Source: Candidatus Falkowbacteria bacterium
GTDB lineage: Bacteria; Patescibacteriota; Patescibacteriia; Patescibacteriales; UBA12465
Length of the DNA: 64,000 nt
Direction: 5' to 3'
Assembly (NCBI GenBank): GCA_026396805.1
Contig: JAPLVZ010000016.1
Coordinates: forward strand, 8,122 to 72,121
Positions within the stretch are counted from its first letter, which is position 1. Every line of letters begins with the position of its first letter. Under the pieces are notes generated by a model. It saw nothing but the letters and a program-made list of their open reading frames with translations, searched no databases and was not told the origin of the DNA. This document shows positions 1 to 64,000 of this stretch, in pieces. The translations under genes and the position numbers were made by a program.

Positions 1-505
1 CCCGACCGGCAGTGGGAAAATGGAAACTCAAATTTTTTAAATCGGAAATCGGCTCTTCCCCGCTCGTGTTAAGACTGGTCGAGACTAACGGGACGCCGAC
101 CCTATTTAATATTTTAATCAAAAATTTACTTTTAGGCAAACGCAGGGCTAAACCGTCGGAAGCGCCGGTCAATTCCTTGGGTAAATTGCCCCGTTGGCGT
201 AAAATGACCGTTGTCGGACGGGCGGCGCGCCAGTAACGCCTGATCAGTTCTTCTTGGCGGCGCGAAACAAAAACATACTTTTTCAGCATCGCCAAACTGT
301 TAACCAAAACCAATAAGGCCGACTTAGGGTCGCGTTTTTTTAAGTGAAAAATTTTCTTAATCGCGGTCTTATCGTCGGCGCGACAGCTTAAACCGTAAAT
401 CGTATCCGTCGGCAAAACTAAAACCCGTCCTTCTTTCAGGGAACGGGCGGCCGCCGCGATGAGTGACGTCTCAGCGTTAAGATTTTTAGTATAAGAATAA
501 ATCAT
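1..505 (-). CDS. tsaC: L-threonylcarbamoyladenylate synthase, TsaC/YrdC/Sua5 family (N-terminal ~168 codons; 3' end runs off the window)
   Basis: Absent from the ORF track because there is no stop in-window. Manual translation from ATG at 505..503 gives MIYSYTKNLNAETSLIAAAARSLKEGRVLVLPTDTIYGLSCRADD..., with the family-typical LPTDTxYGL motif. The frame is open to position 1. Confidence 0.8.
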   Translation of the reverse strand, partial: MIYSYTKNLNAETSLIAAAARSLKEGRVLVLPTDTIYGLSCRADDKTAIKKIFHLKKRDPKSALLVLVNSLAMLKKYVFVSRRQEELIRRYWRAARPTTVILRQRGNLPKELTGASDGLALRLPKSKFLIKILNRVGVPLVSTSLNTSGEEPISDLKNLSFHFPTAGR

Positions 506-506
506 T

Positions 507-1040
507 TCAAATAATCGCTCTTAGCGCTTTCAAGGCTTCCGGCAAAAGCGGCAAAATGATATTAACAACTTTTATTAAGAGCGGCGCGACGATGGAGTCG
601 GTCAGTTGTTCACCGAAGAAATTACTGATTAGAGTATAGCGGGAAATAACATAAATTATCAACCCGACGGATAAGGACCCTTCCAGCAACCCCAAGGCCG
701 CTCCCAAAAGATTATTGATATATTTGCTTCCCGGAATAACGGCGATAAAATTAAAAATCTTTTCAATGACAAAAAATAACAAAGCAGTCAGGCGCGCCAC
801 CAGCGCGAAGAGAATTATGAAAGCCAAAACCTTGGCGAAATTCTCGTGATCCGTCGCCCAATCTTTCAGCCAGTTCCATTTTGAGAGCAGCGCGTAAAAA
901 TTCAGATAAAAATGACTGGCGACATAAGCGCCGACTATCAACCCGGCAATATGGCCCAAGAGCTTGATCAGACCCTTAAATAAGCCGTTGATTACGAACC
1001 CGCCGATGAGGACGAGCAGAACGATGTCAAAAATTGACAT
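507..1040 (-). CDS. cvpA: CvpA-family integral membrane protein
   Basis: 177 aa with 4-5 hydrophobic helices. The N-terminus MSIFDIVLLVLIGGFVINGLFKGLIK is typical of CvpA. ATG start, TGA stop. Confidence 0.7.
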   Translation of the reverse strand: MSIFDIVLLVLIGGFVINGLFKGLIKLLGHIAGLIVGAYVASHFYLNFYALLSKWNWLKDWATDHENFAKVLAFIILFALVARLTALLFFVIEKIFNFIAVIPGSKYINNLLGAALGLLEGSLSVGLIIYVISRYTLISNFFGEQLTDSIVAPLLIKVVNIILPLLPEALKALRAII

Positions 1041-1086
1041 AATGTTTTTTATTAATTTTGAAAAAAATTTTCTCTTAAATCTTTAA

Positions 1087-2529
1087 CTAAACTCTGGGAA
1101 AAAGAATCTCGCCCTTCTTAACTTGCGGCGCCAGAAACTGTTCTTGAATTTTAATCGCCGCCGCCGGGATAAACGGTTCCAAGAGATAAGCGCTGGTTAA
1201 GATAACGGCCGCTAAAGGTTTTAAGGCCGCGGCTATCTCTTTCTTGTCCGTCATTTTCCAGGGCGCTTGACGGCTGATAATTTCATTGCAATCTTTAAGT
1301 TTAGTCCAAATTATCTGTAAAGCTTCATTAAAACGATAGCTCGACATGCTCGCTTCAAAATCCCGAACCGTCTCCTTAATATCCGCGTCCTGCGGATTAA
1401 TTTTCAAATCGGTCTTGATCTCATTCTTTTCCAGTAAGTTAGAAACGCGCGCCGCCAAATTTCCCAGGCCGTTGGCCAGGTCGGCGTTATAGCGCTCCTT
1501 AAATTTCTCCTCCGAGTAATCGCCGTCTTCAAAGGGCGGAATCTCCGCCAAAAGATAATAACGAACCGCGTCCGCGCCGTATTTACCTACCAGTTCAAAA
1601 GGATCGATGCTGTTGCCGAGGCTTTTGCTGATTTTTTGCCCGTTGACCGTCAGAAATCCGAAAACTAAAACTTGGAGAGAATTGGGCAGACCGGCCGATA
1701 AAAGCATCGCCTGCCACATCGCCGCCTGCGGCCGCAAATTATCCTTGCCGCAAACTTGCAGTCCCGGCCAATACTTTTTAAAATCCCCTTTTTCATCCGG
1801 CCAGCCCAGAGTAGAAATATAATTGACTAAAGCGTCGAACCAGACATACATCACTTGGGTCGCGTCGCCCGGAACCGCGAGGCCGTGCGGCATCTTCTCT
1901 TTCAGGCGCGAAATACTGAAATCCTGCAAACCGCCGGTCACGAAAGTTTTTATTTCTTTCAGGCGGCTGGTCGGTAAAACAAAAGACGGATTAGTCTCAT
2001 ATAATTTCAAGAGCGGTTCCCGGTATTTGGAAAAACGGAAAAAATAATTCTCTTCCTCAATAATTTCCAGTTCCCGATTAAGGTCGAGCGGACAGCGGCC
2101 GTTTTCTAAATCGGAATCGGTCTTTTCCAGCTCGCAGCCGACGCAATATTTTATCTTGTATGATTTTTTATAAATGTCGCCGGCGGCGGCGCATCTTTTC
2201 CAGAAGGCTTGAGCGGCGGCGGCATGGCCCTCGTCAGTCGTCCGGATGAACTTATCATAAGTCAGGTTCAATTTTTCTTTTAAAGGCCGGAACTTCGCCG
2301 AATACTCATCGCAGTAAGCCTGGATATCCATCCCCAGTTCCTGGGCTTTCTGATAAATTTTCAAGCCATGCTCGTCCGTGCCGGTATTAAAAAAAACCCG
2401 GCTCCCGCGCTGGCGCTTATAACGGGCGATAACGTCCGCCTTGATGATTTCCGCCGCGAAACCGATATGCGGTTCGGAATTGATATAAGGCAAAGTGGTG
2501 GTGATGTAAAAATGTTTGGAGTCTGGCAT
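1087..2529 (-). CDS. metG: methionyl-tRNA synthetase
   Basis: Class I motifs are present: PHIGF (HIGH-like) and KISKS (KMSKS). There is a CxxC...C zinc knuckle, and the N-terminus reads YITTTLPYINSEPHIG. Confidence 0.95.
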   Translation of the reverse strand: MPDSKHFYITTTLPYINSEPHIGFAAEIIKADVIARYKRQRGSRVFFNTGTDEHGLKIYQKAQELGMDIQAYCDEYSAKFRPLKEKLNLTYDKFIRTTDEGHAAAAQAFWKRCAAAGDIYKKSYKIKYCVGCELEKTDSDLENGRCPLDLNRELEIIEEENYFFRFSKYREPLLKLYETNPSFVLPTSRLKEIKTFVTGGLQDFSISRLKEKMPHGLAVPGDATQVMYVWFDALVNYISTLGWPDEKGDFKKYWPGLQVCGKDNLRPQAAMWQAMLLSAGLPNSLQVLVFGFLTVNGQKISKSLGNSIDPFELVGKYGADAVRYYLLAEIPPFEDGDYSEEKFKERYNADLANGLGNLAARVSNLLEKNEIKTDLKINPQDADIKETVRDFEASMSSYRFNEALQIIWTKLKDCNEIISRQAPWKMTDKKEIAAALKPLAAVILTSAYLLEPFIPAAAIKIQEQFLAPQVKKGEILFPRV

Positions 2530-2566
2530 AGTGGCTGTTGACTGACGTTTTTTATTTTAAAATTTA

Positions 2567-3271
2567 TTAACTGTCTTTTTGTTTTTTATTTATCAGGACG
2601 ACGAACTCTCCTTTTAAACTATGCGGGTCGGACCGCAGTTCTTCTAAAACTTTTTCCGGGGACCCGCTATAAAAACTTTCAAATAATTTAGTAAGTTCCC
2701 TGGCCACCTTAACTTCCGCCGGAATCTTTAATTCCGCGCTCATTTTAATCAGTTCTTCCAACAGTTTTATAATCCGGTGTTTAGATTCATAGACGACAGC
2801 CGGATATTCGCTTTTAAAAATCGCTTTGAGCATCGTCTGCCGGCCTTTCTTGTGCGGTAAAAATCCTAAAAATAAAAACCGGTCAAAGCCGACGCCGGCG
2901 ATAGAAATCGCCGCCGTTAAGGCGGACACTCCGGGAACGCTTTCAATTTTAACGGCGTCTCCCAGTTCTTCCCGAACCGCGGTGACGAGCTTACTGCCCG
3001 GATCCGACAGACCCGGCGTGCCGGCGTCACTTACGAGCGCCAAGTTCTTACCCTCTTTTAACAAAGCAATAATTTTATCAGTTTTTAAATCGCCGGAATG
3101 CTGATGATAAGATAGGGTCGGCGTAACTATCCGGTAATGATCCAATAATCTTTTGGTGATGCGCGTGTCCTCGCATAAAACAAAATCAGACTCTTTCAGC
3201 GTCCGCTCGGCGCGGTGAGTCAGATCTTTAAGGTTTCCTATCGGCGTGGCGACTATCCTTAAAATTCCCAT
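2567..3271 (-). CDS. rsmI: 16S rRNA (cytidine1402-2'-O)-methyltransferase RsmI
   Basis: VATPIGNLKDLTHRA...LCEDTR...LVSDAGTPGLSDPG is the tetrapyrrole-methylase fold signature of RsmI. Confidence 0.9.
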   Translation of the reverse strand: MGILRIVATPIGNLKDLTHRAERTLKESDFVLCEDTRITKRLLDHYRIVTPTLSYHQHSGDLKTDKIIALLKEGKNLALVSDAGTPGLSDPGSKLVTAVREELGDAVKIESVPGVSALTAAISIAGVGFDRFLFLGFLPHKKGRQTMLKAIFKSEYPAVVYESKHRIIKLLEELIKMSAELKIPAEVKVARELTKLFESFYSGSPEKVLEELRSDPHSLKGEFVVLINKKQKDS

Positions 3272-3276
3272 AATTA

Positions 3277-5001
3277 TTACATATTATCACGGCGCTCCCG
3301 AACATATTTAGTCCAGTCTTCCATTATTTCCACCAAGACTTTGAAAGGCGCTTCAATGATAAAATCGAACAAGAAGATAAAAACATTGATCTTGGCGAAC
3401 TCGCCCGATAACCAGCGTCCGACCAGAATTATCGGCATATAGAATAAATCCAAGAGGAAGGTGAAGAGATTTTCGCGGCGCTCCACGATTATCAGTTCTT
3501 TAACGCCTTTAGTCGTCAGGACGCTGAAGAAACTGACGAAAGCCAAGAAGAATAAAAAGATAATGATGCTGACCCAATTGAAATTTATCTTGTCTAAAGC
3601 CCAGATAACGACGAAGACCGAGAAACAAAAAGAGGCGGCGTAAATAAGGTGAAAAATCCCGTTTTTGAGCCAATTGCGGTGAAAATGGCGGCGCAGCATG
3701 ATCGGCTGCTTTTTTCCGCTGCCGGCAAAGGCGATTTCCTTGATGCCGCTGACGATTTTATCGGTATTATTATCTTGAGGCGTCCGCGTCAAAAAAACGA
3801 TAAAAAATAAAAGAGCGGCCGGGAAAGCGATATTAATCGCCAGAGAAATCGGGTTAAGCGGTTCATTGAAAAATTTTATCGCCGGAGCTTCTATTAAGAT
3901 GACAAAAATCGATTTCGTCAAAAAGATATAAATGATGCCCCTTAAGGCCGCTCGCCATAATCTTGACTTGGCTTTAAGGTATTTTTTATTGCAAACCTTG
4001 CGGATCAAGGCGACAAAACTTTTTTCGCCTTTCTGCAGTTCGCTGTAAACCTTGGCCGGATCGCTGTCAATAGTTTCGGACAGGATTGAAAAATATAAAG
4101 CATAAACCCGAACGATCTTATCCAACTGCTTGATGAGCGGGTGCGCGAGTTGAGCGTTAATCTTATCGCGCAAGGACAGGACGTGGCTGGCGATGGCCTC
4201 TATTTTCGCGTCCTCCGCCCCGGATAATTCCTCTTGAGAAGAAATGCCGAGCCATTCGGGATTATAATATTTAAACAGGACAAAACCGAGCATGTCCGCG
4301 TCAAACTTTAAGAAAGTGCGGTCGATGCTTAAATAGATCTGGATTTCCAAATCGGCTTCATAAGGCAGGTCGGCCGGTAATTTGATATTTTTTTGCAGGA
4401 CGGAAAAAAGATTGTCGACGATAGTCTGCTTGACCGGATTAGGCGTCAGGTTCTCTTCTATTTCGCAAGCGGCCAGATTTAAGAGCCAATGGATAAGATT
4501 ATTTTTTTCCCCGATCAAATCTTTGGCTTTATTGATATCCGTTTTCAGATTAAGCTCGATATTAATCTTGGCCGCGATCTTATTTTTCAGCCGGATATAT
4601 TTTTCCAATAAGCCGGCGATCTCGGAAATTTTCGTTTCCGGAATCGTATTATTTGACAAATAACTGCCGCGAATAAGTTCCACGAGCAGATGATTGGCAA
4701 TCTGCGGACCGTCGGTTTCCAGGACTACGCCTTCAATGACGATTTGGCGGCGCAAGATGCGAGCGATCGCGTTTTTACGCAAGAGGTGCTCTTCTTCGTA
4801 ATCAACCGCGTTCCGGACTTTTTCATAAAAAAAAGCGACCCGAGAAATAAGCGTGGAAACTTTAATCTTAGGAATATCTTCATCGATCTCTTCCTTTTTA
4901 TTTTTTTCGCTGTAAATAATCTGGAAGAGCTTCTTGGCGTCGTCACTGATTTCTACCGGGTGGTCATCTTCGCTATGTTTAGCTAAATTTGGACTAACCA
5001 T
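3277..5001 (-). CDS. hypothetical protein: ~330-aa helical soluble N-terminal part plus C-terminal multi-pass membrane domain
   Basis: 574-aa ORF with ATG start and host-like composition. The C-terminal third has several hydrophobic helices. I recognise no family. Confidence 0.6.
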   Translation of the reverse strand: MVSPNLAKHSEDDHPVEISDDAKKLFQIIYSEKNKKEEIDEDIPKIKVSTLISRVAFFYEKVRNAVDYEEEHLLRKNAIARILRRQIVIEGVVLETDGPQIANHLLVELIRGSYLSNNTIPETKISEIAGLLEKYIRLKNKIAAKINIELNLKTDINKAKDLIGEKNNLIHWLLNLAACEIEENLTPNPVKQTIVDNLFSVLQKNIKLPADLPYEADLEIQIYLSIDRTFLKFDADMLGFVLFKYYNPEWLGISSQEELSGAEDAKIEAIASHVLSLRDKINAQLAHPLIKQLDKIVRVYALYFSILSETIDSDPAKVYSELQKGEKSFVALIRKVCNKKYLKAKSRLWRAALRGIIYIFLTKSIFVILIEAPAIKFFNEPLNPISLAINIAFPAALLFFIVFLTRTPQDNNTDKIVSGIKEIAFAGSGKKQPIMLRRHFHRNWLKNGIFHLIYAASFCFSVFVVIWALDKINFNWVSIIIFLFFLAFVSFFSVLTTKGVKELIIVERRENLFTFLLDLFYMPIILVGRWLSGEFAKINVFIFLFDFIIEAPFKVLVEIMEDWTKYVRERRDNM

Positions 5002-5057
5002 AAAAAAATTAAGAATTAATAGTTCTTGCTGTTATTCTATATTATTTACCCGTAAAA

Positions 5058-5073
5058 AGCAATAAAAAGACCG
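5058..5073. repeat. left copy of a perfect 16-bp direct repeat AGCAATAAAAAGACCG
   Basis: Identical 16-mer at 5058-5073 and 11515-11530, read directly from the sequence. Confidence 0.95.
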
Positions 5074-5076
5074 AAT

Positions 5077-5118
5077 AAAAAAATCCTGCACACCACCCTC
5101 GAAGGGGCAGGCGCAGGA
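5077..5118 (-). terminator. rho-independent terminator downstream of the nuclease gene
   Basis: On the minus strand TCCTGC...GCAGGA forms an outer stem with an inner CCCT/AGGG stem, followed by T7 (A7 on the plus strand at 5077-5083). Confidence 0.65.
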
Positions 5119-5223
5119 GACTTTATGCTTATATATTACACTGCGGGTTATTTTGTGCCAATAAAAATTCGATTAATTAAAAATGTTTAATATTAAACTA
5201 ATTTTATCACTCTAGGCGACCAC

Positions 5224-5925
5224 CTATCTTGTTGTATCACCGTTACAAGTATCAGCGCCCCATAATCCTTTGCCGTCCTCTCTGGCATTTTCCTCTGCCT
5301 CTTTAAATTCTATTTGATATTTATAAGGATTACTTTGATAAGTATATTCGTGCGCATAACCCTCCGCTATCATTAATCGGTTAAAAGAAGTGCCGTCTTC
5401 TAAAAAAACGTATCTTAGTAAACGATTATATTTATCTCTTTCTCCCTGAGAACTATCAGCCTCTAGTTTTACCTTTTTCCCATTTAATATTTCTTTAGCT
5501 TTATTACTAGCTTCTTTAGCAAAACATTGAACCGGCTTACGTGGATCAACTATTTCGGGAGTATCTATACCAATAAGTCTCAAGGTTTCTTTTTTACCAT
5601 TTATGTTTACTTCAATAGTATCTCCGTCAATAACTCGGCTTACTAAAAATATTCCTTCCATAGTAATTTGTGGACTTGTCTCAACCAGAATAGGCCTGGA
5701 AATTGGGGCTTCATTTCTGGCTTGTATGTCTGTCGATTCTCTGGATTCTGCGCGAGCCTTTTTGATTTCAATCGTCGTGGGTTTGTTATGACAATGATAA
5801 TCACTTGTCTTTTTATTAGTATGACAACCATTGGCATCAGTTCTCCCGGAATGAGCAAAAACGCTTAATGGAAAAATAAGCAATAAAACAAAAGTTAAAA
5901 GTGTTAATTTAAAATTTTTAAACAT
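5224..5925 (-). CDS. secreted thermonuclease (staphylococcal-nuclease fold) with N-terminal YHYH-like Cys/His motif
   Basis: Signal peptide MFKNFKLTLLTFVLLLIFPLSVFA. HSGRTDANGCH...DYHCH motif. SNase core GDTIEV...LRLIGIDTPE...RLLRYVF...EGYA. Confidence 0.85.
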   Translation of the reverse strand: MFKNFKLTLLTFVLLLIFPLSVFAHSGRTDANGCHTNKKTSDYHCHNKPTTIEIKKARAESRESTDIQARNEAPISRPILVETSPQITMEGIFLVSRVIDGDTIEVNINGKKETLRLIGIDTPEIVDPRKPVQCFAKEASNKAKEILNGKKVKLEADSSQGERDKYNRLLRYVFLEDGTSFNRLMIAEGYAHEYTYQSNPYKYQIEFKEAEENAREDGKGLWGADTCNGDTTR

Positions 5926-5932
5926 TTTATCT

Positions 5933-6154
5933 CTATGGCATCACCGTCAGTCCAATAACTAACGATGTGCCAATAATTATACTGGCTATTATAATCGCTA
6001 CTCCTAGATTACCTTTTTTAATTTCTTCCCATTCATCAATCGGCGTAATCCACGAGAACACTTTAACTAAAATACTTAAAGCAAACGCCATCGAGATTGC
6101 TCCCGTTAACGCCCAACCAAAAGTAATAAGATACTGTTCGAGAATGTGTAACAT
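5933..6154 (-). CDS. DUF350-family small membrane protein
   Basis: 73 aa with two TM helices flanking ITPIDEWEEIKKGNLGVAI, the pattern I associate with DUF350. Confidence 0.65.
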   Translation of the reverse strand: MLHILEQYLITFGWALTGAISMAFALSILVKVFSWITPIDEWEEIKKGNLGVAIIIASIIIGTSLVIGLTVMP

Positions 6155-6180
6155 AAGTTTTAGTATATTTTTTAATTATT

Positions 6181-9100
6181 TTATTCCCAACTTCCCACGG
6201 TAATTTTACGAATATTTATGTCGCTGATACCTAATGACAGGTAGCGCATGATTTGATAAGCCGCCTCTCCGTTGGCTAGATAATATCTCTTACCATCTAC
6301 CGGATTTATATACCAGGCTTCGCCCCGGCTCTCAATTTGAATGACAATACGACCCTTCAGGCGATTTATAAGTGAAGTTGAATAAACTAGCTTCCCGGTT
6401 CCTAGCGGGTTGGTATTATTTTTTAAGACTTCATCTCCATCATTAACCCCGTCACCATCTGTGTCGGCTAATATAGAATTAGTGCCTAACCCTTCTTCCA
6501 GTTTATCTGGCAGGCCGTCCTTATCGGTATCAGTCATACTAAAACGTGATTCTTGACCGACAGGGATTTTATTTAAATCTGCGTTTTTAATACCTAAACC
6601 GAATTTACGAAGAGCACTATAGGCGCTGTCTCCGTCCGCTAAATAATAACGTTTCAGAGAAATTAAATCGAGATACCAGGCCTGGCCAAAGCGTTCAATC
6701 TGCAGTAATATCCGACCGGCAAGACGTTGTATTAACTTTGTGTCTATTTTAGTAGTTAAGGCTCTCTCTTCGGCTGTTACATCGGTAATCTTTACGCCTA
6801 ATACTTTCTTTTCTGCAACTATGGGCTCAGTCGAAACGGTTTGGTTAAGGATAGGATCAGTTGAAGTAGCTAACTGGCAGACTCTAGTTGCCTCTAATTG
6901 TTGGGGGGTAGTAAGGGTACAAGCGTCTGGAGTCTTGGTTAAAACTGTACGGGATTGTTGACTCCCCATACAGGTTTGCCAAGGAGAATACGTTACGGTT
7001 GAACAATAGGTGATATTACCACTTCCACCGCCACCACCACCGCCACCACCGCCACCACCGCCGCCAGAGAACACCGGAGCGGCAATAGCAACAGTCACAA
7101 CATATGATTGAGTTGAGTTATCAGCCGCAGTGACTGAATATGTAACTGGATTAGTAAAATTTTGAGCCACTCCACTTAGCGGGCTGACCGATGCCCCGGT
7201 GATGACGATAGTTGGGATAAGAGCGATAACGGCTGTGCCAGAAGGAACGGTTACCGAGATTGTTTTAGCAGATTCATTAATAACTCCCGTAACACTTGGA
7301 CTTGTAAAATTAAATGAGATAATTGTTTTTGCTGGATTGAGTGCAACAGTAACTGTATAAGTTACCGCAGTTATTCCATCCTGAGCTGTTACTAATAATG
7401 TGTCGCCTGTTACAACTGGGTCAGATACATCGGCGATATTCCATGTCTGGTGAGCTTCACTTTTAGTTAAGGCAGCTAAAAAGTTGGCCTTGGAAGTACC
7501 AAACGGAATATTGGTGATAATTTCAGAAGACGTCCCACTCGAAGTCACTGCATAAACAGCCGACGTGATTGTGGCCGTAGTACTTGGCGCTGCGACGGCT
7601 ACCGTCACCACGTAAGCCTGGGTTGAACCATCGGCCGCAGTGATTGTGTACGTAATTGGATTAGTAAAGTTTTGAGCTACTCCACTTAATGGGCTAACCG
7701 ATGACCCAGAAATGGCGATAGTCGGTATAAGAGAGGTTAAATTAGCGGCATAAGGTACAGTTACAGAAATTGTCTTGGCAGTTTCGTCAATAATGCCTTC
7801 GCCTTCCGGAAAGCTAAAAGCAGTAATTGCTTTAGCGGTGTTAGGCGCGACAACTACTGTCACCGTGTAAGCCTGGGTTGAACCATCGGCCGCAGTGATT
7901 GTGTACGTAATTGGATTAGTAAAGTTTTGAGCTACTCCACTTAATGGGCTAACCGATGGCCCAGAAATGGCGATAGTCGGTATAAGAGAGGTTAAATTAG
8001 TGGCATAAGGTACAGTTACAGAAATTGTCTTGGCAGTTTCATCAATAACACCCGTAGCACTTTGATCTACAAAATCAAATGAAGTAACGGCTTTAGCGGT
8101 GTTAGGCGCAACAGTAACTGTGACAGTATAGGTCTGGGTTGAACTATCAGCGGCTGTGACGGTATAGGTTACCGGATCAGTGAAGTCTTGAATCGCCCCG
8201 CTTAATGGGCTAACCGAAGCTCCAGCAGACGCCACAATAGTCGGAATAACAGCGGTAATATTGGTATCGAAGGGAACTGTTACGGCAATTGTATGAGCGA
8301 TTTCATTAATTGTAGTTGTGCCTACTTGAGAAGGAATAGTAAAAGCGGTAATTGCTTTGGCAGGACTAAGGGCAGTAGTTATTGTATAAGCTACTGTCGT
8401 TACTCCGTCCTGAGCGGTAACTACTAAAGTATTTCCAGTTACTACCGGGTCTGATATCCCATCGCTATTCCAGGTTTGATCAACTTGACCCTTGGTTAAA
8501 GCGGCTAAAAAGGCGGTTTTTGATGTGCTAGAAGGAACGCCAATAATAGTTTCCGAAGATGTTCCGCTAGCACTGACCGTGTATGTTCCGGATGTGATTG
8601 TGGCAACGGCGCTTGCTGGCAATTTAATTACAGTTAATGTAAATACTTTTGTATCAGTGACATCACCCTTGGTGATTGTCGCCGTCATTGTGCTGGTGGC
8701 GTTCCCGCTAGCGAAAGTTGGCCTATTAATTGTTTGTCCGTCGCCAGAAACAATGTTTATATTGCTTGATTCCCAAGTAATTGTTGAACTGCTGGCTAAT
8801 CCGGTTGCTGGCAACGGATTTGTTAGAGCCACGGTAATATTTGATAGGTCAGCATTTTCACCCTTAATTAAATTATCTACTAAAGCGGCCTTATCGGCGG
8901 CAACGGCGGAAATATCTGGATTAGCGGCAACGTTTACTGTCACGACATAAGCTTGGGTTGAAGAGTCGGCGGCGGTGACAGTATAGGTGGTTGTAGCGGT
9001 AAAATTATTAGCTACCTCGCTCAATGGGCTAACCGATGCTCCGGTAATAACGATGGTTGGGATAAGAGCCGTCACATTAGTACCGTAAGGAACAGTGACG

Positions 9101-11265
9101 GCGATTGTATGAGCAACTTCATCAATTGTAGTTGTGCCTACTTGAGAAGGGATAGTAAATGCGGTAATTGCTTTAGCTGGGTTAGCTGCTTGAAGAGCCT
9201 TTTGTGCATTAATTCTTTTTCCGAAAACTGTCTTTCTAGATAAAGACGCTAAACTATCGCCTGAAGTTAAAATTATATTTTTTACTTGTACTGATGTTAA
9301 GCTAGGATTATATCCTTCAATCAATGCCGCCAAACCTGCAACGTGTGGGGCGGCCATTGAAGTTCCGCGATAATAATTGTATTTTTCGTCTGAACCATCA
9401 GTATATTTAGTAATTTTTATATTATCAATTGTGCATCCAAGATTATTATCAATAGACTCATTGGTTATCCATTCAAAACTAAAATTAAAATCACTAGCGA
9501 GATGGTCGGAAATATCCTCTGTATAATTTTTATAATATCCTACATGGCCTGAATCAATCCAATAAGATCCTCCGTCTAACCAAATACTGTCCTCATTATA
9601 TTTTGCAGAATTGCTCCATGTCGAATTCGAATAGTGTTGAGTTAATATATAGTCATCAAAAACAAAAGTATCTGGAGTATCGCACCAAATAGTGAAGCTT
9701 AAAGCTGCTCCTTTAATATTACTATTTGAAAGATCTATAGAATTTTTTGCCATTATATATGTAAACGCATTATTATCGTAAGGAGTAAAGGGATCCGAGT
9801 AAGCAACCCTAGACGATCCATCATTTAAGACAGCCCAGTTATCCGTTGTGACACCACCAGACACAATATCATAACTACTTCCCTCAAAATTTTCTGAAAA
9901 ATAAATTGAATCAGCTATCGTACTATAAATATTTACGCCCGGAGCACCCACGTCTACAGAAGTTGCACCATAATTAGAAAATGAGGCTAAATTATCATTC
10001 TGGTCAGTAGCCGCAACGGAAATAATATTGTCTAAATCGTAGTCTGAAGGATATTGGTGAATACTTTCATTACTGTCACCGACTGCGTCGGGTCCACCAT
10101 TGCCAGCCGCAGCAACAAAGATTCCTCCAGCCGCTTTAAAACGATTAATTGCGTCATATTCTAGTTGAGAAAAATCAGGGCCACCAAAACTAGCATTAAT
10201 TACTTTTGCTCCATTTTGAATAGCGAAATCAATAGCTTTTATTTCTGAAGGGATGTCAAAACCGAATTTAATAGCCATTATTTTTGCATTTGGTGCTAAT
10301 CCAATGACGCCTTTATTATTATTTTTTACAGCCGCAATAGTTCCTGCGATATGGGTGCCGTGAGAAAAATATTCATTCTGAGTAGTCGGTAAAGGAATTT
10401 TGTCACCGCTACCTTCAAAATCATAACCATGATTGCATCCACCCAAATAAGCACCATTTTCATTCTTGCAATTTGTACCATCCCACATATTACTAACTAA
10501 ATCAGGATGATTATAAGCAACCCCGCTATCAATAATTGCCACTATAGTAGAAGTATTTATGCCTTCATTCATAAGCCATGCTTCAGGCGCATCAATATCA
10601 GCATTAATAGTTCCTGTAACCGTATTAACAGTCTGACCAGTATTATCTAGTCCCCATAGTTTTTCTCTGTCAGTGTCATTAGTATTAATAGTACTGGGAT
10701 AGCGTTTATAATTTGGCTCTACATATTCAACGTTTGGATCATTTTTCAATTCGGCTATTTTCTGCTCTACCGTTTTGGTGTCTTTAATTTTTAAAACCTG
10801 TACATTGTTTATCCTTAAATCTTCTTTTTTCTCCAACGATTTGGAATTAATAAAATTTAAAGCAGTGGTTCTCCCGGAAGAAGTGTTCAAATTTATCTTA
10901 TTATTTTTATATTTAACCAAAATTTCACCAGGGACATAATTCAATTTTTCCTGTTTACTATTTTTCTGTAATCCTTTTTTTAAATCCAATTTATTATCTT
11001 GCGTTTTAGGAGTGGGAGACTGCTCCTCTAATTTTTTTGTTTTTAATGCTTCCAATTCTTCATTGCTTAAATTTTTATTTTGTTCAAGTAGAACATTGTT
11101 ATCAGAAATAGCCCCTGTACTAGAAGGTGCTACCTGAGTTCTAACTTTTTTAAAAGCAATACTACTTTTTTCGTACGCTAAAACAGGTAAACTAAAATTA
11201 CCTAGAACAACAGAAACAATTAAACAAATTGAAAAAAATAAACTAAATTTTTTAAATTTTTTCAT
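6181..11265 (-). CDS. giant secreted subtilisin-like (S8) serine protease with Ig-like repeat array, Gly14 linker, TSP3-like Ca-binding motifs and two C-terminal ~57-aa repeat modules
   Basis: The D/H/S triad is in subtilase order: AIIDSGV, HGTHIAGT, GTSMAAPHVAG. The start is moved to ATG 11265 (MKKFKKFSLFF... signal peptide) because the track start at 11289 is TTG. There are five ~85-aa repeats of the form AKAITAF...TYTVTAADSSTQ.YVVTV. Confidence 0.9.
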   Translation of the reverse strand: MKKFKKFSLFFSICLIVSVVLGNFSLPVLAYEKSSIAFKKVRTQVAPSSTGAISDNNVLLEQNKNLSNEELEALKTKKLEEQSPTPKTQDNKLDLKKGLQKNSKQEKLNYVPGEILVKYKNNKINLNTSSGRTTALNFINSKSLEKKEDLRINNVQVLKIKDTKTVEQKIAELKNDPNVEYVEPNYKRYPSTINTNDTDREKLWGLDNTGQTVNTVTGTINADIDAPEAWLMNEGINTSTIVAIIDSGVAYNHPDLVSNMWDGTNCKNENGAYLGGCNHGYDFEGSGDKIPLPTTQNEYFSHGTHIAGTIAAVKNNNKGVIGLAPNAKIMAIKFGFDIPSEIKAIDFAIQNGAKVINASFGGPDFSQLEYDAINRFKAAGGIFVAAAGNGGPDAVGDSNESIHQYPSDYDLDNIISVAATDQNDNLASFSNYGATSVDVGAPGVNIYSTIADSIYFSENFEGSSYDIVSGGVTTDNWAVLNDGSSRVAYSDPFTPYDNNAFTYIMAKNSIDLSNSNIKGAALSFTIWCDTPDTFVFDDYILTQHYSNSTWSNSAKYNEDSIWLDGGSYWIDSGHVGYYKNYTEDISDHLASDFNFSFEWITNESIDNNLGCTIDNIKITKYTDGSDEKYNYYRGTSMAAPHVAGLAALIEGYNPSLTSVQVKNIILTSGDSLASLSRKTVFGKRINAQKALQAANPAKAITAFTIPSQVGTTTIDEVAHTIAVTVPYGTNVTALIPTIVITGASVSPLSEVANNFTATTTYTVTAADSSTQAYVVTVNVAANPDISAVAADKAALVDNLIKGENADLSNITVALTNPLPATGLASSSTITWESSNINIVSGDGQTINRPTFASGNATSTMTATITKGDVTDTKVFTLTVIKLPASAVATITSGTYTVSASGTSSETIIGVPSSTSKTAFLAALTKGQVDQTWNSDGISDPVVTGNTLVVTAQDGVTTVAYTITTALSPAKAITAFTIPSQVGTTTINEIAHTIAVTVPFDTNITAVIPTIVASAGASVSPLSGAIQDFTDPVTYTVTAADSSTQTYTVTVTVAPNTAKAVTSFDFVDQSATGVIDETAKTISVTVPYATNLTSLIPTIAISGPSVSPLSGVAQNFTNPITYTITAADGSTQAYTVTVVVAPNTAKAITAFSFPEGEGIIDETAKTISVTVPYAANLTSLIPTIAISGSSVSPLSGVAQNFTNPITYTITAADGSTQAYVVTVAVAAPSTTATITSAVYAVTSSGTSSEIITNIPFGTSKANFLAALTKSEAHQTWNIADVSDPVVTGDTLLVTAQDGITAVTYTVTVALNPAKTIISFNFTSPSVTGVINESAKTISVTVPSGTAVIALIPTIVITGASVSPLSGVAQNFTNPVTYSVTAADNSTQSYVVTVAIAAPVFSGGGGGGGGGGGGGGSGNITYCSTVTYSPWQTCMGSQQSRTVLTKTPDACTLTTPQQLEATRVCQLATSTDPILNQTVSTEPIVAEKKVLGVKITDVTAEERALTTKIDTKLIQRLAGRILLQIERFGQAWYLDLISLKRYYLADGDSAYSALRKFGLGIKNADLNKIPVGQESRFSMTDTDKDGLPDKLEEGLGTNSILADTDGDGVNDGDEVLKNNTNPLGTGKLVYSTSLINRLKGRIVIQIESRGEAWYINPVDGKRYYLANGEAAYQIMRYLSLGISDINIRKITVGSWE
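7024..7065 (-). repeat. 14 consecutive glycine codons (mixed GGT/GGC/GGA) encoding a Gly14 linker
   Basis: Plus strand reads tcc acc gcc acc acc acc gcc acc acc gcc acc acc gcc gcc. The protein reads FSGGGGGGGGGGGGGGSGN. Confidence 0.95.
7612..8048 (-). repeat. near-identical 255-bp-period tandem duplication inside the protease gene (two 182-nt tracts, 3 mismatches)
   Basis: In a hand alignment, 7612-7793 versus 7867-8048 differ only at three positions (A/G, C/T, G/A). Each unit encodes one ~85-aa Ig-like repeat. Confidence 0.9.
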
Positions 11266-11286
11266 AATATTTTCGATGAGGAAGAG

Positions 11287-11378
11287 CAAAAAAGGTCTCC
11301 CGACACGATTAACACACCCTTTCGGATATGTGCCACGAAAGCTAAAAACCGGTCAGAAGACCATTTTTACTTTCGTGG
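11287..11378 (-). promoter_or_regulatory. structured 5' leader of the protease gene: 46-nt near-perfect hairpin, GAAA-capped hairpin, short hairpin + U6
   Basis: Region 11333-11378 pairs CCACGAAAG/CTTTCGTGG, TAAAAA/TTTTTA and GGTC/GACC. Region 11312-11332 forms an 8-bp stem with a GAAA loop only on the minus-strand RNA, because it relies on G.U pairs. GUC-GGGA-GAC plus U6 lies at 11287-11307. Confidence 0.5.
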
Positions 11379-11481
11379 ACTTTTTACCATGCTCCGCTAA
11401 TATACAGCGAAGTTTAGGCTTATACTTTTTATTAAGTTATGTAATTATTACACAACTAAACTTTATTTTTACTTTAAATAT

Positions 11482-11510
11482 ACTTTATCAATAATTTAAG
11501 TATTTGTCAA
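11482..11510 (-). promoter_or_regulatory. sigma70-like promoter for the protease cassette (TTGACA-17-TAAAGT)
   Basis: On the minus strand, TTGACA lies at 11510..11505, followed by a 17-bp spacer and TAAAGT at 11487..11482. Confidence 0.5.
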
Positions 11511-11514
11511 CCTT

Positions 11515-11530
11515 AGCAATAAAAAGACCG
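11515..11530. repeat. right copy of the 16-bp direct repeat AGCAATAAAAAGACCG
   Basis: Identical to 5058-5073. Here it overlaps the hairpin AGACCG-CTTC-CGGTCT. Confidence 0.95.
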
Positions 11531-11540
11531 CTTCCGGTCT
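11517..11540 (-). terminator. orphan terminator-like hairpin (minus-strand orientation) with no upstream minus-strand gene
   Basis: AGACCG CTTC CGGTCT at 11525-11540. A T-tract follows only on the minus strand (TTTTTATTGC). Confidence 0.45.
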
Positions 11541-11576
11541 CTTGGCCGGCCGACTCCGAACCGTCTTGACCGCCCC

Positions 11577-11605
11577 TTGACATTGAGAGCGGGATTTTGT
11601 ATTAT
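11577..11605 (+). promoter_or_regulatory. sigma70-like promoter upstream of secE (TTGACA-17-TATTAT)
   Basis: TTGACA at 11577-11582, a 17-nt spacer, then TATTAT at 11600-11605. It lies about 60 nt upstream of the secE ATG. Confidence 0.6.
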
Positions 11606-11663
11606 TTTAGTAGATTAAAAGTAGCCTCTCCCGGGCCTTTTTTTAAATAGAGATATTAATTTT

Positions 11664-11849
11664 ATGAGCAAAATAACCACTTATTTTAAAGAGTCCGTCG
11701 CCGAGTTGAAAAAAGTGACTTGGCCGACAAAAAAAGAAACCTATAACTATACTCTACTGGTCATCGGCATCAGCTTGGGGGTGGCGATATTTTTAGGATT
11801 TTTGGATTATATTTTTACTCAAGGCTTCCAGGCGCTGTTAACCAGATAA
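11664..11849 (+). CDS. secE: preprotein translocase subunit SecE
   Basis: 61 aa. KESVAELKKVTWPTKKE followed by a single TM helix. Lies in the conserved position before nusG. Confidence 0.85.
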   Translation: MSKITTYFKESVAELKKVTWPTKKETYNYTLLVIGISLGVAIFLGFLDYIFTQGFQALLTR

Positions 11850-11901
11850 AATTAATTTTTTAGTAAATTATTGTTTTTAAATTTATTGACAAGCGAGCGA
11901 G

Positions 11902-11927
11902 GGAAATGAAAATTTATTTTCATTTCC
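11902..11927. other. perfect 26-nt palindrome (12-bp arms, TT centre) in the secE-nusG spacer
   Basis: GGAAATGAAAAT TT ATTTTCATTTCC read directly. It is flanked by GAGCGAGCG direct repeats. Confidence 0.9.
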
Positions 11928-11953
11928 GAGCGAGCGCGGTTAATATCAAAGAT

Positions 11954-12499
11954 ATGGCCAAGCAACTTTTAAATCAAGGCCGCCGCTGGTATGTCATCCA
12001 TACTTATTCCGGCTACGAAGAAAACGTCGCCCAGAATCTGAAACAGAGAGTCGAATCCTTGGATATGGAAGATAAGATTTTCAACATCCTCATCCCGACC
12101 GAAAAAAAAATCAAGATTAAAAACGGCAAACGCAAGGTGACGGAAGAAAAAATCTTCCCGGGCTATATTCTCGTGGAAATGGAAGTGACCGACGAGTCCT
12201 GGTATATTGTCAGAAACACTCCGAACGTCACCGGCTTTATCGGCACCGGCACCATCCCGACCCCCATCAGCGACGCCGAAGTCAAAGCGCTTCAGAAAAG
12301 AATGGGCGTGGAAGAACCGAAATTCCAGATTGACGTCGTTATCGGCACTCCGGTTAAAATCAACGAAGGTCCGTTTAAAAATATGGAGGGCAAAATTACC
12401 GCGATTGACGAAGCTAAAGGCAAAGTCAAAGTATCGGTCTCGATGTTCGGACGCGAAACGCCGGTGGAATTGGATTTCTTGCAGATTAAAAAATCCTAG
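11954..12499 (+). CDS. nusG: transcription termination/antitermination factor NusG
   Basis: RWYVIHTYSGYEENV... NGN domain plus a C-terminal KOW (GPFKNMEGKI). The start is moved to ATG 11954, because the track start at 11906 lies inside the palindrome and adds a non-homologous extension. Confidence 0.92.
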   Translation: MAKQLLNQGRRWYVIHTYSGYEENVAQNLKQRVESLDMEDKIFNILIPTEKKIKIKNGKRKVTEEKIFPGYILVEMEVTDESWYIVRNTPNVTGFIGTGTIPTPISDAEVKALQKRMGVEEPKFQIDVVIGTPVKINEGPFKNMEGKITAIDEAKGKVKVSVSMFGRETPVELDFLQIKKS

Positions 12500-12504
12500 A
12501 ATAA

Positions 12505-12561
12505 TTGAAAGATATAAGATTGATTGAAAGACATAAGATTGGTTGAAAGATTAAAACGGAA
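12505..12561. repeat. 19-bp tandem repeat x ~3 (TTGAAAGAYATAAGATTGR) in the nusG-rplK spacer
   Basis: Units start at 12505, 12524 and 12543. They are followed by ATTGAAA repeats and an ATTGAAAA/TTTTCAAT inverted repeat. Confidence 0.85.
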
Positions 12562-12646
12562 AAGTTAAAAATTTAAAAATTGAAAATTGAAAAATTGGCT
12601 TCTACATTCTTTTCAATCTTCAAACATTCAAACTTAAATTAATATT

Positions 12647-13069
12647 ATGGCCAAAAAAATAAAAACCAAAATAAAATTACAGATTCCCGGCGCTCAAGCT
12701 AATCCAGCGCCTCCGGTCGGTCCGGCTTTAGGCCAGCACGGCCTAAATATCGCCCAATTCTGCAAAGAATTCAATGAGAAGACGAAAAATCAGGTCGGCG
12801 ATATCATTCCGGTAGAAATTACCGTTTTTGAAGACCGCAGCTATACTTTCATCTTGAAGACTCCGCCGGCTTCGGAATTGATCAAGAAAGCGGCCGGCAT
12901 CAAGAAGGGCTCCGGCAAGCCGCTGACCGAGAAAGTCGGCAAGATTACGGAAGCGCAATTGGCTGAAATCGCCAAGATAAAAATGCCTGACTTAAACGCC
13001 AATGATCTGGAGGCGGCTAAAAAGATTATCGCCGGCACCGCTCGGCAGATGGGAGTGGAAATTAAATAA
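12647..13069 (+). CDS. rplK: 50S ribosomal protein L11
   Basis: [32 protein letters not shown] is near-consensus L11. Confidence 0.97.
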
Positions 13070-13081
13070 TTAATTATAATT

Positions 13082-13134
13082 GTGGGAGCTTATTATTCTA
13101 GTCATTAGACTAGCTATCGTGAGCGTCTGACCAC
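13082..13134 (+). promoter_or_regulatory. candidate structured rplA leader (GTGG...CCAC closing helix, GGGAG, internal CTAGTC-ATTA-GACTAG hairpin)
   Basis: All structures were read directly. A role as an L1 autoregulatory mimic is inference only. Confidence 0.3.
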
Positions 13135-13145
13135 GAAATAAAACT

Positions 13146-14015
13146 ATGGCTAAAGAAAAAAAAATCAAAGAAGAAAAAAAGATTAAAGAGGAAAAAAAAG
13201 AAACGGCGCCGACGGCGCCGACAGCCGTTAAAACTGAAAAGGAAGAAACAACCCCTCAAACCGCTAAGTCTAAAAAAGAAAAAACGGCGCCTTCGGCCGT
13301 TAAAACAAAAACTAAGAAAGAAATTGTAAAAAAAATTAAAACCGTTAAGAAGGCGGATTACTCCGCTATTTACGACCGTTTAAAAGCTTATGCTCCGGAA
13401 GAAGCTTTGGAAATCGTCAAAAAAATCAGTAAGACTAAATTCGACGCGGCCATGGAAGTCCATTTTCGTCTGGGTATCGATACTAAAAAAGGCGAACAAC
13501 AGGTTCGCGGCGCCGTCAGTCTGCCTCACGGAACCGGTAAAACTATTAAGGTGGCGGCTTTCGTCTCTCCGGGAAACGAGGCGGCCGTCAAAGCGGCCGG
13601 AGCTGATTTTGTCGGCGGTGAAGAACTGATTAACGAAATCAAAAAAACCGAAAAAACCGATTTTCAAGTGGCCATCGCCGAACCGATTTTAATGAAGAAT
13701 TTAGCCGTGATCGCGAAAATCTTGGGAACCAGAGGTCTGATGCCTTCCCCAAAAAATGACACGGTGACTACCAATCCGGTTAAAACCGTCGGAGAATTAA
13801 AGAAAGGCAAAATCAGTTTTAAAAACGATGATACTGCTAATGTCCATACCGTTATCGGCAAAGTCAGTTTTGACACCGGCAAATTATTAGAAAACTACCA
13901 GACATTACTAGACACTCTGAAGAAAGCCAAACCGGCTTCGTCTAAAGGCAGTTTTATCAAAAATATCAGCTTTTCCTCGTCAATGAGCCAGGGTGTTAAA
14001 GTCGCTATTTCTTAA
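13146..14015 (+). CDS. rplA: 50S ribosomal protein L1 with ~70-aa Lys/Glu/Thr/Pro-rich N-terminal extension
   Basis: The L1 core is EALEIVKKISKTKFDAAMEVHFRLGIDTKKGEQQVRGAVSLPHGTGK. No alternative start codon lies between 13146 and the conserved core. Confidence 0.93.
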   Translation: MAKEKKIKEEKKIKEEKKETAPTAPTAVKTEKEETTPQTAKSKKEKTAPSAVKTKTKKEIVKKIKTVKKADYSAIYDRLKAYAPEEALEIVKKISKTKFDAAMEVHFRLGIDTKKGEQQVRGAVSLPHGTGKTIKVAAFVSPGNEAAVKAAGADFVGGEELINEIKKTEKTDFQVAIAEPILMKNLAVIAKILGTRGLMPSPKNDTVTTNPVKTVGELKKGKISFKNDDTANVHTVIGKVSFDTGKLLENYQTLLDTLKKAKPASSKGSFIKNISFSSSMSQGVKVAIS

Positions 14016-14093
14016 TTCCGCCCCTGATTCCCCTCTATTGACTCCCTCATAAAAACAGGCTAGACTATTTACAGGTAAGCAATTTTTAAAGAA

Positions 14094-14120
14094 AAGCGGA
14101 CCAAAATCCGCTTTTTCTTC
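14094..14120 (+). terminator. rho-independent terminator after rplA
   Basis: AGCGGA CCAAAA TCCGCT followed by TTTTCTTC. Confidence 0.6.
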
Positions 14121-14168
14121 AATAAAAGGTCGTCTTACGTTAATAAATTAAGTAAATAAGCAAACAAG

Positions 14169-14426
14169 ATGAAAAAATTATTTGTCGGCGGCTTAAATTT
14201 TAAGACGACCGATCAGGACTTAGGGGATGCTTTCGCTAAAGCTGGCAAGGTTATCTCCGCGGTAGTTATCATGGACAGAATGACCCATCGTTCCAAAGGC
14301 TTCGGCTTCGTGGAAATGGAAAACGACGATGAAGCGGAAGCCGCCATCGCCATGTTCAACAACCAGGAATTAGACGGCCGCAAGGTTGTTGTCAATGAGG
14401 CTCGTCCTCTCGAAAAGAGATTCTAA
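14169..14426 (+). CDS. RRM-type RNA-binding protein
   Basis: RNP-2 is LFVGGL and RNP-1 is KGFGFVEM. 85 aa. Confidence 0.9.
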   Translation: MKKLFVGGLNFKTTDQDLGDAFAKAGKVISAVVIMDRMTHRSKGFGFVEMENDDEAEAAIAMFNNQELDGRKVVVNEARPLEKRF

Positions 14427-14454
14427 ATTACCTTTTAGATGAACTGATCAAATA

Positions 14455-14489
14455 CGAAAAACGCCTCCTTAACGGGAGGCGTTTTTTTA
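14455..14489. terminator. bidirectional rho-independent terminator between the RRM gene (+) and nifU (-)
   Basis: GAAAAA-ACGCCTCC-TTAACG-GGAGGCGT-TTTTTTT. Confidence 0.8.
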
Positions 14490-14501
14490 TGAAGAGAACT
14501 T

Positions 14502-14945
14502 TTACTTTTTGGATGCTGTTTTCTTAACAGCAACGGACTTTTTCTTAGCGATAGGTTTCTTCACTTCGCCATCGCCTTTCTTCTCATAATCGGCGATAGC
14601 TTTCTGGAGCCCCTGAACCGCCATGACCGAACAATGAATTTTCTGGCGCGGCAGGCCGCCCAATTCCTTAACGACTTTTTTCCAATCATATTTCTTGGCT
14701 TGATTAATAGTTAATCCTTTAACTTTTTCCGTCAAAATCGAAGCGGTTGCGATATTGGACGCGCAACCGAAAGACAGGAACTTAACGTCTTTTATTTTTC
14801 CTTTCTCAACTTTCAAAAAGAAATCCAGCTGGTCGCCGCAAATCATATTGCCGATCTGGGCGTAGCCGTCCGGCTTACTGATCTTGCCGATATTTTGCGG
14901 TTTCAAAAAATGATTGATTGTTTTTTTGGTATAATTAAGAGCCAT
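14502..14945 (-). CDS. nifU: NifU/IscU-type Fe-S cluster scaffold with Lys-rich C-terminal tail
   Basis: The three scaffold cysteines sit in CGD, GCAS and HCS contexts. The tail reads KKPIAKKKSVAVKKTASKK. Confidence 0.88.
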   Translation of the reverse strand: MALNYTKKTINHFLKPQNIGKISKPDGYAQIGNMICGDQLDFFLKVEKGKIKDVKFLSFGCASNIATASILTEKVKGLTINQAKKYDWKKVVKELGGLPRQKIHCSVMAVQGLQKAIADYEKKGDGEVKKPIAKKKSVAVKKTASKK

Positions 14946-14973
14946 ATCTTTATTTAAAATAATTAAATTAATC

Positions 14974-15021
14974 TTGACATAAATATTATTTTATATTAAT
15001 ATTGTGTGAATGTCAATTATA
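14974..15021. promoter_or_regulatory. overlapping divergent promoters (plus: TTGACA-17-TAATAT; minus: TTGACA-17-TAAAAT) plus AATGTCA[A/G]TTAT direct repeat
   Basis: Plus-strand -35 at 14974-79 and -10 at 14997-15002. Minus-strand -35 at 15016..15011 and -10 at 14993..14988. The repeat lies at about 15008-15019 and 15026-15037. The region is AT-rich, so false positives are possible. Confidence 0.45.
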
Positions 15022-15082
15022 GGACAATGTCAGTTATTTAACAACTTAATTATATTAGTAGCAACCACCAAAAAAATAAATC

Positions 15083-15496
15083 ATGGAAAAAGAAAAAAAT
15101 TTAACAATTAAAATCTTGCTCTGCCTGCAAGCTATTTTCTTAACGATTAAAAAAATATTCTCGCTGCAAGTCGTTGCCTTAACGGTAATGTTTGGCATCT
15201 GCTTACTGGCCGGTATACTCCAGGGTCTGGTGGGAAATGTCGTTATCTCCTTATTTTACGGAGTATACGCCCGATGTGTCCTCTTCGATAAAAAAGGGAC
15301 AGTCCTTAAAAAAAGACTGCAGTTCTTTTCTTTCCTGGTCGTTCTGGAAGCGGCGACTTGGTTATGCTTAACGGTATTCTCCGCCGATGCCGAACTTTTC
15401 GGTTCGACCTTTATCATTATCGGCCTAATCGTTAGCACTATCTGCTTCCTTATCGGCTGGATTTTTGATAAATTTATGGATTGGTGTTGGGGATGA
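15083..15496 (+). CDS. small 4-TM membrane protein, paralog A (unknown family)
   Basis: 137 aa. Clear paralogy to the next gene: GLVGNVVISL...KKG...FFSFLVVLEAATWLCL...IIIGL...GWI. Confidence 0.7.
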   Translation: MEKEKNLTIKILLCLQAIFLTIKKIFSLQVVALTVMFGICLLAGILQGLVGNVVISLFYGVYARCVLFDKKGTVLKKRLQFFSFLVVLEAATWLCLTVFSADAELFGSTFIIIGLIVSTICFLIGWIFDKFMDWCWG

Positions 15497-15527
15497 TAGT
15501 AACCATTAAAAAAAATAACTTTAAGTC

Positions 15528-15890
15528 ATGGAAAAAGTAAGAATAAAAAAACAAGTAATCAAGAAGTACGCCATTATTTTAGCGATAATGTTCATCGTCA
15601 GTTTGCTGTTTAGCGTGCTCTTGGGTCTGATAGGAAACACCGTTATTTCCTTAATTTGCGGAATAGTTGCCAGCCATATCGCCAGCAATGAAAAAGGTAC
15701 GGCCTCTAAAAAAATACTGCCGCTCTTTTCCTTTCTGGCCGTTCTTGAAGCGGCAACTTTCTTATGCCTATGGGTATTTCCCTTAGGCGCCGGGTCCTTT
15801 GACTCGACTCTGGTCATCATCGGCCTATCCTTTAGTACATTTCTGTTCATTACCGGCTGGATTATCGGGGAAACTTGGCCATTTTCTTAA
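15528..15890 (+). CDS. small 4-TM membrane protein, paralog B (unknown family)
   Basis: 120 aa: GLIGNTVISL...EKG...LFSFLAVLEAATFLCL...VIIGL...GWI. Confidence 0.7.
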   Translation: MEKVRIKKQVIKKYAIILAIMFIVSLLFSVLLGLIGNTVISLICGIVASHIASNEKGTASKKILPLFSFLAVLEAATFLCLWVFPLGAGSFDSTLVIIGLSFSTFLFITGWIIGETWPFS

Positions 15891-15924
15891 AGGGGGTCGA
15901 AGTTTCTTAGGTTCTTTATAATTT

Positions 15925-15958
15925 AAAAGGCCACCCATTAATAAGGCGGCCTTTTCTA
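15925..15958. terminator. bidirectional terminator between paralog B (+) and nifS (-)
   Basis: AAGGCCACC / GGCGGCCTT form a 9-bp stem with one mismatch, flanked by an A-run and a T-run. Confidence 0.6.
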
Positions 15959-15975
15959 TTTTGGCTAGCCATAAA

Positions 15976-17130
15976 TTACGCGACCGGAGAAAAGCTTCTT
16001 AGGCGCTTAACAGTTTCTTTCAAACACTTAATCGTATAATCTATTTCCGCCGGCGTGTTAAAGCGCCCGAACGAAAAACGGATATTACTGTTTAAGAAGT
16101 TCTTGTCCAGACCAATAGCTCGCAAGACATAAGAAGCTTTTAAGTTAGTCGCCGAACAAGCCGAACCCGTGGAAACATGGATGCCCTTGAAAGATAAATC
16201 TATTAGGATCGCTTCACCTTCAATATAGCCGAACATAATATTTAAATTGGCCGGCACGCGCTTAGTTCTACTGCCGTTTAATTTTACTTCGGGAATGGCT
16301 TTTTTAAGACTTTTCCAAAAATGATCGCGCAGGGCGGTCACTTTTTTTAAATAAGCGCTTCTTTCCCTATAAGCCAGTTCCAAAGCGACCGCCAAACCGA
16401 TGATGCCTGGGATATTATAAGTGCCGGAACGATAGCCGTCTTCTTGCCCGCCGCCGACGATGAGCGGACGGATTTTTATTTGGCGATTTATATAAGCCAG
16501 CCCGACGCCTTTGGGACCGTAGAATTTATGAGCCGATAAAGTCAGAAAATCTAAACCCATTTTCTTAACGTCCAGTTTTAGATACGGAACGGCCTGAACC
16601 GCGTCGCTATGGAAATAAGCGCCGCGGCTATGCGCGATTTTAGCCAGGGCGACAATATCGGCGACTGTGCCGATTTCATTATTGACCGCCATGACGGAAA
16701 CTAAGATAGTGGTGTCGTCAATTAATTTTTGGAGAGCCGCGGGAGTAATCAGACCGTCGGAATTGGCCGGAATGAATTCTATTTTAAAACCTTCTTTTTC
16801 CAATTCCAAAGCCGATTCGCGCACGCAGGGATGCTCGATCGAGGAAATAATAATTTTATTTTTCTTAGGGCTGCGGTTCGCCCGCGCCACGCCTTTGATG
16901 ATAAAATTATTGGCTTCGGTCGCGCTCGCGGTAAAAATAATGCCTTCCGCTTCCCCGCCGATAAGTTTAGCCACGGTCTGACGCGCCCTGGTCAAATCTA
17001 AAAAAGCCTGTTGCCCCGGCCGGTGGATGGAAGAAGCATTGGCGTATTTAGTCGTCAGATACGGCCTCATTTTGGCCAAGACCCGAGGATCCAGGCGAGT
17101 CGTGGCGGCGTTATCCAAATATACTTGCAT
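15976..17130 (-). CDS. nifS: cysteine desulfurase (NifS/IscS class)
   Basis: YLDNAATT..., the PLP lysine in SAHKFYGPKG, and the active-site loop STGSACS. Confidence 0.93.
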   Translation of the reverse strand: MQVYLDNAATTRLDPRVLAKMRPYLTTKYANASSIHRPGQQAFLDLTRARQTVAKLIGGEAEGIIFTASATEANNFIIKGVARANRSPKKNKIIISSIEHPCVRESALELEKEGFKIEFIPANSDGLITPAALQKLIDDTTILVSVMAVNNEIGTVADIVALAKIAHSRGAYFHSDAVQAVPYLKLDVKKMGLDFLTLSAHKFYGPKGVGLAYINRQIKIRPLIVGGGQEDGYRSGTYNIPGIIGLAVALELAYRERSAYLKKVTALRDHFWKSLKKAIPEVKLNGSRTKRVPANLNIMFGYIEGEAILIDLSFKGIHVSTGSACSATNLKASYVLRAIGLDKNFLNSNIRFSFGRFNTPAEIDYTIKCLKETVKRLRSFSPVA

Positions 17131-17145
17131 ATTAATAATTTATCT

Positions 17146-17946
17146 TTATTTTAACAGCTCAATAGAACTGATAACCACATCCTTGGCCGGACGATCGGAA
17201 GTGACGGTTTCGACCGCTTCAATTTTTTTGACTACATCCATTCCGGCCACGACTTCGCCGAAATTAGTATGAATGCCGTCCAGCCATGAAGTGGCGGGGG
17301 CGGTGACGATAAAGAATTGCGAGCCGTTCGTATTACTGCCGGAATTGGCCATCGCCAAACTGCCGGCCACCAGTTTATGAGCATTAATTTCATCATTGAA
17401 CTTATAGCCCGGCCCTCCGGTTCCCCAAACAGATAAATCCGCGCCCCGGCTTAAAGGATCGCCGCCTTGAATCATAAAATCTTTGATGACGCGATGGAAT
17501 TTCGTCCCGTTATAAAAGTCTTTTTTGGCGAGATTTAAAAAATTATTGACGGTTATCGGAGAATCGGCGCCATAAAGCTTGACGGTGATGTTGCTGTAAT
17601 TAGTTTTGATTAAGGCCTGGGAATATTGCGCGAACAGATCTTCTTGGCCGTCTAAAGTTTTCATAGGAGTATTATTTACAACCGGCGCCGCTACTTCCCC
17701 GCTTTGTTTCGGGATAATGACGGGATTTACCGGTGCGGACGCGTCAATGACGCTCGTATCGGGCGTCACAATCGCGTTCGCTGAATTATTAATATTAACA
17801 TCGTTAGTGTCCGCCGTGTCCGTCATGTCCGCCGGGATATCGGCGCTATTAGCGCAGGCGGAAACGCTCACCGCGACGATAAATAGCGCGACGGCGAATA
17901 AGATTTTTTTGGAGCTTCTCGAGCTGGGGTTGATTGCGTTCTTCAT
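17146..17946 (-). CDS. secreted/lipoprotein cyclophilin-type peptidyl-prolyl isomerase
   Basis: Lipobox-like VSVSAC. Core motifs FHRVIKDFMIQGGDP...MANSGSNTNGSQFFI. Confidence 0.9.
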   Translation of the reverse strand: MKNAINPSSRSSKKILFAVALFIVAVSVSACANSADIPADMTDTADTNDVNINNSANAIVTPDTSVIDASAPVNPVIIPKQSGEVAAPVVNNTPMKTLDGQEDLFAQYSQALIKTNYSNITVKLYGADSPITVNNFLNLAKKDFYNGTKFHRVIKDFMIQGGDPLSRGADLSVWGTGGPGYKFNDEINAHKLVAGSLAMANSGSNTNGSQFFIVTAPATSWLDGIHTNFGEVVAGMDVVKKIEAVETVTSDRPAKDVVISSIELLK

Positions 17947-17999
17947 AAAAAATATTTTAAAAATTAATTACTTCGGGCAAATCCCGAAAAATATTTTAA

Positions 18000-19457
18000 T
18001 TAAACTTTATAATGTTTCTTGATTTCCTTGTCCTCTTCCTGGCGCTTTTCCTCGATTACTTCTTTGGCGCGGCTTCGCAATTCTTCCAAATCCAAAGCGG
18101 CTAATTTTTGAGCTTGTTTTTTTAAATCAACGGCCGTATTTAATTCCGGATTTTCCAGAACTTCCCCTAATAATACGTCTAAAATCGCGCCAATCTTTGG
18201 TCCGGGCGGAACATTTAGGATACGCATCAGGTCGTCGCCGTTAATTTTCAGCATCTTGACCGAAACCGGATCGTTCTGGACTTTCTCCAGCATATACTCC
18301 AAATGGCGTAATTTATAAGGCATAGCCTTGGGTGTACCGGAACCGAGGCGGTCGGCGACGCGCAAAGCGATCAAGTCTTTTAAATTATCGCGGCCGACTT
18401 TAACAATCAGGCGGCGGACGGAAGCGGCGGTCACCTCACCGACATTATAATAAAACATGTGATTTTTGACCAGATTAACGACCCGCGTCTTATCGAAGGC
18501 GGAAAATTTAAGACGATTCATTATTTTTTCCACCATTTTCGCGCCCAGATATTCATGATTATAAAAAGTGGCGATACCTTTGATTATTTTCCGGGTTTTC
18601 GGCTTGGCGATATCATGGAATAAAGCGGCCAAGCGTACCGGCCATTCCCGGCTCGGGCAATGTTTCAAAGATAAAATATTATGAACAAAGACGGAATTAG
18701 TATGATGGCGATCCTGTTTGACGTCGACGCCTTGTTCCAACTCCGGCAGAATATATTGCAAGAGTTTGCAATCTTGGAGAAGCATCATCCCGTCCGCCGG
18801 ACGGTCGGACGCCAGTATTTTGATAAGTTCGTCGCGAATTCTCTCGCCGGAAACGAATTTTAAACTGCCGGCCAGTTTTATTATTCCGCGTTGAGTTTTC
18901 GGTTCCAATTCAAAGCCGAGCTGGACGCTGAAGCGGACGGCGCGCATCATTCGCAAGGCGTCTTCCTTAAAACGATCGCTCGGTTCGCCGACGGCGCGGA
19001 TTATTTTTTTGGCGATGTCTTTCTCGCCGCCGAACAAATCGATTATCTTATCCGGTTCGAGGGGATTAAGCACCAGCGCGTTAATAGTAAAGTCGCGGCG
19101 CTCCAAATCTTTAGCCAATTCTTTTTCAAAACGGACGGTATCGGGATGACGGCGGTCGGAATAACCTTGCTCGCTGCGATAAGTCGTGATTTCCACGACG
19201 TTTTCTAACTTGCCCTTTGTCTCGCCTTCTTTTGGTTCGGTTCTAATCGGTAAAAGCACCGTGCCATATACATTTTCATATTTCGCGTCTTTAAAAACTT
19301 TTAAAATCGCCTCCGGCAAAGCGTTCGTCGTAATGTCCCAATCTTTCGGCTCTTTATCCATTAAAAGATCGCGGACGCAGCCGCCCACAATATAAGCCTC
19401 ATAGCCCGAGGCCTGCAAAGCTTTAACGATATTTTTGATGTAAGCGGGGATTTTCAT
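18000..19457 (-). CDS. cca: CCA-adding tRNA nucleotidyltransferase with HD domain
   Basis: YIVGGCVRDLLMDKEPKDWDITT is the pol-beta NTase head. LFHDIAKP is the HD motif. Confidence 0.85.
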   Translation of the reverse strand: MKIPAYIKNIVKALQASGYEAYIVGGCVRDLLMDKEPKDWDITTNALPEAILKVFKDAKYENVYGTVLLPIRTEPKEGETKGKLENVVEITTYRSEQGYSDRRHPDTVRFEKELAKDLERRDFTINALVLNPLEPDKIIDLFGGEKDIAKKIIRAVGEPSDRFKEDALRMMRAVRFSVQLGFELEPKTQRGIIKLAGSLKFVSGERIRDELIKILASDRPADGMMLLQDCKLLQYILPELEQGVDVKQDRHHTNSVFVHNILSLKHCPSREWPVRLAALFHDIAKPKTRKIIKGIATFYNHEYLGAKMVEKIMNRLKFSAFDKTRVVNLVKNHMFYYNVGEVTAASVRRLIVKVGRDNLKDLIALRVADRLGSGTPKAMPYKLRHLEYMLEKVQNDPVSVKMLKINGDDLMRILNVPPGPKIGAILDVLLGEVLENPELNTAVDLKKQAQKLAALDLEELRSRAKEVIEEKRQEEDKEIKKHYKV

Positions 19458-20033
19458 TTATTTAAAAAATTTTAAAAACTTTAAAATAATCCAGGCGATC
19501 AAACCGCCGGCAACAGCCGTGGCCAGTTGCGACCAGCCCAGCATTTTCACGACCAGCGGCATAATCGGAGTTTGAATAAAAAGGGTCGCTAATATATTAA
19601 CACTAAAAAATAAAAAAACAAATTTTAGAACCGCGCCGCTTAAAACGCCTGACCAGTAGCCGTTAAAATCCGTCCGGCTCCGCTTATAAAACCAGTTTAT
19701 CGTCGCGACAAAAATAATATTACTCGCCATGATAAAAGGCAGGGCCGGCGCCAGCACGGCCGGCAATAAGCCGCCGCTTAGCGCCATCAAGCTCGGCAAG
19801 CAGGCGACTAGAAACGCGCTTCTTAAGCCGCATAACAATAAAACCAGAATTAAAATGGCGTTAACTATCGGCCCGGTCAGCCAGGGTAAATGAATAAAAA
19901 ACGGCAGGAAGACGGCGACGGCGCTTAACCCCAAAAATCGCGCCAGCCAGTGGGCGTCTATTTTTTCTAGAGTATCAGCACGCGTTAAAATCGTCTCGTC
20001 GGTAAAATTATCTTTGGCTTCAAAATAAGTCAT
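19458..20033 (-). CDS. multi-pass membrane protein of unknown function (possibly ECF S-component-like)
   Basis: 191 aa with 5-6 TM helices. It overlaps the hydA stop by 4 nt and abuts the cca start. The family call is weak. Confidence 0.55.
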   Translation of the reverse strand: MTYFEAKDNFTDETILTRADTLEKIDAHWLARFLGLSAVAVFLPFFIHLPWLTGPIVNAILILVLLLCGLRSAFLVACLPSLMALSGGLLPAVLAPALPFIMASNIIFVATINWFYKRSRTDFNGYWSGVLSGAVLKFVFLFFSVNILATLFIQTPIMPLVVKMLGWSQLATAVAGGLIAWIILKFLKFFK

Positions 20034-21742
20034 AGCTGGGCCTTTTTAAATTTTGTCCGCAAAACCTTAGCGCTTAAACCTTGTTTTTTCGCCCAATCAT
20101 AATATTCAACCATCGCCTTATTTTCGTGCGCTCGTCTGACCGTTCGGCTCTTATCGATATTATACAAACCCTCCAAACGTTTTTTCCGAATCGCATCCGT
20201 CGTCGGAATTGGCTGGCCGCCGCCGCCGAGGCATCCGCCCGGGCAAGCCATCACTTCTATATAATGGTATTTTTTGAGTTTTGGCAAAACACGATGAAAA
20301 TTACCGATGCCATTTACGACGCCGACTTTTAACTTGCGTCCGGCGATATCGACGGTCGCTTCTTTGAAACCGGCCAAACCGCGGACATCTTTAAATTCCA
20401 AACGTTCGGTGCAAACCAGGCTGGCTTTGCCGAAGTCTTTTTTATCGTCGCAAGCGAAAACCGCCGCGCTCCGAAGAGCCGATTCCATCACGCCGCCACT
20501 CGCGCCGTAAATAGCCGCCGCGCCGCTGCCGCGATTAAAAAGTTTATCGCCGTCAGACGGCGTTAATTTTTTAAAATCAATATCATGTTTCTTGATGAGA
20601 TAAGCCAGCTCCCTGGTCGTCAAGACATAGTCAACGAGCGGCCGGCCGTTTAAGCTCAATTCGCCGCGAGCCGCTTCATATTTTTTGGCGGTGCAAGGCA
20701 CAATGGAGACGACGGTAATTTTACGCGGATCAATCCGATTCTTTTGCGCCCAATAAGTTTTTAAAGCGCCGGCCGAATGAATGTGCGGGGAGCGCGCCGT
20801 CGTTAAGTTCGGCAACAGTTCCGGATGATAAAACTCGGCGTAAGCGACCCAAGCCGGACAACAGGAAGTGAACATCGGCCAAACCGCTTTCTTGGCGCGT
20901 AAACGTTCCATTAATTCTTCCGCCTCGGTCATCGTCGTGATATCGGCGCCGAAATTAATATCAATGACATTATTAAAACCCAACTTTTTTAAAGCCGTAT
21001 AAATCAGACCTTCGCAATTAGTACCGGCGGGCAAGTCGAATTCTTCGCCAATACTGACGCGCACCGCCGGCGCGAACTGGGCAATCACTATTTTCTGTTT
21101 ATCTTGAAGCGCCTTTTCTACCGCCGGCCAAGCGCTCTGTTCCTGAGCGGAGGCGGACGGGCAATGCGCCGCGCATTGGCCGCAATAAATGCAAGCCTTC
21201 TCCTTATCTTTAACCGGGACGATTTCTTGCGCGGCTCCGGCACCGGCCATCTTTAAATAATCTATCCCCTGGTTATGGCAAGCGGTCACGCAATTATCGC
21301 AATCAAGGCATTGTTCGCCGTCAATTTCTACCGCGCCCGCGAAACGATAAGTTTTGCGTCCCGATTTCCGCGGCGCCAAACGGTCGGATTTTATCCTGTA
21401 AACCCGCTCCAATCTTAATAATTCGCAATCGGGAAAAGCCAGGCAATCGGCGCATTTTTTGGTATGTTCGGACAAGATCAATTCCAAATTAATGGTCCGC
21501 GCTCTTTTTACCCGCGGACTGTCCGTCAATATTTCCATCCCGTCTTCAACCTCGGTCGAACAAGCGGTCATAAGCTTAGCGCGGCCGGCTATTTCCACGA
21601 CACAGACGCGGCAGTTCGCTTTCACTTCTAAATCCGGATGATAACACAAAGACGGAAGCTTGATTCCGCTCGCGCGCGCGACTTCCAAAATCGTCTGACC
21701 GGTCTGAACCGCGACAATTCTGTTGTTTATTTTCAGAGTCAT
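20030..21742 (-). CDS. hydA: [FeFe] hydrogenase catalytic subunit, CpI-like (M3) architecture
   Basis: H-cluster motifs are FTSCCPAW, VPCTAKKYE and EVMACPGGCLGGGGQP. The N-terminus has a 2Fe-2S domain, a His-ligated cluster (HTKKCADC...C) and two CxxCxxCxxxCP ferredoxin motifs. Confidence 0.92.
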   Translation of the reverse strand: MTLKINNRIVAVQTGQTILEVARASGIKLPSLCYHPDLEVKANCRVCVVEIAGRAKLMTACSTEVEDGMEILTDSPRVKRARTINLELILSEHTKKCADCLAFPDCELLRLERVYRIKSDRLAPRKSGRKTYRFAGAVEIDGEQCLDCDNCVTACHNQGIDYLKMAGAGAAQEIVPVKDKEKACIYCGQCAAHCPSASAQEQSAWPAVEKALQDKQKIVIAQFAPAVRVSIGEEFDLPAGTNCEGLIYTALKKLGFNNVIDINFGADITTMTEAEELMERLRAKKAVWPMFTSCCPAWVAYAEFYHPELLPNLTTARSPHIHSAGALKTYWAQKNRIDPRKITVVSIVPCTAKKYEAARGELSLNGRPLVDYVLTTRELAYLIKKHDIDFKKLTPSDGDKLFNRGSGAAAIYGASGGVMESALRSAAVFACDDKKDFGKASLVCTERLEFKDVRGLAGFKEATVDIAGRKLKVGVVNGIGNFHRVLPKLKKYHYIEVMACPGGCLGGGGQPIPTTDAIRKKRLEGLYNIDKSRTVRRAHENKAMVEYYDWAKKQGLSAKVLRTKFKKAQL

Positions 21743-22481
21743 TATTTTTTTATTTTTACCAATTCCGTATAAACATTATAGGTGTAGATCAAAACTATCG
21801 GACCGATCAAGAAACTGATAACTTGGACGATACCGGTCCATAAGGAAACGAATAAACTGTTAGCGTTTACAAGGGACATTGAAGGAATAGAAATTATTAT
21901 GGAAAAAAACCAAACGATGACGCCGATAAAAAGGAAGCGCCCGAACACCGGCCAGAAATAACCGGTGACCAGCTGGACACTGCGGCGGATGGCGGCCAGG
22001 CCCCTCTTATCTTCAAAAAATAAAGCGTAGCAAGCGAAGCTGTACAAAACGGAATAGATAATGCCGGGAACGATCAATAATAAAGTCCAGAGAAGCACAA
22101 AAATAGCCGTCAGAACGACCAGTCCGACATAAGGCCAAAAAACTTGCGAGTCTCGGCGAAAATCTTTTTTTCGCCGCCCGCGTAATCATTCTTGACGAGC
22201 AAGAAGATGCCAAGATAAGCGCGAATTAAAAAATATAAGGCGGCTAAAAATCCTAAAACGGCGATGGTGACGGTCGCGATTCTAAAGCCGAGGCCGAGGC
22301 TGTCGCCCCACCAATAATTAACGCCGAGTAAAATGGCGATGACCGCCATCGGGGTAAGAGCGTAAAGCAAGCCCCACAGATAAACATAGACTATCTTTTT
22401 TAAATTCTGCCACCAAGTTTTGAGCGCGATTTCAAAAATATCGAAAACCGGCGTCAACTTAATCTTTTTTTCTTTGTCCAT
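21742..22481 (-). pseudogene. membrane protein (~246 aa if repaired) split by a 1-nt frameshift in an A6/T6 homopolymer; a true pseudogene, an assembly error or slippage
   Basis: Track ORFs 22110..22481 and 21742..22098 are two halves of one gene. Adding one T to the run at 22137-22142 reads ...ETRKFFWPYVGLVVLTAIFVLLWTLLLIVPGIIY, a continuous TM helix. Confidence 0.7.
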
Positions 22482-22509
22482 AAAATTAAAATTATTTTTA
22501 CTGTTTAAA

Positions 22510-23535
22510 TTATTTTTTTACTATATTATTAAAATAGCTTTTGAGCGGCAGCGGCAGCGAGGAACCAAGTCCGCAGAAACTGGTTTCTTCTAGGGCGAAA
22601 ACTATTTCCCAGAATAATTTATGATCCAGCTCCGGTTTATTTATCATTTCCCATAAGCGATAAGTGCCTTCACGGCAAGGAACGCATTGGCCGCAACTTT
22701 GGTCGTGATAAAATTTTAGCCAATATTTAAGTAATTTTCTCCTATTTGTCTTCTCCAAATCATAAACCATGATAGAACCGACACCGGAGACCGGCTGCTC
22801 GAGCTGAAGCGAATTAAAGACTTCCCCACTCGCTTCGCCGCCGGTCTGGACAAAAAACGGCGAGCGCGGATAATTACCGGTCTGCCGCAAAACTTCCTCA
22901 ATAGTTAAATTAATCGGCAATTTATAGACGCCGGGACGCTTGACCGCGCCGCTCACCGTATAAAAACGATCTTCTTCATATTTACCGCCCGCAACCCGAC
23001 CGACATTATAAAAAGTTTCCGTATTATTAATGAGAGTCGGATGATTATGAAGGCCGCTCATCGTCGGGTAAGGCGGCTTCAGGCGCGGTTGGATTTTCTT
23101 CCCTTCAATTAGGTTTAACAGCGCCGTTTCTTCGCCGCCGATATAAGTCAAATCCGGCGGTTTCAGAAAAAATTCCAGCTTGGCGCCGAGAGCGCGATAT
23201 TTTTTAGCCGTCAAGACTTTTTTCAAACCAGCGGCATATTTCTGATAATATTCAGGCTTAAGAAAAAAATAAATCCGTTTTATTTTAACCGAGCCTAAGA
23301 ATTGATCGGCCAGATAAACGCCAGCTAACACTTCCTCCGGATAGTTCGCGATAATATAACCGTCTTTCTTGACTCCGGGTTCACCTTCGGCGCCGTTAAC
23401 GATAATATAGCCTAGTTTTTTAGTTTTTAAAGCGTCAGACACCGCCGCCCATTTCTGGGCGGTCGGAAACGAAGCGCCGCCGCGGCCGACCAGACCGGCG
23501 TCGGCGATCTTTTTTAGGATATCTATTTTAAGCAT
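22510..23535 (-). CDS. NuoF-like NAD(P)H-binding flavoprotein (minimal HydB-like hydrogenase partner)
   Basis: GRGGASFPTAQKW, NGAEGEPG, GGEETALLNLIEG, an SLBB region, and an N3-type cluster SCGQCVPCREG...C. Confidence 0.88.
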   Translation of the reverse strand: MLKIDILKKIADAGLVGRGGASFPTAQKWAAVSDALKTKKLGYIIVNGAEGEPGVKKDGYIIANYPEEVLAGVYLADQFLGSVKIKRIYFFLKPEYYQKYAAGLKKVLTAKKYRALGAKLEFFLKPPDLTYIGGEETALLNLIEGKKIQPRLKPPYPTMSGLHNHPTLINNTETFYNVGRVAGGKYEEDRFYTVSGAVKRPGVYKLPINLTIEEVLRQTGNYPRSPFFVQTGGEASGEVFNSLQLEQPVSGVGSIMVYDLEKTNRRKLLKYWLKFYHDQSCGQCVPCREGTYRLWEMINKPELDHKLFWEIVFALEETSFCGLGSSLPLPLKSYFNNIVKK

Positions 23536-23553
23536 CAGTTTATTTATAGCGCG

Positions 23554-23643
23554 TTATCTCTTTTATCTCTTTAGCTTATTATCTAATCGTTTCAGCTTTA
23601 TCTCGCCGCCCGGTTCATCCGACTTTAATTTTTTATCTCGCCG
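23554..23643. promoter_or_regulatory. array of five TTATCT[C/A] motifs (GAGATAA on the coding strand), including a 12-nt exact repeat, upstream of the hydrogenase operon
   Basis: Copies lie at 23554, 23563, 23579, 23598 and 23633. TTTATCTCGCCG occurs at 23597-23608 and again at 23632-23643. Confidence 0.4.
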
Positions 23644-24364
23644 TCCAACCGCCATCGACATAGATAACGGTTCCGGTTACATATTTGGCGTCGTCGCTCG
23701 CCAGATATAAGGCGGCTTGGGCGATATCATCCGGTTCGCCGACACGACCTAAGGGCGTGTTGGTTTTGATCATGTTATTGAAATTCTCATCAGCCAAAAC
23801 AGCTTTGGTCATATTCGTGGCGATAAATCCGGGAGCGATGGCGTTTACTCTTATTCCCAAGGGCGCCAAATCCAAAGCCGCGGCATGAGTTAATTGGACA
23901 ACTCCGCCTTTGGTCGCGCTATAAGCGGCGGCGCCAGGAAAGCCGACAGAACCGAGGATGGAGCTCATGTTAATGATATTGCCTTTTATTCCCGCCGCCT
24001 TCATGGCGTTTCCGGCCGCGCGCGCGCCGTAGAAAACGCCGAATAAATTAATCCGCAAAGTTTTTTCCCAATCCGCGTCCGTCGTGTCCAAAATTCCGCC
24101 CAGAGACCCGATACCGGCGTTACTTACCATAATATCCAAGCGCCCGAATTTCTCCACCGCCGCCTTCACGAGCGCGTCCACTTCAAGCGAGTCAGCGACA
24201 TCGCATTTCACGAATACCGCTTTAGCCGGATCTAATTTAAAGTTCGGAACGTTCACGTCCGAATAAACGACTTTCGCGCCTTCGGCCACGAAGAGATTGG
24301 CGATGGCTAAGCCGATGCCGCTCCCGGCGCCGGTGACGACAGCGACTTTATTTTCAAGTTTCAT
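23633..24364 (-). CDS. short-chain dehydrogenase/reductase (FabG-like)
   Basis: VTGAGSGIG, NAG, and S...YSATK catalytic residues. The start is moved to ATG 24364 because the track start at 24388 is TTG. Confidence 0.9.
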   Translation of the reverse strand: MKLENKVAVVTGAGSGIGLAIANLFVAEGAKVVYSDVNVPNFKLDPAKAVFVKCDVADSLEVDALVKAAVEKFGRLDIMVSNAGIGSLGGILDTTDADWEKTLRINLFGVFYGARAAGNAMKAAGIKGNIINMSSILGSVGFPGAAAYSATKGGVVQLTHAAALDLAPLGIRVNAIAPGFIATNMTKAVLADENFNNMIKTNTPLGRVGEPDDIAQAALYLASDDAKYVTGTVIYVDGGWTAR

Positions 24365-24420
24365 ATATTTATACTTTTGCACCGTCAATATTATTTCTTC
24401 GCTTCGGTAATTTCTGTGGC

Positions 24421-24444
24421 AAAAACTCTCCGCCAGTCGGCGGA
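24421..24444 (-). terminator. rho-independent terminator after gap, nested inside a longer inverted repeat
   Basis: On the minus strand, TCCGCC GACT GGCGGA is followed by GAGTTTTTG. The outer GTAATTTC (24407-14) / GAAATTAC (24460-67) and TTCGG/CCGAA arms enclose it. Confidence 0.6.
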
Positions 24445-24506
24445 TCGTTTTTACTCGACGAAATTACAGGCGCTCCGAAATATTATTGCCGCCGCAAATA
24501 TTAATT

Positions 24507-25517
24507 TTAAATAAATTTTTTTAAATAATCGGCCAACTCCACGAAACGATTGGAATAGCCCCATTCGTTATCGTACCAGGCAATGACTTTAAGCAGATTG
24601 CCGCCGACAATTTTTGTATTCTTCAGGTCAATGATGGCGCTATGGGAATTGCCGATAATGTCGCTGGATACCAATTCTTCATCAGACGCTTGCAAGATGC
24701 CGCGCATCTTACCGCCCGCTGCTTTGATAAAAGCGCGATTGACCTTCTCAACCGTCGTCTTCTTCTTTAATAAATAAACCGTATCGCATAAAGAACCGAT
24801 CGGAGTCGGAACACGAACGGCCAGGCCGTCAAATTTGCCTTTTAAGTCCGGAATAGTTTCCGTCGTGGAAATCGCCGCTCCGGTCGTCGTCGGAATGATA
24901 TTTATCGCCGCCGCCCGCGCTCTCCTTAAATCTTTATGCGGGCCGTCGACCAAATTCTGGTCGGCCGTATAAGAATGGATGGTTGTCATGAGCGCGTACT
25001 TGACGCCGAAATTATCCTTGATGACTTTAGTGGACGGCGCCAAACAATTCGTCGTGCACGAGGCGCAGGATAAAAGATTATCATGCCTGGTGACTTTCTC
25101 CATATTTACTCCCGGCACTATCGTCTTCACGCCGCCCTTTTTCGCCGGGGCGGACAGGATGACTTTTTTCGCGCCGGCCTTGAGATGCCGGTTCAATCCT
25201 TCTTTATCGGTAAAGCGGCCGGTGCATTCTAAAACGATATCAACCTGCATTTTTTTCCACGGGAGTTCGCTCGGTTCCTTGATGGCCAAAACCGGAATCT
25301 TATGGCCGCCCACAAAGATGGCGTCCTTAGTCGCGCTTATTTTCTGCCGAGTGGAACCGTAGCAGGAATCATGGCTAAGAAGATGCGCCAGGGTCGCGGC
25401 ATCGGTCAAGTCGTTGATGGCCACGACCTTCATGTTCGGGAAACGCATCCAGATGACTTTTAAAGCGGCGCGGCCGATGCGGCCGAAGCCGTTAATGGCG
25501 ATATTCATCTTGGTCAT
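24507..25517 (-). CDS. gap: glyceraldehyde-3-phosphate dehydrogenase
   Basis: INGFGRIGR, SCTTNCLAP and WYDNEWGYSNR. Confidence 0.95.
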   Translation of the reverse strand: MTKMNIAINGFGRIGRAALKVIWMRFPNMKVVAINDLTDAATLAHLLSHDSCYGSTRQKISATKDAIFVGGHKIPVLAIKEPSELPWKKMQVDIVLECTGRFTDKEGLNRHLKAGAKKVILSAPAKKGGVKTIVPGVNMEKVTRHDNLLSCASCTTNCLAPSTKVIKDNFGVKYALMTTIHSYTADQNLVDGPHKDLRRARAAAINIIPTTTGAAISTTETIPDLKGKFDGLAVRVPTPIGSLCDTVYLLKKKTTVEKVNRAFIKAAGGKMRGILQASDEELVSSDIIGNSHSAIIDLKNTKIVGGNLLKVIAWYDNEWGYSNRFVELADYLKKFI

Positions 25518-25545
25518 AAAATTAACATTAATAAATTACCAATAA

Positions 25546-25589
25546 ATTATAGCATATTTTTAAGAAACTTTGAAATGAAACTTTGAAAT
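25546..25589 (-). promoter_or_regulatory. gap promoter with extended -10 (TGCTATAAT), overlapped upstream by a perfect 13-bp tandem duplication
   Basis: Minus-strand TGC-TATAAT at 25554..25546 and -35 TTCAAA at 25574..25569. GAAACTTTGAAAT occurs twice, at 25564-25589. Confidence 0.55.
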
Positions 25590-25605
25590 AAAAGCCACAT
25601 TTATT

Positions 25606-27102
25606 TTATTTCCCTTCAAAAATCTGAGCTTGAAAAACGCTTAATTCCACCTCGGGATCGTTTTTATAACAATCCGGCGCCAAGCCCGCTTTCTGCGCGC
25701 AGAGTTCGCTTAAAAATTTTTCTTCGGTCCAGCCGCTTTCCGAAGCCACTTGCGGCAAGAAAACTCCGCTCTTTAAGCCTTTCCTGACGATCACGCCGTC
25801 CCGGCCTAATCTGATTTGGCGCCAATCGCTGATTAGCCGCGGCCTGGATAAAACGCTGATTTCATAATCCAATCGGGCTAATTCGTCCGCGGCCACCGGA
25901 TAAAAACGATTATCTTCCGCAGCCGCGGCCATGGCCATGTCGCGCACGACCTGCCATAAAGGATTAATGGCGATAATTTGACCGATACAACCCCTTAGTT
26001 CCCCATTCTTCTTTAGAGTCACGAAAGCGCCTTGCGACGTTTTTAAGCGCTCGTCTTTAATTTCGAATTCGGAAATTTTCTTGTTTCTCACGTAATTTTC
26101 CACACTGGTCCGGGCGATATTTAACAAAATTTTCTGCTCGGCCGAATTTAAATCCGAGCTTGTAAAAATAACGGCGCCATAGCCGACCACCTGGTTTTTG
26201 TCGCCCAAAAACGTATCGCCGCTATTTTTATAGCCCAAAACTTGCAGCTCTAAATTAAGCTGTTCGGCCAGGGCCAGCGCCGTTTTGACCGCCTCCAGAC
26301 CGCACAAAATCGTTTGTTCGTTAGTTTGAGCGCTAAGAGCGGATTTTGCCTCTTCGCTCAAGCCGGTCAAATCTTTATTTTTTATTAATTCTAAGGTCTG
26401 GCGGTCAATTTTATTGGCCGCCTCGTAGGGAGGATAATGCGACATATCGGAGCTGACCACGATTAAATCGCCGTCGGCTAAATTGGCCGCCAAAATTTTC
26501 GCCACGGCTTCATAATCATTATCGTCGGTGTTACCAAATAAAAGCGGTACGATTTTAAAATCCGAACCCAAAACAGTCTGCAAAAACGGCACCTGCGTTT
26601 CCAGCCCATGTTCCGACTGATGAGGGGCGTTATTGATTTCTAAAAGCGGCGAAGCGGCCGCCAGCTCCTTAACTTTTTCCGTATCCACCGCGACGCGGCC
26701 CAAAGGCGTTTCCCAAAAATCATGATTGTCAACGGCTAGGCCGGAAAAATAATCATGGTGCGAATTGCCAAGAAGATAGACGCGCTGGATTTTTTGTCCG
26801 GCCAAAGCTTTATAAGCCAAAGCCGCCACGCCGGCGCTGTAATCGTAACCGGCGTGCGGCACGATGATTATTTTTATCGTTCCGCTCGCCTTAACTGGCG
26901 GCGCGGCCTCCAGGTTAGTTTTGATGACCCTTTCCAAAGCGGCGCGATCAGCCGGATAAAATTGGCCGGCTACCGCCATCGGACGAATCGTTGATTTAAA
27001 AATGAGCCGAGACATATTTTTAAAATTTAAAATAAATAAAATTCCTAAAATAATAACCAGCGACAAAGCGACAAAAATTATTATTTTTTTTGACTTTTTC
27101 AT
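25606..27102 (-). CDS. membrane-anchored fusion of Memo-like (AmmeMemoRadiSam protein B) and AMMECR1 (protein A) domains
   Basis: N-terminal TM helix KKIIIFVALSLVIILGILFIL. Memo part QFYPAD...VPHAGYDYSG...GNSHH. AMMECR1 part GAFVTLKKNGELRGCIG. The start is moved to ATG 27102 because the track start is TTG. Confidence 0.88.
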   Translation of the reverse strand: MKKSKKIIIFVALSLVIILGILFILNFKNMSRLIFKSTIRPMAVAGQFYPADRAALERVIKTNLEAAPPVKASGTIKIIIVPHAGYDYSAGVAALAYKALAGQKIQRVYLLGNSHHDYFSGLAVDNHDFWETPLGRVAVDTEKVKELAAASPLLEINNAPHQSEHGLETQVPFLQTVLGSDFKIVPLLFGNTDDNDYEAVAKILAANLADGDLIVVSSDMSHYPPYEAANKIDRQTLELIKNKDLTGLSEEAKSALSAQTNEQTILCGLEAVKTALALAEQLNLELQVLGYKNSGDTFLGDKNQVVGYGAVIFTSSDLNSAEQKILLNIARTSVENYVRNKKISEFEIKDERLKTSQGAFVTLKKNGELRGCIGQIIAINPLWQVVRDMAMAAAAEDNRFYPVAADELARLDYEISVLSRPRLISDWRQIRLGRDGVIVRKGLKSGVFLPQVASESGWTEEKFLSELCAQKAGLAPDCYKNDPEVELSVFQAQIFEGK

Positions 27103-27109
27103 GTTTATA

Positions 27110-28144
27110 TTATAACCCAAAAATCCCCGCCAATTTTTGCCCGCAAGCGCGGCAATGGCCGTTTTTATCCAAACGCTCTATATCATAGCCGGCTCTTTTA
27201 ATCGTGACGCGGCCGCAGGCCGGACAAAGAGTATCGGCCGTTCCCGTCTCCCGAATGTTACCGGTATAAACGTATTTCAGACCTTCTTCTCGGCCGATAT
27301 CATAGGCGCGTTTAACCGCGGCCGCGGGCGTTTTTGACAAATGCTTTAATTTCCAGGAAATCTCTCCGGAGAAAGCGCTCACATGCCAGGGAACGAAATC
27401 ACCCAATTCATTCTTAATAAAGCGGGCGATTTTTCTTAACATCTCTTCCCCGTCGCTTAAGGCGGGAATAATCAAGGTGGTAATTTCCAGCCAAACTCCC
27501 GCTTTGACCAGCCGCCGGCAATTGGCTAAGACCGGTTCCAAACGGGCGCCGCAATTGGTTTGATAGAATTTATCGTCAAAAGACTTAAGATCAATGTTAA
27601 TCGCGTCCAAATAAGGTAAAATAATGTCCAGGGTTTCGGCGGACATATAACCGTTGGAAACCCAAACATTTTTCAGACCCTTGGCTTTGGCTAATTTCAT
27701 GGTGTTAAGAGCATATTCCAAAAACACCGTTGGCTCGTTATAGGTATAGGAGATGCTCGGACATTTGACTTTTAAAGTGTTGGCGACAATTTCGGCCGGA
27801 GTCAGATTAAACCCCCAGTTAACCTCGGCATAATCGTTAATGTCTCCGCGCCGGACGAATTGCGACAGATCGTAATTCTGGCAATTAGCGCAGCGAAAAT
27901 TACAACCCCGAGTGCCGAAAGAATAGGTTAAGGAGCCGGGCAAAAAATGAAACAGGGGCTTTTTCTCGATCGGATCAATATTAACGGCGGCTGTTCGGCC
28001 ATAGGTCAACAGATAAAGTCGGCCGCCGCTATTTAAGCGCAAGCCGCAAATACCGGTCCGACCGTCGGGAATCCGGCAAAAATGGGCACAGACTCGGCAC
28101 TCGACTTTAGCGCCGATTTTTTGGTAATTAAGAGCTTCTTTCAT
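27110..28144 (-). CDS. AmmeMemoRadiSam-system radical SAM enzyme
   Basis: The CNFRCANC (CxxxCxxC) motif is in the expected context. Extra N-terminal Cys cluster and a C-terminal CPACG...CRACG ribbon. It lies adjacent to the Memo/AMMECR1 gene. Confidence 0.88.
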   Translation of the reverse strand: MKEALNYQKIGAKVECRVCAHFCRIPDGRTGICGLRLNSGGRLYLLTYGRTAAVNIDPIEKKPLFHFLPGSLTYSFGTRGCNFRCANCQNYDLSQFVRRGDINDYAEVNWGFNLTPAEIVANTLKVKCPSISYTYNEPTVFLEYALNTMKLAKAKGLKNVWVSNGYMSAETLDIILPYLDAINIDLKSFDDKFYQTNCGARLEPVLANCRRLVKAGVWLEITTLIIPALSDGEEMLRKIARFIKNELGDFVPWHVSAFSGEISWKLKHLSKTPAAAVKRAYDIGREEGLKYVYTGNIRETGTADTLCPACGRVTIKRAGYDIERLDKNGHCRACGQKLAGIFGL

Positions 28145-28229
28145 AATAATATTTACCTTCTCATTCTACCAAAAAAATCCGAAAAATTCTAACATCCGGC
28201 CAAGATATAACAAAACCCCGCTGTCTGTC

Positions 28230-28251
28230 AAAAATGAGCCTTTCAGCTCAT
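28230..28251 (-). terminator. rho-independent terminator after the 140-aa membrane-protein gene
   Basis: On the minus strand, ATGAGC TGAAAG GCTCAT is followed by TTTTTG. Confidence 0.6.
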
Positions 28252-28265
28252 TCTTATCTTGGCGT

Positions 28266-28688
28266 TTATTTGCCATACTTTTCCTGAAAATCCTGTTTAT
28301 CACCGAAACGCGCGAAGTTCTGACTGGCCTGATCGGCTTGTGTTTTAAAACCTGGACGGCCTTCATGCATAACGCCGCACCAATATTTCTCGGTTAAGCC
28401 GGCAACTTCTTTTAAATAGCGCAAAACACCGTTGACATATCCGCAATACATGCAACTGATCTTTTCCAAAATGTTCAAATAAGCCAATTTATTGCGGTCC
28501 AAAATTAAAATATATTCGGAACGTTTTACCCGATTAATTTTATATATCGGAAAGCAAATAAACTGATATAAAGCGGAGACCAAATCAAGAGCTAAAACAA
28601 ATGGCAAGGGGATCCAAATAAATGGCATTGATAACCAATGGAGCCAGAAACGAGTGTATCTATATTTATGATATTTACGATAATTCAT
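28266..28688 (-). CDS. hypothetical membrane protein with conserved-looking Cys residues (CMYCGY...WCG)
   Basis: 140 aa with ATG start and an N-terminal TM hairpin. I recognise no family. Confidence 0.6.
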   Translation of the reverse strand: MNYRKYHKYRYTRFWLHWLSMPFIWIPLPFVLALDLVSALYQFICFPIYKINRVKRSEYILILDRNKLAYLNILEKISCMYCGYVNGVLRYLKEVAGLTEKYWCGVMHEGRPGFKTQADQASQNFARFGDKQDFQEKYGK

Positions 28689-28722
28689 AGAGTTGAAGTA
28701 AGTAATAAGGCGATTTAATTTA

Positions 28723-29535
28723 TTATTTCTTCTTATGTCGATTTATATCCACTTGGATTACCGTATCCCGATCGCTCTCTTTCTCGCCGGCAAAACGAAC
28801 ATCAACGGTTTGTTTTAAGATATGATGACCGATAACGATGCCGCGCGCGCCGTCCACGTTCACTTTCGTGCCGATGGGCGGCAGTTGGCCGGCCATTTCT
28901 TTATAGCCTTCATACTCATAAGACAAACAGCACATCAAACGGCCGCACATGCCGGAAATCCTTTCGCTCCCGCGATGAACGACCTGCTGCGCTTCAGCCA
29001 TTTCCGAAGTGATGGAAGAAAACTCATCCAAAAATCCGCGGCAACAAAGCCCGCGACCGCACGGGCCGCAATCGCCGGTGATTTTGGCTTCGTCGCGCGT
29101 CCCGATTTGAGTCAGACGGATATTGGCGTTGAAGCGTCCGGCCAGATCCTTGACCAGTTCCCGAAAATCAACGCGCCCGTCGGAAATGAAAGCGAAATTG
29201 AAACGGTTGTTCTCGTAAGCGAAATGAACGTCAACCAGCTTCATGGGCAGATTATGTTTAGCGATCATTTCCCGACAAAACTCCAGGACTTCTTCTTTTT
29301 TGGCCGCGTCAGGCAGTTTCGCGATATCGTCATAGTCCGCCCTTCTTAAAATCGGCTTGATTTCGCGACCTTCTTTTCCCGTTTCGTTGTCAGAAAATAA
29401 CTTTACTATTTTTCCGAGTTCTGTCCCCAGTTCGGTCTTGACGATAACATAATCACCGACCGCCAGTTCCGGATTGCCGGCGGAAAAATTATAAACCTTG
29501 TCCCAAGGAGCGAATTGTACTTGCGCTATTAACAT
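28723..29535 (-). CDS. ricT: PSP1-domain protein (RicT/YaaT family)
   Basis: HFAYENNRFNFAFISDGRVDFRELVKDL...CGPCGRGLCC...GMCGRLMCCL. The start is moved to ATG 29535 because the track start is TTG and overlaps tsf. Confidence 0.85.
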   Translation of the reverse strand: MLIAQVQFAPWDKVYNFSAGNPELAVGDYVIVKTELGTELGKIVKLFSDNETGKEGREIKPILRRADYDDIAKLPDAAKKEEVLEFCREMIAKHNLPMKLVDVHFAYENNRFNFAFISDGRVDFRELVKDLAGRFNANIRLTQIGTRDEAKITGDCGPCGRGLCCRGFLDEFSSITSEMAEAQQVVHRGSERISGMCGRLMCCLSYEYEGYKEMAGQLPPIGTKVNVDGARGIVIGHHILKQTVDVRFAGEKESDRDTVIQVDINRHKKK

Positions 29536-29548
29536 GAATTTAATATGA

Positions 29549-30343
29549 TTAAAGAGCGTAGCGGACAAACTTCAGAACCTTGGCTCCGCCCAAAATATCT
29601 TTTATCTTTTTTTTGTCGTCCTTGATATATTCCTGCTCCACGAGGCAGACTTCGGAATAATACTTGCCCATTTTTCCTTCAACAATCTTATCGACCATAT
29701 TGGCCGGCTTGCCTTCCTTAATCAATAATTCTTTATAAATCTCTTTCTCTTTAGCTATCTCTTCGACCACGACTTCAGACGGCAGTATATACTTCGGATT
29801 AGCCGCCGCGACCTGCATCGCGACTTCAGTCGCGATCGCTTCCTGGCCCGGCTGATCCAAGGCGACAAGCACGCCGATGCGTCCGCCTAAGTGGGAATAA
29901 GAAGCGACGGTAGCGCCGCTCACCATATCTAAACGCTTAAGGCTCATTTTTTCGCCGCTGGTGCCGCTTAAAGCGCCGATGCTTTCTTCGACCGTAATAT
30001 TATCAAGGGGCAAAGCTAAAAGAGCTTCGAGAGTCGCCGGCTCATCTTTCTTGATAACATTTAAGATGCCGCCGGCTAAAGCCTGAAATTTTTCATTACG
30101 AGAGACAAAATCTGTTTCACAGTTAAGCTCGACGATATAAGCTTCGGACTTCGCGTCATTAACCGCCACCTTAATGACGCCTTCGTTAGCTTCCCGGCTG
30201 CTGCGTTTCGCCGCTTTGGAAATCCCTTTCTTGCGCAGAATTTCCACCGCTTTATTAAGATCATTACCCGCTTCGTCGAGCGCCGTCTTGCAATCAACCA
30301 TGCCGGCGCCGGTCATCTCGCGTAATTGTTTAATGAGTTCCAT
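29549..30343 (-). CDS. tsf: elongation factor Ts
   Basis: IKQLREMTGAGMVDCKTALDEAGNDLNKAVEILRKKG. Lies downstream of rpsB. Confidence 0.95.
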   Translation of the reverse strand: MELIKQLREMTGAGMVDCKTALDEAGNDLNKAVEILRKKGISKAAKRSSREANEGVIKVAVNDAKSEAYIVELNCETDFVSRNEKFQALAGGILNVIKKDEPATLEALLALPLDNITVEESIGALSGTSGEKMSLKRLDMVSGATVASYSHLGGRIGVLVALDQPGQEAIATEVAMQVAAANPKYILPSEVVVEEIAKEKEIYKELLIKEGKPANMVDKIVEGKMGKYYSEVCLVEQEYIKDDKKKIKDILGGAKVLKFVRYAL

Positions 30344-30400
30344 ATTGATAATTAAATTACGAATTAAAATTGTAAATCTTTTTGAGTTGATTCTTTGGCC

Positions 30401-31093
30401 TTATTTTAGACTCTTCTTCCCTTCTAAAACCGCGTTTTTAATCGCTTCTAGTAATAATTTAATGGTTTTAGTGGAGTCGTCGTTGGCCGGAATCGGATAA
30501 TTGACTTCTTCCGGATTGACATTAGTATCGCAAATGGCGATAATCGGAATATTTTTTTGTCTGGCTTCCTTAACGGCCGTTTCTTCTTCTTTGGTGTCCC
30601 AAACGAATAAAGCGTCCGGGAGCTTGGTCAAGGCCGCTAAGCCGCCGACGCGAACTTCCAGCTTCTTAATCTCACGATCGAAATTCAAGCGTTCCTTCTT
30701 GGTATATTTATCCAATTTCCCACCTTCTCTTTTTTCAATCAGGTCTAAATATTTTTTGACCGATTTCTTGACGATCGGGAAATTAGTCAAATAACCGCCC
30801 AGCCATTTACCGACAACATAAGACTGGCCGGTTTCTTCCGCCATTTTTCTTAGCGGCGCGGAAACTTGACTCTTGGTACCGACAAACAAGATGCTCTTGC
30901 CCTCGGCCACGAGTTTGGTCATAAATTCCAAAGCTTCCTGTAATTTTTCCTGCGCCTTTTTCAAATCAATGATGTAGACGCCGTTTTTGGAGGTAAAAAT
31001 GAATTGCTTCATTTTCGGATGCCAGCGGTTGGTCCGATGGCCGAAGTGCATGCCCGCTTTGAGCATGTCTTCAATTGTTGGTAAATTAGACAT
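30401..31093 (-). CDS. rpsB: 30S ribosomal protein S2
   Basis: LKAGMHFGHRTNRWHPKM...ILFVGTK...PDALFVWD. Confidence 0.97.
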   Translation of the reverse strand: MSNLPTIEDMLKAGMHFGHRTNRWHPKMKQFIFTSKNGVYIIDLKKAQEKLQEALEFMTKLVAEGKSILFVGTKSQVSAPLRKMAEETGQSYVVGKWLGGYLTNFPIVKKSVKKYLDLIEKREGGKLDKYTKKERLNFDREIKKLEVRVGGLAALTKLPDALFVWDTKEEETAVKEARQKNIPIIAICDTNVNPEEVNYPIPANDDSTKTIKLLLEAIKNAVLEGKKSLK

Positions 31094-31220
31094 ATTTTTT
31101 CTTTTTTTGGGGACAAAGCCCGTTACGTCTGCTCCCTTCGCCCTTGTTTTTTCAAGGGAAGAAAAATAATGGCGAGAGTGGCTACTAATAGGAGAGCCAC
31201 CGGGCCGATAGGAGCATGAT

Positions 31221-31246
31221 AATTAATAAAAGACCGCTAAGCGGCC
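31221..31246 (-). terminator. terminator-like hairpin after the 499-aa secreted-protein gene
   Basis: On minus-strand RNA, GGCCGC UUA GCGGUC (with one G.U pair) is followed by UUUUAUU. Confidence 0.45.
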
Positions 31247-31333
31247 TGAGGCATAAAACCTCTGCTATAAAGATATCTCAAATTAATACTCTTGTCAAGC
31301 TAGAGTGTTTAAGATTATTTACCTAAAATTAGC

Positions 31334-32833
31334 TTATTTTTGATAAAAATCTTTCACCGCCTGATTGAAGTCGCTCACTTTTTGATTGTAATCATTAATC
31401 GCCGCCTGATAAGCGCTTAAATCGCTGTTATATTTATTGATTAAATCATTATATGTGCCTACTAAACTATTATACTGGGGAATCTGTCCATTATTATAAT
31501 AGGTGCCCATCTGGGACTTAAGCGAACTGATCTCCGCTTCCTGAATTTTTAAGGCGGCGTCTTGAGCGCTAAGAAGAGGATCTTGAGTGTTTAAATAATC
31601 CTTGGCCGCTTTTAAAGACGCGACTTTAGCGCGAGTTGCGGCCACACCGTAGTAAATCTGACCGCTCGTCTTTTGATAAATTTCCATGTTTCCCAGATGA
31701 GCGGCATCGAAGAGACCGGTAAATTCTTCCGAACCGGTTTGCGCTTGCCCGGAACTTAAATCGGACGGAACCACGCCGAGGGGAAAATAATTCGTCGTTT
31801 CACCATAGCAATAACCGGAACCGGCGAGCGATTGGTCGATCGGACAGGCGATGCCGACCGCGCTATGATTCGCCGTCGGAAAATCCAGAATCGCCGCCCC
31901 GTAACCTAATTTACGTAGTAGCGCTACGGCCAAAAAAGTTTTGTCGGAACAGACGCCGCGATCAAGATATAAAGTTTCGTAAGGATAATAAGGATCGTTA
32001 TTGCGATTATTTTCGGCAAGCAGTTTGGCGTTATCATAAGGAATAAATTGCGCGAGCGCGAGCGTGAATTCCAGAGTTTCATCGGCGGTCCAATTATTAT
32101 TTAAGGCGATCGCCTTTAATTTAAAGATCAGGTCGTTAAGTGAAGTGTCACCGGATTTGACGTTAAAAAATAGGCCATAGAAAGCTTCGCGTAAAGTCGC
32201 GTCCGAAGCCGCGCCGGAATAGGAATAAACTTTAATGGCCGACTTATAAGAATTATAAAGCGCGGACGAAAAATTCTGATTAACCGTGTAACCGCTATTT
32301 TTATATTTAAAAGCGAAGGAAAGCGGCGCGTCTAAGCTGACGCTCTCCGCCGGAACGCTGCCGCTCACCGAGGCGATTTTTATCTTGGCCAAATCCGCGT
32401 TCGTGATTCCCAGGCCCAGAGCCCGCATAACATTAAACGCGTCCGCCGGCCGGCCCAAATAATATAGTTTTAAATTTGTCGGCGAAAGATAATAAGCCTG
32501 GCCTTTGTCTTGGACCTGAAGCAGAATGCGGCCGGATAAGCGAAGCGGGGCGCTAATCTTAAATTTCGCCAAATCGGCGTTAGAAACCCCGAGCCCGAGC
32601 GCGCGCATGATACCAAACGCGTCATCGGGACGGCCCAGATAATAACGCGAACTGTTAACCGGATTAACATACCAGGCCTCGCCATGAGACTCAACTTGCA
32701 GGAGAATGCGACCGTTCAAGTTAGTCGCGGCTGAAGCCGGAGCGGGAAATATGCCGGAGCTTAAAAAAATAGCGCCCGTCAAAACCAAAACGGAAATTAT
32801 TCTTAAATATTTTGACGAAGCGGTTATTTTCAT
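31334..32833 (-). CDS. secreted protein: two N-terminal ~57-aa GRILLQV/EAWY/RYYLG repeat modules, possible transglutaminase-like Cys-His core, C-terminal coiled coil
   Basis: Signal peptide ending PASA-A. Repeats at about aa 37-153. GVCSDKTFLAVALLRKLGY...NHSAVG. The tail is Asn/Tyr/Gln-rich heptad-like. Confidence 0.8.
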   Translation of the reverse strand: MKITASSKYLRIISVLVLTGAIFLSSGIFPAPASAATNLNGRILLQVESHGEAWYVNPVNSSRYYLGRPDDAFGIMRALGLGVSNADLAKFKISAPLRLSGRILLQVQDKGQAYYLSPTNLKLYYLGRPADAFNVMRALGLGITNADLAKIKIASVSGSVPAESVSLDAPLSFAFKYKNSGYTVNQNFSSALYNSYKSAIKVYSYSGAASDATLREAFYGLFFNVKSGDTSLNDLIFKLKAIALNNNWTADETLEFTLALAQFIPYDNAKLLAENNRNNDPYYPYETLYLDRGVCSDKTFLAVALLRKLGYGAAILDFPTANHSAVGIACPIDQSLAGSGYCYGETTNYFPLGVVPSDLSSGQAQTGSEEFTGLFDAAHLGNMEIYQKTSGQIYYGVAATRAKVASLKAAKDYLNTQDPLLSAQDAALKIQEAEISSLKSQMGTYYNNGQIPQYNSLVGTYNDLINKYNSDLSAYQAAINDYNQKVSDFNQAVKDFYQK

Positions 32834-32844
32834 AATCGGATTGA

Positions 32845-33516
32845 TTAATCAACCAGGGTGATGTATAAATCTTCGGTCGGCGGCGACGGCAAATGGTCGG
32901 CGTCATTAATAAAGCTTATCTTAACATAACCGTCGCGATCAACAACGATCTTACTGACTGAAGACTGAAAAATTTCTAAAGACAAAAAACCGACGACATC
33001 GGCGTCCAATATTCCGGTCAGGAGGGCGCGGATAAAATTACCGTGCGAAAATATCGCCAGTCGTCGGCCGCGATTATGGCGACAGATGTCAGCGATAACG
33101 CGGCGAGCGATAGTCTGCATCCTATCCAGTTCCCGATCCAAAATCTCATGGCGCCTCAATCTTTTTTCTCGCGCTTTTTCCGTCATGTTAAAATATTTAA
33201 GACGATACCAGTCTTTCCAGTTTATCTCATCCAGACGCTCATCAATATCCAATTTTTTGCCGGTTTTTTTCAGATAAAGAGCGGCTGTTTCTTGCGCCCG
33301 CGCCAGACCGCTCGCGTAAACTTTATCAATCTTTAAGGTCAGCAATTTCTTGGTCAAATAACGACGCTGTTTCAAACCGGTCTTGGACAAGGGCATATGG
33401 TACTCGCCCACTTTCTTTTCCAGGCGGTAATTCGGATGGCAATGACGGATAAAATATATTTCCGTATAAGGCCGGCAGCTGGACGGTTTCAGTTTAGCGT
33501 AAGGATTCTTGTACAT
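32845..33516 (-). CDS. histidine phosphatase (phosphoglycerate-mutase-like) family protein
   Basis: IYFIRHCHP...LSKTGLKQ...SGLARAQETA...IFSHGNFIRALL. Confidence 0.85.
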   Translation of the reverse strand: MYKNPYAKLKPSSCRPYTEIYFIRHCHPNYRLEKKVGEYHMPLSKTGLKQRRYLTKKLLTLKIDKVYASGLARAQETAALYLKKTGKKLDIDERLDEINWKDWYRLKYFNMTEKAREKRLRRHEILDRELDRMQTIARRVIADICRHNRGRRLAIFSHGNFIRALLTGILDADVVGFLSLEIFQSSVSKIVVDRDGYVKISFINDADHLPSPPTEDLYITLVD

Positions 33517-33584
33517 AATATGGTCGAATATAATTAATAATAACGATAACTAACGGTTATGAATCGGCAATTATAGGTTAACGA

Positions 33585-34175
33585 TTATAAGTTAGCGGCC
33601 ACGAATTTCCAATTAACGAGATTACGCAGGACCGCTTCAATATAATCGGCGCGGCGATTCTGATAATCAAGATAATAGGCATGTTCCCAGACGTCCAAAA
33701 CCCAAAGCGGTTTTAAATTATACGCCAGAGGATTGTCCGCGTTGGCGGTTTTCATAATTTTTAAATTCTCACCATCTTTAACCAGCCAGACCCAGCCGCT
33801 GCCGAAAACTCCAATCGCGGCCGCTTTAAATTCATTGTAAAAATTATCCAGCGAGGTGAAATTTTTATTGATTAACGCCAAGAGTTCCGGAGCCGGTTCC
33901 ATCGGAACGGTAGCCGGACGCAAACCGCGCCAAAAAAAATCATGATTATAGGCTTGAGCGGCGTTATTAAATATGCCCACCTTATCCGGATTGTTCGCCG
34001 TTTTGATGATGATATTTTCCAAAGTTTCCTGCTCCAAACCCGTTCCGATTACTAGCTTATTAAGATTATCAATATAAGTTTGGTGATGCTTGCCATAATG
34101 GAATTCCAGGGTCCGCGCGGACATTGACGGCTCCAAAGCCATTTTTTCATAAGGCAATAGCGGTAAGGTAAACAT
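33585..34175 (-). CDS. Fe/Mn superoxide dismutase
   Basis: LPYEKMALEP...EFHYGKHHQTY...DVWEHAYYLDYQNRR. Confidence 0.95.
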   Translation of the reverse strand: MFTLPLLPYEKMALEPSMSARTLEFHYGKHHQTYIDNLNKLVIGTGLEQETLENIIIKTANNPDKVGIFNNAAQAYNHDFFWRGLRPATVPMEPAPELLALINKNFTSLDNFYNEFKAAAIGVFGSGWVWLVKDGENLKIMKTANADNPLAYNLKPLWVLDVWEHAYYLDYQNRRADYIEAVLRNLVNWKFVAANL

Positions 34176-34214
34176 AAAATTATTATTAATGGATTATAAA
34201 TAAATTACTAAGAC

Positions 34215-34223
34215 ATTATAGCA
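34215..34223 (-). promoter_or_regulatory. extended -10 promoter element TGCTATAAT upstream of the SOD gene
   Basis: Minus-strand TGC-TATAAT. It is the same 9-mer as at the gap promoter. Confidence 0.45.
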
Positions 34224-34284
34224 AAAAAATCGGTTTCGAGCTATTAAATTGGGGCGTGAAGAAAGAAGACGAGGGGTTTTTGAT

Positions 34285-34320
34285 AATAAAAAAGGCGGCT
34301 GTCGATAAGGCAGCCTTTGA
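34285..34320 (-). terminator. probable terminator after the OMP-decarboxylase-family gene
   Basis: On the minus strand, AAAGGCTG...CAGCC(GCC)TTTTTT forms an imperfect stem. Confidence 0.4.
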
Positions 34321-34370
34321 CTTTTCAATACTTTAATCCGCAGTTTCCAAGTAATTATCCTAACTACAGG

Positions 34371-35186
34371 CTATAACACACTGGCTGCGTTAATTTCTGC
34401 AATCGTACGAGCTCGGCTCTCTTCCGGAGTGATGTTGAGAAGAGGATTCCCTTCTCTCATTTGAGCGCCCATAACGACATAAGTCGCGCCTTTTTCCAGA
34501 GCCTTCCGGACGCCAGTCGTGCGCTTCTGATGTTCATCGGGTTTTTTCATCCATTCATCGCGGATGCCGGGCACGATAAAACCGTAATCGTTCGACAGGT
34601 TTCTTTTCAAAAAATCAAGTTCATGCGCCGAACAAACAATCAAATCAAATGGTTCTTCGGATAAATTCCAGCTCTCATCTGCGTCAATTTTTTGTTTATA
34701 AATCCGACGGATGTTTTGCAAATCATTATAAATCTTAATTTCCGAGGTCATTCCGAAACGGGCTAGACATTCTTCTTGACTTATATCAGTTGGCACGCTG
34801 ACCAGCGCCAGTTTAGTTTCCGGAAGTAAACGTCTCAACTTCAGTATACCGTCAACGCTGCAATTGGCGCAGACGGTCAGAATATCAGGGATGAATCCTT
34901 CGTTTTTGTATTTCTTTAAAACGTTGACTAAGGTGGCGGAAACATCGAAAATCTTAAGATCTAAAAAGATCTTGGCTTCAGAATCCAGTTCCTTTAAAAG
35001 AGAGGCCGTCAGCATAACAACGGCCGGACCGCCCACATCGGGCTGATGAACACCATCGTTTAATTTAATGTGTGACACAAGTCGATTGACATCGGGATCA
35101 GTAAAAAATTTGGAAACTCCCGCCAGTAAAGCCTCGGCGTTAGGGTAAGTGTCGAGAGGCAAAATAATCATTGGTGTTTGTAACAT
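34371..35186 (-). CDS. orotidine-5'-phosphate decarboxylase superfamily protein (divergent)
   Basis: The DxKxxD motif is in IFLDLKIFDVSAT. ILPLD, HIKLN and YVVMGAQ segments are collinear with PyrF. A strong SD (AAGGAGG) lies 7 nt upstream of the ATG. Confidence 0.65.
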   Translation of the reverse strand: MLQTPMIILPLDTYPNAEALLAGVSKFFTDPDVNRLVSHIKLNDGVHQPDVGGPAVVMLTASLLKELDSEAKIFLDLKIFDVSATLVNVLKKYKNEGFIPDILTVCANCSVDGILKLRRLLPETKLALVSVPTDISQEECLARFGMTSEIKIYNDLQNIRRIYKQKIDADESWNLSEEPFDLIVCSAHELDFLKRNLSNDYGFIVPGIRDEWMKKPDEHQKRTTGVRKALEKGATYVVMGAQMREGNPLLNITPEESRARTIAEINAASVL

Positions 35187-35347
35187 TTTAATTCCTCCTT
35201 AAATTTTAGTTAAACAATTTATTGGATATTTATTCTATTATTAAATAACAAATTTCCCAATATCTTCTCATAAATAGCAACAAAAGTCAAATGAAAAATA
35301 TCGGCGATATATCTGACAGACGGGTCTTATATCTTTATTAATCCGTC

Positions 35348-35887
35348 CTAAACAATTCTCCCTCTTAATTCCCTCCTTAATCTTTCATAATCCGGCACGG
35401 TTTTTGACACCAGCCCCCAGAAGCGGACGGAATGATTCATTTCCCGCAAATGGCATAATTCATGAACGATAATATAATCAGCCGCGGCCGGAGTCAGTTC
35501 CAACAAGCGATAGCTGAAATTAAGATTTCCGGTGCGCGAACAACTGCCCCAGCGCGTTTTTTGGTCGCGGATGCTTATCCGCTGATATTTAAAATTATAA
35601 AAACGATTAAAATATTCTAAACGGCTAATAACGAGAGCGCGCGCCTCTTCTTTGTGTTTCAAATAATCCTGACGATTATGCGGTCTGACTAAAGGCGCCG
35701 GCATATTTTTAAAATGTTCCAGTTTCGCTTTGACCCATTCCGTCTTGGAACGCAAAAAAGCTTCAGCCGCGGCCTTACTTAAAAAATATGGTTTAGTGAT
35801 GACGACTCGCCCGTCGTGATGAACCGCCAAGCGCAGACGACGTGACCGGCGAACGGTTTTAATGATGTAAGAGAAATCGGATTTCAT
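35348..35887 (-). CDS. YgjP/DUF45-type zinc metallohydrolase
   Basis: RWGSCS...YIIVHELCHLREMNHSVRFW (HExxH). Confidence 0.85.
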   Translation of the reverse strand: MKSDFSYIIKTVRRSRRLRLAVHHDGRVVITKPYFLSKAAAEAFLRSKTEWVKAKLEHFKNMPAPLVRPHNRQDYLKHKEEARALVISRLEYFNRFYNFKYQRISIRDQKTRWGSCSRTGNLNFSYRLLELTPAAADYIIVHELCHLREMNHSVRFWGLVSKTVPDYERLRRELRGRIV

Positions 35888-36153
35888 TATTCCAAACTTA
35901 TAATCTGAATCCCCTTCTCCATGATTTCTTCTTTCGGCCAGAAAAGCTCATCAATTTTAAATTGTTTGACGTAAGTTACTTTTTTTTCTAACTTCCGTCC
36001 CGTATATTCTTTTTTCTTCTCGTCCCATTCTTCTAGAAGCATAATATCACCTTCTTTAATTTCAAAATCATTGAGGCGCAATTCAAACTTTTTCTTGCCG
36101 GAAGCGATGGCGACGAAATATTCCGGTAGAATTTTCTTTTTTATGACGGCCAT
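35887..36153 (-). CDS. small ASCH/PUA-like (DUF3850-like) protein
   Basis: 88 aa: ILPEYFVAIASGKKKFELRLNDFEIKEGDIMLLEE. Its stop overlaps the next start (TAATG). Confidence 0.55.
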   Translation of the reverse strand: MAVIKKKILPEYFVAIASGKKKFELRLNDFEIKEGDIMLLEEWDEKKKEYTGRKLEKKVTYVKQFKIDELFWPKEEIMEKGIQIISLE

Positions 36154-36175
36154 ATAAAGTCGGTTAATTATTTAT

Positions 36176-37186
36176 TTATTTATTTCTCTTCCCTTTTAAT
36201 TGCCCGCAGGCGGCATCAATACTGGAACCGAAACTTAAACGAACGGTCGCGGGCACGCCGTTATCTTCTAAGATTTTCTTAAAAGCATCAATGCGCTCGC
36301 GGTCGGACGATTTAAATTTTCCGGTGGCGTTATAAGGAATAAGATTAACCAGATACAAAGGTTTTTTCATGAGTTTGACGAGCTCAAGCGCGTCCTTATC
36401 CGTATCGTTAACACCCTTAATCATCAAGTATTCAAACATGACGCGACGGCCGGTTTTCGTAATATAATTATCAACCGCCCGAAAAATCTCATGAAGCGGA
36501 TATTTTTTCGCGACTGGGATCAGCGACTGGCGCAAATTATCAAAGGCGGCGTGAAGTGAAATCGCCAAATTAATCTGGAGCTGCTCGCCGGCCAGACGCT
36601 TTATCCCTTCGGTGATGCCGACGGTCGAAACCGACAAGCGGCGCGCGCCGATATTGAAAGTTTCCGGATTATTCAAAAATTTCACCGCCTTGATAAACTC
36701 GACATAATTCAAGAACGGTTCGCCCATGCCCATGAAAACTAGGTTATCAATCTTTTCGCCTCGGCCTTCTGTTTTCAGATAACGCGCCCAAAACAAAACC
36801 TGTTCCACTATTTCCTCGGCCATCAAATTCCGACTAAAGCCGTTCATGCCGGTCGCGCAGAAAGCGCAACCCAAAGGACAGCCGGCTTGAGAGGAAACGC
36901 AGACCGTATTGCGCGCTTCTTTTTGGCGGATCAAGACGGTTTCAATCGTTTCGCCGTCGGCTAAAGTAATTAAAGCTTTCAGACTTTTCAGACCGCCAGA
37001 GGACTTAAAAACCTCGGCCTTTATTTCCAAAGGGCAATCGGCCGCCAAAGTTTCGCGCAAAACCTTGGGCAAATTAGATGCTTCTTCCCAAGAAGAAATA
37101 TATTCCTGCCAGAGCGCTTTATTTATTTGCGCATAGCGAAACTTCGGCTCATTTTTTAAAATGTCACTTAATTTTTCTAAATTCAT
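36176..37186 (-). CDS. rlmN: 23S rRNA/tRNA adenine-C2 methyltransferase RlmN (radical SAM)
   Basis: FRYAQINKALW, SSQAGCPLGCAFCATG, GMGEP. The start is moved to ATG 37186 because the track start is TTG. Confidence 0.9.
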   Translation of the reverse strand: MNLEKLSDILKNEPKFRYAQINKALWQEYISSWEEASNLPKVLRETLAADCPLEIKAEVFKSSGGLKSLKALITLADGETIETVLIRQKEARNTVCVSSQAGCPLGCAFCATGMNGFSRNLMAEEIVEQVLFWARYLKTEGRGEKIDNLVFMGMGEPFLNYVEFIKAVKFLNNPETFNIGARRLSVSTVGITEGIKRLAGEQLQINLAISLHAAFDNLRQSLIPVAKKYPLHEIFRAVDNYITKTGRRVMFEYLMIKGVNDTDKDALELVKLMKKPLYLVNLIPYNATGKFKSSDRERIDAFKKILEDNGVPATVRLSFGSSIDAACGQLKGKRNK

Positions 37187-37229
37187 AAAATTATTTTGAC
37201 AATTTTCCAATTTTTTAATTTTCAATATT

Positions 37230-38339
37230 TTATTTTTTCTTCAGGGTTATCTTGACGATTTCACTCCGGGCGGCCGTGCGTAGCGGCGGTCCCCAGGAAC
37301 CGACGCCGCCGTTAACGACCAGATTAAAATCACCTTCGGTAAATAGGCCGTAACCATAACCTTGATACGCCCATTTGGCCACTAGATTAAAGGGCCAGAG
37401 CTGACCGTCATGAGTGTGGCCGGATAATTGCAAATCGATGCCGGCGCTCTTAGCCAGAGCGATATTTTTCGGCGTGTGGAATAATAAGATACTGGGTTTA
37501 GTCTCACTATAGCCGGTTTGGGCTAGAATCGCTTTTTCCAGATTAAAATTATTGTCAAAAGAATAACTGATTCCGATAAGTTGGAGGCCGTCGCTTATTT
37601 CTAAACGATTATCCAAGATAGTTACTTTATTCCCTCTTAAAAGATTGATGACGCGATCAAAACCGAGATATAAGTCATGGTTACCCAGACCATAATAAAC
37701 TCCCTTGGGCGCTTCCAGACGATTAAGCGGATGATTCAGCCAAGAAAAATCCGACTCCATCCCATCGAACAGATCGCCGGTGATAAAAACCGCTTCCGGT
37801 TGCAAATCGTTTATTTTTGTCACCAAACGGTCAAAGAAACGCTGGCGATAAACCGGTCCGAGATGAACATCGGAAATCTGGACAATCGCCTTGTTATTCC
37901 AAGCGTCCGGCAGATCCTTAATCTTCACTTCATATTCCACGACTCGCGGCACGATGGCGCGATAAACGCCGATAAAAGAAAATAAGAGACTGACGGCGAC
38001 AAAACCGATCTTAAAAGCCATATCCGGAATCTGAAAACCGAAAATATAACCGGCCAACTTTATTATTAAAATCATTAAAGTGGCCAGACCGATATTAACT
38101 AACAGCCCGATCCAGAAACCGGCCAATATATAATACCAGCGGGTAAAAAAATTATCCCATTTATGAATAAGGTAGGAGGAGAGGATGGTGCTAAAAAATA
38201 AAACCAAAATGATCAGCGCGGCGCTGAATTGGGCCGGTAAAGAAACAAGATGAAAAAATTTCACTATCGTAAACCAAAAAAGAGCGTGCCCGGCTAAGAG
38301 CACGGCCAAAGCAACTCCAAAAAAGATAAACTGCATCAT
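37230..38339 (-). CDS. membrane-anchored metallophosphoesterase
   Basis: An N-terminal TM region, then SDVHLG, TGDLFDG, GNHD, GHTHDGQ. The start is moved to ATG 38339 to remove a 59-nt overlap with eno. Confidence 0.85.
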   Translation of the reverse strand: MMQFIFFGVALAVLLAGHALFWFTIVKFFHLVSLPAQFSAALIILVLFFSTILSSYLIHKWDNFFTRWYYILAGFWIGLLVNIGLATLMILIIKLAGYIFGFQIPDMAFKIGFVAVSLLFSFIGVYRAIVPRVVEYEVKIKDLPDAWNNKAIVQISDVHLGPVYRQRFFDRLVTKINDLQPEAVFITGDLFDGMESDFSWLNHPLNRLEAPKGVYYGLGNHDLYLGFDRVINLLRGNKVTILDNRLEISDGLQLIGISYSFDNNFNLEKAILAQTGYSETKPSILLFHTPKNIALAKSAGIDLQLSGHTHDGQLWPFNLVAKWAYQGYGYGLFTEGDFNLVVNGGVGSWGPPLRTAARSEIVKITLKKK

Positions 38340-38343
38340 ATGA

Positions 38344-39633
38344 TTATTTCCCGGCGAACGGAAAACGCGCGTAAACGGCTCGTTTACCCAGTTCCGCCTC
38401 AATCTCCAGTAAGCGATTATACTTGGCGGTGCGCTCGCCGCGCGCCGGCGCTCCGGTCTTTATCTGGCCGACGCCAAGAGCTACGGCCAGATCGGCGATA
38501 AAAGCGTCTTCGGTTTCGCCGCTGCGATGAGAAATAATCGCCGTCATTTTATTCCGGCGGGCGAGCAAAATCGCGCTCACGGTTTCCGTCAAGGTTCCGA
38601 CCTGATTAAGCTTGATTAAAATAGAGTTGGTTGATTTGGCCGCGATTCCCTTGGTCAGCCTGGCCACGTTTGTCACATAGAGATCGTCGCCGACGACTTG
38701 AACGAGATTCTTATTAGCCGCGGTAAATTCCTTAAAAAACGCGAAGTCATCTTCCGCGAACGCGTCTTCAAAAGAATAAATCGGATATTTAGTCTGTAAG
38801 TCGTTATAAAAATCAATCAGCTCGGAACCGCTTAGAACTTTATTTTCTTTCTTTAAATTATAAGCGCCGTCAGAATAAAATTCCGTCGCCGCCGCGTCAA
38901 GACCGAAAACGATGTCTTCGCCCAAAGTATAACCGGCGACGCGAACCGCTTCCGCTAGCAGGGCCAAAGGCTCTTCGTTATTTTTGACGGCCGGAGCGAA
39001 ACCGCCCTCATCGCCGACCGTGATATTATAACCGCGATCTTGCAGAACTTTTTTCAAGGCCGAATAAACTTCCGTTCCGATTCGAACCGCACCCGCGATT
39101 GTTTTAGCGCCGATAGGTAAAATTAAATATTCCTGGATATCGGTCGCCCAATTCGCATGCTTGCCGCCGTTTAAAACATTCATCAGCGGCACCGGCAATT
39201 CGTATTGACCGTTAAAATCCGGATTCAATTTTGCCAAATACTCATATAAAGGAATATTCAAGCCATTAGCCGCCGCCCGCGCCGCCGCCAGTGAAACCGC
39301 CAAAATAGCGTTCGCGCCTAGTTTAGCTTTATTGGCCGTCCCGTCCAATTTGATCATGATACTATCTATCTCCGCTTGACTCTCCGGATCCAAACCGATA
39401 AGCGCCGGCTTTATTTTGGTGGTAATATTCTTAACGGCCGTTAAAACGCCTAAACCATTATAACGGTTCTTATCGCCGTCGCGCAGTTCCACGGCTTCAT
39501 AACTGCCGGTGGAAGCGCCGCTGGGAACCAGCGCCGTTCCGCTTGCGCCGTTATCTAAAATTACGGTCGCGGACACGGTCGGATGGCCGCGGGAGTCTAA
39601 GATTTCTAAAGCTTTGATATTTTTTATTTTCAT
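38344..39633 (-). CDS. eno: enolase
   Basis: EILDSRGHPTV...SGETEDAFIADLAV...KTGAPARGERTAKYN. Confidence 0.97.
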   Translation of the reverse strand: MKIKNIKALEILDSRGHPTVSATVILDNGASGTALVPSGASTGSYEAVELRDGDKNRYNGLGVLTAVKNITTKIKPALIGLDPESQAEIDSIMIKLDGTANKAKLGANAILAVSLAAARAAANGLNIPLYEYLAKLNPDFNGQYELPVPLMNVLNGGKHANWATDIQEYLILPIGAKTIAGAVRIGTEVYSALKKVLQDRGYNITVGDEGGFAPAVKNNEEPLALLAEAVRVAGYTLGEDIVFGLDAAATEFYSDGAYNLKKENKVLSGSELIDFYNDLQTKYPIYSFEDAFAEDDFAFFKEFTAANKNLVQVVGDDLYVTNVARLTKGIAAKSTNSILIKLNQVGTLTETVSAILLARRNKMTAIISHRSGETEDAFIADLAVALGVGQIKTGAPARGERTAKYNRLLEIEAELGKRAVYARFPFAGK

Positions 39634-39669
39634 ATAACTTCTTTATAAGGTTTTAAAAATATTACATAT

Positions 39670-40698
39670 TTAACAAACAAGACAGTCTCTATTAATATAG
39701 CGTTCCGTCCTTTCGATGACTTTTTTCAGCATCTTAACCGCCGCCAGACCGTGGTCGCCGATCGCGGTTTCGTCCGACAGCATGACCATATCGCCGCCGT
39801 CTAAAATCGCATTGGCGATATCGGAAACTTCGGCGCGCGTCGGGCTTTGATTTTGAATCATGGAGGTCATGACTTGAGTCGCGATGATCGCCGGCGTATG
39901 ATGCCAGTGGGCATGGCGGATAAGATTCTTCTGAACTATCGGCAATTCTTCTATCGGCGTCTCAATGCCTAAATCGCCGCGCGCAATCATAATGACATCG
40001 GAAGCGACAATTATTCTGTCAATATTTTTTAAAGCGATGGCGCGTTCAATTTTGGAAATAATCTTAACGTTCTTATGCTTACCGATTAAGCGGCGCAATC
40101 TAAAAACATCACTGGCGGTCTGGACAAAAGACAAACCGATATAATCAACCCCCGCTCTCAAGCCGAATTTAAGATCCTTGATATCTTTCGGCGTCAAACC
40201 GCCCTTCTTCATGTTCGTATGCGGCACATTAATACCCTTATGGGAGCTTAGTAACCCGCCATAGATAACTTCGGCCCTAATTATCTTCCCCTTAACTTCT
40301 TTAACAATCAATTCTATTTCACCGTTACAGAGATATAGGGGTTGGTTTTTCTTAATATCGCGGCGCAAGTCGGCGTTATCGATCGGTATCGCTCCACCCT
40401 TCTTATAAGGAAGCGCGGAATAAGTAAAATTATAAGTTTCGCCGTCTTTAAGAATGATACCGCCTCCGGGCATCTTGCCGACGCGGATGCGCGGACCCTG
40501 GAGATCTAATAAAATCTTAATCTTGCGTTCAGAAGTCTTATTAAAAGTATCTAGTAACGCCTTAACGCGCTTATACTGTTCATAACTGGCATGAGAAAAA
40601 TTAACCCGGATGATGTCCACGCCGGCTTCTATTAAAGCTAACAGTTTCTCGGGAGCTTCGGATTTCGGCCCGATTGTGGCGATAATTTTAGTTATCAT
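39670..40698 (-). CDS. pyk: pyruvate kinase, short form lacking the C-terminal regulatory domain
   Basis: KIIATIGP...RVNFSH...MIARGDLGIE...MLSDETA. It ends after the A domain at 342 aa. Confidence 0.88.
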   Translation of the reverse strand: MITKIIATIGPKSEAPEKLLALIEAGVDIIRVNFSHASYEQYKRVKALLDTFNKTSERKIKILLDLQGPRIRVGKMPGGGIILKDGETYNFTYSALPYKKGGAIPIDNADLRRDIKKNQPLYLCNGEIELIVKEVKGKIIRAEVIYGGLLSSHKGINVPHTNMKKGGLTPKDIKDLKFGLRAGVDYIGLSFVQTASDVFRLRRLIGKHKNVKIISKIERAIALKNIDRIIVASDVIMIARGDLGIETPIEELPIVQKNLIRHAHWHHTPAIIATQVMTSMIQNQSPTRAEVSDIANAILDGGDMVMLSDETAIGDHGLAAVKMLKKVIERTERYINRDCLVC

Positions 40699-40761
40699 TA
40701 ATTTAAAATTAGTAATTACTAAAGTAGTATAAGAGAAAAATAAGATTAGAACAAGGCCAAA

Positions 40762-41871
40762 CTACTTTTTATCTTTAATCTTAGATAAATCTTCAATAAA
40801 ATTTTGATAAAATTCCAGATTATTTAAACTGGCCAATTTATGGCCGAGCGGCTCGTTCAACCGAAAGAGATGATGGAGATAAGCGCGGGAATTTCGTCTT
40901 AACTCCGGTAAACGACTGTTTTTATTTATCGGTCTGAAGTCGGCGGCGAATTTCGCGTTATTGATATTAACATTCTCGTATTTCGGAAATTTCTTTAAAA
41001 AAAATAATTTTCCGTGCCGACCTTCGCGCGTCGGGATGACGCAATCAAACATATCCCAGCCCATGTTCGCGCACCGATAAATATCCTCCGGCGTGCCGAC
41101 GCCGAGCGCGAAACGCAGAGCGCTTGCCGGAATAAAATCGGCCGTCGCTTGCAGGACCTCGCCTAAAAATTTTCCTTCCTTATCAACCGGACGCGCCCCG
41201 AAACTGTAGCCGTCAAAACCGATTTTCACTAATTCCTCGGCGCAACGCGAGCGCAAATCTATTTCCGCGCCGCCTTGGATAACCGCGAATAAGAGCGGCC
41301 GCGCGGCGTCGCTTAATTTTCGTTTCTTCAACTGTTTAAGATATTCCGTCTTACAGCGCTTAGCCCAAACGATAGTCCGCGTCACCGCTTTCTCCAAATC
41401 CGGACGAGAAAAATCATTCGGCGGGCAATCATCCAGACAGACCATCATATCCGTGCCCAGCGTGAATTGGATCTGGATGGATTTTTCCGGAGTGAGCTCA
41501 TGTTGAGAACCGTCCAGGGGCGAATGAAAAATAACTTTATCGTCCGTAATCTTCCCCAGCCGGCTATTTTTATGGATAAGCGAAAAAATTTGGAAACCGC
41601 CGGAGTCCGACAAAAGCGGTCCGGACCAATCCATAAATTTATGGAGACCGCCGGCCCGCTCAATTATCTTTAACCCCGGTTGAAGATATAAATGGAAAGT
41701 ATTGACGACCAGCGCGCCGGTTCGCGTGCGCGCGACCGCTTCGTTATCGGTTAATTTAATAAAACCGCGCGTCGCGTCCGGCAAGAAAAAAGGCGTCGAC
41801 AAAGAACCGTGAGCGGTCTTCAAGACTCCGCGGCGCGAACCGGACTTTAGTATCTTAGTTATTTTAAACAT
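40762..41871 (-). CDS. tgt: tRNA-guanine transglycosylase family protein, divergent (no zinc-ligand cysteines)
   Basis: LSDSGGFQ, LFAVIQGG, LGVGTPEDI and MFDCVIPTREGRHG are present. There is no Cys after FDC, where bacterial Tgt has CxCxxC...H. Confidence 0.85.
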   Translation of the reverse strand: MFKITKILKSGSRRGVLKTAHGSLSTPFFLPDATRGFIKLTDNEAVARTRTGALVVNTFHLYLQPGLKIIERAGGLHKFMDWSGPLLSDSGGFQIFSLIHKNSRLGKITDDKVIFHSPLDGSQHELTPEKSIQIQFTLGTDMMVCLDDCPPNDFSRPDLEKAVTRTIVWAKRCKTEYLKQLKKRKLSDAARPLLFAVIQGGAEIDLRSRCAEELVKIGFDGYSFGARPVDKEGKFLGEVLQATADFIPASALRFALGVGTPEDIYRCANMGWDMFDCVIPTREGRHGKLFFLKKFPKYENVNINNAKFAADFRPINKNSRLPELRRNSRAYLHHLFRLNEPLGHKLASLNNLEFYQNFIEDLSKIKDKK

Positions 41872-41873
41872 AA

Positions 41874-41897
41874 TTATTTTCCGTGTTATTTTCCGCG
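41874..41897. repeat. 12-bp tandem duplication (TTATTTTCCGYG x2) just upstream of the tgt start
   Basis: Region 41874-85 versus 41886-97 is identical at 11 of 12 positions. Confidence 0.85.
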
Positions 41898-41937
41898 ACT
41901 GCCCTGAGCGGTTATCCTCTTTGACCGGTCTACTTAA

Positions 41938-43938
41938 TTATTCTACCCGTCCGGAATTGCTTAAACCGGCGATATCATCATCTTCTAATTTAGTAGTTTT
42001 AGCTTCGGTCTTCCAAGTGATAGTGTCTTTAGTCGTCGTATCTGTCGCGCTGACCGTCGTGCCCGGCGATAAGACTAAAATCCGATTACGATCACTCTCC
42101 GTCGGTGTCAGACTGATTCCGAATTCCGCGTCCGCGCGATAGACTGAAACCGGTAAGCGGCCGATTTCCCAGATTACCTGATGAGTCGCGCTGTCATAAT
42201 AGATACTGCCGACATTAGTCGTATTATTATTATCCCAGGCCACATAACTCGGCAAGGTCAAAACCACGCGCGCGTCTGTTAATTCATGGAGATTATTCTT
42301 CACCGTCCAATAAACTTTAACACTGGTCCTTTCCCCGACTTTGGGCGGTAAGGGACCGGAACCGACCGGCAGATTATCGCTATTAAAATAGAGGATGGCC
42401 TCGCTTAACGATAAATCGCTGTTAATCAAGCTGGTGATGGTATTACTCTTATTCTCGTCATTTTTAATCGCTTTATTATTCAGGCTATATTGCCCGTAAG
42501 AAACCACGCTCAAAGCCTTGCCCTGGTCGCTATCCTTGAAAGCGGATAAATTAAGGCTAAAATCAATCGTCCCTTCTATGCCGGGCTTTATTTCCGCGAG
42601 TTCCGGCACTTCATTTTTAGTCCAGATTATCGTTTGGTCTCCGACTTCGCCTTTTTTCTCGTCGACGAGAGAGCTCCAATTTAAAAAGTCACTGTTTAAG
42701 ACCGCCATGATCACCGCGTCTTTATAGGCGACAGCGCCGCGATTGGAATAAGCGAGCGAATAATGCAAAGGCTGGCCGAAAGTAAGCGCCCCATCATTCT
42801 TGGATCCGTTAAGAATCATCGTTAAATTCAGATCGCTGGAAACCAGTTCCGGCTTAAAAGATTTTTCCCAAAAAACATAAGCCTCGCCGCTCTCTATTTT
42901 CTTTTCCAAACGCACTTTTATTTCCAGGTTGTCCGATTTCTGTTTAACCTTATAAGCCAGCGGGATTTCTTGGCGTCCGGAAACTTGCAGCAGATTACTG
43001 ACTTGCCAACTGGCGCCGCCGGTTTTCGTCACTATAATCTTGGTTGAGGTCCCGGCGCTGATCGGTGTCGTTGTCGCCTTACTCGCGCCGGCCGTAACGA
43101 CCGAAGCGTTCGCTTCCACCGGCAAGGTAAAAGCGATATTAAAATCACCTAAATAATTCTCTTTGACATCCGATAAGACCAGGATTATCTCGTTATCTTG
43201 ATTGATAAAACCCGTGCTGGAATAACTCAAATCGACATTAAAGCCTAAACCGCTCACGATCGTGGAGGCGGAAGTTTCTTTCTTGAATTGGCTGGATAAT
43301 GTTCCCGGCAAATAGCTTAAATAACCGACAATGACATTAACGGAGTCCGGCTGACCGATGAGGCGGCCGGTAATCGTCAGTGAGTTAACGGCCCCCGGGG
43401 AAATATCCGGAAGATCCCAGCCGTAATTACCGCTGCTGGGCGCGACGGAGGCCGCCGTCAAGACAAAATTGGCCGGATATTGGATTTCCAGACGCGCATG
43501 CGACAGAATATACTTAGTCGGGTTCTGATAAGTCACCTGATAAAAAAATTCTTCGCCGGCTAAGATATTTTCCGGAGCGCTGATTTTAAAATCCAAGCCG
43601 CTGACATCGTTACTGCTGGAAAACCAGTAAGTATAAACGAAATAAGCGGCGACGGCGATAAGCGCCAGAATCAATAAGCGTTTGAAAAGCCGCACGATAA
43701 AAATCGGCCGCTTCTTGATATTCATTTTCTGAACATCCACTTGACCGCCCTTCTTATCCAGATAAATTTCTGAAAAATTGGAATCTATTTCCTGTTCGCG
43801 CACTTCACGGCCGACGACGCGCTCAAAAGTGGCGACTTCTTTTTCCGTCGGCACCGGCCGTTCCACGAATGAAGACAGGCTGGAGGCCTCGTCCAAACCG
43901 ACTTTCAAGATTCTTTTGATTTTTTTTTCTTCAGGCAT
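41938..43938 (-). CDS. single-pass membrane protein with large extracytoplasmic beta-rich repeat region (unknown family)
   Basis: 666 aa. A cytoplasmic N-terminal region, the TM helix LLILALIAVAAYFVYTYWF, then Ser/Thr/Asn-rich beta-sandwich-like segments. Confidence 0.7.
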   Translation of the reverse strand: MPEEKKIKRILKVGLDEASSLSSFVERPVPTEKEVATFERVVGREVREQEIDSNFSEIYLDKKGGQVDVQKMNIKKRPIFIVRLFKRLLILALIAVAAYFVYTYWFSSSNDVSGLDFKISAPENILAGEEFFYQVTYQNPTKYILSHARLEIQYPANFVLTAASVAPSSGNYGWDLPDISPGAVNSLTITGRLIGQPDSVNVIVGYLSYLPGTLSSQFKKETSASTIVSGLGFNVDLSYSSTGFINQDNEIILVLSDVKENYLGDFNIAFTLPVEANASVVTAGASKATTTPISAGTSTKIIVTKTGGASWQVSNLLQVSGRQEIPLAYKVKQKSDNLEIKVRLEKKIESGEAYVFWEKSFKPELVSSDLNLTMILNGSKNDGALTFGQPLHYSLAYSNRGAVAYKDAVIMAVLNSDFLNWSSLVDEKKGEVGDQTIIWTKNEVPELAEIKPGIEGTIDFSLNLSAFKDSDQGKALSVVSYGQYSLNNKAIKNDENKSNTITSLINSDLSLSEAILYFNSDNLPVGSGPLPPKVGERTSVKVYWTVKNNLHELTDARVVLTLPSYVAWDNNNTTNVGSIYYDSATHQVIWEIGRLPVSVYRADAEFGISLTPTESDRNRILVLSPGTTVSATDTTTKDTITWKTEAKTTKLEDDDIAGLSNSGRVE

Positions 43939-43968
43939 AAACGGATAAATTAGGATTTAAAAGCTAAA

Positions 43969-44004
43969 ATTATTTATTTTTTCGGGATTATTTATTTTTT
44001 CGGG
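43969..44004. repeat. perfect 18-bp tandem duplication (ATTATTTATTTTTTCGGG x2) between the DUF4012 gene and the 666-aa gene
   Basis: Regions 43969-86 and 43987-44004 are identical, read directly. Confidence 0.95.
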
Positions 44005-44028
44005 GTGATTTGATTTTCCGACAACAAT

Positions 44029-46674
44029 TTAATTTTTCTTCTCCAAAAGGAGAGAATAATACTTATCAGAATCAAGCGACGCGCTTATTTCCCAACCGTT
44101 TGGTCCGCTGGAATCTTCCGGCCAACGCCAAAAAACATTCAAATTGTCCGGCAGGCGCAAGCGGCTCGTGAATTCGCTCGGCCGCGACCCCGGTTGTTTC
44201 TGGACCAATAAGGAATAAGGCAACAATTGCGGCGCGTCCGCGTTGAGCCAACCGTTCAAGCGTTTCAGCCAACTATCATCAGTCTTGGCGGTAAAGATAT
44301 TAAAAGGTAAACGATATTTTATAACGACAGTGGCGGTCTGTCCCGGATCGACCATCAGCCAATTCGCGAAAACCGTCTTATTATTTTCCGTATAAATCTT
44401 GACGCCGGTCGCGCTGTCAGTGGCCGCCGCCATTTCCGCGGTGAGGAGCGGCGTCTTAACCCAGTCCGCTTCCGGTTTGTCCTGAAGATACTGGGCTTCC
44501 GGCGCGACAAAACCGGTCGCGCCGAGGAGCTCGCTGCCAAGAGGAACATAAACTCTTAGCCAATCAACATTACGCACTCCGGTCAGCGCTTCATTTTTCA
44601 AACCGTTATGCGTCCGTGTAATCGTCACGGTATTAATCAAATCGCCGTCCATTCCCGCTTCGCTCACTAAATCTATCTTTTCACTCATTAAACGGTCGGA
44701 TTTCTGTCCGGCGATATTCGTGTTAACAACCATTAAATAATCCCTATCGGTCGGACGTACTTCTCCGGCCCAATTACGGCTGACGAATTCCGACTGGAGC
44801 GTCGGATCGTTAAAATAGAATAAAATCTGCTTCTCGGACATATTTTCCTCCCAGATGGTAATTATCTTCACCAGGTTTTCCTTATTCAATTTCTGCGGCA
44901 GGATTTCCAAAATCTTCGCCAGCAAGTCGCCGATAATTTTTTTCGGCTTATTCTCGGAGTTGATATCTAAACCCTGTTCTAAGGGTAAATCCGACTTAAT
45001 GACCGTGGAGGTCGCCGGTAAACCGGCGATAACCTCGGGGTGAGTCTTGGCCAGATTCTTTTGTTCCGTAATCTTCTGGACTGTTTCCCAAAAATTATCT
45101 TTATCGATAATCAAACCGTATTCCGCCGTCAAATCAAGCGGTCCGGTAATTTCCAGTAAACGCTCGACGACTGTCGGCGTGACGCTAATGACGCCGTCTA
45201 CGCTCGGACCGCCGCTTTTTTCATAAAACCACATCAAATTTTTCGCCGTTGTCGGCCAGTCCGGCCACCAATTCGCGTCCCAAAAATGCCAGAGCGGACT
45301 GACGAGCCAAAGCGGCTCGGGCGCGACAACACTTATTTTCATTCCACCTTCGGTATCATAAGAACCGCCACCCGGGACTTCTAAATTACGGATCTGACCG
45401 TCACGAATATCAACCAGCGCGTAACTGCCCAAAAAACCGCCGCTCCCGCGCATTTCCGCGTTATTTTGAAAAACCAACAAATATCTTTTATCACGGCTTG
45501 ATCCCAGGACTTCCTGGAGTTTAGTGCCGACGGAAACGAAATTGTCCAAATTGTCGGAGAGTAATCCGGCTTGTTGGCTTAAAGATTCAAACTTGGCTTG
45601 GTAGGCTTCCGGTAAATTATCCGGATTTATTTTGGCGATAGTTTTTTTTAAAGACTTGGCATCTGACACCGCCGAATTTCCGTAAACCAAAAAATTATCC
45701 AAGGACACGCGGAAATTATTCTTATCCCCGCTGAACAGACTATCGGTCGCCAGAACCAGATTCCGGCCTAAAGACGAAGCGGCCGCTCCGGCCGCTAAGA
45801 ATTTCTTGCTTTCCGCGGCTAATTTTATTTTAGGGTCGCTTGAAAAGGCGGCGAGAACTAGAATAGAATCATTAATCTTATTTAAATCGTTCTGGGCTTC
45901 TAAAAAGTTCGCGCCGGCAATTTGAAAATCGGCGTCGGCATTTTTCAAGTCCATTCTTGATACCGAATCGGCCGCCGCCATCAGGCTATTTATGGCTAAT
46001 TCAGAACGACTGACTATTCTTTCTTCCAGGCGCTTGAAATCTAAAATATCTAAGGTGGACAAAATTTTAAAAGGCAAGATTATTAAGAATAAAATCAAGG
46101 AAAAATATAAAACGGAACGGTACCAAGCAGTCGGAGCGACCGCTTTTTTCGACGTTATTAATGTTTCTTTCAGCCTTTCCGTCTTATCCGTCTTTCTTTT
46201 TTCCGCCCCTGCTTGAGCGTCAGCTTTTAGACGCGACATCTTGAGGTCTAAGGCTTTCTGCCAAGCCGCTTCCCGCGCTTTCAGCTCTGTCGCCCAAGCC
46301 AACCTTTTATTTTTTAAAAAACCGGAACGCCAAGAAATATTCAGTAAATCGAAAAAACCCGTCCGTGGTTTCCTAAATAATACCGGTTTCCCGGGCAATA
46401 AGAGATTGGGGGTGATTTTTTTGGCCGCCGTTTCTAATTTCTTCCAATCTTTTTCCAGGCTCTCTTTTATTCTCCGACTTATTTTCTGACCCTGGTCTTT
46501 AATAATCCCAGCCTCTCTCTTAACAATCCCGATCCCTTTCTTAGCGGCCCGAGCTTCCGACTTTAAATCATGAACCGCTTTTTTTTCCACGTTCCGTAAA
46601 TCCACGACAAAATTAGAGAAACGTTCTCGGTTAAGATTATAATTATTTGCCGATGTTTTCCGGTTTGTTTCCAT
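44029..46674 (-). CDS. DUF4012-like large membrane-anchored protein
   Basis: 881 aa. A Lys-rich coiled N-terminal region, a TM helix, and FQNNAEMRGSGGFLGSYALVDIRDG, the signature I associate with DUF4012. Confidence 0.7.
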   Translation of the reverse strand: METNRKTSANNYNLNRERFSNFVVDLRNVEKKAVHDLKSEARAAKKGIGIVKREAGIIKDQGQKISRRIKESLEKDWKKLETAAKKITPNLLLPGKPVLFRKPRTGFFDLLNISWRSGFLKNKRLAWATELKAREAAWQKALDLKMSRLKADAQAGAEKRKTDKTERLKETLITSKKAVAPTAWYRSVLYFSLILFLIILPFKILSTLDILDFKRLEERIVSRSELAINSLMAAADSVSRMDLKNADADFQIAGANFLEAQNDLNKINDSILVLAAFSSDPKIKLAAESKKFLAAGAAASSLGRNLVLATDSLFSGDKNNFRVSLDNFLVYGNSAVSDAKSLKKTIAKINPDNLPEAYQAKFESLSQQAGLLSDNLDNFVSVGTKLQEVLGSSRDKRYLLVFQNNAEMRGSGGFLGSYALVDIRDGQIRNLEVPGGGSYDTEGGMKISVVAPEPLWLVSPLWHFWDANWWPDWPTTAKNLMWFYEKSGGPSVDGVISVTPTVVERLLEITGPLDLTAEYGLIIDKDNFWETVQKITEQKNLAKTHPEVIAGLPATSTVIKSDLPLEQGLDINSENKPKKIIGDLLAKILEILPQKLNKENLVKIITIWEENMSEKQILFYFNDPTLQSEFVSRNWAGEVRPTDRDYLMVVNTNIAGQKSDRLMSEKIDLVSEAGMDGDLINTVTITRTHNGLKNEALTGVRNVDWLRVYVPLGSELLGATGFVAPEAQYLQDKPEADWVKTPLLTAEMAAATDSATGVKIYTENNKTVFANWLMVDPGQTATVVIKYRLPFNIFTAKTDDSWLKRLNGWLNADAPQLLPYSLLVQKQPGSRPSEFTSRLRLPDNLNVFWRWPEDSSGPNGWEISASLDSDKYYSLLLEKKN

Positions 46675-46739
46675 TTTTTTGATTCTTCTCTTTATCTTTA
46701 AATACTTGGTAATTTCTAACTTTTTGAATTTCTAATTTA

Positions 46740-47960
46740 TTATTTTAACGCCGCTCTTTCAACGTCGCCATGGCAATGTTTCCTTGGCAGCGCCTCTTGA
46801 TAAACAGCCAGGGTTTCACGAGCGCACTCCCACCAATTATATTTTTTTGCTCTCGCTAAACCGAGGGCGATAAAGCGGTCGCACAGTTCCTTATCGTCCA
46901 ACACTGACCTGATCTTCACGATCATATCCCCTTCATCTTCCGGATTAAAATAAACGGCGGCGGAACCGAGAATTTCCGGGAGCGAGGCCCGGTCGGAACT
47001 AAGCACCGGACAACCATTGGCCATCGCTTCTAAAGGCGGCAGTCCGAAACCTTCATAAAGCGAAGGAAAAATATAAGCGCGCGCTTCGGCATATAATATT
47101 TCCAATTGCGCGTCCGGGACATAACCGGGAAAGATTACCGGACTGTTGATATTCTCTTTCTGCCATAAGTTCAGAGTTCGCGCCGCCTCCTTGACCCGTT
47201 CATAAAAATAGTCCAATTTGCCGACCAGCACCAAGCGTAAATCCGGATATTCTCCGCGCAAACGGCTAAAAACCTTTAAAAGTATGGCCAAGTTCTTATG
47301 CGGATAAGCATTGCCGACATAAAGAAGGAAATTCTGCCGCAGATGATATTGAGCTAAAATTTCACGGTTATCAAGCCTGGAAACGAACAGAGAATCGCGC
47401 CCCTTGGCCAGATTGGCCACGCCTTCGTAAGTAACCGCGATTTTTTCCGGCTTGATTCCGAACTTACGGACGATGTCTCTTTTGGTAAACTGCGAAACCG
47501 TAATGATTTTCCGGGCGCGCTTGAGCGCGATTAAGATGACCAAACGATAAGCGAAATTCTTAAAATAATATAAAGTCGGCCGCCGCGTCGTCGCGCGGAC
47601 GGTCGGGAAATGAGTTAAAATAAGATCATGGATGGTCACGACAAATTTTCCCGGTGTCAGTATCGGCACGTTAAAATGCGGAAAATGAATCAGGTCCAAT
47701 TTTTCCCGCCCCAAATAAAACGGCATTAACAACTGTTCTTTCCAGCCATACCAAGGGCAATCAAGTTTGACTTTTTTCACCCCCGGACGGTCGGCGGCGA
47801 ATTCATCAAAATTAGCCGGACTCAAAAAAATAATAAATTCAAAAACCTCGCCGTCGGCGGTGTCCATAATCTTAATGATATTATCAACCACTTCTTGCGT
47901 ATAACGGCCCAAACCTTTGCCGATCGGGCCGTAGAAGCGGGCGTCGATGCCTATCTTCAT
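46740..47960 (-). CDS. glycosyltransferase, GT-B fold (GT4/GT1 family)
   Basis: The C-terminal motif is PSLYEGFGLPPLEAMANGCPVLSSD. Confidence 0.9.
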   Translation of the reverse strand: MKIGIDARFYGPIGKGLGRYTQEVVDNIIKIMDTADGEVFEFIIFLSPANFDEFAADRPGVKKVKLDCPWYGWKEQLLMPFYLGREKLDLIHFPHFNVPILTPGKFVVTIHDLILTHFPTVRATTRRPTLYYFKNFAYRLVILIALKRARKIITVSQFTKRDIVRKFGIKPEKIAVTYEGVANLAKGRDSLFVSRLDNREILAQYHLRQNFLLYVGNAYPHKNLAILLKVFSRLRGEYPDLRLVLVGKLDYFYERVKEAARTLNLWQKENINSPVIFPGYVPDAQLEILYAEARAYIFPSLYEGFGLPPLEAMANGCPVLSSDRASLPEILGSAAVYFNPEDEGDMIVKIRSVLDDKELCDRFIALGLARAKKYNWWECARETLAVYQEALPRKHCHGDVERAALK

Positions 47961-47971
47961 GGGGATTAAAA

Positions 47972-49429
47972 TTAAATGAACGGCAAGTTAGTCGGCGGCG
48001 GCGCTTTCTTCTCGATTAAATCTTCAATCGTCTCCGGTCGGGAAGACTTTTGGGCGCTGGCGGGCTTCGCCCCCAACGTTTGAGAATACTCGGTAAAAAT
48101 ATCCGACAGCTCGGTTTTCTTTTCTTCGGCGATCGGCAAGGAGGCGGGAGCGTCCGCTCTTTTACCGGGCGCTTTCTGAACCATCGCGGCTTTGACGTTA
48201 GCCTCGACCGGAAAATGCCAAAGAGTCGCCAATTCTTCAATATTATATAAACCCGGCCGCCGCCCGCGGTTATCGGAACGTTTTATATAAGCGTTCAGGA
48301 TGCGCCGTTTCTTAATGACTAAACGCGATTCGCGGAAAAAATAAACCGTCCTCGTGAAAGTCATATCCACGTCCGGCTTAAGGTTATTTAAATCCAGAGT
48401 CGCGAATTGTTTCATGTGCCCGACCAGACCGTTAGCGACCTTAGACTTATTCATCACTTCTTTTTTGGCGATATAAATCGCCCGAATTTTGGCTTCGAAT
48501 CCGAGCTTGCTCGTTTTCATCTGGATACCTTCAACCTTGCGTTTTTCGCCCGGAGTAAGTTCCATCATTGATTTCGGCCTCTCTTCCTTGGCCGGCTCCG
48601 ATTCAATATCGGTCCAAATCGGATAGATTATTTCGCTGACGTCGCCGAGAGCCTCTACCCCTTTGGCCACCAGGCCCGGCTTGAATTTTTCTTTCCGGCC
48701 TAAAATCTTATCGATTTCTTTGTCCGATTTCTTGCCCCAGTCAAACCCGGTCGGGATGACGATAATCTGGAACCAAAGATACTCCCCTTGGCGCAGAGAA
48801 CCGCAGAGATCCATTAGGCTCGCCATCGGATCCTTAAACTGGGTCTCGCTCGGACCCATCTGATGTTCGAACTCCTGATAACATTTTATCGGATAAGGCG
48901 AAGCGCTGGCCTGAATGAATTCCGTGCCCCATAAATCATATTCCTCATCCGGAACCCGATGCGGTACGGCGTTAACATAATCGTCAACTTCGGAAATTTC
49001 CGCGTCCGGATATTGCGAATAAACCGCCGATTCCACCAGATTACGATATTCCACCGGCGTATAGACGAGAAATTGCGTATACCCCTCCAGACTCACTATC
49101 TCAAAACTGAAAGCTTTCTGGAATTTACCTTCAAACCATTTTTCAAAAAAATTAATGGAACCGTGGGCGCCGGCGATATACGTAAAGATATTTTCCACCG
49201 CTTTCGGCGATTGTTCATTACCCTTGGGAATATCGATGGCTAAGAGAAGGGTTTGATGCTCTTTTTCCCATTCCCGGCGCACCCAAAAAAGATAAACTTG
49301 CGCCATCCCGTATAAGAAGATGCCGGCTAAAATCAGCCAGCCGAAATTACCCATAAAAACCCAAAACATCTCGTCCGGAGGCAAGTTGAAAAATTGGTCA
49401 AGCCGACTAGTATTTATGACTATATCCAT
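47972..49429 (-). CDS. hypothetical membrane-anchored protein with Pro/Ala/Lys-rich C-terminal tail
   Basis: 485 aa with an N-terminal TM hairpin, then LLLAIDIPKGNEQSPKAVENIF...FSFEIVSLEG...YPDAEISEVDDY. No Walker motif. Confidence 0.65.
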   Translation of the reverse strand: MDIVINTSRLDQFFNLPPDEMFWVFMGNFGWLILAGIFLYGMAQVYLFWVRREWEKEHQTLLLAIDIPKGNEQSPKAVENIFTYIAGAHGSINFFEKWFEGKFQKAFSFEIVSLEGYTQFLVYTPVEYRNLVESAVYSQYPDAEISEVDDYVNAVPHRVPDEEYDLWGTEFIQASASPYPIKCYQEFEHQMGPSETQFKDPMASLMDLCGSLRQGEYLWFQIIVIPTGFDWGKKSDKEIDKILGRKEKFKPGLVAKGVEALGDVSEIIYPIWTDIESEPAKEERPKSMMELTPGEKRKVEGIQMKTSKLGFEAKIRAIYIAKKEVMNKSKVANGLVGHMKQFATLDLNNLKPDVDMTFTRTVYFFRESRLVIKKRRILNAYIKRSDNRGRRPGLYNIEELATLWHFPVEANVKAAMVQKAPGKRADAPASLPIAEEKKTELSDIFTEYSQTLGAKPASAQKSSRPETIEDLIEKKAPPPTNLPFI

Positions 49430-49461
49430 AGCGGAAGATTATGTAGGTATTTTACCATATA

Positions 49462-49501
49462 AAAAATAAAAAATAAAACCCGTTTTCAGTAGAAACGGGT
49501 T
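49462..49501 (-). terminator. rho-independent terminator after the sigma-r4/HARE-HTH gene
   Basis: AACCCGTTT / AAACGGGTT forms a 9-bp stem. On the minus strand it is followed by a long T-rich tract. Confidence 0.7.
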
Positions 49502-49537
49502 TCATTTTATGGATAATTTATAAGCGGTTAAAGCGCC

Positions 49538-50572
49538 TTATTTCTGCCATTCTTTCAGGCCGTAAGTTCCGCGGTTGACCAGGACGTAACGGTCGTCTAA
49601 AATCAGTTCGTTATGAACGGTCGCGGCGTTCGCGGTCTTCTTATCAAACTTCATTTCGTTTATTTTCTTGGCGATTTCGGTAAAATGGAGAGGGCTCTTG
49701 GCATGCTTTAAAATCAGATAGATTTTATCGTTAACGGTTTTCGGCTTGACTTCGCCCCAATCGGCGATACCCCATTCACCGTATTTGTTCTGCTCCAAGT
49801 TCTTTACCGCCTGCATTAAGGAATATAAAATCTTATTGCTATTGATAGTTTCCGCCTTATCGGGAAAAACTTGGCTCTTGAAGACGCTGGTGATATCGGC
49901 GGAGTCGCCGGTTAATTTAGAAGCGTGCTTATTATAAGCCTCCAGTTTTTTTAAAACTTCTAAAAGCTCTTCGGTCGTAAAAGTCTTTTTCAAGCCTTCA
50001 ACCTTCTTCAATAAATCAACGGCCAATTCTTCCAAGTGGCCGACTTCCGTACCTTTTTTCTTAAAAGACGGGTTAAAATTTTCGGAGTCCTCGACTAATT
50101 CCAGGTCATCGTTCATTAATTTAGAAATCAAGAAGTTGAAATGGTTGCGATAAGACTGGCGGCTGGTTTCAGTATCGGCGCCGGCTTCACCGGAACCGTT
50201 GACCTCCAAAGAGATGACTGTCAAAATATCTAAAAGATAATCGCGTCTGATCAAACCGCCGTGTTCGGTCAAAAGGCCTTCCACGACTTCCTTTAAAGAA
50301 GCGATGGCCTCTTCCAGTTTTTCTAATTTCTTGATTTTCTTGATGCTGGCCGCTTCAATTTGACGGACGCGTTCCCGGGTCAGTTTATGAAGGTTGCCGA
50401 TCTTTTCCAGAGTCTCGCCCTTGTCTCCCTTTAAGCCAAAACGGCGGGAGAGGATGTCTTTTTCCCGATCCAAGAGTTCCGAGAATAAAGAATCAACGAT
50501 GCTGATCGCGTCTAAACGGATCAGTTCTTCGGATTTTTTATTCTTAATCATTTTTTCTAATAAATTTTCCAT
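49538..50572 (-). CDS. sigma-70 region-4-like HTH fused to a C-terminal HARE-HTH domain
   Basis: ILSRRFGL...ETLEKIGNLHKLTRERVRQIEAASIKKIKKL is region 4.2-like. The C-terminal IYLILKHAKSPLHFTEIAKKI...GTYGLKEW is HARE-HTH-like. Confidence 0.7.
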   Translation of the reverse strand: MENLLEKMIKNKKSEELIRLDAISIVDSLFSELLDREKDILSRRFGLKGDKGETLEKIGNLHKLTRERVRQIEAASIKKIKKLEKLEEAIASLKEVVEGLLTEHGGLIRRDYLLDILTVISLEVNGSGEAGADTETSRQSYRNHFNFLISKLMNDDLELVEDSENFNPSFKKKGTEVGHLEELAVDLLKKVEGLKKTFTTEELLEVLKKLEAYNKHASKLTGDSADITSVFKSQVFPDKAETINSNKILYSLMQAVKNLEQNKYGEWGIADWGEVKPKTVNDKIYLILKHAKSPLHFTEIAKKINEMKFDKKTANAATVHNELILDDRYVLVNRGTYGLKEWQK

Positions 50573-50649
50573 ATTGGCTATATAAAAAAAATAAACCTTC
50601 TATGTTAATTAGTTTTCCCCATTAATTATTTCTTCACTAATTTATCACA

Positions 50650-51684
50650 TTATTTTATATTAGTCAACCCTCTAGCCTGCCGAAACACAAAAAAATACTC
50701 TTTTAGGAGAAATTGCTCTAATATAAGCGAAAATATAAATAAAAATAAAACCCTTAAAATGACAATAATTTTATTGACAAAGTTTTGTTTTTTCCAGTGT
50801 TTTAAAAAAATAAAATGTTGATTCCGGAAAGACCAGGCTCTGATTTTTTTACTTTTAGCTTGCCGGCCGCGCCAAAAATTTTTTATTCCTCCTTTAGAAA
50901 CCGCGGCCGTCCGGTCGTGATAAATTATCGCGTCCGGCACCAGCCGAGAACCAAAGCCCGCCAAGAAAAGGCGATAAGCCAAATCGCAATCTTCCTTATA
51001 CATAAAAAATCGTTCGTCAAAATATTGAACGGGCCGACTCTCCGGTAAACTCTCTCTATTCTCCGGACGAATTTCTCTATTTTCTGGACGCGTGGCCGCG
51101 ACTTTCTCCAGAGCGCTCAAACGGAATAAGCCGGCCGCGCCCGAAGGACCTAATATCTTGAAGGCTTTATTTTTTTCCTCATCTTCAAGTTTCTCCCGAT
51201 CTTCGATCCCCTGCCCTAAATCGCTGAATTTCAAACCGGGTTTTAAGACGAGCCCGAGAGAATCAATCGTCTTAGTTTTCTTTTTCTCGGCAAAATCCCA
51301 ACGCAAAATTTTTGGAGCGACCGAACCGAGAGAACCGTCGTTATCAAGCGCGGCGATAAGATTCTTAATCGCCTCCGGCTCCATAATCGTATCCGGATTA
51401 ATGACTAAAAAATAATCGGCGCCGTCTTTTATCGCTTCTTTGATTAAAACATTGTAAGCGTACGCAAAACCCAGGTTATGGCCGAGACAGAAATATTCAA
51501 TTCTCTGATGCTGGAACAATATCCGGTTATTCAATAAATTATCTTTATCGCTGTTATCAAAAACATAAACCCGATAATCTTCGGATTTCAAAAAACTTAA
51601 AGCCGCCTCCAGACTCGGCAAAAAATCGTCCAGATATTTGGCGGTCGCTTCATTGTAAGTTATAAAACCGACGGCGAGCTTCAT
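50650..51684 (-). CDS. glycosyltransferase family 2 with C-terminal TM helix
   Basis: FITYNEA...VFDNSD...FLVINPDT and an internal RPENREIRPENRE mini-repeat. Confidence 0.85.
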   Translation of the reverse strand: MKLAVGFITYNEATAKYLDDFLPSLEAALSFLKSEDYRVYVFDNSDKDNLLNNRILFQHQRIEYFCLGHNLGFAYAYNVLIKEAIKDGADYFLVINPDTIMEPEAIKNLIAALDNDGSLGSVAPKILRWDFAEKKKTKTIDSLGLVLKPGLKFSDLGQGIEDREKLEDEEKNKAFKILGPSGAAGLFRLSALEKVAATRPENREIRPENRESLPESRPVQYFDERFFMYKEDCDLAYRLFLAGFGSRLVPDAIIYHDRTAAVSKGGIKNFWRGRQAKSKKIRAWSFRNQHFIFLKHWKKQNFVNKIIVILRVLFLFIFSLILEQFLLKEYFFVFRQARGLTNIK

Positions 51685-51704
51685 ATGACCATTTTAACCT
51701 AGTT

Positions 51705-52430
51705 TCAGATAACCATCTTAGCGACTAATTTTTCTTTGGCGAAATTCTGCGCCTTGAGCAAGCTGTCGAAAGTCCCGGCGTCCAGCCATTCCTCCTCCAC
51801 CATCGCCACTTCCAGTTCGCCTTTGGCCAAAAACCAATTATTGACATCGGCAATTTCCAACTCTCCGCGCGCGCTCGGGTTTATTTCCTTAGCTGCCTGA
51901 ATAACGCGATGATCGTAGATATACAAACCGGTGACGGCATAATCGCTCAAATGCTCTTGGGGTTTTTCCGCTATTTTTTCCACTTTCATATTCTTATCAA
52001 ATTTTACGACGCCGAAACGTTCCGGGTCGGGAACCTTCTTCGCGAAAATTTTCGCCCCGCCTTTGAAGCTTTTGATGGCGTCGGAAACGTCATCTTCAAA
52101 AATGTTATCGCCTAAGATCATCACCACGTCTTCCCGGTCAATAAAATTCTCGCCGATAATAAAAGCCTGGGCCAGACCTTCCGGATGATCCTGAATCTCG
52201 TAAGTGAATTTAACCCCGAATTCTTTACCGGAACCAAGCAAATTCAGGTAATCGCCGGCGCTTTCGGGAGCGACAATTATCAGAATTTCTTTAATCCCGG
52301 CCTTGACCAGCGTATTGAGGGGATAATAAATCATCGGCCGATTATAAATCGGGAGCAGTTGTTTGGAAGTAATTTTGGTCAGCGGTCGGAGCCTGGTGCC
52401 GGAACCGCCGGAAAGGATAATGCCACGCAT
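51705..52430 (-). CDS. rfbA: sugar-1-phosphate nucleotidyltransferase (glucose-1-phosphate thymidylyltransferase-like, short form)
   Basis: MRGIILSGGSGTRLRPLTKITSKQLLPIYNRPMIYYPL. Confidence 0.85.
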   Translation of the reverse strand: MRGIILSGGSGTRLRPLTKITSKQLLPIYNRPMIYYPLNTLVKAGIKEILIIVAPESAGDYLNLLGSGKEFGVKFTYEIQDHPEGLAQAFIIGENFIDREDVVMILGDNIFEDDVSDAIKSFKGGAKIFAKKVPDPERFGVVKFDKNMKVEKIAEKPQEHLSDYAVTGLYIYDHRVIQAAKEINPSARGELEIADVNNWFLAKGELEVAMVEEEWLDAGTFDSLLKAQNFAKEKLVAKMVI

Positions 52431-52466
52431 ATGTTTTTATGATAAATTATTTAATAATTTTTTAAT

Positions 52467-53333
52467 TTAATTTTTTCCGGTCTCCAGATATTCTCGGAGC
52501 GCCTCTTTCCAATTCCTTAATTTGTGCACTTTCGTGTTCTGGAGGATAGAAAATTTCGGACGCCGGGCGGCGCGGAACAGATTCTCGCTACGCACGGCGC
52601 GAAGAGCCACTTTTATTTTCTTCTGGCGAAATAATTCCATAGCCGCTTCGTACCAAGTTACCGGACCGCCGTTTACTAAATGATATATTCCAAAAGGAAC
52701 CTCTAATTCCCATAAGCGCTTGGTTGCGGCCGCGAGATCAAGGGTATAAGTGAAACAGCTCAATTCTTCGTTTACGACCGTCAGCTCCTGCTTAGTTTGA
52801 GCCAAATCCAGCATGATGTCAAAAAAACTGGGCTTGGCGCTCGGACCCTCTCCGGCCGGACCGAATAATTTAGAAGTTCTGATCAGATAGTAGCCGAGGC
52901 CGAGACCGCCGCGGCGCGTTATTTCCCTCTCGCCCTGGAATTTGCTCTCCCCGTATTTATTGGCCGGATTAGGCGTTTCGTCTTCGCTAAAAGACTGCTT
53001 CTGGTCCGTTCCGCTAAAGACATAATCAGAAGAATAATGAATCAGGATCGCCCCGATTTCCAAAGACAAATCGGCCAAAGCGGCCGGCAAATTAACATTA
53101 AGCTTAAACGCGCTGGCATAACCGTCTTTATCCTCGCAATGATCGACGGCGTTATAAGCGACCGTATTAATGATCAGTTCCGGCTTTAATCCGCGTATTT
53201 TAGCGGCTAAAATAACGAAATTCGTCGCGTCAAAATCCTCCCGATCTAAGGAAACGGTTTCATAATCGACGGAAAACAATTTAGTGAGTTGGGAACCGAG
53301 ATTTCCTCGGCCGCCCAGGATAAGTATAGGCAT
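52467..53333 (-). CDS. rfbD: dTDP-4-dehydrorhamnose reductase-like NAD(P)-dependent reductase
   Basis: ILILGGRGNLGSQL...INTVAYNAVD...YSSDYVF. The start is moved to ATG 53333 because the track start is TTG. Confidence 0.85.
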   Translation of the reverse strand: MPILILGGRGNLGSQLTKLFSVDYETVSLDREDFDATNFVILAAKIRGLKPELIINTVAYNAVDHCEDKDGYASAFKLNVNLPAALADLSLEIGAILIHYSSDYVFSGTDQKQSFSEDETPNPANKYGESKFQGEREITRRGGLGLGYYLIRTSKLFGPAGEGPSAKPSFFDIMLDLAQTKQELTVVNEELSCFTYTLDLAAATKRLWELEVPFGIYHLVNGGPVTWYEAAMELFRQKKIKVALRAVRSENLFRAARRPKFSILQNTKVHKLRNWKEALREYLETGKN

Positions 53334-53353
53334 GGTTCTAGTATACCAAGCCG

Positions 53354-53382
53354 TTGACAAAAATCAAGAAAAACTATAAAGT
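53354..53382 (+). promoter_or_regulatory. sigma70-like promoter for the plus-strand orphan gene (TTGACA-17-TAAAGT)
   Basis: TTGACA at 53354-59, a 17-nt spacer, then TAAAGT at 53377-82. Confidence 0.5.
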
Positions 53383-53436
53383 TGAAAGAATCCTTGTAAC
53401 TTAAAAACTTGATATTAACCAAATAAAATCGACGAA

Positions 53437-54531
53437 ATGAAAAAAAATGCGGAAACAAAAAAAGCAGTAAATTTCGGCCAACTGGCTGAAGCGTTTAATA
53501 GAGCCCGAAAAAATCCAAACGATTCGGACGCCGTTAAAAAATGGGAAAAAATCTTTGACGAAAAATGGGCCGAACCGATTAACACCATTCCCAGCACGGT
53601 TGAATATATATCTGCCTGGCTCTGTTATGTCCCGCCGTCACGACGACCGGTCCTGTTACACCGGTTGCTAAGCGGAGCGATAACCCCGAAAGCTTTACAT
53701 GATTGCCTGGCCGGTACGACCGGTTGGGAAAAGAAAGAAAAAGAAGAATTGGAAAAAGCTTGGCAGGAAGCGAGCAAACGTTTCTGTCTTGATAATGAGT
53801 CTTTTCTTCTTAAAAATGAAGCTCTGGTCGCCTTGGCGAATAACATTTTTTATTTGGCTCCCCCTTGGCAAGCAGAAGCCACGGCTGGAGTATCCCGGCT
53901 TATCGTCACGAAAAAGCACAATGACAACGTCAAAGAACTCTACCTCGCCATCACGACTCCGGGCGATTTATCGGACAACGCTTGCCGGCGCTTCCTGGAC
54001 ATAGCCAAAAATCAGGAAGAAGCGGCCAGTATGATTTCTAAATTATCACTGGTAAACCAAGCCGATCCTCCGGAAAAACTGCAGTTGCAGAACGTCTCCG
54101 CCGACAGAACGCGGCAAGAGAGAATTCTGGCATTATGGGAGGAACTGAAATTAGCCAAGTTCCTTAAAACCCGGACTTTGGCGGTAGCGGAAAAGATAAT
54201 CAATAATTTTGCTCCGGATGATCAGCATCTCGACATCCTCAAAGATGCTAGAGCCTGTCTGCATCTGACCCGATTTATAAATAGTCATCAGACAGGAAAA
54301 AAGATTTATAAAATGATTATCGCCATCCATGGAAATGAGAATCTCCTCGCCGTTCCGGCCATGAGCGCTTGGGCTCTCTCTTTAAGCCTGATCCTTAAAA
54401 TGACAAATCAGTATCTTTCCAACGAAGAACTGGGCGAGTTGTATAAAATCGTCACCGGAAAAGTGAAAAACGAAATCGCCGAAGTATATTTCGGACGGGT
54501 TAAAAAGGAATGGTTTGATAACCCGCTTTAA
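53437..54531 (+). CDS. orphan all-helical protein of unknown function
   Basis: 364 aa with ATG start, its own promoter and terminator, and host-like composition. I recognise no motif. Confidence 0.65.
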   Translation: MKKNAETKKAVNFGQLAEAFNRARKNPNDSDAVKKWEKIFDEKWAEPINTIPSTVEYISAWLCYVPPSRRPVLLHRLLSGAITPKALHDCLAGTTGWEKKEKEELEKAWQEASKRFCLDNESFLLKNEALVALANNIFYLAPPWQAEATAGVSRLIVTKKHNDNVKELYLAITTPGDLSDNACRRFLDIAKNQEEAASMISKLSLVNQADPPEKLQLQNVSADRTRQERILALWEELKLAKFLKTRTLAVAEKIINNFAPDDQHLDILKDARACLHLTRFINSHQTGKKIYKMIIAIHGNENLLAVPAMSAWALSLSLILKMTNQYLSNEELGELYKIVTGKVKNEIAEVYFGRVKKEWFDNPL

Positions 54532-54543
54532 TAACCCGCTTTA
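54518..54543. repeat. perfect 13-bp tandem duplication (ATAACCCGCTTTA x2) spanning the orphan gene stop codon
   Basis: Regions 54518-30 and 54531-43 are identical. Confidence 0.95.
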
Positions 54544-54573
54544 AAAATTCGAAGAACAGCCCCAATTTAATAA

Positions 54574-54606
54574 AGCCCCGCCATCAAAAACGGGGCTCTT
54601 TTATTT
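54574..54606 (+). terminator. rho-independent terminator of the orphan gene
   Basis: AGCCCCG - 10-nt loop - CGGGGCT followed by CTTTTATTT. Confidence 0.75.
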
Positions 54607-54683
54607 CTAAAAATTTATTCCGGCGCAAAAAAACTTATTCTTCTATTTCTCTCTACCCTTCCCGCCTTTCCCTTCCATAAATT

Positions 54684-55970
54684 TTATTCTTCCCATTCTT
54701 CTCCCTGTCGGACCAATAATTCGGCCGCCCGTTCCGGCTCGGCCATAATTTCCTGGACTGTTTTTTCCAAACGCATTCCTTGCGAACCTTTAATTAAGAC
54801 GATATCGCCGGCTTTCAGTCTATCTTGTAAAAACGCGCCCGCTTCCGGAGCCTGATCGAAATGGAAAACATTATCCTCGCTCATCCCGGCTTGGAGCGCC
54901 GCCCGGACAACATCACGGGATTTTTCACCGACCGCGACAAGATAATCCAGACCGCTCCCGGCCGCTTTAGTGCCGACCAGTTGATGACCTTCGACGGTAT
55001 AATGCCCGATCTCCAGCATATCGCCTAAAACCGCGTACTTGGAGGCGGACGGATCTATCTTGATGCGGCTTAAAATATCTAAAGCGGAGAGAGTCGATTC
55101 CGGCGAAGAATTATAAGTATCATCAATAATAAAAGTATGCTTGATTCCCGGCAAGACGTTCATGCGTCCGAGCGGCAGGGAAAAATCCTTGAGAGCCGCC
55201 GCGATTTCTACCAGGTTCATCTTAAAATATAAACCGACGGCCGCGGCCGCCAGGGCGGCGTACAAAACCGTTTCCGACAGGACATTATCCATAAAAACCG
55301 GCACAATCGATCCTTTATAATTCATTTTAAAATTCAAGCCGGACAATTCATAATTGCCTTTAGTAAAATTATAAACGATATCTTGGGCCTGCAAATCCGC
55401 TCCCGCTTTTAACCCATAAGTCAAAACTTTCGCTTTACTGGCTCCGGCCATCTCCCGCGCCGCTTCATTATCATAATTTAAAATCGCCAAACCTTTATTA
55501 TCCAGGTTCTCAACCAAAACCTGTTTTTCTTTCTTGATATTCACCAGGCTGCCAAAATATTCCAAATGCGAATGACTGACCGCCGTGACAATCCCGATAT
55601 TAGGCGGAGCGATAGCGGTCAGATAAGCCATATCGCCCGGACGGTCAACCCCCATTTCTAAAATCAAAACCCGCGGATATTTCTCGTCTTTAAATAAGAT
55701 TAGCCCGGCCGCTTTTAAAAATATTTTTATCCAGCCGGCGAGATTCCGGCCGGCCGATTCGGCGCCGATAACGGCGAGCGGCAAACCGATTTCATTATTA
55801 TAATTCTTATGGCTCATGGCGACCGACTCCCGATCTTTTAAAACCGTAAAAATCGCTTCTTTGGCGCTGGTCTTTCCCAAAGAACCGGTAATACCAATGA
55901 CAAGAGGCCGATACTTCTTCAGTATCAGTTTAGCCAGTATCCTTAATTTTATTCGTAATATTTTTCTCAT
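54684..55970 (-). CDS. murF: UDP-N-acetylmuramoyl-tripeptide--D-alanyl-D-alanine ligase
   Basis: The Mur ligase P-loop is GITGSLGKTSAKE. 428 aa, in dcw-cluster context. Confidence 0.88.
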   Translation of the reverse strand: MRKILRIKLRILAKLILKKYRPLVIGITGSLGKTSAKEAIFTVLKDRESVAMSHKNYNNEIGLPLAVIGAESAGRNLAGWIKIFLKAAGLILFKDEKYPRVLILEMGVDRPGDMAYLTAIAPPNIGIVTAVSHSHLEYFGSLVNIKKEKQVLVENLDNKGLAILNYDNEAAREMAGASKAKVLTYGLKAGADLQAQDIVYNFTKGNYELSGLNFKMNYKGSIVPVFMDNVLSETVLYAALAAAAVGLYFKMNLVEIAAALKDFSLPLGRMNVLPGIKHTFIIDDTYNSSPESTLSALDILSRIKIDPSASKYAVLGDMLEIGHYTVEGHQLVGTKAAGSGLDYLVAVGEKSRDVVRAALQAGMSEDNVFHFDQAPEAGAFLQDRLKAGDIVLIKGSQGMRLEKTVQEIMAEPERAAELLVRQGEEWEE

Positions 55971-56025
55971 AAAATTCTCATTTTCTTTATTCAGAGTCTT
56001 CTCATTTTTCGTTTATTCATTATTT

Positions 56026-57927
56026 TTATTTTCTAGTTTTTGGAACTTGATAATACTTTAACATGAAATCGGCGATTTCCGTCCATAAAGGCAAAGCCGA
56101 CCCTTCGGCGTAGGTTACGTCCTTAGGGTCATCTATCTTAGTTAGCATGACGAAAGCCGGGTCGTCAATCGGCGCGATACCAATAAAAGTATGGGTATAT
56201 TTATCCGTACTATAGCCGCCGGGAATCGCGACTTGAGCCGTACCGGTCTTACCGCCAATATAATAACCGTCGATATAAGCGCGTTTGGAATGACCGACCT
56301 CGACGACATTGACGAGCATAGCGGAAATCGTCGTCGCCGTCTTAGCGCTGACTACTTGGCGTAATTGCTTAGGAATCGTTTCTTCCCTCTTACCCTCCCT
56401 GATAATCGCTTGAACGATGTAAGGCTTCATCATTATTCCTTTATTGGCGATAGCTTGGTAAGCCATAACCATCTGGAGCGACGTGACCGAGATGCCTTGA
56501 CCAAAAGCGGCGGTTGCCGCGTCTATTTCCCGAATTTTATTGGTTAAAAGATTACCGATATTGCCGGTGCTTTCCGCCCCCAGCTCAATTCCGGTCCTCT
56601 CTCCAAATCCATAATCCTTAACATAATCGGCGAAGACTTTCGAACCGACCTGGCGCATCGCGAAAATCGCGCCCGTATTCAAAGAATTTTCTAAAACCGT
56701 ATTCATATCCACGACGCCGTGTCCGCCATGAGTGGAAAAATCTGAATTCTTAATCGGCTTCGGCCAACCATTGATCATTATCTGCCCTTCATCCTTATAC
56801 GTCGTTGTCGGGGACACTTTGCCTTGATCGACGGCGATAGACATGGTTATGGTCTTAAAGACCGAACCCGGCTCATATTGGTTGAATAAGGCCGAATTAT
56901 TATAGACGCTGATATCGGAGACATTATTATAATCATTGGGATTAAAGTCCGGAACCGAGCACATGGCGATAATCGCTCCGGTTTTCGGATTGACGGCGAT
57001 GACCGAACCGCCCTCGGCGCCGTGTTTTTTGACCGCTTCTTTTAGTTTGGTGCAAGCAATAAATTCCACGTTGCGATCCAAAGTCAAAACCAAATCCGAA
57101 CCGGCGACCGGTTTGATATATTCGCGGTCGTTAACGATAATCACGTTGTCCTGACCGCCTCTTTCTGATTTTAGAGATCCGTATTTGCCAAACAGTTCTT
57201 CGTTAAAAAATTCTTCCAAGCCATATTTGCCGTTGCCGTCGCCGCTGGCGTAACTGACAAAACCCAAAACATGCGAAGCGATTTCATTTTCCGGGTAATA
57301 ACGAAAATTTCCCAAATCAAAACCCAAGCCCGGTATTTTTAATTGTTCGACAACCGTCGAAGTCGCGCCGGGAGATTTCTTGAACAAGACTAGGCCGTCT
57401 TTCAATTCGAGGTTAGAAGCGATTAAAGGCGTTTTTTTTCCTTCCAGCGGTTCATAGACATCGCCCGGTTTATCCAAACGTTTTAAGTAAGCGGCCAGTA
57501 TTGTTTCTTTGGTGGAAGTCGCGATTATGGCCGTACTGCTGGCCAGCTCTTTTAATCCCGCTTCCAAACGCGGCTTATCAAAAAACTCATATAATTTTTC
57601 GGCTAACTCCTTCGGGTTGCTGACATCTTTGGGCACGGCAAAGAGAACCGCCAAATCCTTGTTGGTCGCGAGCGGATAAAGTTTTTCTTGACCGCCCACT
57701 TTCTCGGTAAAATAAATCTTGCCGCGCTCCGGCTTAAGCTGGCTGGAAACTTGCTGTTGGCTGGCGGCCAGCGCCGTATATAAATCACATTGTTTTATCT
57801 GCAGGTTGAACAGTTTGTAAATCAAGGCCCCGGAAAATAAAAAAATAATCGCTACGACTAAGCGCCAGCGACTATTGTTAACTCTAATTTTATCCGGTCG
57901 GGAATTGTTCAGAGAATTACGCCACAT
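56026..57927 (-). CDS. ftsI: class B penicillin-binding protein (FtsI/PBP2-type transpeptidase)
   Basis: An N-terminal TM helix, with SVFK (SxxK), SLN (SxN) and KTGTA motifs. Confidence 0.92.
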   Translation of the reverse strand: MWRNSLNNSRPDKIRVNNSRWRLVVAIIFLFSGALIYKLFNLQIKQCDLYTALAASQQQVSSQLKPERGKIYFTEKVGGQEKLYPLATNKDLAVLFAVPKDVSNPKELAEKLYEFFDKPRLEAGLKELASSTAIIATSTKETILAAYLKRLDKPGDVYEPLEGKKTPLIASNLELKDGLVLFKKSPGATSTVVEQLKIPGLGFDLGNFRYYPENEIASHVLGFVSYASGDGNGKYGLEEFFNEELFGKYGSLKSERGGQDNVIIVNDREYIKPVAGSDLVLTLDRNVEFIACTKLKEAVKKHGAEGGSVIAVNPKTGAIIAMCSVPDFNPNDYNNVSDISVYNNSALFNQYEPGSVFKTITMSIAVDQGKVSPTTTYKDEGQIMINGWPKPIKNSDFSTHGGHGVVDMNTVLENSLNTGAIFAMRQVGSKVFADYVKDYGFGERTGIELGAESTGNIGNLLTNKIREIDAATAAFGQGISVTSLQMVMAYQAIANKGIMMKPYIVQAIIREGKREETIPKQLRQVVSAKTATTISAMLVNVVEVGHSKRAYIDGYYIGGKTGTAQVAIPGGYSTDKYTHTFIGIAPIDDPAFVMLTKIDDPKDVTYAEGSALPLWTEIADFMLKYYQVPKTRK

Positions 57928-57945
57928 AGGACATAGGTTAAAAAT

Positions 57946-58284
57946 TTATTTTCGAGCGACGGTGAGACTGCTGGCGGGAAGATATTCAACGTCACCGATG
58001 GCCACCATGTCCAATCCTTGGGCGCGCGCGTTCAAGGAGTAATAAGATTGCGCCGCGTTAACCGCTTCTTCGTTAGCCATTTTTTCGCTGGCCAAATTGG
58101 ACACCCGTGATTTCAGGTCGCGCAAAGAAAATCCTTGGACGGTCAAGTCGCTGATATTTATCAGATACATGACGCCAAGAACCGCCAAGCCAGCGAATAA
58201 GCAAACGTTAAAATATTTTAAATTGAACCTGACTGAGCCAGAAACCGTTCTCTGGCTAGCGTAATTAGTGGCGATCTTGGTCAT
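57946..58284 (-). CDS. ftsL: FtsL-like small bitopic cell-division protein
   Basis: 112 aa with one TM helix followed by a coiled segment. It lies in the position between rsmH and ftsI. Confidence 0.6.
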   Translation of the reverse strand: MTKIATNYASQRTVSGSVRFNLKYFNVCLFAGLAVLGVMYLINISDLTVQGFSLRDLKSRVSNLASEKMANEEAVNAAQSYYSLNARAQGLDMVAIGDVEYLPASSLTVARK

Positions 58285-58344
58285 AAAAATTAGAGCAAAG
58301 CCCCGCCTGAAGCCGGGGAGATTTTATATTAATTTAAAAATTAT

Positions 58345-59232
58345 CTAGATTTTAATCGCCGCTCGGAGTTTAGCGCTCCGGGCGCGGGGGTTCTCTCTGG
58401 TTTCATCTTCCGTCGGAATAATCGGACGCTTCGTCAATATCTTCCAGCCGGGCGTATCTTTTAAATATCTCTTGACTATCCGGTCTTCACCGCTATGGAA
58501 AGAAACAACCACGAGACGCCCGCCGGTTTTAAGTATCCGCGCGGCGGCCGGCAAGACTTCAGATAGGGCCGGCAATTCTTCGTTAGTTTCCATCCTTAAC
58601 GCCTGGAAAACTCTAGTCGCCGGATGGATACGGGAACGGTTATGGGACGCGGCCGCTGATTCTATCAAAGCGATAAGTTCGGCGGTCGTTTTAAATTTCT
58701 TGATGCGGCGGCCGGCGACAATCGCTTTTGCGATCTGATAAGCTCGGCGCTCTTCTCCGTACTCCCGAAATATCCTGGTCAATTCAAGCAACGGATAATA
58801 ATTTACGATATCGGCGGTGGAGCGTCCATTCGCCGGACCGAAGGCCATATCCAGAGGACGATCGCCCTTGAAGGAAAACCCACGGTTCTCATCATCTAAC
58901 TGCGCCGATGACAAGCCTAAATCCAACACGAGACCGTCAAATCTTTCTTCGGCCGGAAAATTGGCGCCGATAATCGTTTCCAAATTTTTAAAGTTATCCT
59001 GGATCAGAATAATATTTTTTAATTTTCTGTTTTTAATTTCTTCAGCCGCGTTTGAGAGCGCTAAACTATCCAGATCAATCGCGACCACCTTCCCCCGCTC
59101 GCCGACTCTATCCGCGAGCGCCAAGGTATAACCGGCGCCGCCTAAAGTACAATCGATAAATTTCTGTCCGGCCAGCGGATTCAAGAATTCCAGGACTTCT
59201 CGGAGCATGACGGGTTTATGACTGTAAGCCAT
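58345..59232 (-). CDS. rsmH: 16S rRNA (cytosine1402-N4)-methyltransferase RsmH
   Basis: HKPVMLREV...DCTLGGAGY...DLGLSS...SFHSGEDRIVK. Confidence 0.95.
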   Translation of the reverse strand: MAYSHKPVMLREVLEFLNPLAGQKFIDCTLGGAGYTLALADRVGERGKVVAIDLDSLALSNAAEEIKNRKLKNIILIQDNFKNLETIIGANFPAEERFDGLVLDLGLSSAQLDDENRGFSFKGDRPLDMAFGPANGRSTADIVNYYPLLELTRIFREYGEERRAYQIAKAIVAGRRIKKFKTTAELIALIESAAASHNRSRIHPATRVFQALRMETNEELPALSEVLPAAARILKTGGRLVVVSFHSGEDRIVKRYLKDTPGWKILTKRPIIPTEDETRENPRARSAKLRAAIKI

Positions 59233-59233
59233 A

Positions 59234-59665
59234 TTAAATTCCTAGATCTCCCAATTCTTCCGCGATGGCGTTGCTATTCCTTTCCGCTTCGCCTTTATAT
59301 TTATTCCAGGCGCTTTCATCCCAGATTTCTAAATGATTATATAAACCGGCCACGATGATGCTCTTCTTTAATCTGGAAAACTGACGCAGATATTCCGGTA
59401 AAGTAATCCGGCCTTGATTATCAAACTCAACTTCCATGGCGCCGGCGAGTATATGGCGGGAAAAAGATCGGGCTTTGGCTTGGCTTATCGGCAGAGCCGC
59501 GAACTTAGCGGCAATCTTTTCAAACTGTTCTTTGGAGTATAAAAACAAGCAGTCATCCAAACCTTTGGTCACGACCGCTCCTTTATTTAAAATAGCGCGA
59601 AACTTGGCCGGAATGGCCAAACGCCCTTTATCATCCAGATTATGATTGTATTCGCCGATAAACAT
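59234..59665 (-). CDS. mraZ: transcriptional regulator MraZ
   Basis: MFIGEYNHNLDDKGRLAIPAKFR plus a second DxxGR repeat (FDNQGRITLP). The start is moved to ATG 59665 because the track start is TTG. Confidence 0.93.
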   Translation of the reverse strand: MFIGEYNHNLDDKGRLAIPAKFRAILNKGAVVTKGLDDCLFLYSKEQFEKIAAKFAALPISQAKARSFSRHILAGAMEVEFDNQGRITLPEYLRQFSRLKKSIIVAGLYNHLEIWDESAWNKYKGEAERNSNAIAEELGDLGI

Positions 59666-59699
59666 AAACAAAAATAAACGAGATTAAGAAATTAGAAGC

Positions 59700-59772
59700 G
59701 GTGATTTTCACCACTCTCCCCCACAATTCACCTTACGAATATTATTATACACCACAGAGTCCCTATGGTCAA
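59700..59772 (-). promoter_or_regulatory. mraZ promoter (TTGACC-17-TATAAT) with downstream GTGG-type direct repeats and a GGTGA-N3-TCACC palindrome (candidate MraZ operator)
   Basis: On the minus strand, -35 lies at 59772..59767 and -10 at 59749..59744. GTGGT at 59755, GTGAA at 59731, GTGGG at 59724 and GTGGT at 59714, the last two 10 bp apart. The palindrome lies at 59700-59712. Confidence 0.6.
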
Positions 59773-59895
59773 CACTATTATTTCCCTTAAAATAAGCGAA
59801 AAACAAAACAAAAAGCCACTTATCAACAAGCGACTTTAAAAAATAAAAATAATTTGTCAAAAATGTCTAAAAGTTTTCAACAACTAACACACAGG

Positions 59896-60276
59896 CTAAA
59901 AAAGAACGGATTTCGGCGCTCCGATATTCGGTTCACGGTCATAATCCGGTTCCACGATACTGTAATGGCCGAATTTTTTATTTTTTCGACCGGTTTTTTC
60001 TTCCGCCACAACCGGAATTTTCAAGGCATAAGCCAAAGCGTTGGCGGTAATGACACCGATGCGGAGTGAAGTAAAACTGCCGCCGCGGTTAGCGACGACG
60101 ATTTTTTTCAAATCGCTTAATTTCACTTTCTGGGCTTTTAAAAAAGTTTCGAGCGCCGGTAATAATTTCTCTCCCTGATTATGATTGACTTTAATTTTCT
60201 TGGCGACGTTTTTAGTACCCTCCTTTAAAGCAATAATCATTTCGTCTTTAGAAACTGTGTTGATATATAAAATCAT
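59896..60276 (-). CDS. tsaB: TsaB-like protein, N-terminal-domain-only form
   Basis: 126 aa: ...GEKLLPALETFLKAQKVKLSDLKKIVVANRGGSFTSLRIGVITANALAYALKIPV. It covers about half the length of canonical TsaB. Confidence 0.72.
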   Translation of the reverse strand: MILYINTVSKDEMIIALKEGTKNVAKKIKVNHNQGEKLLPALETFLKAQKVKLSDLKKIVVANRGGSFTSLRIGVITANALAYALKIPVVAEEKTGRKNKKFGHYSIVEPDYDREPNIGAPKSVLF

Positions 60277-60281
60277 AAATT

Positions 60282-61280
60282 TTATCCTAAAATCTTTTTA
60301 ACATCTTTTAAATTCTCCACTTTCACCAATCGTTCCCGTATTTTCGCGGCTCCGGGCAAACCGGCCACATACCAGACTAAATGTTTGCGCAGTTCAATAA
60401 TTCCTCTCCGGCCTTTCAACTTGGCGGCCAGAGCCGCGTGACTGACGGCAATTTTAAATATATCTTTCGGTTTCAAATCAATCTGCTTTCCCGTTTTAAT
60501 CTCCTTAAACAGCCACGGCCGTCCCAAAACGCCACGCGCCAAACCAAGCCCGTCGGCGCCGCTCGCTTTTAAAACTTTTTTAGCGCCGGCTAAATCATTT
60601 ATTCCGCCGTTAGCCAAGATAACTCCTTTGAAATACGCGCGCGCTGCTTTGACGATTGACCAATCAGGCTCACCGGCGAAACCTTGGGCTTGAGTCCGGC
60701 CATGAATCATCACAGCGGCTAGCGGCAAATCACTGATGTTTTTCAAAAAGTCCCCAACATTGATATCTCCGGCTTTGGCTCTGATTTTAATTGAGACCGG
60801 TAAAGAGGTATTGGCCAGCACCGCCTCAATAACGGCGTGAGAGCGTTTTAAATCTTTCATTAAGCCGCAACCGGCGCTCTGTTTCACAATTTTTGGAATC
60901 GGACAACCAAAGTTGATATCTATCCCGTCCGGCTTAATTTTCTCGCTGATAATTCTGGCGGCCAGAGCAAAATGCTCGGGATTAGAGCCAAAAAGCTGAA
61001 CGACGTAATATTTTTCGTGCTGGCGATTAAATTTCAATAATTTTAAGGTTGAATTTTTAAAAATTTTATTTTCCGCCTCTTTTCCTTTCGTCTTATTATT
61101 ATTAAGGCGACCCAATGTATAGAAAAGAGCGGCGGCGGAAGCCATCTCGCTATACAAAACATCCGCCCCATATTTTTTGCATATCTGGCGGAAGGCCGAA
61201 TCAGCAAACCCGGCCAGGGGCGCGAGCGCCAAAATCGGCCGCCGGCGTTTTTTTAATTTTTCCCAAAAATTTACTGGCAT
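60282..61280 (-). CDS. dus: tRNA-dihydrouridine synthase
   Basis: LAPLAGFADSAFRQICKKYGADVLYSEM...DINFGCP...HGRT. Confidence 0.92.
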   Translation of the reverse strand: MPVNFWEKLKKRRRPILALAPLAGFADSAFRQICKKYGADVLYSEMASAAALFYTLGRLNNNKTKGKEAENKIFKNSTLKLLKFNRQHEKYYVVQLFGSNPEHFALAARIISEKIKPDGIDINFGCPIPKIVKQSAGCGLMKDLKRSHAVIEAVLANTSLPVSIKIRAKAGDINVGDFLKNISDLPLAAVMIHGRTQAQGFAGEPDWSIVKAARAYFKGVILANGGINDLAGAKKVLKASGADGLGLARGVLGRPWLFKEIKTGKQIDLKPKDIFKIAVSHAALAAKLKGRRGIIELRKHLVWYVAGLPGAAKIRERLVKVENLKDVKKILG

Positions 61281-61281
61281 C

Positions 61282-62715
61282 CTATTTACGACTTATCCGA
61301 TAACCGTCTTTCGTGTCTTCCATCAGGTAACCGCTATCCTCAATCCTCTTCCTAAGATTGTCGGCCAACTCCCATTCCTTGGAGACACGGGCGGACTGGC
61401 GTCTCAAAACCAAATCTTTAATCGAATCGGGCAAAATGTTTAATTCTAACTCCGCGCCAGCTTTGACTCCGGCTTTCAGAAAATCCAGTCCTAAAACTTT
61501 ATCAAAATCCAAAATCGTCGCTCGTTTATCGGCCGCGGTCAGCTTAGCCTTAAAAACCGCGGCAATAATGGCCAGAGCTTGGGGCATATTTAAATCGTCA
61601 TTAACCGCCGCCCAGAATTCATTTTTAAGCGGCTGATTAACGGCACCGACGAAGGCCTTAACTTTTTCTCCCGCGTCAATCGCACCCAAAGATTTAAATT
61701 GATTATACAAACTCTTCAAACCGGCCTCGGCTTGGACTAAACTATTATCATTATATTCCATCGGTTTGCGATAATGGACTTGTAAGGCGGCAAAACGAAA
61801 AGCCAGCGGATCCAGGCCTTTATTAACCAAAGCGTTTTGTAAAGTCAGAAAATTATCCGCGCTCTTAGCCATTTTTTTTCCGCCGGTAATATTTAAGAAA
61901 GCGCTGTGCAGCCAATAATTGAAAAATTTCTTGCCGGTCGCGGCTTCCGACTGCGCGATCTCGTTCGTATGATGAATATTGATATGGTCGATGCCGCCGC
62001 AATGGATGTCCAGCTGACTGCCTAAAAATTTCAGACTCATCGCCGAACATTCAATATGCCAACCCGGAAATCCAACGCCCCAAGGCGACGCCCATTCCAT
62101 TTGACGTTTAGAATTAAGCGGTGAAAATTTCCATAAAGCGAAATCCGTCGGATTTTTCTTTTGGGCATTTTTTTCCACGCGCGCGCCTTCCTTTAATTCG
62201 CTTAAGGGCAAATGACTCAATTTATTATAATTCTTGACTTTGGAGGTATTAAAATATAGGCCATCGTCGGTTCGATAGGTGTAGCCCTTGGTTTCCAAGG
62301 TTTTAATCATTTTTATTTGCTCAGAAATATTATCCGTCGCCTTGCACCAGATGTCCGGCTCTAAAATATTCAAAGCGATTAAATCCTTCTTGAAAGCTTG
62401 GAGATAAAACTCGGCGATGTCCCAAGCGCTTTTCCCTTCCCGAGCCGCGCCTTTTTCCATTTTATCTTCTCCCATATCCATGTCCCCAATCAGGTGGCCG
62501 ACATCGGTGACATTCATGACGCGTTTCAACTTATAGCCGTTATATTTTAAAACGCGCACTAAAAAATCCTCAAACAGATAGGAGCGCAGATTGCCGATAT
62601 GGGCGAAATTATAAACCGTCGGTCCGCAGGTATAAAGACCGACTTGTCCGCGTTTAAGCGGCTTAAATTCTTCTTTCTTTTTCGTTAAGGTATTATAGAG
62701 GAATAATGGGGTCAT
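61282..62715 (-). CDS. cysS: cysteinyl-tRNA synthetase
   Basis: YTCGPTVYNFAHIGNLRSY and KMAKS. Confidence 0.96.
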   Translation of the reverse strand: MTPLFLYNTLTKKKEEFKPLKRGQVGLYTCGPTVYNFAHIGNLRSYLFEDFLVRVLKYNGYKLKRVMNVTDVGHLIGDMDMGEDKMEKGAAREGKSAWDIAEFYLQAFKKDLIALNILEPDIWCKATDNISEQIKMIKTLETKGYTYRTDDGLYFNTSKVKNYNKLSHLPLSELKEGARVEKNAQKKNPTDFALWKFSPLNSKRQMEWASPWGVGFPGWHIECSAMSLKFLGSQLDIHCGGIDHINIHHTNEIAQSEAATGKKFFNYWLHSAFLNITGGKKMAKSADNFLTLQNALVNKGLDPLAFRFAALQVHYRKPMEYNDNSLVQAEAGLKSLYNQFKSLGAIDAGEKVKAFVGAVNQPLKNEFWAAVNDDLNMPQALAIIAAVFKAKLTAADKRATILDFDKVLGLDFLKAGVKAGAELELNILPDSIKDLVLRRQSARVSKEWELADNLRKRIEDSGYLMEDTKDGYRISRK

Positions 62716-62721
62716 ATTATT

Positions 62722-63567
62722 TTAATTAGGCTGAATATGTGCTCGCATCTTTTTTAAAGACGGAGCAAAATTTTGTAAATTATCTTTCAATCCTGGATGT
62801 AAAGTTTTATCGGCGCCATATTTCTCGGCTTGCTCCAGTAAAGAATCAACCATTTTCGTATAAGTTGCCATTTCCGCCGCTGTTAAATCAGGACTATCCG
62901 TTGCCAAAGATGCCAAGAGACCGTTTAAATCCGGTTTACCGAGATTAAAATAAAAAATCGGGATGTGTTTTAATTCTTGGCGCTCCAGGAAACCGCGATT
63001 CATCGCCAAACCGTATCTTATTTCCGCGCCGCCGTTTTCCATCTTCTTGTCTATCTTAGTTTTTTTCTTTTCGCCGTCATCCTTAACCGAGCTGCCTAAA
63101 ATCGCGTCATCCAAACCGCAGATAACGGCCCCGGTGCGTTTATCAATGATTAGCTGATCGGCGCTGTTCTCATAGTCGTCATAAACGGAGGCGCGCATGA
63201 CGATAAACTCTCCGCGTAATATTTTATCAAACAATAAAGTCGCGGCGATTTCCGCGATATTAGCCGGATTCTTTTCCCGGTCGGCGGCCATGGTCGCAAG
63301 AGTTTTACCGCAATCGGCGGCCCAACCTTTTTCCTTGGCGGCGATCAGCGTTTGGTCAGAACTGGCATCCGCACCCGCCATCTTCACCTGACAATTATCT
63401 TCAAAAAAATCTCCATACTCGGCGTTAAGCCGGCCGGCTAAAGATTCCAACCGATTATTTAAGCCCGAAAGATATGTTTCCGGCGCCGGCGTTTTCGGTC
63501 CTTTTTCAAACCGGCTCAAATCAATTTTTCCTCCCGGTTTAATGCCCGGCAAATATTCAATTTCCAT
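62722..63567 (-). CDS. hypothetical soluble protein
   Basis: 281-aa ORF with ATG start and host-like composition. I recognise no motif. Confidence 0.6.
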   Translation of the reverse strand: MEIEYLPGIKPGGKIDLSRFEKGPKTPAPETYLSGLNNRLESLAGRLNAEYGDFFEDNCQVKMAGADASSDQTLIAAKEKGWAADCGKTLATMAADREKNPANIAEIAATLLFDKILRGEFIVMRASVYDDYENSADQLIIDKRTGAVICGLDDAILGSSVKDDGEKKKTKIDKKMENGGAEIRYGLAMNRGFLERQELKHIPIFYFNLGKPDLNGLLASLATDSPDLTAAEMATYTKMVDSLLEQAEKYGADKTLHPGLKDNLQNFAPSLKKMRAHIQPN

Positions 63568-63616
63568 AGTTTTTTATTGTTACCACCCTAATTTTAATTA
63601 TTGTTCCAATCTTTAA

Positions 63617-63793
63617 TTACTGCTCCAATTCATGAAATCGATTCTTATACTTCGGCTCTTTCCGTTTCTTACTCAGATGGATTTTTCCTTTAAGAGGATC
63701 GGTCTTACTCGCCTCCCAAGCGGAACGGCCGAAAGCGCGAACAGTCGCCTTATTCAAATCGGCCGGTTTTATTTTCATAACCTGCTTTTTCAT
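63617..63793 (-). CDS. possible small basic protein (58 aa), below the ORF-track cutoff
   Basis: Manual translation gives MKKQVMKIKPADLNKATVRAFGRSAWEASKTDPLKGKIHLSKKRKEPKYKNRFHELEQ*. An extended -10 element lies about 60 nt upstream. Confidence 0.4.
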   Translation of the reverse strand: MKKQVMKIKPADLNKATVRAFGRSAWEASKTDPLKGKIHLSKKRKEPKYKNRFHELEQ

Positions 63794-63852
63794 GGGTTTT
63801 AACCGTGATAATTAAGATTCTAGCCTTTGTTTCATGGCCTATTTACCTAAGT

Positions 63853-63861
63853 ATATTAGCA
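63853..63861 (-). promoter_or_regulatory. extended -10 element TGCTAATAT upstream of the small ORF
   Basis: It shares an 18-nt identical core (TAGCATATTTTTAAGAAA on the plus strand) with the gap promoter region. Confidence 0.45.
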
Positions 63862-63870
63862 TATTTTTAA

Positions 63871-63899
63871 GAAAAAAGCACTTAAAAAGTGCTTCTTTT
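63871..63899. terminator. bidirectional terminator hairpin
   Basis: GAAAAA-AAGCAC-TTAAAAA-GTGCTT-CTTTT. Confidence 0.7.
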
Positions 63900-63910
63900 G
63901 GGGACGCGCC

Positions 63911-63934
63911 GGTGGTCGCTAGTGGATTCGAACC
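63911..63934 (-). other. orphan tRNA 3'-end fragment (T-loop, T-stem 3' arm, acceptor 3' strand, ACC) with no matching 5' half
   Basis: The minus strand reads GGTTCGAATCC-ACT-AGCGACC-ACC with canonical tRNA spacing. The required AGTGG (T-stem 5' arm) and GGTCGCT (acceptor 5' strand) are absent from the 66 nt upstream. Confidence 0.45.
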
Positions 63935-64000
63935 TTTCTTTGTTTGTGGTGTTTATTGAAAAAAGTCAGAACTCATTTTAAATGAAATCCCGACTGATTG

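Follow-up and report, generated by a model that had tools for sequence, protein, structure and literature searches.

Patescibacteria rely on other cells and their genomes are tiny; the gain of accessory functions in this group is poorly documented. In a 64,000-nt stretch of a Candidatus Falkowbacteria genome (contig JAPLVZ010000016.1; hereafter the window), a short block of genes lies between two perfect copies of a 16-nt sequence, which raises the question of whether this block was inserted as a unit and, if so, where it came from and how it was joined to the chromosome. The initial annotation of this DNA, made from the letters alone, had proposed an insertion, and the checks set for it beforehand (empty sites in relatives, rarity of the 16-mer, a composition break, no recombinase-like domain in the neighbouring protein) all came out in its favour. 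In our best reading of the whole, to which we give a probability of about 85%, the locus carries a 6,457-bp horizontally acquired block with a 16-bp target duplication and a three-gene cargo. The case is a clean and fairly ordinary recent gene acquisition; what it offers is one gain seen at base-pair resolution, with sister genomes that preserve the empty site.

Boundaries, empty sites and composition

The 16-mer AGCAATAAAAAGACCG occurs twice in the window, also when two mismatches are permitted, and three genes, all on the minus strand, lie between its copies as first annotated (Table 1). The size of the insert given above counts one repeat copy. The block sits in a spacer of ~210 bp that has the divergent secE-nusG operon on one side and, on the other, a conserved gene for a 574-aa membrane protein. 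On the minus strand, the left junction of the filled site reads CAGGATTTTTTTATT-CGGTCTTTTTATTGCT-TTTTACGGG; the right junction reads ACCGGAAG, the 16-mer and AAGGTTGACA, and the insert ends abut the duplicated target sequence directly. The duplicated 16-bp stretch is made up of the 3' arm of a hairpin (AGACCG-CTTC-CGGTCT), a T-tract and the opening 5 nt of a -35-like block of the 574-aa gene. The hairpin is complete at the right copy and its 5' arm is missing at the left copy, just as had been described. It had also been called part of a pre-existing terminator; the hairpin structure is indeed present, but the empty site has no upstream gene on the hairpin's strand to terminate.

Table 1. Features of the locus (positions in the window)
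Feature	Position	Strand	Basis or remark
Left flank: gene for 574-aa membrane protein (core, outside the element)	3277..5001	-	same locus in 13/13 relatives
Promoter-like block of the 574-aa gene (TTGCTT, 17 nt, TAGAAT)	5034..5062	-	putative promoter
Left 16-bp direct repeat	5058..5073		minus strand reads CGGTCTTTTTATTGCT; aligned to the sole copy in empty-site relatives
Foreign insert between repeats	5074..11514	-	missing from 12/13 related species; composition shift
Predicted intrinsic terminator of the cassette (14-bp-class stem, then T7)	5077..5118	-	fold and sequence
Gene for 233-aa secreted thermonuclease	5224..5925	-	signal peptide, YHYH motif, SNase domain
Gene for 73-aa DUF350 membrane protein	5933..6154	-	Pfam PF03994, 42.7 bits
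Gene for 1,702-aa secreted S8 subtilase	6181..11289	-	domain matches and translation
LOOT RNA (Rfam RF03000)	11291..11420	-	covers most of the ~185-nt 5' leader of the protease gene
Putative cassette promoter (TTGACA, 17 nt, TAAAGT, TG extension)	11482..11510	-	consensus scan, 10/12 matches
Right 16-bp direct repeat	11515..11530		minus-strand 3' arm and T-tract of the hairpin
Target-site hairpin	11525..11540		original spacer; also in L012 and L077
Right flank: secE, then nusG, rplK, rplA	11664..11849	+	promoter-like site 11577-11605

The neighbouring 574-aa protein, which was to be searched for a recombinase-like domain, has none and matched no family in Pfam, NCBIfam or PADLOC. The promoter-like block of its gene is conserved with its spacing in all 13 relatives, and the TTGCT segment of the 16-mer belongs to the -35-like part. 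As the left repeat contains these 5 nt, the duplication left the block intact; with the start of the block included in the duplication, both flanking genes would have retained their promoters.

In 12 of 13 related species secE directly faces the 574-aa gene across a gap of 158-217 bp, and none of the SNase, DUF350 and S8 genes was found in the loci of these 12 relatives (2-22 kb each). The 12 insert-free relatives span 55-95% amino acid identity, and the more distant ones lack the hairpin too. The predicted empty site is present exactly in the two closest genomes (L012 and L077, ~90% nucleotide identity to the window), as AGACCGGAAA-CGGTCTTTTTATTGCT-TTTTACGGGTAAATAATATAG, that is, the hairpin, a single 16-mer and the leader of the 574-aa gene; blastn alignments of L077 (window positions 2576-5073 and 11515-11894) overlap by exactly the 16-mer. 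The 16-mer is an infrequent word, with two occurrences in 64 kb; L012, L014 and L077 have it once each, at the orthologous position, and this ancestral target sequence is preserved unchanged in both copies. In our reading the insertion postdates the split from the closest sequenced relative (~90% nucleotide identity).

An exact 16-nt repeat by itself is no rarity, as the window holds five other exact pairs of at least 16 nt when Ig repeats are excluded (four dispersed, one tandem). The 16-mer is significant because it sits exactly at the indel boundaries that the empty sites set independently. Other gene-sized indels also separate close relatives of this lineage. Three of those between the window and L012 were examined: two have readable boundaries and show just 8-10-nt AT-rich matches, and the boundary of the third is hidden by N in L012. 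A direct repeat around an unrelated insert of L015 in the same spacer did not stand out from chance, since 44 of 500 shuffles reached its score.

As the source is uncultured and the repeats of the giant gene interrupt short-read assembly, with contigs ending at 8011 and 6538, we considered whether a short repeat had led an assembler to link foreign DNA to the chromosome. For this strain, at least 10 sequencing runs are represented among the Logan assemblies, which are at least 99.96% identical to the window, and their independently assembled k=31 contigs cross the left junction (e.g. L007, L001 and L083) and the right junction (L009-L011 and L085) at 99.96-100% identity. Paths in a k=31 graph cannot be joined by a 16-nt repeat. 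On account of these junction-spanning contigs and the k=31 argument a chimera was rejected, and we regard its probability as negligible.

The low GC content first noted for the block holds for the insert as a whole (38.9% vs 44.9% in the remainder), but it is non-uniform, with ~45% in the Ig-repeat part of the protease gene. A clean compositional break is limited to third codon positions and tetranucleotide content. There, the break at the repeats that had been proposed from hand counts is distinct: GC3 is 0.23-0.37 in the cassette vs 0.52 ± 0.04 elsewhere (SNase 0.235, protease 0.296 and DUF350 0.365; mean 0.518 ± 0.044 and minimum 0.397 for the 53 other genes), and in tetranucleotide content each of the 12 most extreme windows falls within or across the insert (z = 5.4-9.1). 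Contigs that bear homologous modules have 33-35.5% GC. The block therefore has both marks of a horizontally acquired islet, a composition unlike the host genome and absence from the orthologous site in close relatives.

The same observations bear on the reverse scenario, in which the cassette was ancestral at this locus and the relatives lost it by precise deletion between the repeats. A 16-bp direct repeat could permit such excision, and two Logan contigs of this strain (L002 and L008) start precisely at the outer border of the left repeat. However, an independent precise loss would be needed in each of the 12 insert-free relatives, the more distant of which do not have even the hairpin, and the GC3 and tetranucleotide content of the cassette are far beyond the host range. 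Ancestral presence followed by loss was rejected as very improbable, the cassette being seen here in one recent clade only. As a separate observation, the starts of L002 and L008 would fit an empty allele in the same samples.

Cargo and predicted expression signals

The largest gene of the cassette encodes an S8 subtilase that begins with a signal peptide, a fervidolysin-type prodomain and an S8 domain with D/H/S motifs (163.7 bits against PF00082; IIDSG, HGTHIAG and GTSMAAPHVAG in the translation), followed by DUF5018/aBig_2 Ig-like repeats, a poly-Gly linker and a C-terminal repeat domain with TSP3-like Asp-rich repeats. Its start is a TTG at 11289 with GGGAG ~7 nt upstream; an ATG at 11265 is the alternative. 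The nearest full-length homologue is 58-62% identical across about half its length, and over its C-terminal 277 aa the subtilase shares 77.6% identity with a giant protein of L025. The DUF350 protein is 90% identical to its L025 homologue and was found in exact form solely in the same context as here; the pairing of DUF350 and SNase genes occurs also in L027 and L078. The predicted nuclease matches Pfam PF00565 (90.7 bits, cut-off 21) and NCBIfam YHYH_alt (47.9 bits), with DTPE and Arg motifs visible in the translation, and its nearest non-self homologues are 72% identical. Judging from these domains, the cassette likely serves scavenging, plausibly via breakdown of extracellular protein and nucleic acids.

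The sequences of the predicted expression signals at the two ends of the cassette were confirmed as annotated. The putative promoter has TTGACA at 11510-11505 and, after 17 nt, TAAAGT at 11487-11482, and lies 4 nt from the right repeat. At the other end, the T7 tract (5083-5077) that follows the terminator hairpin (5118-5084; -24.5 kcal/mol, z = -3.4) stops 3 nt short of the left repeat. A LOOT RNA between promoter and protease gene, overlooked in the initial annotation, scored 53.6 bits (gathering threshold 46.4; E = 2.8e-7 over the whole window) and folds with an MFE of -49.6 kcal/mol (z = -5.8); the match spans model positions 1-121, with a poor fit of the 3' terminal hairpin. The cassette would thus be a self-contained transcription unit with a sigma-70-type promoter, a LOOT leader, three genes and a strong terminator, so that the unit gained may have been an operon ready for expression, encoding a surface protease and a secreted nuclease.

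The Rfam scan of related loci, which covered all except L019 and L023, detected LOOT also in L078 only, and none was found upstream of the homologous S8 genes P0121 and P0126. Rfam lists the motif as an sRNA type, whereas here and in L078 it stands directly 5' of, and co-directional with, a hydrolase gene, so its placement looks like that of a 5' leader. An orphan RNA gains a defined genomic setting, as an apparent 5' leader of hydrolase genes. The cassette proteins match the Pfam and NCBIfam models of the SNase/Nuc and giant S8 families of Patescibacteria well above threshold; the S8-DUF350-SNase operon with a LOOT leader, on the other hand, was seen here only.

Related modules and the search for a donor

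Homologues of SNase and S8 number in the thousands, many of them annotated in Patescibacteria MAGs. The closest counterpart of the arrangement is in L025, where the C-terminus of the giant protein, DUF350 and SNase form a module at 74% nucleotide identity (78%, 90% and 72% at the amino acid level) that adjoins AAA_25, HTH_17 and tyrosine-integrase genes. An SNase homologue is also found in L079, a contig that has two integrases and a primase, and others are present on IMG/VR contigs. By these comparisons, the C-terminus/DUF350/nuclease module circulates among low-GC Patescibacteria, in one case on a contig with a tyrosine integrase. The locus shows that such presumed scavenging modules pass between CPR lineages and can travel on integrase-bearing elements. 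To our knowledge, no conjugative elements have been described in CPR bacteria.

The direct donor was sought in several ways. Searches with the cassette proteins gave no near-identical copy elsewhere, blastn with the whole cassette had zero matches among PLSDB plasmids and INPHARED phages, and no second cassette copy appeared in any collection searched. In the JGI metagenome scan, the sole match to the 16-mer with either downstream flank was an empty-site contig of an L012-like species, and neither a second insertion site nor the circular junction (TTTTTTTATT-CGGTCTTTTTATTGCT-AAGGTTGACA) was found there. We considered 47 IMG/VR matches to the 16-mer as attP candidates and discarded them as chance matches, the flanks being unrelated in all; no attP-like match was obtained from IMG/VR or JGI contigs. 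By exact-match search, L025 contains neither the 16-mer nor its 11-nt T-tract/TTGCT part TTTTTATTGCT, and its ends showed nothing convincing in the way of att-like repeats or tRNA genes. As to an enzyme, tblastn and phmmer with three integrase queries gave no homologue in the window, and the earlier statement that the cassette has no integrase or transposase holds, with only the S8, DUF350 and SNase genes inside.

Possible modes of integration

As to how the block was joined to the chromosome, we tentatively consider most likely, though at less than even odds, that a circular intermediate integrated at an att-like core of 16 bp, the recombinase having acted in trans or having since been lost. 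The circle would hold one copy of the 16-mer and enter by a Campbell-type, att-core crossover with the same sequence on the chromosome; the enzyme responsible would be encoded outside the cassette, and the product would be a CIME-like islet between attL- and attR-like repeats. The repeat length of 16 bp falls inside the range of att core identities. Against this mode, the target is an intergenic hairpin and neither a tRNA gene nor a conserved gene end, and a target-site duplication accounts equally well for the perfect identity of the repeats.

CIMEs are elements that have lost their integration genes and kept attL and attR (PMC6323972, PMC5704250). The cassette resembles them in that it carries no integrase, excisionase or transfer genes of its own, in that its flanking direct repeats correspond to one attB-like copy in the empty sites of L012, L014 and L077, and in that a related module lies on the integrase-bearing contig L025. 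It differs in its target, in its CPR host, in having been reduced to a single transcription unit whose signals stand 3-4 nt from the repeats, and in that searches of L025 for the core, of IMG/VR and JGI contigs for an attP and of the window for an integrase found none.

Integration of phage lambda offers a similar comparison. The common core of lambda is 15 bp, and the T-rich identity segment of 16 bp that flanks our insert likewise has one copy in the empty site. The cassette has no Int or Xis; with the repeats 4 nt from the promoter and 3 nt from the terminator, there is no space for lambda-like attP arm-type sites.

A transposition-like event, in which staggered cuts of 16 bp are made, the cassette is joined and the gaps are repaired by an enzyme encoded elsewhere or of a novel type, is in our view less probable than the att-like route. 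It would explain why neither copy differs from the other or from the target in L012, L014 and L077, and why the duplicated stretch is wholly target sequence with the insert ends directly against it, a likeness to transposons and casposons alike. Transposase duplications are usually of 2-14 bp, and those of known DDE families reach 16 bp only in rare cases; casposons make duplications of 14-15 bp and have inverted repeats and Cas1. In contrast, the cassette has no transposase, and no terminal inverted repeats could be detected (local score 20 vs a shuffle mean of 20.2 and a shuffle maximum of 34), and further copies, which a DDE element mobilised in trans would show, did not appear in the collections searched. 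Cas1 and PolB are missing as well, and the duplication length is no more than similar to that of casposons. The two readable indels between the window and L012, of the three examined, also show no comparable repeat. An integron cassette fits no better: promoter, terminator and three genes all belong to the block, which has neither an attC-like site nor IntI.

Alternatively, foreign DNA that was taken up by natural transformation and circularised, and that happened to contain the same terminator-tail 16-mer, could have integrated by Campbell-type recombination over short homology, either recombinase-independent or RecA-dependent. The tail of the cassette terminator (GGATTTTTTTATT) resembles that of the 16-mer (GGTCTTTTTATT), which suggests that such T-rich tails recur; the other gene-sized indels show that islets are gained and lost in this lineage without recognisable mobile-element signatures, and natural competence is known among Patescibacteria. 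However, a chance match of 16/16 between an unrelated low-GC donor and the target is improbable, the other indels have no such repeat, and no donor was found that carries the 16-mer upstream of the cassette promoter. We consider this route conceivable though unlikely, about on a par with transposition.

Whichever route was taken, a 16-bp duplication without a recombinase provides a concrete junction for read data and could reveal a mechanism of integration in this group. Rather doubtful is the idea that the cassette represents an unrecognised minimal mobile unit of Patescibacteria, a recombinase-free plug-in that extends from promoter to terminator. Its enzyme would act in trans on a hairpin and T-tract target, with a 16-bp duplication as the trace; natural populations would still contain filled alongside empty alleles, and LOOT would be a cis-acting leader of hydrolase operons and not an sRNA. 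Candidates for such a trans-acting enzyme would be the integrases of L025-like elements or a nuclease/ligase.

Empty sites in related species and the 16-bp repeat

Scanning the GTDB species representatives with the neighbouring 574-aa membrane protein, we identified 13 related species (55-95% amino acid identity), annotated as Patescibacteria, Parcubacteria or Falkowbacteria MAGs. In 12 of them, secE directly faces the 574-aa gene across a spacer of 158-217 bp, and no homologues of SNase, DUF350 or S8 were found in any of these loci (2-22 kb each). In the closest relative, L012 (95% amino acid and about 90% nucleotide identity), the spacer reads ...CCAAGAGACCGGAAA-CGGTCTTTTTATTGCT-TTTTACGGGTAAATAATATAGAATAACAGC.... 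This order of hairpin, single 16-mer and 574-aa gene leader matches exactly the junction that the initial annotation had predicted for an empty site. L077, a JGI metagenome contig from the same species, agrees: it aligns to window 2576-5073 and 11515-11894, and the overlap of the two alignments is exactly the 16-mer. The 16-mer is present once each, in orthologous position, in L012, L077 and a further related locus, L014. These junctions, together with the exact overlap, indicate that the window carries a 6,457-bp insertion with a 16-bp target duplication. The proposal of an insertion is thus supported by empty sites, alignment overlap and foreign codon usage (see below), and the cassette is a well-resolved genomic islet that was recently inserted by horizontal transfer and has att-like repeats at its ends. 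An ancestral cassette was rejected, as each of the 12 empty-site relatives would have had to lose it precisely and independently, and the foreign codon usage would be left unexplained.

A window-wide search bore out the two reported copies of the 16-mer, AGCAATAAAAAGACCG, and revealed no third copy in the window with up to 2 mismatches. Five other exact repeat pairs of at least 16 nt (four dispersed and one tandem) occur in the window when the internal repeats of the protease are excluded, and taken by itself the 16-bp repeat is not beyond chance; its significance comes from a position that was independently fixed by comparison with relatives. As had been described, the hairpin AGACCG-CTTC-CGGTCT takes one arm and its T-tract from the right copy, and its other arm is absent at the left copy. 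The name "pre-existing terminator" describes structure only, because the empty site has no upstream gene on the hairpin's strand. This hairpin is confined to the window lineage and L012/L077, and the spacer of more distant relatives either is shorter or has different GC-rich sequence. The final five bases of the 16-mer and the following T make up TTGCTT, located 17 nt upstream of TAGAAT/TAnAAT; this block and its spacing, conserved in all 13 relatives, would serve as promoter for the 574-aa gene. Neither this promoter block nor that of secE was disrupted by the duplication. In the secE 5' leader, a short GC stem and the T7 behind it (...GCCTCTCCCGGGCCTTTTTTT...) may form an attenuator-like element; the opposite-strand AAAAAAAGGCC block is conserved in L012 and the related loci L013-L016, and a related AAAAAGAGCC block is present in most more distant relatives.

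At least ten sequencing runs provided Logan assemblies of this strain that were 99.96-100% identical to the window, with contigs among them spanning each junction. An assembly chimera was rejected, since a 16-nt repeat is unable to produce a false join in a k=31 graph and the junctions are spanned; the value of k was checked on the Logan contig L009, whose start lies 30 nt into an internal repeat of 39 nt. Two contigs of this strain from independent Logan assemblies, L002 (SRR20698639) and L008 (ERR15302187), have window 5073, the outer edge of the left repeat, as their first base. This is what a co-occurring empty-site genome would give in a k=31 graph, and is suggestive but not proof of one. 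Such a genome could belong to the same strain or to the L012-like species, whose 31-mers common with the window stop exactly at 5073. Recurrent contig ends were also observed at 6538, 8011 and 2856, and an internal repeat accounts for 8011 only.

Cassette genes and expression signals

Gene calls and domain matches confirmed that exactly three co-directional genes lie between the repeat copies, with gaps of 7 and 26 nt, and the promoter-like site and terminator were located beside the right and left repeats as previously described (see table).

Features of the cassette and its surroundings (window positions)
Feature	Position	Strand	Details
Left 16-bp repeat	5058-5073
Terminator hairpin	5118-5084	-	fold -24.5 kcal/mol, z = -3.4; followed by T7 ending 3 nt from left repeat
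SNase gene	5224-5925	-	233-aa thermonuclease; PF00565, 90.7 bits, plus YHYH motif
DUF350 gene	5933-6154	-	73-aa protein
S8 subtilase gene	6181-11289	-	1,702 aa
LOOT RNA (RF03000)	11291-11420	-	full-length match in cassette leader, 53.6 bits vs gathering score 46.4
Promoter-like site	11510-11482	-	TTGACA-17-TAAAGT plus TG extension, 4 nt from right repeat
Right 16-bp repeat	11515-11530
Target hairpin	11525-11540		AGACCG-CTTC-CGGTCT
secE leader stem and T7	11620-11646	+
C-terminal repeat domain of a second protein	32372-32719	-	inside ORF 31334-32833

In the subtilase, a fervidolysin-type prodomain is accompanied by DUF5018/aBig_2 Ig-like repeats, a poly-Gly linker and a TSP3-like Asp-rich stretch that lies within a C-terminal repeat domain. 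Both subtilase and thermonuclease begin with typical Sec signal peptides, and their catalytic motifs are legible in the translations. Judged from sequence, the cassette, with its promoter, structured leader, secreted Ca-type thermonuclease, giant secreted subtilase and terminator, makes up a self-sufficient unit predicted to break down extracellular protein and nucleic acids. Given what is generally known of the group, a putative role in scavenging would be reasonable for a host-dependent CPR cell. The C-terminal repeat domain recurs in another protein of the window, with 29-46% identity to the C-terminus of the giant protein of contig L025 (described below), and is probably a common surface-anchoring module of this organism.

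One feature overlooked by the initial annotation was the LOOT RNA, which is typed as sRNA in Rfam (RF03000). Its fold in the cassette leader has z = -5.8, and it occupies the 5' leader position of the S8 gene, its 3' end abutting a GGGAG that precedes the TTG start codon by about 7 nt. A stronger match (88.9 bits) was found in L078, a contig with an SNase homologue, at 12280-12396 (-), 53 nt upstream of a NucS_C/PD-(D/E)XK-like gene and 1.4 kb from a tRNA-Lys/DUF350/SNase cluster. Since both LOOT copies are directly upstream of, and co-directional with, a hydrolase gene, this suggests a cis-acting leader. LOOT was absent upstream of two homologous S8 genes.

Composition and origin of the cargo

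The insert was described earlier as AT-rich. Its GC content is indeed lower overall (38.9% vs 44.9% in the rest of the window) but not uniformly so, reaching about 45% in the Ig-repeat region, and the clean break is seen at third codon positions. The GC3 of SNase is 0.235, that of DUF350 0.365 and that of the protease 0.296 (0.230, 0.339 and 0.356 in its three parts), compared with 0.518 ± 0.044 (minimum 0.397) for the 53 other genes. In a tetranucleotide comparison of sliding 2-kb windows, the 12 most deviant were all in or across the insert (z = 5.4-9.1). A low-GC Patescibacteria donor fits, as homologous modules elsewhere are located in contigs of 33-35.5% GC.

Patescibacteria thermonucleases of the cassette type are very common (6,102 matches at E ≤ 1e-10), and the nearest non-self homologues of the cassette SNase are 72% identical. 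The 13.9-kb Logan contig L025 (1-13899) encodes a 1,775-aa giant protein, DUF350 and SNase, followed by DZR, NERD, AAA_25 (RepA-like), HTH_17 (excisionase-like) and a tyrosine integrase. The contig probably represents an integrative element from a Patescibacterium of low GC (35%), and no att sites were definable on it. Its DNA is similar to the window from 7059 to 5234 (74% nucleotide identity), covering the C-terminal 277 aa of the giant protein (78% amino acid identity), DUF350 (90%) and SNase (72%). The two giant proteins are unlike in their N-terminal halves, and the C-terminus/DUF350/nuclease module is thus mobile cargo with exchangeable heads.

The pairing of DUF350 with a nuclease was observed in four independent contexts. 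DUF350-SNase pairs occur in chromosomal-looking contexts in L078, directly past the tRNA-Lys gene, and in another contig, L027. Two integrases, a Toprim primase and a type ISP restriction system accompany an SNase homologue on the contig L079, and three IMG/VR predicted viral contigs (L087-L089) have SNase homologues with 59-69% identity in the catalytic domain. The cassette-type nuclease family is a frequent mobile-element cargo. The full protease has no close relative, its best matches being 58-62% identical over about half its length, and no donor of the cassette was found.

Insertion mechanism and other indels

As noted previously, the cassette genes include no integrase or transposase, and we found no recombinase of any kind among them. 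We also detected no tyrosine recombinase in the 64-kb window and no terminal inverted repeats at the cassette ends. Searches of IMG/VR, JGI metagenomes, plasmids and phages yielded neither another copy of the element nor an attP or circular junction. Att-type integration, in which a 16-bp core on a circular element would recombine with an identical chromosomal core and leave a CIME-like islet (as defined in PMC6323972 and PMC5704250), is tentatively favoured, with a probability of roughly 0.4. The reasons are the link of the module to integrase-bearing elements, a repeat length that suits an att core better than a transposase duplication, and the lack of inverted repeats. On the other hand, no cognate integrase or attP is known and arm-type sites have no room. 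A 16-bp staggered cut with subsequent gap repair would, like att-type integration, explain the perfect target-derived repeat without invoking chance. This model and short-homology integration following DNA uptake are each considered about half as likely as att-type integration.

Of three further indels examined between the window and L012, the two with readable boundaries showed no repeat comparable to the 16-mer, and the third is N-masked in L012. Gene-sized indels between the two are located at window 1050-1097, 14948-15970 and about 17150 and at L012 13955-18460; those with readable boundaries lack flanking repeats longer than 10 nt. In L012, HD, CYTH and three unknown genes occupy 4.5 kb between cvpA and metRS, the window has an extra ~0.9 kb with two small ORFs of unknown family, where L012 is N-masked, and near window 17150 about 0.8 kb is extra in both L012 and L013.

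An unrelated 1.25-kb insert was observed in the same secE/574-aa spacer of the Falkowbacteria MAG locus L015 (830-2285), encoding a 224-aa membrane protein and a 65-aa ORF in opposite orientation. No significant direct repeat flanks it, and its right edge is a few nt at most from the same T-rich block. This spacer appears to be a recurrent, tolerated insertion spot.
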